In this document: one piece after another, positions 1 through 64,000 of the stretch
How positions within the stretch are numbered: position 1 is the stretch's first letter
Layout: every line of letters begins with the position of its first letter
Assembly (NCBI GenBank): GCA_951406725.2
Contig: OX597815.1
Span: 52,948,001-53,012,000, forward strand
Source: Octopus vulgaris
Taxonomy: Eukaryota
Length of the DNA: 64,000 nucleotides
Reading direction: 5' to 3'
Notes under the pieces: generated by a model
Told to the model about the DNA's origin: nothing
The model's database searches: none
What the model saw: the letters and a program-made list of their open reading frames with translations, nothing else
Position numbers and translations under genes: made by a program

Positions 1-544
1 CACTTCCTTTCGCGACAAGGAAGTGAAATGAATAGATAAATTGCGACCGGAACAACAGACAGACAGACTGTCATATAGATAGATACACAAAGGTATGGAG
101 TGGTAGTTAGGTATAAAGACAAAAAGACAGATAGAAAAAGACAGAGAAAGCGAGATATATAAATTGAGAGAGAGAGAAAGAAGGAGAGAGAGAGAGAAAG
201 CGGGAGAGAGAGAGAGAGAGACTCAGAGAAACACATTGTCAAATACATAGATGGGGAGACGGAGATTGTGATATCAATATCTAATGCTAAATAAGGAATA
301 CTGACAGATATTTATGGGCATTTTGAGCTGCCGAGATGGATGTGGCAAGTCGCTAAAAGAGATTTTATGTGTGTGTGCGTGTACATATACTTTTTAGACT
401 CATATTCTTTAACTGGTATAACTGGACTGCAGCCAATATGGTCATTGCTTGAAGGCTGTAAACATCATGTAATTATATTAAGCATAAATATATATTTTGT
501 GAAATTTCTATAGCATTACAGTATGTAAAGATTTATAAGTTAAT

Positions 545-1265
545 ACCATTAACTGTTCGTTTCATTTACTTCAAGAAGATGATACATGAGCTAGATGTAG
601 TGGGAGCTGGGTAGTGTGAACTTGCTATTTCGTCTGCATAATTTTTTATCCTCCACAAAATACTTGTTATTTTAGAGACTATTTCTATTTTCAGGCTCCT
701 CATACGAGTTATCTCTATTTCTAGATCTTTATGTTTGAATAATTTCTCCATCTACTATAGAGATACATAATCGTCTGTTGGAACTGATATGTCAATTACA
801 AGACATTTCTTTTCTTGATCGTCTTTGACAACACTGTCTGGTCGGTTAGCCTTTGTATGTGTATCCAAGTGTATTTTTATGTGTATCCAAGAAACTGCCT
901 CATTTGCCATTCTCGGTGATCTTTTTGATGTAAACTACGTCTCTCCTGTTGGTATTTCAGCGAAATGGGATAGTTTCAAGTGTATCTAAGTCGCAGCTTG
1001 TCCATATCTGTGAATGTATTATTATTTGGCTAAGGCTGTGCAACAAAAAGTAATGTGGTTGTTTCTTTGTCACCTCCACATATTTTTCAGTAATATCTTG
1101 ATTTATTATATATCTTTAGTGATTTCTGATGGGGAAAGTTTTGTCCTCTTCCACAATATAAAAACCTCTTCAGTCTCTGCTTCTTAGTCAGCGCTGGGCC
1201 TTTTCTTCGAGTATGTCCGTGCCATTCAAATTTTCCAGTATTGGCCATGTACCAGCTATTCTTGC
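545..1265 (-). mobile_element. Decayed 3' part of an R4/Dong-like non-LTR retrotransposon (zinc-knuckle remnant plus restriction-like PD-(D/E)xK endonuclease)
   Basis: Minus-strand translation across stops and frameshifts gives HGQYWK, CTALAK..YIHRY..AAT.IH and KANRPDSVVKDDQEKKCLVIDISVPTDD...EKLFKHKDLEIEITRM (ORF 566..751). This is the RPD...IDxSVP...K..KY.DL signature of RLE-type elements. Confidence 0.7.
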
Positions 1266-1364
1266 TATCGTTTTTTTAAAATCAAAGCATTCTATAGATC
1301 CCAAAGTAGGTTAGATTTGAGATGTTTTACGATTTGTTGCTCTTGTTGGGGTTAGTGCGGAGGA

Positions 1365-1570
1365 TGGCGAAATCGTTCGTGTTGGACAAAATGCTATGCG
1401 GTATTTCTTCTGCCTCTTTAGACTCTGGTTTCAGATCCCGTCAAAGTCGAGTTTACTTTTCACCTTTCCAAGGTCGATAAAATAAACTGCCACTGAGGTA
1501 CAGAATAGCGTCGACTAACTCCTTCTTTAAAAAATTACTGGCATCTTTACTCGATCAGAAACCATTATTA
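1365..1570 (+). mobile_element. Diverged tRNA-derived SINE, family A (Meta-domain-like core)
   Basis: Resembles the cleaner copy at 15933: head tggcgaaatcgtt, body gtcgagtttacttttcacctttccaaggtcgataaaataa. Confidence 0.55.
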
Positions 1571-2159
1571 TTACTAAAGAGCGCCAATGTGTTTGAATTA
1601 AATTCTAACAAACAACTAGAAATTCTAACAAACAACTAGCTAACAAAAATATAGAAAACTGTAATCATTGATTCTCTAAATTATATCTTTCGACCTTTGG
1701 CGATAAATTCGACTGCTAGGTCAAACGCATACACGTTGTCGGTCCGTTAACACGACTTTTCGTTCAATATCTTAAATGTAATTCTTTCTGAAACATTTTC
1801 TCTTATCAGCACCGTTCAAAGACAAAGTGTTTTCAGACTCCCGACTTAAAAGTTTCGTGATCAAGAAGACTATAAGCTTACAGACAATTAAATATAATTT
1901 AATTTTTACGTTAAAATAATTCAAATAATTTCGTAGTTTATTTCTGTACTTTCTAATCACTCTCTCTACCCCCTCTCTCTCTCTCTTTCTATAACTATAT
2001 CTATATATATCTATGTATCTCTGTTTCTGTCTTTCTGTCTGTCTGTGTGTGTCTCTCTCTCTCTATATATATATATGTATGTATATACATACATACACAC
2101 ATACATATATATATATAGATATGTATGTATATATGTATGTATATATATAAATGTGTGTG

Positions 2160-2372
2160 TGTTTTGTGTGTCTGTGTTTGTCCCCCACCATCGCTTGACA
2201 ACTGATGGTGGCGTGACTACGTTCCCGTAACCTAGCGGTTCGGCATAAGAGAACCATAGAATAAGAACTAGGCTTACAAGGAATAAGTCCTAGGGTCGAT
2301 TTGTTCGACTAATGTGCGGTGGTCCAGCATGGCCGCAGTCAAATGATGACTGAAACAAATAAAAGAAAAAAG
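2160..2372 (+). mobile_element. 3' half of SINE family B
   Basis: tgtgtttgtccccc..atcgcttgacaac..cccgtaacctagcggttcggca..ccagcatggccgcagtcaaatgatgactgaaacaa, recurring at 19000, 30390, 31825, 35820 and on the minus strand at 43190 and 50395. Confidence 0.75.
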
Positions 2373-2380
2373 AACATATG

Positions 2381-2469
<89 letters not shown>

Positions 2470-2743
2470 GTTCTCTCTTATCATTCCCATGGACAGACTA
2501 CTGTTTCTCAAATTTTCTAAATTAGACATTTCGTGCGCGAGACTGATCTATGAGGCAATTTAATACAATTTAATTTTTAATTTAAACTGATTTTAGCATA
2601 ATGTTTCTTTCTCTACGACATGTCTGTAACCCTTCTGATTTGGTTCTGAAAATCTTTTGCCACACTCTTTCTTTCTTTCATTGTTTCTTTCCTTCTTTCT
2701 TTCTTCCTCCCTCTCTCTCTCTACACGTATGTATGCGTGTACG

Positions 2744-2789
<46 letters not shown>

Positions 2790-3229
2790 TACATACACAC
2801 GTGCCTCTTTCTCTCTATCTTTTTGTTTTATTGCTGCTCATATCTTGACATTTCGTGAGCAAGAAGACTACAAGGTAAGAGATAATATAATCTCATTTTG
2901 ACTTTAACCAATTCTTGCATTACGTTCAATTTTATTTCTGTATGATGGTATATCTTGTCATGCCTCTCGCTGCGGTCTCCTCATTTATTTTTTTGCTCTG
3001 TTTCATATTCTATCTTAATCATGATCACTTTTCGTAAACAGACAGTTCTCAACCTGCTGTCTTGGTTACTTCGCTAAAATTCCTTAAGCGTTACTCGGTC
3101 CGTCGCTTCGCAAGTTTACAAAAGAAATAAAAAATATTCAAGACAGAACTTTAAAATCTGCATCAAAGCCAGGTTTTTTCAAGGCAGTAATACTAGAAAA
3201 CAGAAGAAAAAAATTAACATTATAACACC

Positions 3230-5090
3230 TTATCTGTGATTCTTCAAGACATTTAAAAATGGCAACAAAAACTAGATAGCAATGTCCCGCACAGGGCTCT
3301 GTGTTGACCTCAACATCATGAAGCACAACAAGAAACAACAAGAATCACAACTCATCGCTGATGCCATCAGACATTGGATAACCAGACAACAAGAGTCTGA
3401 TGAAAAATCAAAATTCCAAGTATTACGAACAAAAGCTACTAATCAAGAGGCAGTGATAATTACTGAAGACAATTTACTAAATGCTATATTTAATTACTAG
3501 ACGAACATGGACTGTTCTTGAAATTAACAGCCGATTGGCCATGATTTATAGCTGCTGTTGACAAACGATACACATATCAATGTTATGTTCTGTCACTTAG
3601 TCAAGTTAATTAGATATTTGTGCATGTAAGAGATCTGGTGCAGCTATGTACACTCTCCAAAAACAAATTCAAAAACGAAATGCATGAATCGACGCAGTTC
3701 CTATTGAAGCAATGAAGCATTTTAATACACAAGTGATTACCTAAAAAAATGGATGAAGAATATATTTTATTGAATACATTTACTTACAAAAAATAAAACT
3801 TCATTTTTTATTACTTTTGGAAGATACCGTTACCTATATACAGATTTCTACACCTGACGCAAAAATATAGTGTAGTAGAAATATAGAAAGTAGAGGGTCA
3901 TCATGTAATTTTTCAATATGAAACCTTGACAAATGTCTTTTATTGTTCATCCAAGCCGACAGGATTATTGTCAAAAACCCTTGCAAGACATGAAATAGTG
4001 AAATTCAGCGGCGCAGCGGCACATGAACAAGGGCATGTTCTAAGCGAGACTTCTTTATAAAAATAGTGTGGGAGCTCACTATTACTGTTGGCCATTTTGC
4101 GATATGGCAAAATTACAGGCAAATCCTATAAGAAGACATCAGGCACCTGATTCCAATAAAAAAAGAACATTCTCAATATAAATGTTAGTCACAATGACGT
4201 AATTTTCAGTTTTGCATTTACTACTATTGAGAAAAATGTAATGCCACTGTTAATAACGATATTCTACCATTTAGTGTGTGTAAGATGCAAGATATCCAAG
4301 GAAACAAAATGGAAGGAAACAAAACGAAGATTTCAGATATTGTTATTGTTAGGCATCTTGCCTATTATTCCAAGTGGCACACGGGTAAATGAACATAGGA
4401 CTCGTTAAGAATTTGTCAAATCTTTGAAGAAACATGAAAAGTTACATTTATCCATTAATGTGTGAGCCCACCTACATGAAAATGATTTGTTTGATCAATT
4501 TGTAAACTATTTGCGGTACCAAAGCAATGTCAATGTCAAAGATATTGTACCAGGAAGAATTTTCGTAGGATCTATCAGTATAACACTATAATCAGTTGAT
4601 GAACCAAGATAAATGAGCTTCAAAAAGGTTTCTCAAAAATACCAGATTCACGGATAACTATTTGAAATAGGAATATTCATTAGAAAGAACAATGCCATCA
4701 ATATTATCAACGCATATTTTGTAACAGCTCCCCAGTGTTGACACGCAGACACGGTAGTGATCGAAAACAAGTGAACGACTATTTAAATAGAACTTGCAGG
4801 AGATGTACGACAAGAAAACCCATCCTCTTCTTTCGCAACCCATATCCATCTTGCCTATGCAATAAAAGATCAGTTGTTAACAATTTCAAAGCCCATGTTA
4901 TTGAGACTACAATACTTTCTGGATACAGCAAAGGATATAATTCCCAGAATCCTTATCGCTCCTAGCTTTACATTATTCGTCAAAAAATCACAAAGGTAGC
5001 TAGACTACAGGAGAAATAAACCTGCTTCTCTGCTCGAGGACTCATACGTTTGAGGCAAGAGTAATCTTTACGTCAAAGCTGGAGGTGGAA
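3230..5090 (+). mobile_element. Heavily decayed, internally deleted Helitron Rep/helicase
   Basis: Scattered peptides in the expected order: N-terminal charged segment ending LNAIFNY (ORF 3282..3500), HPSRQDYC (~3948), ILPIIPSGTRVNE (~4355, Pif1 helicase motif III region), AHVIETTILSGYSKG..IIPRI..SFTLFVKKSQ (~4890-4995). Confidence 0.55.
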
Positions 5091-5265
5091 TATATATATA
5101 TATAATATGTAAATATATAATAGTCATCAAAACATTCACTGAGAATTTTGCTTTATTCTATATACTGCGAATTGCAAGATATTATTTCTAATTCAAATAA
5201 TACACTGAAGCAAAATTATCACAATTCTTTTCGTGGGGATTAAACAACAAACAGAAAACGCCGGT

Positions 5266-5302
<37 letters not shown>

Positions 5303-5935
5303 GCATATAGAAGTAAAGAGAGAGTAAAAGAGAGGGAGACAGAGGAATACAAGTCAAGATTCAATAGGCTCGTGATGATAGGAATACTAAGAAAAATGTC
5401 ACAAATACATACATACTACGTACAAATACACACACGTGCGCGCGCACTCACACACACTCGCAGAAACATATATTAGTATTAAGTTGTAGATATCTGTACA
5501 CACTTGCACGCAAATTGTTATCTCAATTATATACTCTCGAGGCAAGTAAAATCTGTTTGAAAAATAAACTTTCGAAGACATTAACAATTTTGATTGTCAA
5601 TATGGTTGGTGTTGGTGTTGTTTACCCCGCAAGCCAGTCCCGATCAAACAGATATATGATCAAAGTCTTTCCACCCATGACTTTCAAGTTTGTCTTTCAG
5701 GCAGTATATGTGGACTTATGTCCACTATTTCTTCCCAGTTTTAAAGACAGTAGGTTGGGATTTGAGAAAAAATATGTATACTGTTTCTAGTAGATTGAGA
5801 TACCACGTACATGGGCTCTCATAAATTCATTCTAATGTGATGATGGTAGCAATAGTGATGTTTAGTGTGTCTTCAGATCAGTTATGACCAAACAAAATTA
5901 TGACCGTCCGTCATATATGTATATATGTATATATC

Positions 5936-6019
<84 letters not shown>

Positions 6020-6059
6020 TGTATGTATGTATGTATGTATGTATATATGTATATGTCTT

Positions 6060-6700
6060 GCAGTTTCTTAAAATGCTTCTATCCACCATGTTTGTAGATT
6101 TCAAGAGGGACAGCACCCTTGCCAGGCGCTTTACCAGAAGGCATCTGTTTAATAGAGTTTACTACTTCTAAAAGGTTGGCTCCAGAGACAAGTATTTCGG
6201 CGTGCTGTGGAATAAACATTATGACGTCATCATTAGTGAGTGAGGTGGAGTTCAACACGGCTTCGAAGTGATCTTTCAATCGTTTCAGGATGTTAGATTT
6301 GTCAGGTAACAGTGTCACTCTATTCGATGAAAAAATAAGAGTAACACCGCGCTCTTGAAGGCCATACACTTTCTTGAGGCCTTCACAAAAGACTTTAGAA
6401 TCCTTTCTGTTAGCAGTTTCTTTGAACTCAATAGCCTTAAAAGACCACCAAGATTCATTCATCTGTCTCAGAGTACTTTGGACCTGGCCGCTGTATTTCT
6501 TGTTGGCATTCTCTTTTTTGGATGAGCACTTATCATTATTCTGTTTTGTGAGAGCTGTACATTTTATCTATGAGTTGTTGGACATCTGTGTTCTTAGCGC
6601 TGAAGTAATCTTGATATTTACAAACACAAAGTCCAGGAGCCTCTACAGACGCGGGGTGCGTTGCATCACGCAGAGCCTTCCAAGATGATTCTGTGTCACC
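6060..6700 (-). mobile_element. RTE-clade LINE internal fragment (linker and start of reverse transcriptase)
   Basis: ORF 6079..6462: WWSFKAIEFKETANRKDSKVFCEGLKKVYG...ILKRLKDHFEAVLN...[29 protein letters not shown], typical RTE/BovB-like domain 0. Cut by a (TATG)n tract. Confidence 0.8.
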
Positions 6701-6807
6701 ATTGATATCGTTGTCCTGTCGAACTTTGAAACTTTATTTCTCGAAACTTTTTTGAAACATTTTTGGGGAGGGGGTGTCGAAGGGAAAAGATCACACACAC
6801 ACATATA

Positions 6808-6945
6808 GTGAAGACATATGGCCTAGTGGTTAAGGTGTCGCACTTACGATGGTAGGATCATGGTTTCAACTCCTTGACCGGGTAATGACTTATGTTCTTG
6901 AGCAAAACACATCATCTCATGTTTCTCTGCGATCACCTCAACACC
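6808..6945 (+). mobile_element. tRNA-derived SINE head (Pol III A and B boxes)
   Basis: A-box-like tggcctagtgg (~6819) and B-box-like ggtttcaactcc (~6862); similar to the minus-strand SINE at 22561-22856. Confidence 0.5.
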
Positions 6946-7638
6946 TGACCTACGCCCTTGCCAGAGCACGTTTCGTGGACCGTGCATCTGCTCTCTCCCC
7001 CCGAACCCGCTCTGCAGTCTCCCGCCTCCCTTTTTCCCTCACCTACCACCCCACCACCCTACCTCTCCAACGTACCATTCTCTGAGCTTTCCGGCATCTC
7101 CAGTCCACTTCACACATCTTCACACATCTTCCCTAACCGACCCCTCTCCTCCTTCAAACGAGCCCACAACCTTCGAGACCTCTTGGTCCACAGCTTCTTC
7201 CCCAACCCTACCTCCCAACCTGGCTCGTTCCCCTGCTCCCACCCACGCTGTCGCACTTGCCCTTACCTCTCTAACACCACCCTCCTCACCGACACCCATC
7301 ATCGACCCTATCGCATCATCGATTCCTTCACCTGCACCTCCAGCAATATCATCTATTGCATCTCCTGCTCTGTCTGCCATTCCCTGTACATCGGACAAAC
7401 GGGACGCCGCTTGGCTGACCGGTTCGCGGAACACCTCCGAGACATCTGCCTCGGCAATGACACCCCAGTCTCATGCCATTTCCGGTCCACCGGTCACTCC
7501 TTGTAACACCTGTCTGTGTTCGGATTGTCCTTGCACAGAGGCCATCCGGACTCCCGTTTGCGCCGTGAACAGGGATTAATCTTCTCTCTTCGCTCTTTTA
7601 CGCCATTTGGGCTCAACTCTCCTCTCCTCTTCATCTAA
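6946..7638 (+). mobile_element. Penelope-like element (Neptune-type) 3' fragment: linker, Cys motif and GIY-YIG endonuclease
   Basis: ORFs 6849..7085 and 6958..7506: LPFSLTYHP, SFKRAHNLRDLLVHS, PCSHPRCRTCPYL, FTCTSSNIIYCISCSVCHSLYIGQTGRRLADRFAEH, then RREQGLIFSLRSFTPFGLN. Has a frameshift and stops. Confidence 0.9.
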
Positions 7639-8244
7639 CCTCTTCCCCGACTCCTACTTCTCTTCACTCCTACATCTTTTCACCCTACTCTCCTTCCCTC
7701 TTCTCCCTTACTCTCTTTCTCTCTTCTCTCTCCTTACATACCCACCTCCCCCTCCCCCATAAACCCACCCACCCCTACACATCCCTACACCAACTTCCCT
7801 ATCCTTCCCATCCTCCCATCCTATACCACACCCCTTCCCCACATACCCCACCCTCTGCCTAGCCACAAACCCCAAATCTACTCCAACCACCAGCCGAACC
7901 CACACCACCCGAAATTTCCCCACTCTCGCCTCCCCACATCCCAATAACATCACACTACACCATACAACATTAAACATCACATCACAACACACCACCCACA
8001 CAGCCATCCCCACATCTTCACACCTACACATACATACACGCACACAGCCCTCTTTCACAGGCACATACATACTCTCTTATACACACACGCACCTTTCTGT
8101 TGGGGGTCATCTTTACCTTGTTATCTCCCCTACTTTCCTTCTCGTGCTTGACCCTTCTGTCCGGCACTAGTCGCCATGATAGATCGTTAGCCACTACACA
8201 CATTTTTTACTCTCCTTGTTTCTCTCCTTGTTTTTTCTGTATCC

Positions 8245-8281
8245 CTTTCTGTAGAAGAGCGTAGGTTCGAAACGTAAAAAA
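8245..8281 (+). ncRNA. Minimal type I hammerhead-like motif (CUGUNGA core variant) in PLE 3' tail
   Basis: cttt CTGTAGA a gagc gtag gttc GAAA cg TA aaa, with palindromic ACGU stem III; lies downstream of the GIY-YIG fragment. Confidence 0.6.
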
Positions 8282-8367
8282 CTTTTTCTCTTTCTGAGCG
8301 TTATACTAATACATCTGTTTGTTTTATACACCACCTGCCTTCATCTTTTGTTTTTTTCGTAAACTCT

Positions 8368-8412
<45 letters not shown>

Positions 8413-8417
8413 TACCT

Positions 8418-9505
8418 GGAGAGGGACAGCTGAAGGGGAATTTTCCTTGTATTGTTTGTCTTGTACTCTGTTTCTTCGTTGGAGAGGGACAGCTGAAGGG
8501 GAATTTTCCTTGTATTGTTTGTCTTGTACTCTGTTTTTTCGTTGTTAAAAAAAGTCCGTTTCCATGTTTGTTTTTACGTTTTCATTTCTCGTTGAGTTCT
8601 ACGTCTATTTGTGGTGTCCTGTACTCACATATATATATATTTATATATGCATGTATATATACATGTAGATGTAGGTACGTACATATATGTATGTATGTAT
8701 GCATATATTTTATTTATTAATTTATTGCATGACTGAGCGCCCCCGCGTCGTTTCGATTCTTTTCTGTTCTCCAAGTAAGTTTTTATATATAATTATGACG
8801 CGAAACTCTGTAACCCTTTGCTTGACCTTCCCTTCCTTCCTGTTTGTCTTCCTCTTTGCCTGTCTCTCTCCTTCTTATTTTCACCCTTTCTGGTTTCCTT
8901 TCCTCTCTCTATCTCTCTCTCTCTCACTCCTCCTCATCTCTCACACAGCCGAGTCGACCACTTCCTTTCGCTGGCGGCCTCCTACAAGTGAACATGCTTT
9001 TTTCCTGCGCTCTTGAAAAAAGGCCCTCAATGTTTGTTTCCTTGTCCTGTTTTTATTCTTTACTTGTACTGTATTCTTTTGTTTTGTATTTTTATTTTGT
9101 ATTTGTTTTTTTATTTGTATTGTTTTTACGTCCTGTTTTTGTCACATTTTTTCCTTTCCTTGTTTTTACCCCTCTGCAAAGGAATTTTATTTAATTCTTT
9201 CGCAGGAAGGGCTAGTTCGACGAGTCGTGTTCTGTCCTTACCTTCGAAACACGCATGGAGTCGAACTAGGTACAGCTGATGAAGGGGAATTTTCCTTGTA
9301 TTGTTTGTCTTGTACTCTGCTTTTTCGTTGTTAAAAAAAGTCCGTTTCCATGTTTGTTTTTACGTTTTCGTTTCTCGTTGAGTTCTACGTCTATTTGTGG
9401 TGTCCTGTACTCACATATATATATTTATATATGCATGTATATATACATGTAGATGTAGGTACGTACATATATGTATGTATGTATATATTTTATTTATTAA
9501 TTTAT
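8418..9505 (+). mobile_element. Non-coding element with ~235-bp direct repeats (8489-8725 and 9272-9505) inside (TA)n, plus a ~63-bp tandem duplication at its 5' end
   Basis: Near-identical acagctga(tga)aggggaattttccttgtattgtttgtc...tatttattaatttat at both positions; ggagagggacagctgaagggg...ttcgtt duplicated at 8418 and 8481; (TA)n on both flanks. Confidence 0.8.
9193..9291 (+). ncRNA. Candidate non-circularly permuted hammerhead ribozyme with kink-turn (copy 1)
   Basis: GAAA 9246-9249, CUGAUGA 9276-9282, GUU triplet 9229-9231. Helices 9226-30/9249-53, 9232-37/9270-75, 9206-10/9241-45, 9212-21/9260-69 and 9193-9200/9284-91. Confidence 0.7.
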
Positions 9506-9582
9506 ATATATATATATATATCGCCATGATAGATCGCTAGCCACTACACATTTATTTCCTCTCCTTGTGTCTTTCTGTGATC

Positions 9583-9618
9583 CTTTCTGTGGAAGAGCGT
9601 AGGATCGAAACGTTAAAG
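9583..9618 (+). ncRNA. Minimal type I hammerhead-like motif (CUGUGGA) in a second PLE tail copy (9521-9715)
   Basis: cttt CTGTGGA a gagc gtag gatc GAAA cg TT aaag; the surrounding ~190 bp match 8171-8370. Confidence 0.6.
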
Positions 9619-9775
9619 ACTTTTTCACTTCCCGAGCGTTATGCTAATACATTTGTTTATTGTCTACACCACCTGTCTTCGTCTTTTGTTTTTTTGTCAA
9701 TTCTGCCTATTCGTATATATATATATGATATATCTGAGGGAAAAGGATGCAGTTAGGATATGAATAAAAACTATT

Positions 9776-9815
9776 TATTTAGCGCTTTCGTCTCGTTTAG
9801 GGATTCATCATCAAA
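9776..9815 (-). ncRNA. Degenerate minimal hammerhead-like motif downstream of a minus-strand PLE
   Basis: Minus strand: ttg ATGATGA a tccctaaacgagac GAAA gcgc TA aa. C3 is lost, the palindromic stem III AGCGCU is retained. Confidence 0.35.
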
Positions 9816-10459
9816 ACTGTTTTATAGAAAATTCATAGTGTATATATATATATATATGTGTGTGAGTTAGCTGATATAAAATCTGGAGTTGAATTGCCTT
9901 CTTGGATTTTGAAAAGAGGGTGTTTGTTGTGGTTATTTGAGTTGTTCATTGTCCTTTTGTGACTATATGTATGTGTATATATGTGTGTGTATGCATGTTT
10001 GTGTAGGTATATGTATGTTGTGAGGTTTTAAACAAAGAAAATAAAGAAAAATGTGACAGAAACAATGGAAGTGGTGTATTTCTGGAATGGCTGAAATTGA
10101 TGACAAATCAAAAAGATCAATTTTTTTTCTATTAATCTCAATAAATTTCTTTTAGTTATTGTTTGAGTGTCAATATTTTTTGGTCAGTTTTCATTTTGTA
10201 CAACTGTCGAAAATAGAATCTATGGAATTATTTTGGAGGCTTTTAAATATGTGCTTCTGTGAGTGTTTAAACGTGTGTGTGTGTGAGGGAGTGTACTGCA
10301 TGTCTGTTGCGTGTTGGTTTTTTAAGTGAGCTTTTCCAGTTATTTTAGTGACAGTAATAAGAACATTGTTAATAATAATATTCAGTGGTAATCTGGGGAG
10401 CTAATTGTTTTTAACATGGATACCTCATATTTTTATAGATATACATTTTACACATTTAT

Positions 10460-11445
10460 TTTAGGTAGAAAGTTTTTCTATTAATGTATTTTCCTTGCCT
10501 TCCGGTGTTTTAGATCATCTCTTGGCCATTTGTAAAAAGGGAAGATCTTGAATCTGCTGTTTCCTCATATTTCCAGATACTTGCTCAGCAGATTCTTATC
10601 TAATTTTTTTGGTCTAATGTTCAGTCTATGAATGCTTGCACGTTGGCAAAAGGAATTGTTGGTTTCACCTATATAATTCTCTTTGCAACTGAGGCAGATT
10701 ATGCAACATATTAGATTCTGTCTCGCAGTTCATACCTGCATTTATTTGAAAGGAGAATCCACTTTTAAATTATATATGGAAACCAGTATCCAAATATTTG
10801 AAGTTGTTGCTACGTATACCACGGCGAAATCACGGCAAAATCTGAATTATCGTCCGATGTGAAGATATTTTTAAAGGTTTGCTGTTTGATGGTTGCTGTT
10901 CAGTACTAGACTTACCTTTTGTGGCATTGTAAAAGTATTAAGTATGTTTTTATAGTTTGGATTATGTGTATTGATAAACGAAATAGTATTTTCTTCAATC
11001 TTTTCCCCAGGTCTCGTTAACTGTATGATATCCAGTTTCATTATTTTTATAATTCGTTATTTATTAATTTTAAAGAGTAATTCTGATTTCTTCTTAGGAA
11101 ACCTGTAATTTAATTGAATCGAATTTGACATACTTTTGAGTCAGCCACTATTGCACAAATAGGTCTTGCTCCATAGAATGTTCCGTTTGAAGTGTGTGAA
11201 TAGCAAAAATAAAAGTTCAAATATTGGTGTAGATCTGGTTTTTTTAAAAATATTTTTGTCAATATATATCCGTTGTTAATGTGGAGTTGCATATTTTTAC
11301 GTGAATGTCTATGAACGATGAGTCATTATGGCTGGCTTATGTCGTGAATTTAATAGATAGGTGAAGGGTGTTCAAAATGTAATTGAATATTTGTAGATCA
11401 TCATTTGAAATAGTCATCGAGGAGGCGTTTTCCACTTTTCAATGA
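10460..11445 (-). mobile_element. Decayed Penelope-like element (RT C-terminus to GIY-YIG)
   Basis: Minus strand: TKIFLKKPDLHQYLNFYFCYSH (ORF 11110..11292, T.IY.K.T...QYL.F.S.H-like) and SCKENYIGET at ~10661-10692. Confidence 0.65.
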
Positions 11446-11476
11446 TATACATACATACATACATACATACATACAT

Positions 11477-11511
<35 letters not shown>

Positions 11512-11514
11512 TAC

Positions 11515-12148
11515 ATGATGGCCGTCCAATCGTGACCGCAGAAGACCATTGCTGACCTTCAGGAACATTGTGCACTCTAAGACTAACTTATGTTTTGCTT
11601 TTGCGGCACTGTTGATGGCTAATGAGCCCTGCTCTTGACAAGCATGCACGACTGCAAACATTGCAAACCAAGCTTTCCCCATTCACTACACCAGCAGTGC
11701 GCTTTTCGAACAGCACGCTTAAGTTCTTCAAGCAGAATACGTGTTCTCTCAAAAGTGCCGAACTCCCTTCTTAACCTGCTTCCTCCATCTGTGGCGATGA
11801 CAGGCATTGCTCTCCCAGTCAGTCTCCTACATATCACAGGCCTTTAATGAGAACTTGACACAATCCTTAAATCGCAGCCTTGGTTTCTGCCGGGGTCTCT
11901 TTCCATTCACAAGTTTCCCGTATAGCATTTGCTTAGGGATCCTGCTATCCTTCATTCTCTTAAGGTGTCTAGTCCAACGTAACCGGTGCTTGTGCACCAC
12001 CGCCCCAATACTCATGATATTAGCTGTCCTCAGGACCTGTATATCTGGACTTTTTTAAGGTTCAGCCAACATTCGGAATGTGTCCGAGACATCTCTGATG
12101 AAAGCGTTCAAGGTCCCTTACATGACGTTTGTAAAGGGTCCATGTCTC
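11515..12148 (-). mobile_element. RTE-clade LINE 3' end
   Basis: CETWTLYKRHVRDLERFHQRCL, HRLRWTRHLKRMKDSRIPKQMLYGKLVNGKRPRQKPRLRFKDCVK, C-terminal Cys/His finger remnants and a short 3' UTR ending in microsatellite. Confidence 0.85.
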
Positions 12149-12191
12149 ACATACATACATACATACATACATACATACATACATACATACA

Positions 12192-12225
<34 letters not shown>

Positions 12226-12333
12226 CATACATACACACACACACATACATACATGCATACATACATACATACATACACACACATACATACATGCATACAT
12301 ACATACATACATACATACATACATACATACATA

Positions 12334-14015
12334 CAGGAGTGGCTGTGTGGTAAGAAGCTTGCTTCCCGCGCATGCGTCGCTCTATTCGCTGTGTTAATTT
12401 TTGACGAGTCGGATGGAATTTTTTGTGCTACTTGGCAGCGGTTTGTCAGTGAATATTATACCGGTAGAAAAATGTATTCAGACCTTAGCGAGTATGAGCT
12501 GCCTTCGGCGGAAGAGGAGCTTGATAAGGCGATAAATAGAATGGACGAGTATTTGGAAAGAGTAAAGAGTTTTGTGAGGCTGCAGAGGTGAAGAAAAGGG
12601 AGATGGACCTAGCCGGATTGAAGGAGCTGAGTAAGATGACACAGAAGGTGGGCGATGACATAAAGGTATTACCGCCAAAAGGGTTATGAAAAATATGGGA
12701 AAGAAGGTCATTACCTACAATGTGTACTCAGTGGAGAGTAGGAAGATGGAGCAGATGGTGATGGAAAAAGTAGAAAAAGCATTGAAGGGGATTTCGAAGG
12801 AGATGACATATATAGCGAAAGAAAATGGATATGGGACGGTGGTTGTCCAGTTTAGGACAGCGAGAGAGGCAAAGAAACTGGTAAGTGCAACTATAACAAC
12901 GGAGGAAGTGGTACTTCTACCCACGTACCTGGGAAGAAAGACTTCTAAGGTGAGGATAGAAGGGATTCCACCCGATATAGAAGTGGTTTGGGTTGCGGCA
13001 GCCGTCCTCGTTGGAAGTGAGGTGGAGATGGCTGCCCTTCAAGCCACGGAAACAGAGGACGAAGGATGGAGAGGAAAATACTGGACCTCATTATACAAGC
13101 AGGGGAGAGGTGATTGATGAGTTTAGCGGAGACGGTGACGTTGGGAGAGATTGTGTTAAGAGTGTGGGTGGAGGGCAGAATCCAACGATGTTTAAATGTG
13201 GCCAAAAGAGCTACATTAGAGCGCATTGCCATCTGCAAAGGAAAACGACAGAAGAAGCGGTGGTGGAGACGGAGGAGAAAAAGGAAGAAGTGCAGATAGT
13301 GACAGAATAAAAAGAAAAAGAGAAAGAAGAGGAAGAACAGTCAGTGTGATGTGGGACCCCAGATCAAAGCCATCCCACCCAAGACCACTCAGACCCACCC
13401 TCCTCATACAGACACCAAACCCACCCACCCCTTCACCCCCACAGGAAAAAAGAAGAAAGAACAGACACCACAAAATTTCCAAGACCCCTCCCCGGTGAAA
13501 AAGGTTACGTGTACATGGAGGAGAGAGTGTTGTCACTCAGCGATGGGGAAAACGGTAAACGAAAGTTTAAATCAAAATCTAAGTGGCGAGTGGTGTTACT
13601 CATTGTGGGGGTGAATAACACACTTTTCATATTCTTATTTCTCAAGTTATCATTCATGTATCATTATTTTAATATTTTGATTTTAATGTTTTTCGTGTTC
13701 ATTTTCATGTGTCATTCATAGCATCATATTTTATTTTTGTTATATGTCTCCACATATGTTGTAGTGTCCGCCTCTATGTAATGCCTTTATGGCAATTTAA
13801 AAGAAATAAAGAAGCTTGCTTACCAACCACATGGTTCCGGGTTCAGTCCCACTGCGTGGTACGTTGGGCAAGTGTCTTCTACTATAACTTCGAGTCGACC
13901 AAAGCCTTCTGAGTGAATTTGGTAAATCCTGGTGTTGAATTGTTCAACTAAAAGCGGTGCTCCAGCATGGCCACAGTCAAATGACTGAAACAAGTAAAAA
14001 AGTAAAAGAGTAAAA
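12334..14015 (+). mobile_element. SINE family B copy split by an insertion (12334-12367 and 13809-14015)
   Basis: Head caggagtggctgtgtggtaagaagcttgctt resumes at 13809 as aagaagcttgcttaccaaccacatggttccgggttcagtccc, as in the uninterrupted heads at 31606 and 35378. Confidence 0.8.
12368..13808 (+). mobile_element. ORF1-only Tx1/L1-like non-autonomous retroelement with target-site duplication
   Basis: ORF1-like peptides (12686..13117 ...VVLLPTYLGRKTSKVRIEGIPPDI; RVWVEGR; degenerate knuckle FKCGQKSYIRAHC). No endonuclease or RT. A-rich 3' end. aagaagcttgctt is duplicated at 12352-12364 and 13809-13821. Confidence 0.7.
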
Positions 14016-14017
14016 GA

Positions 14018-14075
<58 letters not shown>

Positions 14076-15932
14076 AGCTAGATAGAAACATTGTTTAATT
14101 GAGATTAAGCTGCGTCGTTTTTAAAAACAGATTTTTTCACAAAGTTTGGCTGTTGTTTCTAACAGTTTGAACACCTTCTTAGTGTCTCCTCATTGGCTCG
14201 CTCTTAGATTGCATATGGATATCATATGCTCTTTCCCCAATTCAAGTTATTTATTAGTTATATTTGTTTCACTCAGTAATGAAGCCTCTGCTCCCACCAC
14301 CACCACTACCACAACCTTCATGAATTTAATCATGGAGAAACCTGTCTCCAAAGTAACAGACTTACAGTAGCACCTACCAAATTCGCCGTCTCCATTCATG
14401 TCAGCGACCAAAGAGAATAACAGAAACATACACCACATGCACTAAATAGCAAAATACTAGTAATTATATACAGCGATACTGCAATATTAACAGCAAATAG
14501 AAAACATGGTAAACGAAGAAAAACAGCGCACGGTAAGGCTCCGCACTTGGTCAAATATTAAGCATCAATAACATTAGTGTACGATACGAACAATTAATTC
14601 ATTTGCTCTACACCCGTCCTTCAGCGGCCTATAATCTCTGCAAACTACTAAATTAATCTAGTAGGAAGTCTTTATGGGGTTATTTGATTTATTAGAAATA
14701 GCAACCAATTTTCTCTCAAATCACACTCGATTGTTTTTAAAAATAAAGGATGTGAAAAGGGTGTGCAGTTACGGATATAACACCTTTCATTACACTATGT
14801 AAGAAATTAAATTTTTGTTTTTTTTCACTTAGGTCACTAAGTGTTATTTCCTATTTGCTTCTATCTAGAAATCAAAGAAAATGACTACTATTCCTTTCAA
14901 ACTTTACCTTTGTGACCTGGGCATCAACATTTTGGAACTGACTTATTTTCCATTTCATTTCTGAAAGATTCAGCACTGAGTTGCTGAAGCAGAAATATTT
15001 TTATAACAAATATTCTGCTCAATACCACAGAATTGCTTGTCAGTTGCTTGACTTTAACAACTTCAGCATGTTCCTTAGTGGCTCAGAACTTGAGCATCTC
15101 TGGTCATGAGCAGGAGTAATAGTGGGGGAGTATCATAGCCATGAGTTGAGAAGGATTCTTTGGGGCCTGAATATATATAAAAAAAAGAAGTTTGAAGGAA
15201 ATAACCATTTTTCATATTTTCTAGGGGTAAACAGATCGAAATAACAGTTGCTACCCAATGACAAAAATTGTGTTACATAGCGTCATAGATTTGGCTTACA
15301 CATCGACACACAGTCAGGACTACATGACAACTGACCAAATTAACTGTAGTTGTCGGGAGCAACATCATCATACTCAACAACAACAACACCAATAACAACA
15401 TTCAATAATGCGAGTCAAAGAGAAATTGTAATATGGCTACATGATTTGCTAGAAATAGCAGCCAGATCACCCTGAAATTTTACCTTACCGTATTAAAACG
15501 AAAGACGTGTTGGGTAATGTAATTCGAAATGTGCCGTACCACAAAAGTAGATGTAATGATCATGGCTGGAATGGTTTTGATCATAGATCTACTCAAACCG
15601 AGCCAATTTGAAGTTAAACAAGACACTTAAACTAACGAATGAAGCACCTGATTATTCACTCACTCACTCACTCACTCACTCACTCACTCACTCACTCACT
15701 CACTCACTCACTCATTCACTCACTCTCCCCTCTCTCATTCACTCAGTAATGGGTCAATCAATCAAGAAATCATTAGCTAGTATGACTGATAGAACTTTCG
15801 GGATGTTGTCTAAGAAAATATATGGAAGACACGCGAGAAGTTAACCATCAAAACCTCCTAACGTAATGACGGGAACAATTAGTCAATCCATTGATCATCA
15901 ATCACTGACTCTTTCAATCATCTAATAAGTTA

Positions 15933-16510
15933 AGGCGGCGAGCTGGCAGAAACGTTAGCACGCCGGGCGAAATGCTTAGCAGTATTTCGTCTGTCGTTAC
16001 GTTCAAATTCCGCCGAGGTCGACTTTGCCTTTCATCCTTTCGGGGTCTATAAATTAAGTACCAGTTACGCACTGGCGTCGAAATAATCGACTTAATCCGT
16101 CTGCCTGTCCTCGTTTGTCTCCTCTATGTTTAGCCCCTTGTGGGTAGTAAAGAAATAGGTATTTCGTCTGCCGCTACGTTCTGAGTTCAAATTCCGCCGA
16201 GGTCGACTTTGCCTTTCATCCTTTCGGGATCGATTAAATAAGTACCAGTTACGCACTGGGGTTGATATAATCGACTGAATCCGTTTGTCTGTCCTTGTTT
16301 GTCCTCTCTGTGATTAGCCCCCTGTGGGTAGTAAAGAAATAGGTATTTCGTCTGTCTTTACATTCTGAGTTCAAATTCTGCCGAGGTCGACTTTGCCTGT
16401 CATCCTTCCGGGTTCGATGAATTAAGTATCAGTTGCGTACTGGGGTCGATCAAATCGATTGGCCCCCTCCCCTCAAATTTCAGGTCTTGTGCCTAGACTT
16501 GAAAAGAATC
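15933..16510 (+). mobile_element. SINE family A with one tRNA-like head and three tandem ~180-bp body units
   Basis: Head ggcggcgagctggcagaaacgttagcacgccgggcg; unit gtatttcgtctg...ccgaggtcgactttgcctttcatcctttcggg...agtaccagtt starts at ~15982, ~16159 and ~16343. Confidence 0.85.
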
Positions 16511-17117
16511 ATCTAGAGTAGAAAAGAATCGTCTAATAAGTCAATGAATCAATTTGACTCTTTGTATCATTAGAGGGGATTTGGATCGATCAGGAAATAT
16601 GCAATTTGTCTTCATTATAAAGTTTAGTGATTATATAGTGATTTCTGACAGCTACAAGTTTGCGGTACCAGTTCTCAAACCTGAGTGTACTCAATTATAT
16701 TGAATCCAGAACATACTGAACATTATTTTATGATAGTGGAAGTTAAAGAAGGCAAAGTTGACCTCGGTAGAATCTAAACCTAGAAAAACATGAATTTTAT
16801 TGACCTGGTTCAATGAAACAAAATCTGGAAATCCTAGTAAATTTGTGAAGGTTAAGCAACAATAAATCAGAAGAATTTATAGGTTGTCAGGGATGTTAGA
16901 CTTTCTTATCACGCCAACTTAATTTATTCAACATTCCACGAACTTTTTCTTTTGTTAAACGAAGTTTGACAGACAGCTTATTCACTCTTTCCCATTGCTT
17001 CATTACCCAACATCGAATGACGTTGCAAGTAGAATATAACAGATGTATGTAACTGATTCTTGGGGGTGAAAAGGATCTCACAGTTTTAATCACACAACTC
17101 TAATACATCAGTAAAGT

Positions 17118-17218
<101 letters not shown>

Positions 17219-17470
17219 GTAAAACACTCATATGTACAAATTTACACAAAAAACGTGTACGCAGTTACGAGTACGAGTATGTTCTTTACATTTGCAGAAT
17301 CTAGCCGGTCATTAATAAAATGGCTTGGTTCTAAGGTTTAAACCAAGCCAACTCTTTGTAGTTCTCTAATTGATTGAGGTGTGCATATATGTTTATGCGT
17401 GCAGATAAATTTTACTCGTGTATTGTGTTTACGTGTCATGTTAGTACACAAGTGTCTAGTTGTCATTAAC

Positions 17471-17544
<74 letters not shown>

Positions 17545-17589
17545 TGTATATATGATTATGTACATGTGTCCACCAAGGATCCTTAAATA

Positions 17590-18541
17590 TAAAATCCCTG
17601 AAACATTTTACAGTTTCACTGTACTACTACGCCATTGAATTCGGAGAATATGAATCAGTCTTGTCTGTACTTTTATGTTCTGTTTTGTTTTATGCAGATC
17701 TATTGTTGCATAGCCCAGTGCACCTATGATATTAGATACATATGACCATCTATAGCCTGGATATGAACTGTCATTTTCTCATCAGTTCTCCATAGATTTT
17801 TTTCTTTCTCCAAATTTTAAGGTGACAGTCATATCTTCCAGGGGCAGCTGATCTCGATAACTGTGTATCACTTTTGATTCCTGTCCTACACATCTATATT
17901 TGGCCTTTTGTGCTTACACTGCATTGTTGCTTTCATTGGAATGTTCCACCAGATATTTATCTGAAAGGAAATCTCGTTTCGATCAATTTCTGTTGCATCC
18001 ATCTTTTGACAAATGGTAATTGCAGCACAGTACGAACATAAGCTTAATGTTAAAAAATTGAGATTTTCGATCTCTGCCAGTTTCATAGTTACTTGGTTCA
18101 TTACAAACAACATCAAGTCAACATGTTTTCTTTCAAGTTATGCGGTAACTGTTCTCACCTGTAATTGTTTATTAATGTAAATGGTGAAGTTTTGTTTGAA
18201 TTTTCTTGCTAACTGTACTTTCAGTTGTTTATGTTCTTAACTCACTACTGCTTCTTGTTTATAATCAGTAACAGCTTGTTCATATAATGGTGGCATGTTC
18301 ATCTCAGTTTTATTGTTATTGCGTCAGTCCATGCTGTGTATGGTTTTCTCAGAAGAATTCACTAGTTTGGTCGGACTCCTATTTAATGCATCAGTTTGAT
18401 TGTAAGTTGGAATAATAACGAATTTTTTCTCAACGACGATTACCTGTCGCAGCTGTTTGGCACTAACGTAGGAGTAGCTTGAGTATTCTAGATCCAAGTC
18501 ACTCGTCATCCTTTCCATGTACCCATACCAGAAATCTTACC
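17590..18541 (-). mobile_element. Decayed, internally deleted R4-like RLE non-LTR element
   Basis: Minus strand: IWWNIPMKATMQCKHKRPNIDV*DRNQK*YTVIEISCP ... IIGALGY (RLE endonuclease). Preceded by an N-terminal-like segment (YSYVSAKQLRQ) with no RT in between. Confidence 0.6.
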
Positions 18542-18792
18542 TATATATATATATATATATATATATATAGGTAAGATTTCTGGTATGGGTACATGGAAAG
18601 GATGACGAGTGACTTGGATCTAGAATACTCAAGCTACTCCTACGTTAGTGCCAAACAGCTGCGACAGTAATCGTCGTTGAGAAAAATTCGTTATTATTCA
18701 ACTTACAATCAAACTGATGCATTAAATAGGAGTCCGACCAAACTAGTGAATTCTTCTGAGAAAACCATACACAGCATGGACTGACGCAATAA

Positions 18793-18797
<5 letters not shown>
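18310..18797. repeat. ~230-bp inverted repeat centred on a (TA)n tract
   Basis: 18310-18541 is the reverse complement of 18570-18797; the differences seen are four single-base deletions in the right arm. Confidence 0.95.
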
Positions 18798-18854
<57 letters not shown>

Positions 18855-18857
<3 letters not shown>

Positions 18858-19200
18858 CGCAGGCATGGCTGTGTGGTAAGAAGTTTGCTTCCCAGCCATA
18901 TGGTTCTGGTTTCAGGCCCACTGCGTAGCACCTTCCGAGTGAATTTGATTGGTGGAAACTCAAAGAAACCTGTCGCATATATGTATATACAGAAATGTGT
19001 GAGTCTGTCTCTGTTTTCCCCCACCTCCCACTGTTTGACAACCGATGTTGGTGAATTTACGTCCCCGTAAATTAGCGGTGCGGCAAAAGAGACGGATACA
19101 AAAAATAAGTCCTGGGATTAATTCATTGGACTAAAATATCTTCATGGTGGTGCCCCAGCATTGTCGCAGTCTAATGACTGAAACAAGTAAAAACTAAAAG
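18855..19200 (+). mobile_element. SINE family B
   Basis: aggcgcaggcatggctgtgtggtaagaag...ctaatgactgaaacaagtaaaa. Confidence 0.8.
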
Positions 19201-19249
19201 ATAGAATATATGTGTATTCTTTTATTCCTTGATATGTTTTAGCCCAAAG

Positions 19250-20209
<960 letters not shown>

Positions 20210-20321
20210 ATACAAAATGGTACAAGAACGCAAAACATCCAGACAGTTAGGTGATACAAAAAAAGGGCACAACAAAGCATCCAGATAGAAGATACAAAGA
20301 AAACAAGGACGGGTCATTCGG

Positions 20322-20416
20322 AGTTTTCTTTCCTCAGTCGAGTTCCAGATTATCTTTGCAATTTCGGCTGGTTATACTCGAGATTGCTCCAATCTGGCCA
20401 GCCCCAAGGGAAAACT
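20322..20416 (-). ncRNA. Candidate non-circularly permuted hammerhead ribozyme with kink-turn (copy 2), in a non-coding repeat ~20210-20597 abutting (TA)n
   Basis: Minus strand: AGUUUUC CCUUGG GGCUGG CCAGAUU GGA GCAAU C UCGAGU AUAA CCAGCC GAAA UUGC AAAGAU AAUCUGG A ACUCGA CUGAGGA AA GAAAACU. All five helices are Watson-Crick. Confidence 0.75.
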
Positions 20417-21144
20417 AAGCTAAGAGCATTAGATTCCTTTGAAGAAAGCAGCGAATATATACGAAAACAAGGACTGAAAAAAAACGGAGAATGTTACACA
20501 AATACAAAGAACAGGACATAACAACAGGTGTCTTTCGACTAAGGACGAATTAAATTAAGTTGGCGTGTGTGGAAGTAAAGCGTTACGGCAGGGGTACTAT
20601 TTAGTCATTTTATATGTAAATTTGAAGCAGTGAAGGAAGGAATAGTTGACAATATAGAAGCATAATACCTTTCTTAATACATACAACATAACTGCTCATT
20701 AACGCTTTCGTTATCATACCTATAGCTCATCTCGTGAATGGAAAAATGCCTTGTCCTATCTACCGAATACGCAGAAACTGAACTTAAAGTTCTAGCAAGT
20801 CTTTGTAAGTAATTCTTCATTGAGAAGTAACGTTAGAAACAAAATATGATAGATTAAAAGCATAGAAACCAAAAGACTGTTAAAGTACAATTACGTTTAT
20901 CAACAGTTCTTGTCATGGTGAAAATTTGTAGAACACTTCAGTACCTCACTCTGTGTGTCTGCTTGTGTGTGGGTGTGTGTGCTTGTGTGGGCGTGTGCTT
21001 GTGTGTGTTTATTCCTGGATGAATTTGGAGATGTATGCCAACTATATCTGAGATTAGTTGAAAGATTGCACAATTGTTTTTGGACAACAGTCAAATATCG
21101 ACGTGTGAGCACGTACGCACAACCACAACACACACACACATACA

Positions 21145-21217
<73 letters not shown>

Positions 21218-21242
21218 ATATATATATAGTATACATATATAT

Positions 21243-22495
21243 CCCATAAATAATGCGGTTTTTTCAGTTGCATGAAAAGTCGGAGGGAGACGGGTTAAAC
21301 TACCTGCATCAACTAGCTATAAAAGCAGGTTGTAATTTTACCTTGGACTTAATCTTAGTGCAAGTTTTGAAGAGTGCAGTTTGATTTCAGCAGTTATTTT
21401 TTCAAAGCTTTAATGGAAGTAACAAAGGAGTATATTCGGCATATTTTACTTTGAGTTCATTGAAGGTACCGACACAACGGAAAGTGCGAGGCTTATTAAT
21501 GCGGTATGCGAGTATCGGACAATAAGCGTAAGCCAATGTCAACGGTGGTTTCAGAAATTCCGAACCGGAAACTACAGCCTAGAATACGAGCCTCGTCCTG
21601 GAAGAACTGTAGAGCTCGATGAGGACGTCTTGCAAACCTTGGTAGAACAAAATCCCATTGTAGCTGTTGAGGAACTAGCAGAGAAGCTTGGATTTGGTCA
21701 TTCAGTCATTCATCGATACCTGCCTGTCATCGGAAAAGTCAGCAAATTGGGTCAATGGATCCTCACAACTTTCCGAGTCTAATCGCAGCGAGCAGAGAGT
21801 GAATGTGTGCTCTTCTTTCCTGTTACATCTCACGAATGAACCTTTTTTGGACCGAATAGTCACTGGTGACGAGAAATGGGTTCTCTATGAAAATGTCGAA
21901 GACTGTGGGTAGGGAAAAGAGAAACACCGGCATTGCAGGCTAAGGAAGGTCTTCACCCATGTAAGGTTTTGTTATTTGTTTGGTGGGATATGAAAGGTTT
22001 AGTTCACTTTGAACTTTTAAACCCCAACCAAATGATAACAAACGAGATCTACAGCAGGTAGTTTGAGTGGCTTAAGTCAGCTCTAGAAGAAAAACGACCA
22101 CCTTTGGTTTCATGACGAAACGTGTTCTTCCATCTGGATAATGTTTGGCCACATATAGCGAGGATAACATTCCTGAGGCTGGAGCAGTCTGAATGGGAAA
22201 CGATGCCCCACCCGACATATTCGCCGGACATTGCCCCATCTGATTATTATTTATTCTGCAGTCTCCAAAATCATTTGAACGGAAAAATATGAATTCTGTA
22301 GACGAGGTCAGAAGAGTACTGGAGGAGTATTTTTTATTACGAACAAATGAATTTTGGAAGAGGGGCCTTGCAAGTCTACCAGATAGATGGAAGAGCATTG
22401 TAGAAAATGAAGGAGAGTATATTTTAGATTTAAAAAGGAACTTTGTTTACCTTAATTTTGAAAATTAAAAGTATAAAAAATAATGCATTATTTAT
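21243..22495 (+). mobile_element. Full-length but decayed mariner transposon
   Basis: Inverted ends cataaataatgcggtttttt / aaaaaataatgcattatttat. Transposase remnants from ~21414: MEVTKEYIRHIL, WFQKFRTGNYSLEYEPRPGR, IVTGDEKWVLYEN, LDNVWPH, YSPDIAPSDYYLF. Confidence 0.9.
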
Positions 22496-22520
22496 ACAAA
22501 TACATACATGCATACATACA

Positions 22521-22556
<36 letters not shown>

Positions 22557-22560
22557 TATG

Positions 22561-22853
22561 ACGTGACCGACCAGGCTATCAGATGATGCTACACATCGCT
22601 GGTCACAATGCGCTTCGCATTGTTTTAGCCTTCAATGACGCCACCCCGCTGGCTAAGAGAGCAGGCCAACAGAAGAAAGAGTGAGAAAAAGTTGTGGCGA
22701 AAGAGTACAGCAGGGATCGCCACCATCCCCTGCCGGGGACTCGTGGAGCTTTAGATGTTTTCGCTCAATAAACACTCACAACGCCCGGTCTGGGAATCGA
22801 AACCGCGATCCTACAACCGTGAGTCCGCCCTAAACACTGGGCCATTGCGCTTC

Positions 22854-22856
<3 letters not shown>
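22561..22856 (-). mobile_element. tRNA-derived SINE (third family)
   Basis: Minus strand begins ggaagcgcaatggcccagtgtttagggcgg...ggtttcgattcccagacc (A and B boxes); bounded by microsatellites. Confidence 0.65.
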
Positions 22857-22943
<87 letters not shown>

Positions 22944-22946
22944 ACA

Positions 22947-24158
22947 TCATATATAAATGGAAATTTTTGTCTGTCGATCTGACTGTTACCATCTTGCTGC
23001 CTACACCAGTGAACCAACCTTGACGAAACTTTGCATATATGTTAGACCAACATCCAGTTCAATTATAGGCGAATTGGATTTCAATAAAAATCTATAACGG
23101 GGCCCCTAGGAGAGTTGGGATATTATTTGATAAAATGAGAAGGCTAAAAAGAGTGTTAGTGTGAGTGTTAGCGTGGCATAGTGAGTGTGGCTGATATCAA
23201 GGAAGGGGAGATCAGCATTGTGTAATTGACAAATATGGAGTGGCAGTGGGATGTTAACATTAATACAGCTGTCATTCATAGATATACACGTGATGTTGCA
23301 TACATACTTTAGTAAATACATAGACACATGTATACACACACTAGCACATACACATAAGAAGCTTTTAAAACGCCGAGGATGGGAAAGAAAAATGAGTGTG
23401 AGAGATACGTAGCTCTCTGGAGAGAAGGGGTAGGTGGCTTTTCCTCTGTCCATCACAATGAAACACTCATACAGAGACATACATATACATACATGTATAT
23501 ACATAAGTTCGTACATACTTATATCTACTATACACTATTTTAAACTCGTGATTAACTATATGTACGTTTATAAGTTTGTGTTTGTGTGACGTCCTATAAC
23601 AGACTGTCTCTCTACTTTCGTAGAGTCTTCCCTGCAGCTGCAACATAGTGTGAAATTTTGATATTACGTCAAAGTTTTCAAATTTGGTATATTAAAATAA
23701 TTTCTGAGTTTGTTATTTATTTGTTGGAGAAAAATTGCAGAAAATATTACTGAGGTTTTAAGTTTAATCAATGTTACCTAATCAGAAAACAGGATTTGGA
23801 AGCTGGCATTTTCTACATGATAGCTGTCTATCACAAAATGAAAGCAAAATTGTTACGAGGAGGATTGTCTATTAAACAAAACGAAAGCAAAGCATTACGA
23901 TGACCAAAGTTGTAAGAGCTTCTGAAGTTTTAATGAATCTTAATGAATAATGTTAAGTGAAACGATCGAACAGACACGTAAATAATTTCAAAAAGAAAGA
24001 ATATCCTCAAAGAAGTCTTTTTGCAAAAAATTACACAAATCTTTCCTGATCAAGAGACTTATCTGTCGGGGAAAGCTTAGTCTAACAAAGAATACACAAA
24101 AATTGATATGACATTCTATTCTGAAAATTGCTCGGCAACGACGGGCTATTCAGCAAGT
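22947..24158 (+). mobile_element. Possible non-autonomous Helitron
   Basis: 5' tcatatataaatggaaatttttgtctgtc; 3' GC hairpin gctcggcaacgacgggc followed 7 nt later by caag-t, where the Helitron consensus is CTRR. No coding capacity. Confidence 0.5.
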
Positions 24159-25054
24159 ATACACACGCGCGCACGCCTTTAGTAAACAAAAATAAAACTA
24201 TTGAATATTTAAGAGTACCACTACATGTATTCCCATTACTTGTTTATTTAAAATACGAGTACACTTCCACAACTTAACAAGTAATAACATGTAGGTTCAC
24301 ATTTTCTCAAATTACTATTTCTTCGGGCAATTCACTGTTGAATATTTTAAGCTACAGTGAGGTTTTATACTTGTAAATTTACTCCAGTTCTTCTGAATTA
24401 TACTGCGTTGTGCAAACACATACAAACACACTGAAATAAGCAGTGTTAGACTTAATGTGAGGAAGAACACAATAACTTTAATTAATATAGCCATATGGAG
24501 GAAAAGTAATCATTATTGAACAATGCTGAGCTCAACCACGCAAAAGCAATCAAAAATTATTTTAATGGGCTGACACACCAGTGTCTCAATTAATTAAAAT
24601 TAGAAAGACGTAATATTGGGAGAGGAAGAATAGCTGGTTATTTGGCAGACAGTGGGGAGGGGGACCACAACAATACACATGTTTCGATCTTATCAGACCT
24701 TCTAAGCAAAGCATAAATATTCACATATTCTCATATTCTTTAATCCGACAGGGTGGAAGAAATACTTATACAGAATATGTACAAATGCTAGTATAACAAC
24801 ACGGTATAAAGCCTGGGGGAAATAACTTTGCGATGTTATCTACATGGGAAATAAATAGTAAATTAAGTAATAAAACTCTTAATGTGATGAGCACGAAACA
24901 TTAATTAATCAATACTAAATCTGTTTCGAAGTGAGGTAAACATTGGTTAACAATGTTGAATTGAACCAAACAAAGGCAATGAAGTATGACTATATAATAT
25001 ATTCATAAGAATAGCCAAACATACAATACGGAAACATACTCTCACTCACACATA

Positions 25055-25250
<196 letters not shown>

Positions 25251-25361
25251 CATATCTAAATATCAATCTATCTGTATATGTGTACGTTATGTGTATATAT
25301 GTATATATGTGTGTATATATATATGTGTGTATGTATGTATATATATATATGCATATATATA

Positions 25362-25425
<64 letters not shown>

Positions 25426-25802
25426 AATGCATATCGTCACATAAACGTTACACAAATTCATATGAGAAATGCATATCTTTATTATCAACTTTGACGAAGG
25501 AACAGGTTAGAGGCTATAATATTGAATTAATTTTTATGCTACCAAGAGAAATCAAGAAGTATCGAATAGCTTGAATACATTTTACAGCCGCATACACATT
25601 TCGTCGTTATATTCGTTACTCCAGAGTCATATAGTAATCGTTTTTACTACAGGACTACATATGATTTTCTATACCTAATTTATTCCTGTGTTCGTTGTGA
25701 AGTTGACGTCCTTAGTTACACTCAATTTCACACCGTTTATCCCTGTGGATATGATGCCTGAAACCAGATGGTATTAAGATTTCAGTTACCATAAAATACA
25801 TT

Positions 25803-25835
<33 letters not shown>

Positions 25836-25959
25836 GCACGCATACGCACACAAACAATTATCACCATAAGCTGAGTTGATAATACTCACGTCGTACCGTC
25901 AAAAATAGGTCGTTCTCTTCCCAGCGGTGATTATCAATATCTAATGCGTCTGTGTGTAT

Positions 25960-26800
25960 TTAAACACGATCTTGTATCTCCGTAGGGATCTGTTCCGATT
26001 TCTTGTATAGTTAGTCAACTGTAAATCGAATGTTTATCTCCATAACCGATTTTTTCACCGTTGCTTGGACACTCTATTTCATCGGAGGTTTTACTGAGCA
26101 TGTATCTTTTCCACGCTAGGAAGTTTACTTTACTCTTGGCTGATGATGATCCTAATCTTCTTTTTCCAAGTAGTGTTCATGATTTGCTTCACGTGTCTCA
26201 GCATGAATGCAAACAAGGTTTTCTTTTACTTGTTTATGGTCCATGTCTCAGAAACGTTCAAAAAGTATATAATACTCTGCTCGTGGGCTATCACGTGCTG
26301 TTCTACGGTCAAATTTCCGAAATAACGACTTTACTTTACTTCTCCAGTAACCTATTTCCTCGCTGAGCCTACCATACTTACTAATCGTATTTCCCAAATA
26401 GGTAAACTGGTCTGCCTCTTCTTTCTTCTGCCCTTGCATCATCATGAGTTCAGAGTTTGTCACTTAGATTGCGTTAGATCTTGGCCTTTACAGATCTTTA
26501 GTTTTCTGGATTTTTAATGTTCAAGCCGCGCTTAATAGTCACATCGTTAAAAGTACTCATTAAGCTCCGGATCTCCTCTGAACTGTGGAAGACAAGGATA
26601 TATTCATCAGTGAACAACATGTCTCTAACTTGTATATATGTAGCCTTGGCTTTAGATTTGAGGTGCGATACCTTATACAGATTACTATTAATTTTATCTG
26701 TACATATACACCTTCAGTCGTGTTGATGAGGTCCAGAATACTTCCTCAAGCATCTCTGGCACATAGAATAAGGATCTGACACTCAACTCTGCTTAACTTC
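25960..26800 (-). mobile_element. Highly decayed RTE-like RT fragment
   Basis: ORF 26248..26463 EEADQFTYLGNTISKYGRLSEEI (F.YLGS.I...G....EI motif); LLFTDE remnant (FADD-like) near 26605. Confidence 0.55.
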
Positions 26801-27218
26801 CACAGTAACAGTAAACTGTTTAGAGCTGCATAACTTGAGCTTTCGTGCTAGTGAGTAGAAACTCGATTATACGAATTAAGTTTCAGAGCATCCAAGCCTT
26901 ATAAATACCTGGTCCGATCAGTAGATATAAAGTATATCACACATTTCTCTTGAATATTTTTCCTTTTTGAATTCACGCTGAGTTCTAGATAATATTATTG
27001 TGGTTTTCCTACTTAATCTGCTGAGCGTCACTCTCACAAGGAACTTCCCGACTTTAGAGTGTAAAAAAAAACCTCAATAGTTCCCGCATCCGTTCCCATC
27101 TGTTTTTTTTTTAATATAGCACCGATGTTAACTTATTGCCAGTTCTGTATAATATAATCGGCATCTGCCAGTTCATATTGGCATATACGGGATCCCAACA
27201 ATACTGCTGGGATCTCGT

Positions 27219-27910
27219 ATATTAGGTTGGAAAGAACGTCCTTTCGCATTTTTGGGGTATTTTACAATGCTTACGATACAGAAGGCATTGATTTTTACAT
27301 TCTGCTGTTTTTCTCCCTTCTTTGAAATTCTTTTATATCATAGTGGTTAAATTAGTATCGGTTCTATCCTTTTAAAATGAGTTCAGATCAGACCTGTAAT
27401 AGACACTGCATGCTGTATAAATCTAAAAAGTGTTCTTCAGCAATGGCTGAAACAAGAAATGTTCGTTCAATCTGTGGAAATGAAACTTTAAGTGTCTGGA
27501 CATGAAAACGATGGTTTTACCAGTTCCACATAATAAGCTTTTCTCCCGCAGATTCCTTTTGATCTGGACGACCAATTTCTTCCTACATTGAATTTTTGAA
27601 ATCCGTAATTCAAGAAAATCCTAAGCAAACTGCACGAGAATTAGTAAAACGGTTCAACTGAAGTCGCGTTTCGATCATAAAACACCTTCATGCACTAGGA
27701 AAATGTCTTAACTTGGTCAGTGGGTCTCTCATCATCCGACTACTTCTCAATTCAATCAAGGAGTTGCCTTCTGTTTGACATAAAAAAGTAGACTTGCTAC
27801 CAAACCTTTCTCAGGTAGAATCATCACAAATGATGAAAAGAGGGTTCTCTATAAATATATCCAGCGAAAACTACAAAAGTTAATACCCAATGAAAAAGGA
27901 AAATTAATCT
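27219..27910 (+). mobile_element. 5' half of a decayed mariner, truncated at (TATC)n
   Basis: Mariner-type end attaggttggaaagaacgtcctttcgcatttt; IRHCMLY, RWFYQF, QWVSH (WVPHEL-like) and RIITNDEKRVLY. Confidence 0.7.
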
Positions 27911-27912
27911 CC

Positions 27913-28026
<114 letters not shown>

Positions 28027-28403
28027 TTATCTATCTATCTATACACATATACACACACATACATGTATTCTTTTCTTCATTTATCCCTTTACTTGTTTCA
28101 GTCATTTGCCTGCAGCCATGTTGGAACACCGCTTTACAGGGTTTTAGTTGAACAAAATGACCCTAGAACTTATTCCTTGTAAGCATAGTATGTCCGTCAG
28201 ATACCTTTGAGTAACCATCTAGCAACATGCAGTTGGAAAATATTTATATTTCCATTCTACAAACTACACAGTCCAAGTGAAATTGAAAGGAAATTCACAG
28301 AAAAGAATTATTAATATATTCCAACACAAGTTAAATAAACAATAATTCTAATACTTAGAATTTATTTACTGCAGAGTTCTTTCCGGGTTCAGAGTGCCAA
28401 AAT

Positions 28404-28473
28404 GAAGATATTTGAAATATAGCCTCAAATATAATTGGCAAATTATATTTGAGGCTATATTTCAAATATCTTC
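28404..28473. repeat. Perfect 33-bp inverted repeat with 4-nt loop
   Basis: gaagatatttgaaatatagcctcaaatataatt-ggca-aattatatttgaggctatatttcaaatatcttc. Confidence 0.95.
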
Positions 28474-28818
28474 GTAAATGTTAACAGCGAAAGCTTGGTA
28501 TGTAGTTTATTGCCAAATTTTGTATCTTTTCATTTGTCTTACCCGTTTTATATTCTGCCATTTGCTAAAATTTTGGGGGAACACATTCTTCGTGGTAAGA
28601 CGATTTAGCGTATTCTTCTAGCATATTAGGAATCGACCTTAGTGGTTATTCTAAAGAGATATTTCTTCAATGAATATATTATATAAAATATCATAAAATA
28701 TGAAACAGTATTATTCTAGTAAGAAATCAGAGATCTTATGGATATAAATTAATTTACTTATAAATGAACATACTCCCTAAACAATTGTTTCATTTCACAA
28801 ACAAAATTAAAATTACAA

Positions 28819-28883
<65 letters not shown>

Positions 28884-29092
28884 ATAAGATCGTTAATTTA
28901 AAAATAAAATAACGATTTTATTAAGTGGTCAGTATGGAAAATTATTAAAATTATAAATTAGGGTATCTACGAGATACCACCATGCTGAAAATAGCAGCCA
29001 TGATCTGACTCTAAAACCACCTTAATTGTCCATAAATCAACACGGAGAGAAAACAAAGAGACAAGATGAAACTAGTAAACAATTACTGGATA

Positions 29093-29151
29093 ATTCTAGA
29101 TCCCGGATTTCTAGCTTTGCATTTAAGAATGCTTTGCCTCGTCAGTAGAAT
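29093..29151 (-). ncRNA. Type I hammerhead-like motif (left arm)
   Basis: attcta CTGACGA ggcaaagcattcttaaatgcaaagcta GAAA tccggga TC tagaat. Confidence 0.6.
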
Positions 29152-29238
29152 ACAGACAGAAGAGAAACATAAATACATATATATATAAATACAACGTACG
29201 AATACTTACATATACGAACGTATATATTCTCCGTGTGT

Positions 29239-29297
29239 ATTCTACTGACGAGGCAAAGCATTCCTAAATGCAAAGTCAGAAATCCGGGATCTAGAAT
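29239..29297 (+). ncRNA. Type I hammerhead-like motif (right arm)
   Basis: attcta CTGACGA ggcaaagcattcctaaatgcaaagtca GAAA tccggga TC tagaat; 6-bp stem I, near-palindromic stem III, AUC site. Confidence 0.6.
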
Positions 29298-29752
29298 TAT
29301 CCAGTAATTTTTTACTAGTTTCATCTTGTCTCTTTGTTTTCTCTCCGTGTTGATTTATGGACAATTAAGGTGTTTTTAGAGTCAGATCATGGCTGCTATT
29401 TTCAGCATGGTGGTATCTCGTGGATACAGCAACTGACGATACCGGTTTGACTTTGAATTCCTTTAACAATTCATAATAATGTCTTTCATTCCTCTTAATT
29501 CTACCTCACTTCATCTAATTGCATATATTTTTCGTTACTTTTCATAAAAAAGCCTTTATGTTTTTGATATCCAATAAGCATTTTCGCTTTTTTCTTCTTA
29601 CTTTCCCCATATCTTTTCCACGTGTAGTTTCTATTTTCTTTATGAAACATATTTCTATTATATATATGTATGTATATATGTGTATGTGTGTGTGTGTGTG
29701 TATATATATATATGTGCATATATATGTATATATATATGTATGTATGTATGTA

Positions 29753-29838
<86 letters not shown>

Positions 29839-29889
29839 TAGATATATGTATGTATATACATACGCACACACACACACACATATATATAT

Positions 29890-30030
29890 ATTTCTTTATT
29901 TCCCACAAGGGGCTAAACATAGAGGGGACAAACAATGACACACAAAGAGATTAAATCGATTACATCAACACCAGTGCGTAACTGGTACTTTATTTATCGA
30001 CCCCGAAATGATAAAAGGCAAAGTTGACCT
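29890..30030 (-). mobile_element. SINE family A 3' fragment
   Basis: Reverse complement of the 15982-16160 unit (ccagtgcgtaactggtact..tcgaccccgaaa.gataaaaggcaaagttgacct). Confidence 0.75.
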
Positions 30031-30182
30031 ATAGGCGTAAGAGTGACTGTGTGGTAGGAAGCTTGCTTATTTATAAGACTTTTTCATTTTTTCGAGCGCC
30101 AAACTAATACACCTTCTTGTTCATACACCTGTCTTTGTCTTTTGTTTTTCTATAAATTTCAACTATTTATATGTATATATAT

Positions 30183-30520
30183 AGGCACACTTGTGATCGT
30201 GTAGTAAGAAACTTGCTTCCCAACCACATGGTTCTGAGTTCAGTTCCACTGTGTCTTCTACTGTAGCCTCGAGCTGACCAAAACCTTGTGAGTGGATTTG
30301 ATTGACGGAAACTGAAAGAAGCCCGTCGTGTATATATATATATATATATTCATACATGTATGGAAGCATGTATTTATGCATTAGTGTGTCTGTGTTTATT
30401 TCCCCACCATCGCTTGACAACCGATAGAATAAGTACTAGGCTTACAAAGAATAAGTCGTGGAGTTGATTTGTTCGACTAAAGGCGGTGCTCTAGCATGGC
30501 CGCAGTCAAATGACTAAAAG
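30183..30520 (+). mobile_element. SINE family B
   Basis: gtgtagtaagaaacttgcttcccaaccacatgg...gcatggccgcagtcaaatgact. Confidence 0.75.
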
Positions 30521-31605
30521 AATATATATGCGTGTGTGTGTGCAATCAAAAGACTAAAAGAATATATATGCGTGTGTGTGTGTGTGATGGTGTGCTGCAA
30601 CATGACATTGCCAAATGACAACTAAAATAAGCTAAAGAATATGTCCATTTTATTGACAAATAGGCGGTACATGAACAAAATAATTGTCGTTCTTTATCAA
30701 AACGTTTTTTTCTCCTGAAAAGACGCTCATAAATCAAATCATTTATTATATTCAGATCAAATCATTTATTATATTTAAGCAAAATTGAATTTGTTTATTT
30801 ACAGTGAACATTGAAAATGTTATGGTTTATGCAATTATCTTGGATATATTTAATCTTGTTTTAAAGTTCTTTTAATCATACTTGTCAACAAACCTTTTCA
30901 ATAAAATGAATTCGGAGATGCATTGTCCTTCAGTCTTCTTGGATTGTTGTAAATAATGATTCCCTGCCTTGAAAAGCTGATTTTAATTCTCTCCTATGTA
31001 TGTTCCATTGAGTTTGAATTAGGAAATTATATATGTCAAAACAATGACACCATTTCATGACTCCTGACAAACGTTTTGACAAATTACAATGGAAAAATAC
31101 AACTAGTTCAGTTATAGACTCTATAATTAAAAGCGTTCCAAAAGTGACACAATCGTTTTAAGTATAACTATGACTACATTATCCAATATCTCCTTTTCTT
31201 TTTTAAATCAGTGTTGTGGCTTGAAAGAGTTTGGGCTATTATGTCTAAGAATCCATCGAGCACATAGAGGCTTCCTCGTTGGGTCGCGCATTGTTATATT
31301 ACTTACTAGACGATCTTGGGTAAACAGTGTTGTTTTATTGTGCTGTATGACTTGCAATACAGAAATTAAAGCGGCTTCAAAATGGACAGAAAAACTTTGT
31401 TTCGGGTTTCTTTGATTAAGTACTATTTTATTGCTATATTTCTTTAGTGTTTTTTTTTTTTTACTTTGTTTGTCCTAAGATTATTTTCCATCTTTTCTTT
31501 GTCCCTCTGCATTTTCGATTTTTACTTAAGTTTTTGCTTGGGTTTCAATGTTGTGTGAAAGTAGTTTTGAGGTTGAGAGGATTCGAAGTATTGATATTTG
31601 CATAC

Positions 31606-32022
31606 GGCACAGGAGTGACTGTGTGGTAAGAAGCTTGCTTCCCAACCACATGGGTCCGGGTTCAATCCCATTGCTTGGTATCTTGAGCAAGTGTCTTCTA
31701 CTATAGCCTCCGACCAATCAAAGCGGATTTGGTAGGCGGAAGCTGAAAGAAGCCTGCCGTGTATATATATATACATATATATACACACACAAACATATAT
31801 ATATGTTTGTGTGTGTGTCATTGTGTCTGTGTTTGTCCCACCACCGCTTGACAACTGGTTTTGGTGTGTTTAAGTTTCCGTAACCCAGCAGTTCGACAAA
31901 AGTGACTGATAGAATAAGTACTAAGCTTAAAAGTAAGTACTGGTATTTGTTCGTTCGACTAAAGTTCTTCAAGACGGTGCCCCAGCATGGCCGCAGTTTA
32001 ATGACTGAAACAAGTAAAAGAC
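31606..32022 (+). mobile_element. SINE family B, near full length
   Basis: ggcacaggagtgactgtgtggtaagaagcttgcttcccaaccacatgg...ggttcaatccc (B box)...atgactgaaacaagtaaaag. Confidence 0.85.
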
Positions 32023-33846
32023 AAAACACAAAATATATGTTTTCGCGCTGTATACACTACTCAAGAATTTTATTTCAATCGTAGCTGCTTTATCGTCAAG
32101 TTTTTACTTTCAAATAGGGGGTCCTCTGTTAGTCAATGGAAAGGTCTTTTATCGATTTTGAGTTTTTCATTTATTCGAATTTTAAATTATTACCATCTTT
32201 AGAATTTTATATTCTTAAACTTGTCACATATTCACTTTTATTCAGATTTTCGTTTGCATAATTCTGACTCGACTTTTACTCTTTTCGTGTGGAATATTTC
32301 TCGTTGGCCAAAATTTCCTCATCTCCAAGAAATAATTTAGTAGACGAACGTGAGGGTCAAGAGGAAGGTGCTGTTTTCTAGTGTATTTATCATAGGGAAA
32401 TGAGACTGGCAAAACTGGCAAAGCTAAATGGGCTTACCTTGCATCTGGCACTTTTGATGCTATAGATAGGGTCATAATAACCCAGATTTTGTGTCGGGTT
32501 TCCTCGAGTTATCTTGGGTGCTCTCCTCCTCTTTGGCAGCATTTCTTGTTGAAATTATTATTGTTCGGTTTTGGTTACTATATTTTGCTTGATATAACCC
32601 CCACTTATTTGTGTTACATTGTTCACAATACCTAGGGCCCATGTGTACCCGCTCGCACACAAAAGAAAAATCACCATTATCATCAATATTACTATTATTA
32701 TTACTGCTGTTGTTGTAGTTGCTGTTGTAATTTCTGTTGGATAGGTACAAACATTAAAGCGTCGGATACAGTTTTTATGGTTTGTATTCCAGCTCTTTAG
32801 GGTCTGAGTTCAAGCCACGCCGAGGTCGACTATGCCTTTCGTCCTTTCGCCCACTGAAAACTGCTGCCCTTGGGTCTAAATTAGAAACCATTGTTGTTGT
32901 TGTTGGTGGTGGTGGTGGTGGTGGTTTAGCTGATGCTGTTGTTATTGTTGCTGCTGTCATGAGAGTAAATAGTACAATAGGCAGACTTCTTGGTGGTTTA
33001 CAGTGATGTTCTCTTAAAGCTTTGGGTTCAAATCAATTTAATCGACCGCGCATTGCTATTCCTAACATTACTGGCCCTGTTCCAGCGTAAGAAACCATCA
33101 TCATCATCATTATCGCCATCGTCGTAGTCGTGGTCGTGGTTGTCATCATCATCATCATCTCCACATCATCATCATCATCGCCACCACCGCCACCGCCACC
33201 AAGAGCATCGTCGTCGTTGTCATCATCAACATAATCATCATCATCATCATTTTGTGTAGCATGAAAATAACAATTTGATAAAATAAAAAGGGAATAAAAA
33301 AAAGCGTACCAACAAATGAAATTTCTTAAATTATAATAGAAACAACAACAACAACGACTACAACAGCAGCAGCAGCAACAGTAATGACACCAACATCTAC
33401 AATACCACTTCCTCAACTAAACAGCTACAACAACAACAACAACAACAACAACAACATTGCCCGAAACGAACAGTTAGAGCAAACAACAGCAGAAATAACA
33501 ACAACTACAATAACAACAACAGAGCAATAACAGTTAATGCAGCAACATTGCCTTAAAGCAACAACAGCAATATCAACATCAACCATAAAAACAACAACCA
33601 AAACAACAACAGCAGCCGTAGCAGCAGCAACAACACTGCCTCAAAACAACAACAAGAACAGTCACAAATAGCGGCAGCAGAAGCCACCAAAAAGAAAATA
33701 GATTTTTCAATAGATTCTGTGTTGTGTGAGGAAGACTGAATATTGAAATATCTGATTAATTTACAGCTTAGGCGAAATATATAAGGATTCTAACAGCAGA
33801 TTAGCTAGCTTAATGGATCATATAGTAGTAGTAGTAGTAGTAGTAA

Positions 33847-33901
<55 letters not shown>

Positions 33902-33956
33902 TGTAGTAGTAGCAGTAGCATTATGCAGGCACAAATACATATATAGATATCAGGCA

Positions 33957-34052
<96 letters not shown>

Positions 34053-34088
34053 AGTGTGTGTGCTTGTGAGAGTGAAAGCAAATGAATG

Positions 34089-34128
<40 letters not shown>

Positions 34129-34130
34129 GC

Positions 34131-34176
<46 letters not shown>

Positions 34177-34418
34177 GTTATATATATATATACATATACA
34201 TATATATACATATACAAACAGACGCAGATACCTAAAAATATAAGTGAACTGGTGTTTCTGTTTTGTCGCGTACGTGTGCGTGCAATGGTATGTGTGCGTG
34301 TGTGTGTGTGTGCGTGCGTGTGTGTATGTGTGTGAATGTATATGTATATATATAAATGCGTATGTGTGTGTGTTTACATACATATATATGTTTATATATA
34401 TATAATTTATATGTTTGA

Positions 34419-34462
<44 letters not shown>

Positions 34463-34596
34463 ATACATATATACATGCACATATGTATACATATACATAT
34501 ATCCATTCATATTCCTAAAGATATGTATATAATTGTGCATATACTGGGATCTCTAAATTGACAGGCTTTAAATTGACAGGCTTTACACATACACAT

Positions 34597-34646
<50 letters not shown>

Positions 34647-34757
34647 GCACACACAACTACAAATCTCGCCTCTGAATTCATATTCACATAACGGTCATCA
34701 ACATAGACACATTCGTATCAGTCATGTCAGCAATGCAATTTTATAGACTTTCACACT

Positions 34758-34797
<40 letters not shown>

Positions 34798-34835
34798 CTC
34801 TTTCGCTTTCTCTCTCTCTTTCTCTCTCTAACACA

Positions 34836-34869
<34 letters not shown>

Positions 34870-35076
34870 TACTCCCCGTCTCTATATTTCATTTCCCTAT
34901 CTCTCTCTCTCTCTCTTTCTCTCTCACTCTCTTTCTCACTCTCTGTGTATCTATCTATCAAATATCAATCTATCCTCCTTGCTACACATAAAATGCACCC
35001 ATCCACATACCCCCTAAACCACATGACAAATAAAAATAATATATATATGTGTGAGTGTGTGTTTAAATGTGGGATG

Positions 35077-35130
<54 letters not shown>

Positions 35131-35377
35131 TATATTCACGCAATATATATATGCATATATGCATACAATACATATATATGCGTGCGTATCTAAATCTATC
35201 TGTTTCTGGAATATTTCTCTTTGCTTATTCTGCTGACGAAGTGAATACACGTATATTTATCCCACTTTTCTTTTTTAGAATTATGCTCAGGGCTGTTAAA
35301 ATTCTATTTCATTTTGATATGTATGCCGTAATTTATTTACAGTTAATTCCGATATATATATATATATATATATATAT

Positions 35378-36005
<628 letters not shown>

Positions 36006-36214
36006 AAAAAAATATATATACATACACATATATAGTCTTTTTTATTATTAAAACTGTAGCCGAGAGAGAGAGAGAGAGAGTTTGTCTCGCGACTCGAGTT
36101 TCACACCAGTCATGTATGAATAATGTTTGAAACATTATTCGATATAGAACTCAATACGCTGGGTACAGAGGACAGATATGATTACTATGCATGTATGTAT
36201 ATGTACATGTACTA

Positions 36215-36740
36215 TTCTACCATACACATCTCCCTTAGGCTATTCCTTCTCTGCTTCAAACGGCCTATAACATGCTTGAATTCCTGGTCCACAGTTTTAT
36301 CCCTACTCTCGACTCCCACCGTGACTCCTTCATCTGCTCTCGTCCATGCTGTCACACCAGCCCATAGTTCTCCAACACCACTACCCTCACCGGTACCCAC
36401 CAATGCTCCTATCACATCACCGACTCTTTTACCTGCATCTCCAGCAATGTTATCTACTGCATCTCCTGCTCTCTTTGTCCTTCCCTGTACATTGATCAAA
36501 CAGGACGCTGCTTGACCGACCGTTTGACTGAGCACCTCCGAAACATCACACTCGACAATGACACCCCCGTCTAGCACCACTTTCGCTCCACCGATCATTC
36601 GCTACAATATGTCTGTTTTCGGACTGACTTTTTTCAGGAGCCACCCGGACTCACGCATTCACCGTGAACAAGAATTAATCTTCTCCCTTCGTTTTTTTGC
36701 TCCTTAAGGTCTCAATTCGCCACCTCCCTTCATTTAACAT
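36215..36740 (+). mobile_element. Second, more decayed copy of the Neptune-type PLE GIY-YIG fragment
   Basis: Aligns by eye to 7120-7640 (cttcaaacgg, acctgcatctccagcaatgttatctactgcatctcctgctct, ccctgtacattgatcaaacaggacgc, ccgtgaacaagaattaatcttctc). Confidence 0.85.
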
Positions 36741-37485
36741 CAACCCCACACTGATACCTACACGCTTCCCACCTTCAGCTCACCCTCCCATCCACCCTCA
36801 TACCTGCACACCACATGACTCAGTCCCCTTCCCACACACACCACCATTCACACTGTTCAACTCAGTACTCACATCAAAAACCATTACGCACACACATACA
36901 CACGTGCACACACTACTCGAACATCAACTGCTAAACACAAGCGTTTGCATACGCACATCCCCACACACAAACACACACACAAACACACACACAAACACAC
37001 ACACGATAGTCTCACAAACATATACGCTTGTCCATATGCACACACACAAATACGCGAAACGCACATCACTCCACACCACACACGCACTATGTTACTTGTA
37101 CACACACGCATGCGCCTATTCCCACGCACAAGCCCATGCGTTTGCAAACACACGCACACATACGCGCACGCACACATGCGCGCGTGCACACGCACACGCA
37201 CTCACACGCACACATGCACACACATACACACCTGTACATGAACCACACATCACTCCACAAAATGTACGCACTACACAAACACAAGCCCACATAATTTTAA
37301 GCTCACCCTCACACACATTCACATGCCCCATTCACACATCTACATTCACACACACACCATTTTCACATACACCCATGTGCTTGGGTACCCTTGCGTAATG
37401 GTTCATCATGTTGAACCGTTAAACGTTACACAATTTTTCTCCCTCCGTTTTTTTTCGTTCTCTCTCTGCTTTCCCCCTCTCAATC

Positions 37486-37515
37486 CTTTCTGTCGACTAG
37501 CGTAGGCTCGAAGCA

Positions 37516-37516
<1 letters not shown>
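37486..37516 (+). ncRNA. Degenerate copy of the CUGUNGA hammerhead-like motif
   Basis: cttt CTGTCGA c tagc gtag gctc GAAG, at the same position relative to its PLE as the 8245 copy. Confidence 0.4.
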
Positions 37517-37569
<53 letters not shown>

Positions 37570-37695
37570 TGCTTACGCACACACATTTAAATCAATGTAT
37601 GAAAATGTACTTTGACATTAAACACTAGTATACATTTTTCTTCGTATTTGACAATTTGAAACTTCCAGACAATATCTTTGTTTTTTGTGGAAATA

Positions 37696-38977
37696 CGAGG
37701 GACGTTCAATAAGTAATGCCTCTGACACACTTCCATTTGTTTGATCTAGTTGAAATTTTGCATGTGCAAATATTTATATCTCTATAGATTAAGTAGCAAA
37801 TTATAGGTCTGAACTAATTGTGGTTTCTGATTTACAGGTGTTTGAACTGAGTCAAGTGTGAAATGGAGCCTGTTGAGTGTCGAGCAGTGATCCGGTTTTT
37901 GTATTTGAAAGGACGCACACCACAGGAGACTTTTGATGAAATGAAAGTAACTTATGGTGATGATGCCCCATCATACGACCTTGTAAAACGCTGGCATCGT
38001 GAATTCAAACATGGTCGGAAACAGCTCCCAGATCTGGTCGCCCCCCTTCTGCCATTGACGAGGTATTTGTCTGTCAAGTTGAGGCTGCCATGTTGGAAGA
38101 TCGACGCATAATTATTCGCCAAATAGCCCATGAGGTCAAGATTACCGGGTCTGTGGAAACTATCATTCATGACCATTTGCATATGCAAAAGGTGTCTGCC
38201 AATGGATTCCCAGGCTGCTCACACCTTTCCAGAAGCAAGAACGCGTCGAGTGCTCGAGAATGAATTTGGAGATGTGCCAAGAAGATGAGTCAAAATTTTT
38301 CAAAAGACTGATTACACAGGATGAAAACTGGGTCCATCACTAATATCCAGAGACCAAAGCCAAGTCAATGCAGTGGAAGCACCGTGACTCACCTCCTCCA
38401 AAGAAGGCTTGGGTGCAGCCCTCCGCTGGCAATGTCATGCTCACAGTCTTCTGGGACCAGGACGGAGTAGTGATGACAGATTTCCTAGCAAAGGGTACCA
38501 CAATTACAGGAGCCTATTATGCTTCACTTTTGACGAGGAAATTAAGAGAAGCTATCGAAATCAAGAGGCGGGGCAAGATCAGCAAAGGCATCCTCCTCCT
38601 GCAGGACAACGCTCCGGTTCACAACTCGCGTGTCACCAGATCAGAAGAACAGGCGTGCGGCTATGAACTCCTCCCCCATCTCCCCTACTCTCCTGACCTT
38701 GCACCCTCTGATTTTCACCTCTTCCCAGCCATGAAGTTGTTTTTGAAAGGAATGCGTTTCCCAGATGATGCAGCTTTGATTTCTGAAGTCACGTTGTGGT
38801 TGGAGGACCAAGCTGGAGTCTTCTACAAAAATGGTCTCAAGAGCTGCATCAAACGATGGGAGAAATGCGTAACTCTGGATGGTTCCTCTGTAGAAAAAGA
38901 CTAATAACTGTGCCAAGTTTCGTGGCTCTACTGCTATGGGAAGTGATTCAGGGGCATTACTTATTGAACGCTCCTCG
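37696..38977 (+). mobile_element. Full-length mariner (irritans/Hsmar2-like ends) with frameshifted DD34D-type transposase (37863-38904)
   Basis: TA-flanked TIRs cgagggacgttcaataagtaatgcctctga / tcaggggcattacttattgaacgctcctcg. Peptides MEPVECRAVIRFLYLKG, ITQDENWV, LQDNAPVH, YSPDLAPSDFHLF and RWEKCVTLDG. Confidence 0.95.
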
Positions 38978-39899
38978 TAAATCTTTGGTCCTTGCCTTTC
39001 CGGGTTCGATTAAGTAAAATAACAGTAAAATATTCGTGTCATTTTAATCGACCAACTTTAACCGCAAAATTTCAGCTTTGGGACTTATGTTACGAACAAT
39101 GATTGAAGGCAATGGAATTGCTATGGAATCTTTTGTTGCGTATGAATTTGGAAGCGAGGTAAGAAGTGAAAACACAATAGCTATCACCAATAGTAACAAT
39201 AAAACTGTTGACGGAGGCGATGACACTAGAGCGTACTCAAAACAAGTTCTATCAAGGTCGCCTCTAATATATATAACGGTTACGAAACGTCGGCATCACC
39301 AATTTACAACGGTTAAAGGGTAACGCTTCATATGTGTACTTATTTGCAAATTGGCGTCACCACTTTGAAGTGTAAGATCTAATTTTTCCGGTTTAACATT
39401 GGAGGTTACTAATTATAACGATCATGTGTAACGATAACGCACCGAATAAATGAGCGAAGAGGAACATTATTAATTGGTTGTTGAGATGGCGCTTTATTTA
39501 TATTGTTATTATCGTCGTTACAAACTAAGTTACAACTACTTCGAGTTGTTGTGGTTTAGAGGATTCTGTACATAGTTAACTTCATCTGTGGATGACTATT
39601 AAAGAGAAAGTTTAGTCAAGTAGAAAAAGTAAGAATTGTATTGTCGCGCGATGACAAGATATACTTGAAGTGAGAAACAGAGATGCTCTTTGACCAGAGC
39701 TCAGGCAACTAAAGAGAGAGAACCGATTTGAGGTTACTTATTTATATATACTTCTTAACCAAATTAGGTCAGGTTAAACAAACAATGTTTCCTCTGAATC
39801 AGTTTTGACCCATGTGTGACTCGAAAAAGTTTACAAGGTCATTTAACTCTCATAAATTTCCAAGTGCAACAATACAGTTGGAAAAGGACTTCTAGGAAA

Positions 39900-41700
39900 A
39901 CAAAGATTCGTTTTCGATTCTTAACTCAGAAATTTGGAAGCTATTCTTTACATTATATCTCCTCTTAGAGAACTTACCGAAGACAACTAGACGATACAGG
40001 GAAAATTACAGAAAGTGAATTATGCGAAAATTGAAGAACGTTCAAAATTGTCAATAAAAATGTGAAGTTACTGGTGGATATGATGCAAGGCCAGAAAAGT
40101 CATATATATCAGGAGAAAGAGAATCTGAGGTGATGTATACGGGATAGGTATCTGTTCGAATGGGCGCGAATAGCTTAATGTCGCTTTGTGCAAAGAGTGC
40201 CGCCTGAGCTTTGGCTTTGGGGTAGCGTTAAGTGAGCGTGCGCGTGATTCAGAAGTGGATTGCATAAATATGTGCAAAAGAAATTCGATTGCGGACAATC
40301 AGCGAAAGGAGTAAAAGGAGACAAGAGAGTACATTCTCAATCCATGACATTATTCGAAATTTTTCTGGCAAAAATGTGTATGCTGTGATACGTGTCTTAA
40401 AAGAAGTGCAGAGCGCAAGTGAATCTGGTGTTGTGGTCGTGTACACCTTCAATGGATAAGCAAGGACAGCAAAGTGTAAGAGACATGCTGGGGCGTTGAG
40501 ACAGGCAGACTTTCTCTGTATATACGGTGACCTACGTCTGTTCGTATAGAGGCATGCGGGGTGTCTAGAAGCAAGGGTGCAGAGAGCATGGCCAAGTGCT
40601 TATAACTAGAAAAGACATCCGACGTGCGCTGAGTCGGGAAAAGTGCTGAGCAGGCACAGACATGGAAAAATATCAATGAAGACACAAATATTGGGATGCA
40701 AGTGTGTAGTTGGATGTAGGCATGCATGAATGTATGTATGAACCTTGACTTATATTTTAAAAATATATAGAGAATAGTGTAAAGATTAATTAACCTGCGA
40801 AAAACTATAAGCATTTATGAAAAGCATGTAACAAAAACCATGTAATGAAAACAGTGTACAATACGTTTACATGAAAGATATACTGAAAGCGGATAGTGGA
40901 ACATTACAAAAATATGGATGTACGTGAATTACTCATCTTCTCAGAATGAATGTGACATTAAAGTTAAACAAATTTGTGATACGGGTTTATAAACTTGCTA
41001 TCATGAAAACAAATAAAGGTTTGCAGGGCAAAAGTTACTGTTAACCGTACAAAATGAAATGTAAACAAAAGACCGTTCAAAACGTGAATAGAAGGAGTGT
41101 TCGTTGTTAGAAATATTGTATTGAAATACAAGAAAGAATAGGTACATGCTAGGAAAAATTTCTCGAGAATCTATAAGTGTCACAAAATTCCGTGTAGAAT
41201 TGTAGAAGAATTCACGATCTTAACCTTGGGATGCGAAACGAGAAGTGTGTAGCTGTCGAAAACGCTGTGCTTGCGGGCTTCCATAGTCTCGGCGATGTTG
41301 CTCTACGCAAAGCACGAACTAGTTGATGCAGATTCCAGGTTTAGGTCTCAGGAGGTAGGCTTGCAGAAATGCTCTCTGTTCTGCGAAGTGCGCCGCAGTC
41401 GGTTCCATTGTTTCCGTAGTTAAAACGCGTGTTTTCGCCAGTTGAAAGTGAGTCTGAGGAATTTCGATTGGGAACTACATTTCTTCGTTTCCTTCACTAG
41501 TTCAGGATCATATTTTGGTAAAGTTGTGTATAGCAAGTTGAAGAAGGATACTTATAGCCTTTTTTCGGCAGAATGTGACAGTTTAAGGTCTTCGGATTCC
41601 CCAGAAATGTGAAAGATATATGTAGTTTAAACTGTGGTTTGGTATAGTTCGATCTTCGTCTCTGATCGTAAAAAGTTGCAGTCATAGCATCACAGGAATG
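39900..41700 (-). mobile_element. Very decayed CR1/L2/Jockey-group LINE remnants
   Basis: Weak peptide echoes only (RITAYTFLPEKFRIMSWIENVL, LRRHSLHKATLSYS, endonuclease-start-like segment ~41550-41650). Confidence 0.3.
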
Positions 41701-41824
41701 CAACATTTGTTGATATGTTAACAAGGTTATAATTCTTTAAAGTAAAATGTAATGATTTTTTGAAGCCTTTCGTAGAAAAAAGCACGCATTTCTTGAGTCA
41801 GAAGGTCACTAATTTATAAGGGTT

Positions 41825-41869
<45 letters not shown>

Positions 41870-41874
<5 letters not shown>

Positions 41875-42060
41875 AAAGGCACAAGGCCTGAAATTTGTGG
41901 AGAGGGGAAATGTTGATTACGCGAGCCCAGTTTTTCACTAGCACTTAATTTATCGTCTCTGAAAGGATGAAAGGCAAAGTCATACATAGAGCGTAAGGAG
42001 GGACGAAGTGCCGCTAAGTATTTTGACCGGCGCGCAAACATCTCTGCCAGCTCGCCACCT
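41870..42060 (-). mobile_element. SINE family A (further decayed copies ~32780, ~42170, ~54010, ~54875)
   Basis: gaaaggatgaaaggcaaagtc...ctgccagctcgccacctt is the reverse complement of the 15933 head and body. Confidence 0.75.
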
Positions 42061-42876
42061 TAACAGCAACAACAACAACAATAGCAGCAACAACAACAAC
42101 AGTAACAACAGCAACAACAGCAACAAGAACAACAATCTAATTATGACAATAATAATAATTTCTCCATTTCTAGCATAAGTACAAGGCTGCAAATATGGGA
42201 GCAAAGTTTAGTCGACAATCAGTTTCGGTCTTCGATTCATACTCTATTTTAACGACTCTAAAAGGACAAAAGACAACGTCGTTATTGATGGGATTTGAAC
42301 TCAGAACTTAAAAGGCCAATAACTGAAAAATTGTCTACAGTGATATTGTCCGACGCCTCTAACGATTTTACCACTTCACATAAACTAGTTACATTAACAG
42401 CCATAATAAAAACAACAACAACAACAGCAACAAAAATGATATATATACATCAATGAGAAAACTAACGATATAACCGGTGCATTGAGCAAAAATGCATTGT
42501 GATTTTTATTTTAACCGAATGAAACGGACACTCCCTTCGCATTTCATACAATTGGACATGCAGGAAACTTGTGATTAGTCGGTTGGAACCTATAACAAGC
42601 AGTACTATTGTTCACAAATTGCATGATATTGATATGAATAAATAAATAAATAAAAATAACCCTAACAAACAGCAACGAAAAACAAGATAATTAAGAATAA
42701 TAATAGCATTAATTAAACCATGCAACGATATAGCGATATAACAGAACAGCCAGCCATATAATATAAGAAACAAACAGCAATATAACAGCAATACTAACAA
42801 GTCTAGTAAAAACAATAAGAATAACATAGCCACCACCCTCACTACCACCAACACCACTACCACCACAACTACCACC

Positions 42877-42907
<31 letters not shown>

Positions 42908-43068
42908 CCAACAACAATAACAATAGTAACACATATAACAACGGTAACAAGAGGTAGTTGCAGATTGACGAATATTGTTAGTTTAATAACACAGACAACA
43001 ATCAGTTATTGATTTGATACCAAGGATAATATTTTATAAGTATCTATCTATCTATCTATCTATCTATA

Positions 43069-43138
<70 letters not shown>

Positions 43139-43189
43139 AAAAAGCACGGAGCAATCCATCTGTACAAAACATGATATGCATATATTATC

Positions 43190-43390
43190 TTTTACTTGTT
43201 TTAGTCATTAGACTGCGACCATGCTGGGGCACTGCCTTGAAGAATTTTAGTCGAACGAATTGACACGACTGCTTAATTTTTAAACATGGTACTTGTTCTC
43301 TCAGCCTCTTTGGCCGAATCGCTTTGTTACGGGGGCGTAAACCCACCACCATCGGTTATCAAATGGTAGTCGAAGACAAACACATACGCT

Positions 43391-43427
<37 letters not shown>

Positions 43428-43466
43428 ACACACACGCGCGCGCGCACACACACACACGCACACACG

Positions 43467-43501
<35 letters not shown>

Positions 43502-43665
43502 GTATATATTTACGACGAGCTTCTTTCAGTTTCCATACCGAACCCACTCACAAGGCTTAGATCGGCCCGATGCCGCAGTAAAAGGCACCTGCCCACGGTG
43601 TCACACAGTGGGACTGAACACAGAATTATGTGGATGGGAAGCAGACGTCTTACCACACATCGATG
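43190..43665 (-). mobile_element. SINE family B
   Basis: ttttacttgttttagtcattagactgcgaccatgctgggg...cttctttcagtttcc..ccactcacaaggct..tcttaccacac. Confidence 0.75.
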
Positions 43666-43717
43666 CCAGAGCGTATATATACATACATACATTCTTATAC
43701 ATATACATACATACATG

Positions 43718-44205
43718 AAAAAGAGAATACCTATACTGACCTACTAAGAAATCTGCAGTGATCTATCCAGATTACAAGTTCAGGTTCATACCTGTAATTG
43801 TTGGGGCCCTGGGATATGTAAAACACTGACTAAATACCAATCTTGAGAAATTAGGCTTCTCAAAATCAGGAAGGAGAAAGCTAATCCGAAGACTATAAAT
43901 TCAATCCATCACTGGAATTATTATAATCTGTAAAACTTTCCAGAAGTTAATCATTTAAATATATATGAGCATGCCTAGATATGCAACTATATATAAATGT
44001 AGATATAAAAAAAAAACATACAAATCTGCACATACATACATACATACATACATATACATACATACATACATACATACATACATACATACAAACAAACAAA
44101 ATATCCTGTTGTTGATGTTGAACTTCCTATGAAGGACCCTTGGATCTTTCATTACAAACCGGGTCTTTCCATATTGGCAAGAAATCTTGAAATAAACTGA
44201 ATAAT
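43718..44205 (+). mobile_element. Extreme 3' end of an R4-like RLE element, with probable 3' UTR
   Basis: KENTYTDLLRNLQ / YPDYKFRFIPVIVGALGYVKH*LNTNLEKLGFSKSGRRKLIRRL*IQSITG; embedded in (CATA)n. Confidence 0.7.
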
Positions 44206-44235
44206 GGCATACATACAAACATGCCTACATACATA

Positions 44236-44454
44236 CACGGGAGTGTTGAAAAGTTCCTGGCTTTAAGGGCATCTCTAAAGGCCTGGATGGAGGTCAACCT
44301 TCTGAGTTCTTTTACAGGGCTTTAGAATAATTGAAGGACCGCTTCAATAAGTGTGTGAATCTGAGAGGGGAATATGTTGAATAAAATCATAATTAACTGA
44401 TCCTCCTATAGTTTCTTTTAGCAAAAGACAGAAACTTTTCAGCATACCCTCGTG
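44236..44454 (+). mobile_element. Mariner-derived MITE
   Basis: Inverted ends cacgggagtgttgaaaagttcctggcttt / aaaagacagaaacttttcagcataccctcgtg; retains the transposase C-terminus DRFNKCVNLRGEYVE*. Confidence 0.75.
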
Positions 44455-44644
44455 TGTAACTCAGTGGCTGAGGGTTTCTTCCATGACACCTATGAAAAAT
44501 TTACTGACATGCGCAAAACTCTCAGCCCTTGAGTCACTTGTAAACTTCTACTGTGGTACGTGTTTATATTTTTACGTTTTAATTTCTGTGTTTATATATT
44601 TCGCTGTGTACTTATGTGTGTATGTGTGTGTATGTGTGTCTTTG

Positions 44645-47450
44645 TTTCACCAAAGGCTGAATTGTGGATTTGATGCCACGTTGTGTCTCTGCCACTCGAG
44701 CCCATCGAGTGACTTTCGTTTCTCAGTTCTGAAAACGCATCCATCGTACTTAGTGTTGAATAATTGATCCAGGGACAATCTCACCGCCAGCACATCGTTT
44801 GCGATGCCTTTTCTAAGTGCCTCTAATAAGTTTCTAATTTGCCTCTATTCTATTTCTTTCTATCGCCCATACCTTACTAAACCTAATCAACTCTACTCTA
44901 ATTGACCTTTCCAAGGCAAACCACCAGTTGTTATTGATGATTTCCCCTGTCAACGCCCGCTTAACTAATTTGCTAATCCAGTAAGCCAGGCATGCCGCGT
45001 CCCTGTCTACGAAGTCTATCTAGGTCGACTGTACAGATCATGAATTTGTGGTCTGTGTAGCCTACAAAATACTCTATCAACATATGATCCAGATGACCGA
45101 TGCGGTTCATCCATCTCCAAATTGGCACGTCAAGAAATTCCAATCGGTGCCTGTCAAACAGTTGAAAATGTTTAAGCCGGTTTACGAGGCATCGCCCTCT
45201 TCTAATAGCTAGCCCCACACAATCTAAGCGTGCGTGCAAGACGGCACCCAGTCACCTATTAGCACTAAAGGTCTAGACATTCCCAGACGTCTGAAGAAAT
45301 ACGGTTGTCCCCCAGTCTGAACATTCCCCTGTGGTCACTCTCCACATCCAGACATCTAGATCCACCAACTTACCTTATGGGTCCAGGAAGATAGCTTCAA
45401 CATCCAGACCTCTCCTGAACAACACCACAGTGCCACCCCCCATTCCCGGTTGAAGTATCCACCGAAAATGGGCTTTAAAAGTCGTCGCTCGGAGCGTCTG
45501 GTCTCACTGACAGCCACAACATCTAAACATAGTGACCAGAGGTCATTGAGTAGGTGACCCTGTTTTGCAGGCAACACTAGGCCACGTACATTGATGTTAC
45601 CTATCCCAAACAAGGCAATATTGGACAATGAAATAGACAGAGAAGAGAGTTACTTAATCGTAGGTTGGGATTTGTGATCAAACTGTCTGTTGCGCGTGTG
45701 AACTAGGTCGTACTTGTAGTGGTGGTGTCTGTGATAGTGGAAGTAGATGTGGTAGCGATGGAGATCATGCTGACAATGTTAGTGTTTGAGGTGTTTGAGC
45801 ATTGTTGTTCAAGGGTGTCTCCTCCATTTGTTCGTATCTAGCAGCTTTTTGTGTTGGTGTTTTTGCCCCCTTTTCTTTTCTTGACCTTGGTGACCGTTTG
45901 CCATTTAGGCTCATCACCGTCCCCTTCATCACAAGACATGTCCGATGGTCCGAAGAGGAGAGGGGTATATTCTGGAGAGGTTTTTTCGTGTTTTGTGGCA
46001 GTAGCTGTTGGTTTTACTTTGTATTTTTTTCTGATGCTGTAGTCGTTGTTGGTGAGGCTGCTGTTGTGGATGGTGCAGTAAACTGATGTTGCTACTGTTT
46101 TCGCAGCTGTTAGTTTCGGTTCTGTTGGTGGTGTTTTAGTCAACTACTCTGTTGGTGCTGTTATTGATGTATTTTCTGTTGGTGTTTTGGTGAGGGTGCT
46201 GGCGATGGTATCGGCAGGAGTGTTGATTCCCTTTGCTGTGGGCAAAAGGCTTTGCAGTGATTTGTGACTCGCACAGAGGACATCTTGGCCTTCTCCCTCA
46301 ACAGTCACGTGAAGCTGGTAGGGTTGTAAATCCGCGATGGCCTTGACGCTTGCCTTATCCGCCTGTATTAACTACTGCACTACTTGTCCTAAACAGTTCT
46401 GCCTCTATATTCTCTGTGTCTGGTTTTCTATTCTATGCCAAAGAGAACCGCTGCCACTAACCAGCAGATGTTGATTTCTGGTTGTATATTTAACATTCTT
46501 ATTTTAAACAACCTTCGGCCATGGTAAATGGAAATGAAGATGAGTTCGTCACTCGTTAGGTGTTCATTGAGTGCGTTTTAGTCAACTGCTCTGAGGCGAA
46601 TCTCACTTTGATCAGTTCCATATATTTCCCAATGGCTATATAAGTGCTGCTTTTCTAAATTGGTCGCAGACATTTTTGTAACTGCTGATGTGCTACCTGC
46701 TCTTTTCTTTTACTTCTTGTTCCAATAGTTTTATATAGAAATATCCGCAAATTGGTTTCTTGCTAAACAGATCTAGGGACTTTCAGTGACACATTCCACT
46801 CACATTTCTCCAACGTACATTTTGCACTTTTACATTTATTTTCATTTACAATAATTTCGTCATTTATTTACCGCGTCGCGTCGGCAAAACCGCTAACACA
46901 AGATTTACACGGTTTATTTTCGTTGTTCTAGTTTGTTTCGTTAATGATGTTAGTGGTGATGATGGTAGGATTGTTATAGCCACTGACGGTGGTGGTGGTG
47001 GTGGTGGTGGTTTAGGTGGCAGTGTTCTAGCTAATGTTGCATTTTGTTGTTATTGATCTCTTTTGTTATGCTTGTATTTGGTGATGGCGTTGCTGACTGC
47101 AGCGGAAAATTATTTTCGTACATTTCCCATGGCATGTTATTGTTGTTATTGTTACTGCTGCGGTTGTCCCTAACTTGGCTGTTCTGTTCTGCAGATAACT
47201 GGCTGTTCATTTCGACGGGCGAACAATCTTCTTCCGCCATAATTTTAGACAAAAATTGAGGGGTGCGTCTGGTAAACAAACCCCAAAATAGCCAAGATTG
47301 CGAAGAAGTAACCAGCTCACTAAGGTCCTGGTTAGAATATTTCTATAATGATAAAAAATGTTCAATATATAACTTTGTGTAACAATGTAAATAACAACAA
47401 AATTACGTGAGCGATGTGCGATATATATCGATAGACGAGCAAGTGCCAAG
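44645..47450 (-). mobile_element. 3'-truncated Tx1/L1-clade element: 5' UTR, decayed ORF1, AP endonuclease
   Basis: IGNINVRGL...DVVAVSETR (45356..45628), VGYTDHKFMICTV (44973..45239), KYDGCVFR near 44735. ORF1 remnants with a Thr-rich tail and KWQTVTKVKKRK (45838..46143); likely start at ~47240. Confidence 0.8.
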
Positions 47451-47451
47451 C

Positions 47452-47960
47452 AGTGGCTTTCATGGCTTCTGATCTTAACTGATTGGAAGTATTACCATGT
47501 ACATGTTTTGTCTTGATATAAATGATGGGCTACAGCTATTCTGCTCAATTCCACAGATTTGCTTGTCAGTTGCTTGACCTTATCTATTTGAGTATGTCCC
47601 TAGTAGCTGACGATACGTGCATCTTTGATCATGAGCAGAAGAAGTGGGTGAATATCATAGCCATGTGTTGAGAGTAATTCTTTAGAGTTTGAATAATTCA
47701 CCTCTGGAAACATGGCTATTATGTCCATCATCCTTAAACAAGTCTTTTAAGAGGGATGGGCTACTCAACAAGACAAAATTCTTTCTGGGCCTCGCCTGCA
47801 AGGTCATGTTCTGTTTATGAGATCACCGTGTTGCGCACATAAAGTTGTGTAGTGTATGTGTCTAGTGTACCCTTATCCGACGGGTAGTCATGATGGGTAT
47901 ATTAGGCTTCGTATATTTGTGCCCCAGTGTCACTTTGATGACATGCGTTACTCTTTCACT
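47452..47960. repeat. Interspersed non-coding repeat (second partial copy ~15005-15170)
   Basis: tattctgctcaa..ccacaga.ttgcttgtcagttgcttgac...atcatagccatg.gttgaga is shared between the two loci. Confidence 0.7.
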
Positions 47961-47961
47961 C

Positions 47962-48012
<51 letters not shown>

Positions 48013-48013
<1 letters not shown>

Positions 48014-48352
48014 TTTTCTTTCTTGGTCACAAAGGCCGAACCCAAAATAAATAGGGACAATATTGCACAAGCGACAGGTGGGATCTGGTACAATGGCGTG
48101 TATAAAATAGATAACAATAGCAATTAATAAAATTAAACAATAAAAATTCCCCAAAAGGGGTAAGATTCCCTCAAGGTCAATCGAGGAACCCCAGTCATCC
48201 TAGTCATTACGACTTCACTGCCAAGGGCACCTCAGGTAGGCACCTCAATCCCTCTCGACTCCTCTGGCCTCAAGCACATGTTCAGAGTAGGCCCAGTCAT
48301 ATGAGCAATCCTTGCCACATTCTCCCACCTTTCAGCAAAAATAGTGGGAGGC
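48013..48352 (-). mobile_element. 5'-truncated 3' end of a Tx1-like element inside (AAT)n
   Basis: IFAERWENVARIAHMTGPTLNMCL, then a T-rich UTR ending ggcctttgtgaccaagaaagaaaa; (AAT)n on both sides. Confidence 0.6.
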
Positions 48353-48411
48353 ATAATAATAATAATAATAATGATGATGATGATGATGATGATGACGACG
48401 ACGACAACGCC

Positions 48412-48478
<67 letters not shown>

Positions 48479-48479
48479 T

Positions 48480-48510
<31 letters not shown>

Positions 48511-48614
48511 AAGAAGAAGAAGAAGAAGAAGAAGAAGAAGAAGAAGAAGAAGAAGAAGAAGAAGAAGAAGAAGAAGAAGAAGAAGAAGAAGAAGAAGAAG
48601 AAGAAGAAGAAGAA
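48353..48614. repeat. Compound trinucleotide microsatellite (AAT/GAT/GAC/AAC/AAT/AAG)
   Basis: Directly visible; source of the poly-N/D/K/L/R ORFs. Confidence 0.95.
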
Positions 48615-49115
48615 AGGGAGGTGTTGGTGGTAGTGGTGGTGTTGGTGGTGGGAGACCCAGCAACAAAATTTCTACAAAAGCCTACTATATTTTATGAATA
48701 AGTCTTATTAATTTATTTTATTAAACTTCTTGCAAAATGTTGGCGTCTGAAAATTGTGAAAGTTCTTATGATTTTTCTTTGTTTGTTCTTTAACCGGAAT
48801 TGTCATCTTGGGTAAACTATTTTCTATTCTTCGTCTTCTTTGCCTGCTTTCTTGTTAACTTCACTTGTTTTCTTTTTACCTTACCTTCTTTCCTATTTTG
48901 TTATATTGCTTTTATGACAAATTTGCATATTCCCACTTTCCCCTTTACTGAAAACTTTCTAAAGATACTGAAATTGATATACAGAAAAAAATTAAATGCA
49001 TATACTTTTTACAAAATGTGTCTAGGTTATTTAATTTGTGAATATGCCATGCATTGTGTAATGAATTTTTATATCATTTCCCAAAGATATGTCTGTGTGC
49101 ATGTTTGTTTGTTTA

Positions 49116-49156
<41 letters not shown>

Positions 49157-49249
49157 GGGGGAGGAAGAGAGAGAAAGAGAGAGAATTTAAATGTTTTACG
49201 AGCGCCTGTTTTCAAACTGATGACTGTTCTGGTCCAGTCATTGCTGATA

Positions 49250-49940
49250 ACGCGAAGCAGTGGAATCGCTATTACCAGGAAACATTAATATGATGGTGTG
49301 AGGGTACTCCATCTTGCTGGAAATGAAAGCTCTACATCTTCAAAGTCCATCTGAATGCTTTACATGACAGATTGCTGCAGCAAATTCAAGTAAATGAGAC
49401 CGGTTACAATGCCGTAAAAAAGAATGTTGTAACTAATCATTTTCATTACCATACTGTAACTTCTGGTAAACTAACATGAAGTTCCTGCATAATATGCGGA
49501 TTCTCAGGTCCCAGGTAGGTGCAAGTATGATGAACAATTGAACAATTTACATGTAGCCTTATCACTCCAAATGATCTTTTTAGGAAAGTGTGCATCTACA
49601 CGTCTTGCCAAGTACCACGCATAAAACTCCACTCTTCGGTCTAGATAATTTTCATTGAGTGCATATCTTGGGATATAACTTTTCCAATGACAGCGCTTCA
49701 CAATACGATGGACGCTTTATTTCGAAATGTCTATCTTGCAACCCACTTGTCACATAGATTTGCTTAAACTCTACCAATACGTTTATAGTATTCTTTCTCG
49801 ATTGGAAGGGCTTGTCAATGACTGCAGTCTTCCGGAACTTTTCTTGTGGATATTCTGAACAGTTCCATCTGCTTCAAACATATCTCTGATCCGAGTAATA
49901 GTAAGCCGCGTAGATGGAACTTTGAAACTCGCTTCTAAAC
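49250..49940 (-). mobile_element. Decayed Tc1/mariner-superfamily transposase fragment (rosa/DD41D-like)
   Basis: [62 protein letters not shown]. Confidence 0.7.
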
Positions 49941-50089
49941 CATCTTTGCACTGCAACTGCGATTTTAAACTTCCAGTAGCAACATTGGGTAAATTTGCTT
50001 TATTCAAAGATTAGTGTGTATGCATTTTTGTGATATCGTGTGTGTGTGCAGTATATGCTCTTAATCAGTCAGTGAACTTCCATCATAAG

Positions 50090-50345
50090 CTTTCTGATAG
50101 TGTGCAAGTAGAAAATGTCCGCAAGAATGCAACGACTTTATTCCAAGTAATCTATCAAGCTGTGATAGCTAACTTCAAGGCATATTACCTGTGGAAATCT
50201 TTCAAACAAGCTCTGAAAGCAGCTGATAGGAGGATAAACCTACAGTTTCAGACTTCTTGAAGAGGTTCAACGTAATGGATGACATTGCTGAGTCATGGGA
50301 TGAAATGAATCCCCAACCTTGAATAGTGCTTGGAAAAATATATGA
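50090..50345 (+). mobile_element. pogo/Tigger DDE transposase fragment
   Basis: NATTLFQVIYQAVIANFKAYYL (NTTSxxQPxDQGVIxxFKxxY-like), then IAESWDEM. Confidence 0.6.
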
Positions 50346-50394
50346 CCAGACCGTAACTGTGACTTTACGTTTTCCATGAACGGTATTCTTTTAT

Positions 50395-50600
50395 TCTTTT
50401 ACTTGTTTCAGTCATTTGACTGTAGCTATTATGGAGCACCGCCTCTAGTCGAACGAATCGACCCCAGCACTTATTCCTTGTAAGCCTAGTACCTATTCTA
50501 TCGGTCATTTTTGCCGAACTGCTAAGTTACGGGGACGTAAACATACCAATATCGGTTGTCAAGTGGTGGGGTGGGGGACAAACACAGACACATAAACACA
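50395..50600 (-). mobile_element. SINE family B 3' half
   Basis: tttacttgtttcagtcatttgactg...ccgaactgctaagttacggggacgtaaac...ggggacaaacacagac. Confidence 0.75.
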
Positions 50601-50620
50601 CACAAACACACACACACACA

Positions 50621-50668
<48 letters not shown>

Positions 50669-51702
50669 AGTTGATTAATACGAACACCTATAAAAGTGTT
50701 CTGATATGCAAATGATATGCAAACAGTTGCCTGTCTCTCTCTCTCTGCGTTTCTATTTTTCTCCCTCTCTCTTTACCTCTCTGGAACGAACGAAGAAACG
50801 ATCGAAGTCAACATTCCTTTTGGTCCAGCAATAACCAGGTGAAACTAATAAGACACCTTTTTTATTAGTTCGCTCAAGTCGAACCGCAGAATCTATTTAT
50901 ATAGCGAGGTTTTATATATGTTTAGGTACTCTCCTATTATCATCTGCGATATTTTTGCTATTTACTAAAGGATTTGAAGAGCAAAAATGTGAAAAAAAAA
51001 ATCAAATGGTTTGGACAAAAAGTTCTTTCACAGAAGGGAACAATCATACATTTCCTTATTCTTTCCAGTCACTATGAGGTAGCGATAGCTATTCCGAGAG
51101 TACTAATCCTTCAGTAAATATTAAAAATGGCTGTCGATAATAGGAAAGTGTCTATATTTATTCATTAAGCATGGAAATAATTCACTAAAACTGATATGTA
51201 CTGTAACAAAGATATGTTGCTAATGTTTGCCAAGGCTACCCTTAAAGTTCTTATATTTAGCTTACTTCTCTGAAATTCCACACCATCGTTGATTTGTAAC
51301 ATTATCTTCGTTTCATTGAATACAAAATTGTTATTTTAAAGTAGAAGGAGAAGAACTGGAATCTGACACTGAAATCTTGCGTGATGTAAGGGAAGGGAAA
51401 TATCTTTAAATGGTGACAAAAGTTGGGATAATCGTTAAATATTTTATCTCACAGCGACACTCTCATACGCTGCACTCTTCACTTCTTTCTTTTCTTCATT
51501 TCTTTGTCCTTCTCAATTGACTTTTAGCCGCCTCGGACGACTTCTTGAATTTTACTGATTGTTTTTGATTAACGTTGATGTTTCGTTGCTGCTGAAACTG
51601 GAGGGGTGGCGGAAAAAGGTCAAGCGTGAATTTTGTGAATGTGTTCTTGACCTTATCTGATATTCAAACGATTTGCCCTGAAGTTGGGATCTTATTGATA
51701 GC

Positions 51703-51760
<58 letters not shown>

Positions 51761-53472
51761 GAGGGGGGAGATACAGGAGAGTGAAAGTATAGGGGAAAGA
51801 GGAGGCTGATGGAGAAACAGAAAGGACGGAGAGAGAGAGAGGAGGAAGGAGTAAGACAGAGGAGAAGGATAGAGAAAGAGAGAAGGGGAAGAAAAGTAGA
51901 GTAAACATTTACAAATAAAAGGCAAAATGATGATGTCAAAATAGTGAAACATACGTGCCACACACGCACTCACATTCGCGCGCGCGCACACACTCACACA
52001 CAGACACATCTTTTATCTTTATCTTTTACTTATTTCAACCTTTAGACTCCGTTCAAGCTGGGGCACTGCCTTGAAGAATTGTATTCCTATATTACTTTAA
52101 TTCCGGAACTTATTCTATCGCTCTTTTGTGCCGAATCACTAGCTAATGGCACAAATAATATTTTTGCTCTTTTTCTGCTTTCAGCCATGGAACTTCGGCC
52201 GTGATGTGGAACCACCTTGAAGGATTTGTTCCCTTTGTTTCCTCAAAGTGATGCCAGCACTAATTTTAAGCCCCAGTTACGCTAAGTTACGATGTCGTAA
52301 ATAAAAACCAACACCATTTGTGGAGTGGTGAAAAATATACACTCCACTCCACGCACACAGAAACACTCACTCGATCACTTGCACATACATACAAACATGC
52401 ATGCATGCAAATATGCATGTATACATACATACACACATACATACAAACATACATACATGCATGCATAGCATTGCATACATACATACACACAATAGGCATC
52501 ACTACAGCCTCTGTGTATTAAATCCACGTCTTATTAGAGGAAGACACTTGTCCTGAGTGCAGCGAAGAATGACTGAACTGGAAGTCACATTGTTGATTAC
52601 ATCAAACTTCTTAACCACACAGCTATGCCAACACCCACACACAGACGCGTGCCCGAGCGCATTGCAGCATATTTGAAGCATTGTGAAATGGAACTAAAAG
52701 AATTTTGAGAAGCCACTACAGTGCAAGCTGGAAATAAAGGAGTAAAACAAAATAACAATACAGAAAAAATCACTTTAACTTGTTTTCATATAATTCGGAC
52801 TCAAACTGCCTTTATCAAAAGAAGAAAAAATGAAGAATTAGAGCAGCTCTGATGAGCAATGCTTATACAGTAATGGGGACGCGACATGCGCAGATCGATC
52901 GTGTTATATTAACTAATTAGCATGTAATAATTGCTGTAAATTTTACGTTGGAAATAGCATTTAAAACAAATTAACACATTAATACAAATGCTTCTTCCCT
53001 TAGAAAAACATCTGAACAATTGTCATATCCCACAAAATAAAATATCAGGAATATAAGGGCTCACGGAATTCAACCAAAAACAGGCAAGAATCTCAGGGTT
53101 TAAACTTGCTAATATAAGACAGATAATCCATGTACTTCACAAATGTACGTCCTGGAATTACTGGGAAAATTAGAGCTACAATAACTCACCATTTTTACTT
53201 TTGACAAAGGCATTTTAAAGTCGAACTATTGAAATAGATGGAAGAAGTGTAAGTCGCTCTCATTGTTTAGTGTTGGTTTTCACCTCTTTAATTCAATTAT
53301 GAATTGTAGTTGATTTCTAAAATTAACTCTCTACCTGCCTGTCTCTATCTTTGTGTATATAGTTATGTGTGTACGTGTGTATGCGTGTTGTGTATGTGTG
53401 TGAGTACCTTCTACCCTTCCTCTCGATCTGTCTTTCTCTCTCTATGTGTAATATATACATACACACACACAC

Positions 53473-53549
<77 letters not shown>

Positions 53550-56500
53550 GACATACATACATACACACACACACACAAACATACTTATATAGCTGAGAAA
53601 GTGAGTTGAGCAGACGACAGAGGAATCCAGAATGTGAAGAAAAGAGGAGACAAGACGGTCCAATAAAATATTTTCCCTTTAGAGGAATTAACTATGTTGA
53701 TATATTGCTAATTTAATAATTCATGCAGTGAATAGTGATTTGTGTAATATACACTGAGGAGTGGGGGGACTCGCGTCAACGATACACGATCACTACAGGC
53801 CACATATAATGACAATGCCATAAGATATTTAAGATGCAACACAAGAATCGATTTGATATTCGCCAATCAACTAGTCAAGGAAGTCTCTGGTTCGTATTTT
53901 TGGCTCATGTGAACATAAGATTGGTTAAGAAGTTCGCTTCGCAACTTCGTGTTTCCGGTTTCGATCCCATTGTGCAGTATCTTGAGTAACTCAAAATATT
54001 GATCTAAAACTTTGGTACAAGGCCAGCAACTTTAGAGAAAGGGACTAGTCGTCTTCATCGAACCTAAGACTCACTGGTACTTATTCCATTGACCCCGAAA
54101 GAATGAAAAGCAAAACAGACTTCGGTAGCATTTGAACTCAAAACATAAAGAGATGGAAGAAATACTGTTAACCGTTTTTCCCCCGTGTGCCGACGATTTT
54201 GTCAGTTCGCTGTCTTAGACTAAGAATAAATGAAATCCTAGCAAGAATTAGCCAAGGACTTTTTTGTAGAGAGAAAAAAAGACACCGACTATTTAAGTGA
54301 GGTAACTTATTTAACTAGAGGCACCCAAAATATTTTTATTTAACTATAGTTTCTTCTGTAGTGAAGAGAAAAGGATCAACATTAGTTTCTAATTTTTACC
54401 TTCAGGAAATGTGGATAGCACTGAAATTTGTCTTTACCCATTACGTGTGGTGGTCCTGTAACTAAGCAAAAACTCATGGGTAAAATTTCAAACTACTACT
54501 TTAAGTGCCATTGTCTAGAGTTCACTGTACTACAAGCATTCAGAGGCGGTTTCCAGTTTCCTTCTCTTCATCCTACCACCAGTTTTAGAGGCTTTTCTTT
54601 CTCTGGTTGAACGATAATAAATGTATAGTGAGTTGAAAGACTTCGACTAGGATTGTCCCTGAAATTAGTCAGGAATAGCTCCTTTAAGGACTGCTGGAAA
54701 TTTGAAAGCATCCAGCAAAGAAGATAACTCTAATGTCAGCTAAATTAAATTTTTTGAAAATGAAGATGACGGAGATGAAAGTAGGTCTTGAGATTAAAGC
54801 CAAATGGCGAATGAAGTATATATTTTGAACTTATTAGACCGCCTTAATGAAGTATCAATATATTCTAGTAATTAAGGCGGCGAGTTGGCAGGATCGTTAG
54901 CACGCCTTTACGTTCTGCGTTAAAATTCGCCGAGGTCGACTTCGCTTTCATTGTTTCGGGATCGATAAAATAAGTACCAGTTGGGAACTGGGATCGTTGT
55001 AAACGAGTTAAAAATATAGAACGGACATGATTCGAAATGCAGGCCTTGTGCCAAAATTTGATACCACTATATTCTAGTAATTGTTATATACTGACATTGA
55101 GACTAGTGTTTTCATTATACTCATGACGATTCGGTCGTGCTCGGATGCCTGTTGTTTTCTATTTCGTTCTCAGAATTTTGAACAGAATCTTTTAATTTAA
55201 CCATATGTAACACTATACACATAACTTAGCAAACAATATGGAGCCAAGGGAGACTACAAGCATGAGGAATATTCTTTTATGTCAATATAAACAAATGATA
55301 TTAGATATAACACATTGCAAACATGCAATAATAATCAATATCACATTATATCATGCGACAAATATATCATTATAAACAATATTACAGCAATTTCAGGCTA
55401 TCTCATTTATAAACATTTCCTAACAAAATATACCACAAATATCATTATATAAACATGTAATAACAAACAAAATCACAGTACACTACATTATAAACATAAA
55501 TAGACTTTTCCACTAAATATGATCTAGAGAGTTGTTGCGGTTGATTAGCTCCAAGTCGGCCTTGGTTACGCATAACTATCAGGGAACTATGTCATCCAGA
55601 TTGGGCTACAAGTAGCGGTTTATGAAAAACAGTACAATATTGGGCATCAAATTTCTGAAATGTAGCATTTATCTTCCCCTGACACAAGAGCGCGCTGTCA
55701 GCTTGATATAGTGTTGTATTGTTTGTTATTTATGTCATACAGTAAAATATTGTTTTTTATGTTATATTTATAGAGTCACATAGCATCATATTGTGTAATT
55801 ATAGAGTCACATTGCGCGACATCGTCTATTATGATATATGTATAATGTCGCTCAGCGTGATATTGTTTGTTATGAATTATTTTCGAGTCGCAAAATGCCG
55901 TATTATTCGTTAACTATTTATATAGTTATACAATGTGATATAATAATTTTTTAAACTCATTTAGTGCAATGTTATTTCTGACTTGATGCTATGTAATATT
56001 ATTTATCAAGCAAGAGCAATGAATAATAGAACCAGTAAAATGATGTATAAACGCGGTGTAGTATTTATGTCCGTTTTACATTTTGGATTCAAATAGTTAG
56101 TAGAGTTAACTTTCCTCTTCATTATCGATATGTCCTACTGTAGTATTGAAGTTGATTTAATCAGCTGTTATTTGTGTCTTTTCGCCTATAATAAAAACTG
56201 ATGATTTTGCGTACTCCATGGCACTACGCTGCCTTGTGATCAAAAGTGTTTCAATGTTTCAGCAACGACTATCCTGCATATAATTTTTTTAGGCGTAGTG
56301 TGTCTGGAACCCTATTATTCAATGTTATTCAATGTACCATTCTTTTTTTCTTTAAGAGAAAGTGGGATGCGATCTGAGAGCGATATAACCATTATTACTT
56401 GCAGACACCTCTGTTGGTTTCTCTGTAATATATGTGTGTGCAATATTATATTTTAATATGATGTGAAGATGTCATAAGCGTTAGATGAGATTTATGAATT

Positions 56501-58650
56501 AAATGATTGGTTGGAAAGCTGAGAAGTGCTAGCATAAACATTAGATTCCTCGTTAAAGATTTTATCAGATCTGGAAGTTTGATATAAAAATAGAGCTACA
56601 TTCCGGAGAGTACTTGACATGATTTAAATTTTAAATATAAATTGGGAAGTGTGCAGTTTATTTAGAATATATAATGAAATAATAATTATTTTCAACTAAT
56701 TTTATCTGTTAATTGTGTTGTTTTGACAGTTATCGGAAGTCTTGCGGAAATTACCAAACTCTAGTGATTAACATGCAAAAAATTAATGATTTAACTTAGT
56801 TTCGTTGTTCTTTGATTTATTCCAATTCAGTTATTCAATTCTTTTTACTTTTTTTCTTTACTTTTTCCTTTATAATTGTCTGCTTATCTGATAGAAATGA
56901 ATTTGAAAATAATTAATTCCAGAAAGCAAAATACAACAACGATGGAAAAGATATTTTAGAATGTAATTTTCTGGAGCTTTCAAAACTTCATTACAGCGTT
57001 CAAATCCTGCTGAAAACAGCTTCACTGATTATTCTTTCGAGGTCAATAAAATACCTAATAGTTGTTGCTGCTTTTGCCGTTTTTGTTCAGCTCCAGGTCA
57101 GCACTTATTGAGTAGCACTAAAATAAAAATTAAAAAATTCGAATCATAACCGTTCTATATTTTTAATAACTATAACCACATGGAATGTATCGTTCTTTGT
57201 CTTTAGACGGCAAGATGCAATTTGAGCGATGTTTAATAACGATTTCTAGTAGGTTAAGTAGCCACAAAAAGGCTTCCACTGGAGTGTCGTTTACTAATAA
57301 ATCAACCCTAATCAAGCCAACATATGATCAAAGATATTCTAGTCCTTTTTTGTTTTTCAGATTACTTCATGCAATCTAACATTTCGTTTTTAAAATGGTC
57401 AGATATGATTTGGTTACTATTTCTACCAGGTCGAGCGATCATGTGCAGGTTCCTTCAGAAGTACCAATGATAGTTCAATTCTATCAACTACGCGCCTCCT
57501 CTTAAAACTATTTGTCATGTCAAAATTAGAAATCAATATAAACACGCCCAGTAGGATGAATTTCTTTGACTTCCTTACGCTATTCATTTGGTTACACCTG
57601 CTTCCATTAGTTTCATATTTTAAGTTCAGAAATATACATGAAGCATCGGGAAAAGTTTTGCTTATAGGAACAGAGTAGGCACAAATGATGCCTGTACTTG
57701 GTGATAAATTGTGGTAGCGGTGAAGTCAAATCACAGGCTAGATTGCTTTGTTGGCGCCTGTTAAACAGTATTGGTAGGCACCAAATCCAAAAGTACTTCA
57801 GATAGATATCATTTGACTTCATACTGTGCGATATCATTGAACTTCATCTAAGTGCGTCAATATTCTTATTAACGCACTTAGCATATAAAATTGCTTTGAC
57901 AGAGCTGCATAACAATTTTAGGTGTGACTACCCATTAATCAGTGACAATAAGATCTCTTCGTGAGCTGCCTCCATCTTCAAAGTGAAGAAAATACTGCCC
58001 CACCATTGACTACATGAGTTTACAGAAGGAAGTATCGGGAATATCTTTTGATACATTTTCAATATTTCTTGTTGGATGACAATGGTTTGATGACTCTACA
58101 TGGATTACGAATGAGTTGAGTCATAATGGATCAAAGATCTCATCATCTTTATCAGACACAGCTCAGCTGAAACGAATATGTGACCATCAACTGGTCTTAT
58201 CTTCTCTTTGCACCAAAAGGTGAATGTCAGTAAGGCAGACTCTTTTTTGCCATTCAATAGTAGTCATCAAGACACTAAGCTCATCAAAGATGTTTTTGGA
58301 TTTTTTTAGGATACAGGAATAAGTATTTTACTTTCCTTGAATTGCTCGAGCAAAGAGGTTGTGTGGATCCACTGATCCACATAACCTCTTTGATATCGAA
58401 AAAGCTCATCGGAGATTTCTATCTATTTTGAGTTACAAATGAATGTAATGAAGAAGTTTTGCTGGCCAAAATTTCAGACATAAGCTACCACACACTGAGT
58501 TTGTCTATGTTGGAACGACCGTCCTCGTACAAAACTTAATAACGGTATAACTGTTTGACCAATATTTCGGAGGTTGTTGTAGTCCTTTGCTCATAATGTA
58601 TTTTGATAAAACAAGGAGGTAAGGGCATACATATTTTTAGGTAACTACAC

Positions 58651-58715
<65 letters not shown>

Positions 58716-59692
58716 CGATAAAGTTGGATTTGTCCAATTGGCCATTTGCTAAGGTTAAAGAAGTTCGTCAAACTTTAAAGTGAGGCAGTATTTAAATCAT
58801 TTTGTTTTTGGCATTTTCTTTTTAGTTCCGGTCAAATTAGCATCTAAGTATATTCATATTTGTATTTTCATTGTTCTTAATTATAACGAGTAAAATTTCA
58901 AAATTTTCTTTGTTAGTATCTACACATTCTATTTCAATATTTTTCTTGGCATTTGTGTCCTATTTATTTGTTTATTGGAATTCAAGAAATGTGAATGTTG
59001 CATTGTGGCTCAGCCAGAGTTCGATATACCAAACATGTGTTAAGTGCGACCATAGCAGTAGTGAATATAACAGTAACTCCATTAATTTCGTTATTTACTT
59101 TTAACTTACAATATTCGTGACATAACTCAGTAAACAACGGCGGCGTCAATAACAAAATCATCAACATTATCATCATCCTCCTCCTCATCATCATCATGAA
59201 CATAGTCATCGTATGAGTAACACGATGTCAGGAAATATATGCATTAATAGCAACAACGATTTTGATACCTGTCATTTTGATGCCTGACTCTGTCGTGGAC
59301 AATGACACGGCAGTTTGATGTTTAGTGTAATCGCATTGAATCATGTCACATGGCACGCAGCAATAAGCTTCTCATATTTGAACTTCAAGATAATAAACAA
59401 AAAGAAAGTAAGAAAGAATGAAGCAAAGAAGGAAATATATGCTTAGAAAAAGTTTGGCATTGTTAGCCAGGATTCAAATTGTGTCATAATTAATGGCTTC
59501 TTATGATTTGATTGAAAGTCCTATAATTCTAAGATATAGAAATTAATTACTGTGACGTTCATATCTATCCCCGCCAAAAGTGCAAGGATGCGCTGCCTGG
59601 AATCGAATTCAGAATCTTGGGGGAAAGTAGCCCGCACTCTTAACCACTACGCCATATACCCGTGGGCATATGGCGTATTGGTTAATAATAAT

Positions 59693-59770
<78 letters not shown>

Positions 59771-59854
59771 AAGAAGAAGAAGAAGAATGATAATAATAAT
59801 AATAACATCAAAAAATACCTTAGGAATGAAAACCCAGGTTCGAAATTTCCCCAA

Positions 59855-59901
59855 GATACCTGATGAAGGCTTGGAGGGTATATCAGCCAAAACGTTGTGT
59901 T
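59855..59901 (+). ncRNA. Type I hammerhead-like motif with mutated G12
   Basis: gatac CTGATGA a ggct tggagggtatatc agcc AAAA cg TT gtgtt; stems I and II pair, ACGU stem III; follows an (AAT)n/(AAG)n tract. Confidence 0.55.
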
Positions 59902-60589
59902 AACAACAAACAAGACGAGGAGAAATATCCGTCAATTGTAAATAATGTAAATAACGTTCATAATTCCTCATCTCTTAAATATAGAAATGTGTATGTTTGT
60001 TATTCGTTATAATGTTTGTTATTTCGTTATAATGTTTGTTATTTCGTTACTTTCGGTCAATTTTGTAGTCCGGCTAGGGCACCACCTTCAAGAGAACATA
60101 AAAGTTAATGTTGACTTGAATGGTATTTGAACACAGAACGTAAGGGACGTGCCATATACCACAAAGTAGTTGCTCCGACCTTCTATCGATCATGTTATTC
60201 CCAGCACTCATTATATGTCCATAAATTTACCTTATAAAAGGAGGTTGCTAAATACTCAGTGAAAAATATTAGTTATAGGTTAAGGGTTGACATGTTTTCC
60301 TATATAAATAGTTATGTATGTAAAAAGAAAGAGAAGTGGTACTTTACATTCCTCAGAGACATTTGACAAGAGAGAGGGGATAGAGAATGGTGTTTATTGA
60401 GGAATCTGAAAAAAACATTCATAATGGGAGGAGATGTGTATTGCAAACAAAAGAGACAGAAATAGTGATTATTTCAAAGTATGCTTGCTTCTATTGGAAA
60501 CCTTGTAAATCATATCAGGTGTGTGTAATTTACAAGGTGTGTGTACAGAAAAGTTATATGCATGTAAACGATAATTCAAAACACTAACA

Positions 60590-61960
60590 GAATACTTTTC
60601 CCAGCTTTATATTGTCATTTTTACACAGTCTGACATAATTTTCTAACGGTAAAACTTTTTCTCAAAACTAACTTACATGAATAGAATAACTTTGAGAAGT
60701 GCAATTGTCAAATTACTTCTCTACTATCTCTTATACTATTGACATTTTATTGACGGAAATGTTTCTCACCACGCTCGCATCATGAGAAACTGAATATAAT
60801 TTTCTGAAAGTCACCCACTCAGCATTTCCTAATGTGTATGCTAAAATCGTTTCCTAGCGTCCTTGAACTTTAAGAGGAACCTCTTCCTAAGACTCGAAAG
60901 CAGGCTTGTTCCTTTTGTTTTCCAAATTTCTCTCAGAAGCCTTGCTTTTGTACAGTTATCAATGAAGTGTTTGATACCTCGTTCTATAATGCCCTTACGG
61001 ATTAGTATGTCACTGGTCATCCCATGAAAACAAAGCATCTTTTGAAGATTTAGCATATTTCATCAAATATTCTCTGCAATCATTTTACCGGTTATCCACC
61101 TCGGCAGAAAATTTGTAATACAATTTCTTCATATCCATTACACACATGTGGCTCAGAAGACCTTTATTTTGAAAGAGCTGAAAGGATTGACCTTTAGCTT
61201 GTTCAAAATTATTAACACTTTAACAACAGTTTTGTTTTCTCTTTTGAGTTTTCAAATGTTTGTGTGAAAAGCATACATGGACAATATAACTTCCTTAATT
61301 CATTTCCAAAAGATTTATTAATCACAGCAGGTGGATTCGTCTGTGACAGGAAAAGTGTCTCCAAGGCTGAAAGCTTCAACATTCTTGAAGTTCCTAGAGA
61401 CATTGAGAGCCATCTTGTGTAGCAACGAGATAACAGCTTTCTGTATTTGATTTGAAAAAAAAAATCACTATTCCTTCAAAAGTTCTATTCAAAAAGAGTA
61501 GATGAGAAAAGACTATAGCATTGATAAACTTTAAAGACAATATTTTTTAAATCAGTATCTTTTCTTCCTGCGTAATATTGTACAATGTTCTAACCAACTT
61601 TTGCTTATTTCTTAAATTTTGAAAATATTCTTTTCTTTATTGTGTTGAAGACTTACCAGTAAAAGTGCATGGAAAAAAAAGAGGAATATTTTGGCAATTC
61701 TCATCTTCAGTAGCACCGCAGTTAACATTATTTTCTTTTTAATGCGAAAGTTATTGCGTTGGAAATAGTACAGTTAGAGAATTAACAACCACTTTCGACC
61801 TTGAGACTCGAAGAATGTGATAATATTTGTAACTATGGAGACATCTTTTAATCACAATGAAGAGCTTGTATATCAATTTGTAACTGTAGAAAATATCAAC
61901 TTAACTGCGCTAAATATATAAGACAATTCGGCTATACGAACAATATCCTCTATTTTGCAG
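60590..61960 (-). mobile_element. Decayed hAT-like transposase
   Basis: CYTRWLSMSLGTSRMLKL..LETLFLSQTNPPAVI (TRWLS motif, ~61300-61425) and SHDASVVRNIS (NAsVERiFS-like dimerisation motif, ~60755-60787). Confidence 0.55.
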
Positions 61961-62646
61961 CCAGATTTGATAAACTAGTCGCATAATTTAGTTGACGAAC
62001 TTTCTAGTCGAAATGTCGTATTGCATTTGAGCAAGTTAATATAATTGAAAGTCAAGAATATATTTTCTTGTCACACGAAAGGTATGTTAGAAGATTCACT
62101 TATGTTACATAAAAAAATGTATGCCAGTAGATTTCCTTATGTTACATATATATAACACATGTATATAAGCAGACTTACATGTTATACTCATACACTTACA
62201 CAGGCACACACACACACACATTTTAATATTTCACTTAGGCACAGCGATACTAACAACCTAGTGTTAGAACTGAATGTACATAAGCTTCAGAATAGAGAGT
62301 TAGTTGAGTACATAGCATATTATGAAAATAAATAAATGACAGGAGAACCGAAATGACCGAATCAACTTCATTAGCTTACCACCGTTTCAGTTATAAGCTG
62401 AGAACATGTGAATCACTAAAATGAAGAGTAAGTTTATTTGGCAAAGCATATATATATATATATATATATATCAGCATACATACATATATATACATACATA
62501 TATATGTACACGCATATATAGTAACAAAAAGAGAGAAATCTCGATTATCCCCACGTAGTGTATTGTAATGCAAAGAAAAAATATATATAAAATAAAAGAA
62601 GGAATATGCACACACTTTATAGTTTTAATATATTTTAAATTGTGTT

Positions 62647-62679
62647 TGTCGACCGGTTTCGCTTTCGCTAATCATAACA
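62647..62679 (-). ncRNA. Degenerate ultra-minimal hammerhead-like motif downstream of the terminal PLE
   Basis: Minus strand: tgtt ATGATTA gc gaaa gc GAAA ccgg TC gaca; two core substitutions. Confidence 0.45.
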
Positions 62680-62899
62680 CTGAAATTATTAAAATTTCGT
62701 ATTTTCTTAAGATTTTAATCCATGTTTTGTGTGGAGAAGTTTGTGAATGAATGAGTCGATAAGCGGAAAAATCTACTGGGAGGTAAAGGGTGATCGTTAT
62801 TATTGAGGATAGTGGAGTGGGGTAATTTCTCATCTTTCGTGGAGGGGATATATATATATATATATAGATACAAAACCCCAAATATTAAAGTAGTGAGAT

Positions 62900-64000
62900 G
62901 TAATATGTACAGTGATGGGTATGTGATCATGAATTAAAATATTTGAGATCAAAGTTTCTTATACGTTCATTTTTAGAAGTGTTCTGTATTTTTCGATGAA
63001 CGACATTTCTTTATTTAAACGTTCTTGTATAGAAATTGTTTCTTTGCACTGGTAGATAGGGAAACTGTGAAGTTTGGTTGGATATTACCTGCACATCTCT
63101 CTATGTGTTCACTCAAAGGAATCTGTCTGTATTGCAGGAACCGGATCTCTTCCTAATGTAGGGTGGTTCTCTGTCACAGTGCCATACTTATCTACCCTAT
63201 ATAGTTATGTCCACAACCTGAGCAAGTTGGTTTTAATTGTGAACCTCTCTCCTTGTTTGAATAGGAATTCCGATCCTTCCAGTTCATTGGGGCAAGTTTC
63301 ATAGTTTGGGCGTCCATATTTTTAACCGTTAGTTTCGTGGTTGTTGCGTAAAGCTTTGCATTTGTTGGAAGTCTTTTCAACGATTTGGGTTGCATTTTGC
63401 ATTTGATGAATTCATGTTTTCAGAATGTTTATTTTTGGATATATAGTGAGCATAGTAAGATTTTGTACAATAGCGTTGTATGTCTCATTGTTTCTAGGAT
63501 TGTGTGATGACATATACAGTAGTGTTTTGAGATAAGGTGATAGTGCTACGTTTTGTTGTCTTTAGTGTTTTAATGTCTAATTTCTTAGCACACTTAAGTC
63601 CATGGTGAATAAGTGAGTGTGGATATTATCTTTCAGTTAGTCTTCTGAGGTCTTGGAAACGAAGGTCCCAAGAATTTCTATCAGACGCTAGTGTGCAAAT
63701 CCTTTTTGTTAAATTAAATGATATATTTCGAGTGGCATGAGCTAAACAGGAGATATTGCTTCGAGTTCATTGGTTTATGATAAATGTCAGTTATAATTTG
63801 GTTGTTGACGTTTTTTATCATAATATCTAAGAAAGGGAGCTGTTCTTTGCTATATTCCATTGTAAATTGAATGTTAGGGTTTATATTATTTAGTATTGAT
63901 TTAAATTCCAATTGTTTGTCAATTGCCTCCTTCCAAAATGATAAAGCAGTCATCCAGGTATCTTTTCCAGTTCTCTCTTAAATAATGTGAAATGAGTATC
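62900..64000 (-). mobile_element. Decayed Penelope-like element (RT YLDD to GIY-YIG), running off the window end
   Basis: RYLDDCFII (~63935-63963); LNNINPNIQFTMEYSKEQLPFLDIMIKNVNNQIITDIYHKPMNSKQYLLFSSCH (ORF 63714..63953); Cys-linker and endonuclease remnants to ~62930. Confidence 0.85.

Follow-up and report, generated by a model that had tools for sequence, protein, structure and literature searches.

A 123-nt segment on the minus strand of the Octopus vulgaris genome appears to contain a hammerhead core whose blocks follow one another in the non-circular order S-G-C and whose block C is split at A9/G10.1. This order of hammerhead parts appears not to have been described previously. The segment lies in a stretch of 64,000 nt, referred to here as the window (positions 52,948,001 to 53,012,000 of contig OX597815.1, assembly GCA_951406725.2), and window positions are counted from its first letter. 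Sequence comparison shows the conserved core nucleotides, stems I-III, a helix P4 that connects the distal ends of these three stems (by way of a K-turn in the O. vulgaris genome), a four-way junction, and a location immediately 3' of Naiad RT genes. It is very probable that the split-block-C motif is a self-cleaving hammerhead ribozyme that is catalytically active as a family; confidence is somewhat lower for the window copy itself. The original prediction of a selected permuted hammerhead fold, common to several unrelated repeat families, with a cut after AUC and a K-turn, is supported.

The probable split hammerhead in the window

Stems I, II and III, P4, GAAA, CUGAGGA and the AUC triplet are all located on the minus strand, as had been claimed (Table 1). 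A K-turn had been proposed for the internal loop as well. The K-turn consensus consists of a 3-nt bulge followed by tandem G.A and A.G pairs between two helices, and the site carries this pattern as a 3-nt AAA bulge with G.A, A.G and U.G. The K-turn is not a universal feature: families of the O. vulgaris genome have it, and the metagenome copies L161 and L164 do not. Its sequence pattern is found in families B, D, G, A and F and is less regular in C and E.

Table 1. Parts of the motif, its host repeat, and the related family A site in the window
Feature	Positions	Strand	Details
Whole ribozyme-like motif, family B copy	20325..20447	-	123 nt
P0, 5' strand	20442..20447	-	partner is the six bases directly after A9
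Hairpin P0b, 38 nt	20404..20441	-	abuts start of stem II; one A.G mismatch at second pair (20440)
Stem II, 5' strand	20398..20403	-	G20403 is G10.1; pairs with 20371-20366, 6 bp
P4, 5' strand, and K-turn GA	20388..20397	-	20397-20390 pairs with 20352-20345
P4	20390-20397	-	equivalent of the type SGC stem I-II interaction helix
Stem III strand with U16.1 and C17	20382..20387	-	20387-20383 pairs with 20362-20358
Predicted cut after AUC triplet	20382/20381	-	from sequence
Stem I strand 3' of predicted cut (6 nt) and 4-nt linker	20372..20381	-	20381-20376 pairs with 20343-20338
Block G: stem II 3' strand, GAAA, stem III strand	20358..20371	-	
K-turn bulge strand and P4 3' strand	20345..20357	-	
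Stem I strand and catalytic CUGAGGA (C3-A9)	20331..20343	-	CUGAGGA is 20337-20331
P0, 3' strand, directly 3' of A9	20325..20330	-	0/5 pairs possible with stem II 3' strand
Host repeat: 5'-truncated family B copy, Penelope-like	20210..20597	-	full unit ~660 nt, no ORF
(TA)n tract, element 3' end	20118..20209		
Family A motif with same architecture	9169..9287	+	P0 is 9169-9173 with 9283-9287
Family A motif, parts	hairpin 9174-9205; stem II from 9206; CUGAUGA 9276-9282	+	predicted cut 9231/9232
Family A site, context	~8410-9510		partial tandem of ~780-nt units

Several details of the earlier description are revised. The stem I-II linker is 4 nt long (20375-20372) and not 5 nt. The P0 helix drawn originally can be paired on paper, but it consumes bases of the 38-nt hairpin at 20441-20404. 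It is replaced by a conserved P0 that pairs 20447-20442 with 20330-20325, and because of this redrawing the limits of the motif move from 20322-20416 to 20325-20447. With the other helices held fixed, the four-way form beats the earlier P0 by 6.8 kcal/mol in the window copy and by 14.4 kcal/mol in copy L025. The A.G mismatch at 20440 is present in 3 of 31 counted family copies and absent from 22 of them. The earlier description did not include the hairpin, the four-way junction, the kinship with types SGC and CSG, or the host elements (Naiad PLEs and their ORF-less relatives).

How is the interrupted block C closed? The four-way junction was first seen by folding the flank with the core hidden, which revealed a long hairpin directly 5' of stem II and a segment 5' of this P0b hairpin that pairs with the bases directly after A9. 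A junction search, which lies outside the descriptor used to find the motif, left no base unpaired in B, A, C2, E, F, L161, L162, and L164, and the first P0 pair is U-A, A-U, C-G, or G-C, varying by family. The junction was better than at least 96% of shuffles in 10 of 17 rows; more than 10% of shuffles were equally good in 7 of the 17. D, G, F, and three further copies did not reach significance. Folded freely, family A yields exactly P0, the hairpin, P4, and III (z -3.71). In the window copy, the free nested minimum-energy fold keeps P0, and the base of the hairpin pairs with the stem I strand (z -1.46).

A conserved off-switch, in which bases 5' of stem II would pair with the core, beats shuffles in only 1 of 11 representatives (L161) and was rejected as a general feature. 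In L161 (1150-1250), the 3' arm of the hairpin is also complementary, over 11 bp, to the stem I strand together with CUGAUGA, and it beats 500 of 500 shuffles; this arm is possibly an off-state of that single element.

Chance and conservation of the core

The descriptor (IIa-P4-IIIb-NH-Ib-IIb-GAAA-IIIa-P4'-Ia-CUGANGA) was written from two window sites. It scores 24 at the 20325-20447 site and 22 at 9276+, and its sole other match in the 64-kb window scores 6.5. As originally stated, the two sites are unrelated in sequence (no BLAST similarity between them) and unlikely to have arisen by chance: 4124 block-wise dinucleotide shuffles (528 Mb) produced no match of at least 24 and two of at least 22, a significance to be read as an upper bound because the descriptor derives from both sites. 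For the same reason, the blind tests described below weigh more. A further descriptor match, in L050, was set aside as a chance match in low-complexity sequence. Seventeen blind stretches of 8-10 kb (L114-L130) held no descriptor match of at least 15, and BLAST found three decayed copies in them. Searches with Rfam returned no gathering matches in the window and no ribozyme family among 56 matches at E up to 1 across 8 loci, and ARAGORN returned no genes in the window.

Conservation was followed in 11 representatives. The first five pairs of stems I-III are formed at 160 of 165 positions, a count that is partly by construction as the representatives are descriptor matches; most of these positions occur with three or four pair types. 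CUGANGA, GAAA, A15.1-U16.1, and the NUH triplet are present in all 11, position H17 is never G, and G10.1-C11.1 is kept in 10. In a hammerhead, A9 is followed within 0-2 nt by the 5' strand of stem II, but here the bases after A9 pair in P0. One viroid hammerhead tolerates an additional nucleotide at this point, directly behind A9. Of the features of type SGC, the motif has the order S, G, C, the short stem I-II linker, and the interaction helix, but its block C is split at A9/G10.1. In other words, the motif would work like type SGC, yet its interrupted block C keeps it out of that class.

Comparison with known hammerheads

The available text of Eckert et al. 2023 (PMC10085705) describes the non-circularly permuted types SGC, CSG, and GCS and assumes that block C cannot be interrupted. 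Type CSG was described in 2023 from two metagenome sequences. The octopus motif resembles type SGC (PMC10085705) in the cyclic S-G-C order, the short stem I-II linker, and the full hammerhead core, and the helix that joins the other ends of stems I/II in that type is P4 of the octopus motif. It differs from type SGC in that its block C is interrupted between A9 and G10.1, with P0 and a hairpin closing the gap. Extra helices and a pseudoknot around a standard core are also known from the pseudoknot (pistol-like) hammerhead (PMC11300833), but in the available account of its crystal structure A9, G10.1, and C11.1 keep the usual short stem and the block order is circular.

Hammerheads of Penelope-like elements (PLEs) and non-LTR retrozymes (PMC6765202, bioRxiv 10.64898/2026.07.22.740005) share with the octopus motif a ribozyme in the pLTR or 3' UTR, tandem and inverted copies, and ORF-less relatives. 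They are type I and often minimal, whereas the octopus motif is a large form with multiple pseudoknots. Neither permuted forms nor cephalopods are described in the available portions of these two sources. Craig et al. 2021 (PMC8557442) describe Naiads as lacking canonical hammerheads and flag Naiad_Ovul as HHR_half_core and Naiad_Bfor, Naiad-3_Chem, and Naiad-2_Movir as HHR_core. These are the same elements; no structure is given in the available parts of that paper, and the structure is resolved in the present analysis. A literature search covering passages of the main text of Eckert 2023 and of further papers turned up neither a description of the split-block-C form nor a precedent for an active hammerhead without an A9-G10.1 link.

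Repeat families carrying the motif

Families A and B are dispersed repeats in the 2.8-Gb O. vulgaris genome. A first look gave 375 candidates for family B and 2362 for family A genome-wide, and exact 16-nt anchors matched 969 (B) and 1854 (A) times compared with 0 and 1 for reversed controls. The units contain no ORF (~660 nt in B, ~780 nt in A). The 3' end of the copies is fixed, ~130 nt beyond the motif and leading into (TA)n, and the 5' end is truncated to varying extents. Neighbouring copies are inverted or in tandem, and a tail corresponding to the start of the unit may be present. The fixed 3' end, truncation, and tandem/inverted layout are those of Penelope-like elements (PMC8557442, as far as its available text goes); the (TA)n insertion, 5' truncation, tandem/inverted copies, and optional tail are common to other PLE clades too. 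Applying the descriptor to the flanks of fetched loci yielded further families C, D (3170 candidates), E (2648), G, and F. The families fall into three groups (A/C/E, B/D/G, and F) without mutual BLAST similarity beyond the core.

Head-to-tail tandems with a spacing of 600-840 nt occur in families A, D, and F (C6:106723344-106725029; L113; L066/L067; window 8410-9510) and, as expected, fit multimeric or circular templates. Elsewhere in the window, an inverted repeat at 28963-29427 has 198-nt arms (96%) with CUGACGA in one arm. It would fit two inverted copies of a different Penelope-like pLTR, perhaps one that carries a minimal hammerhead.

Association with Naiad Penelope-like elements

The Naiad signature (N-terminal GIY-YIG, a DKA motif, and RT in one ORF) was found with family F (L183, L111) and in L162, and not with family B. 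Family F has 200 exact 21-mer matches (control 0) and is nearly identical to published octopus Naiad ends. In L111, 1.1 kb separates family F from an RT on its 5' side (Pfam RVT_1 with E 1.8e-5, short of the curated cut-off), and family F is nearby in ~12 of 30 loci found with the L111 RT; L183 has GIY-YIG and DKA 5' of the same RT.

Independent evidence comes from a blind test in which 10 metagenome contigs were retrieved by RT protein alone. Five of them reach at least 290 nt past the stop codon and are informative. The motif lies within ~300 nt of the stop in three of the five (L161, L162, and L164), with helices that are all different and with 0 of 3000 shuffles in each case, and is absent from the other two. 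In L162 the motif follows an intact Naiad ORF of 914 aa. L167 and L168 have Naiad-type ORFs without the motif after the stop, and L167 shows a different or decayed structured segment ~200-350 nt past it.

The last 330-450 nt of 52 published Naiad consensus sequences (PMC8557442 supplement) were judged by eye. Eight of the 52 ends carry the split form, spanning a ctenophore (Beroe, with a short stem I), cnidarians (Clytia-3, three Acropora, Morbakka-2), and octopus (two ends), and the Euprymna end has a partial split form. Six nematode ends (Naiad-1/2/3_Nbra, Hcon, Hpol, Asuum) are intact type CSG by eye, the Ascaris one having one extra U after A9. The remaining ends were unparsed or showed nothing by eye, apart from ~12 that share a conserved motif (CGi, Sglo, Olur, Tgra, Pmar, Skow-1/2, Pfla-1/2, Chem-1/2, Movir-1), which we take to resemble twister. 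Naiads may therefore swap ribozyme classes, as the twister-like motif stands in for the hammerhead. Bivalve ends (Mgal, Bpla, Mphi, Scon, Mmer) have a separate conserved structured motif, possibly a pistol-like one. The arthropod ends Dst-1..4, Smim, Ptep, and EuTe have a conserved structured motif with CCCCUGACGA within long helices.

The 45 RT loci (L131-L160, L171-L185) and the fetched regions yielded no copy of family A or B linked to an RT. A family A copy in L173 was rejected as an RT-linked end and is read as a separate insertion because it is preceded by a (TA)n tract. A young Penelope-like family (L171-L177, L182) has many near-identical copies with (TA)n ends, an intact 753-aa RT plus C-terminal GIY-YIG ORF, and an upstream ORF of ~370 aa. 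This 753-aa PLE is a candidate helper for the ORF-less families; as an autonomous partner of A/B it was rejected, its 3' UTR being different and without the split-hammerhead motif.

Truncation footprint and RNA-seq at the predicted cut

If the motif cuts, a footprint may be seen in the genome. Truncations were counted in the first 100 listed copies of B and the first 100 of A/C. Copies judged by eye to be full-length were left out (62 of 100 in B and 65 of 100 in A/C), and the 73 other rows were mapped. Seven rows were dropped (four B internal deletions, one anchor-only, one diverged, and one palindromic duplicate), leaving 66 breakpoints, among which that of L199 was placed by eye at -19. Of these 66 breakpoints from the listed B and A/C copies, 22 fall at +2..+8 of the predicted cut, where 5 are expected under uniformity, and no 7-nt window as dense arose in 20,000 simulations. 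None falls at -7..+1, and 30 fall at 0..+13 as opposed to 4 at -14..-1. In family F, breakpoints placed by eye number 9 versus 3 in 14-nt windows. L259 has a 9-nt insert exactly at the predicted cut, and L260, L066, and L067 begin there. The truncation peak is offset 2-8 nt 3' of the predicted cut and coincides in B with a TATA that has microhomology to the target. Roughly two in three copies read through the predicted cut.

Looking for RNA-seq read ends that pile up at the predicted cut had been suggested; no such pile-up is listed in three runs (unstranded, fragmented, 6% of each read), which cover 20306-20700 at 35-55x per mate direction. Reads over a 12.4-kb stretch come mostly from other repeats; SINE-like repeats at window positions 13809-13890 and 15930-16400 exceed 1000x coverage per mate direction. 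According to the available parts of one report (PMC11167929), such a pile-up is likewise absent for the Poseidon hammerhead, though it cleaves with protein; that ribozyme cleaves only with protein and is dispensable for insertion in vitro.

Alternative explanations

The possibility that the helices are chance pairings in a repeat deserves almost no credence. It could draw on the origin of the descriptor in the two window sites, but 528 Mb of shuffles gave nothing at score 24, and it is refuted because the motif was recovered blind behind RT genes of other organisms. Scarcely more probable is an ordinary type SGC whose stem II is built, in cis or across a dimer, from the bases that follow CUGANGA, the upstream strand being incidental. 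The post-A9 bases of families A and C can make up to 4 of the 5 pairs with the 3' strand of stem II, as this would predict, but the first of these pairs is A.C in both, and B, G, D, and E make 0-1 of 5 (0 of 5 in the window copy). With the upstream strand, most reach all 5 pairs, G10.1-C11.1 among them, and the post-A9 bases covary with the P0 strand. A canonical stem II built from the post-A9 bases was accordingly rejected.

Two further alternatives accept the fold. One, which seems improbable, is a conserved element that serves as structure or as a binding site for a protein (the PLE RT or a K-turn-binding protein) and whose hammerhead-like core does not cut or cuts only with a protein. A broken block C, RNA-seq without read-end pile-up, predominant read-through of the predicted cut among genomic copies, and the protein-assisted cleavage reported for Poseidon (PMC11167929, available parts) are what such an element would give. 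It is hard to explain without catalysis, however, why the catalytic nucleotides, G10.1-C11.1, and the NUH rule are kept when the helices all change, and truncations fall sharply 5' of the predicted cut. Rather more credible, although still unlikely, is that the fold is real and that the truncation peak and the Naiad link are side effects, the former of TA microhomology or RT pausing, with A-E independent of Naiads. It bears on the biology alone and is not fully separate from the split-hammerhead explanation favoured here. In line with it, family B has TATA at +5..+8, no RT ORF adjoins A or B among the 45 RT loci and fetched regions, and the sampled Naiad RT copies are decayed in the same genome in which A and D copies are 97-99% alike. 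Against microhomology, family C has a better TA match at -4..0, where it has no breakpoints, while +6/+7 has 8; against independence, A-E match family F in architecture, (TA)n ends, and tandem and inverted layout.

Proposed mechanism and significance

How could a hammerhead without an A9-G10.1 link cut? In the split hammerhead favoured here, a perfect four-way junction of the core, P0, hairpin P0b, and stem II would replace the link. From hammerhead chemistry, stem II would be expected to stack under the A9.G12 pair and P0 on P0b, and G12 together with the 2'-OH of G8 would cut after the NUH triplet, between 20382 and 20381. When successive units are cut, tandem or read-through transcripts could yield RNA of unit length. 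The cleaved halves would stay clamped by P0, II, P4, and III (~25 bp), and therefore the RNA could persist nicked or be re-ligated. Reverse transcription, primed at a (TA)n target, would usually cross the junction of re-ligated or uncut templates and sometimes drop off at the nick. The window copy, being a 5'-truncated insertion of an ORF-less family, must borrow an RT.

A bolder reading, somewhat less likely than not, is that A9/G10.1 is a fourth point at which a hammerhead core may be opened and still be active. The motif would then be an ancient ribozyme that Naiads have from ctenophores to cephalopods, related by circular permutation to the type CSG of nematode Naiads. With its halves clamped, it would cut and re-join retrotransposon RNA into a circular or nicked template, which may explain the tandems, tails, and truncation sites. 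If the split motif is indeed an active hammerhead, the stated rule that block C is never interrupted would be broken, and non-circular permutations would move from rare environmental RNAs to animal genomes with thousands of copies. The published view that Naiads spread without hammerheads would be overturned. The role of ribozymes in Penelope-like retrotransposition would become testable through a genomic footprint and natural variants with or without the K-turn.
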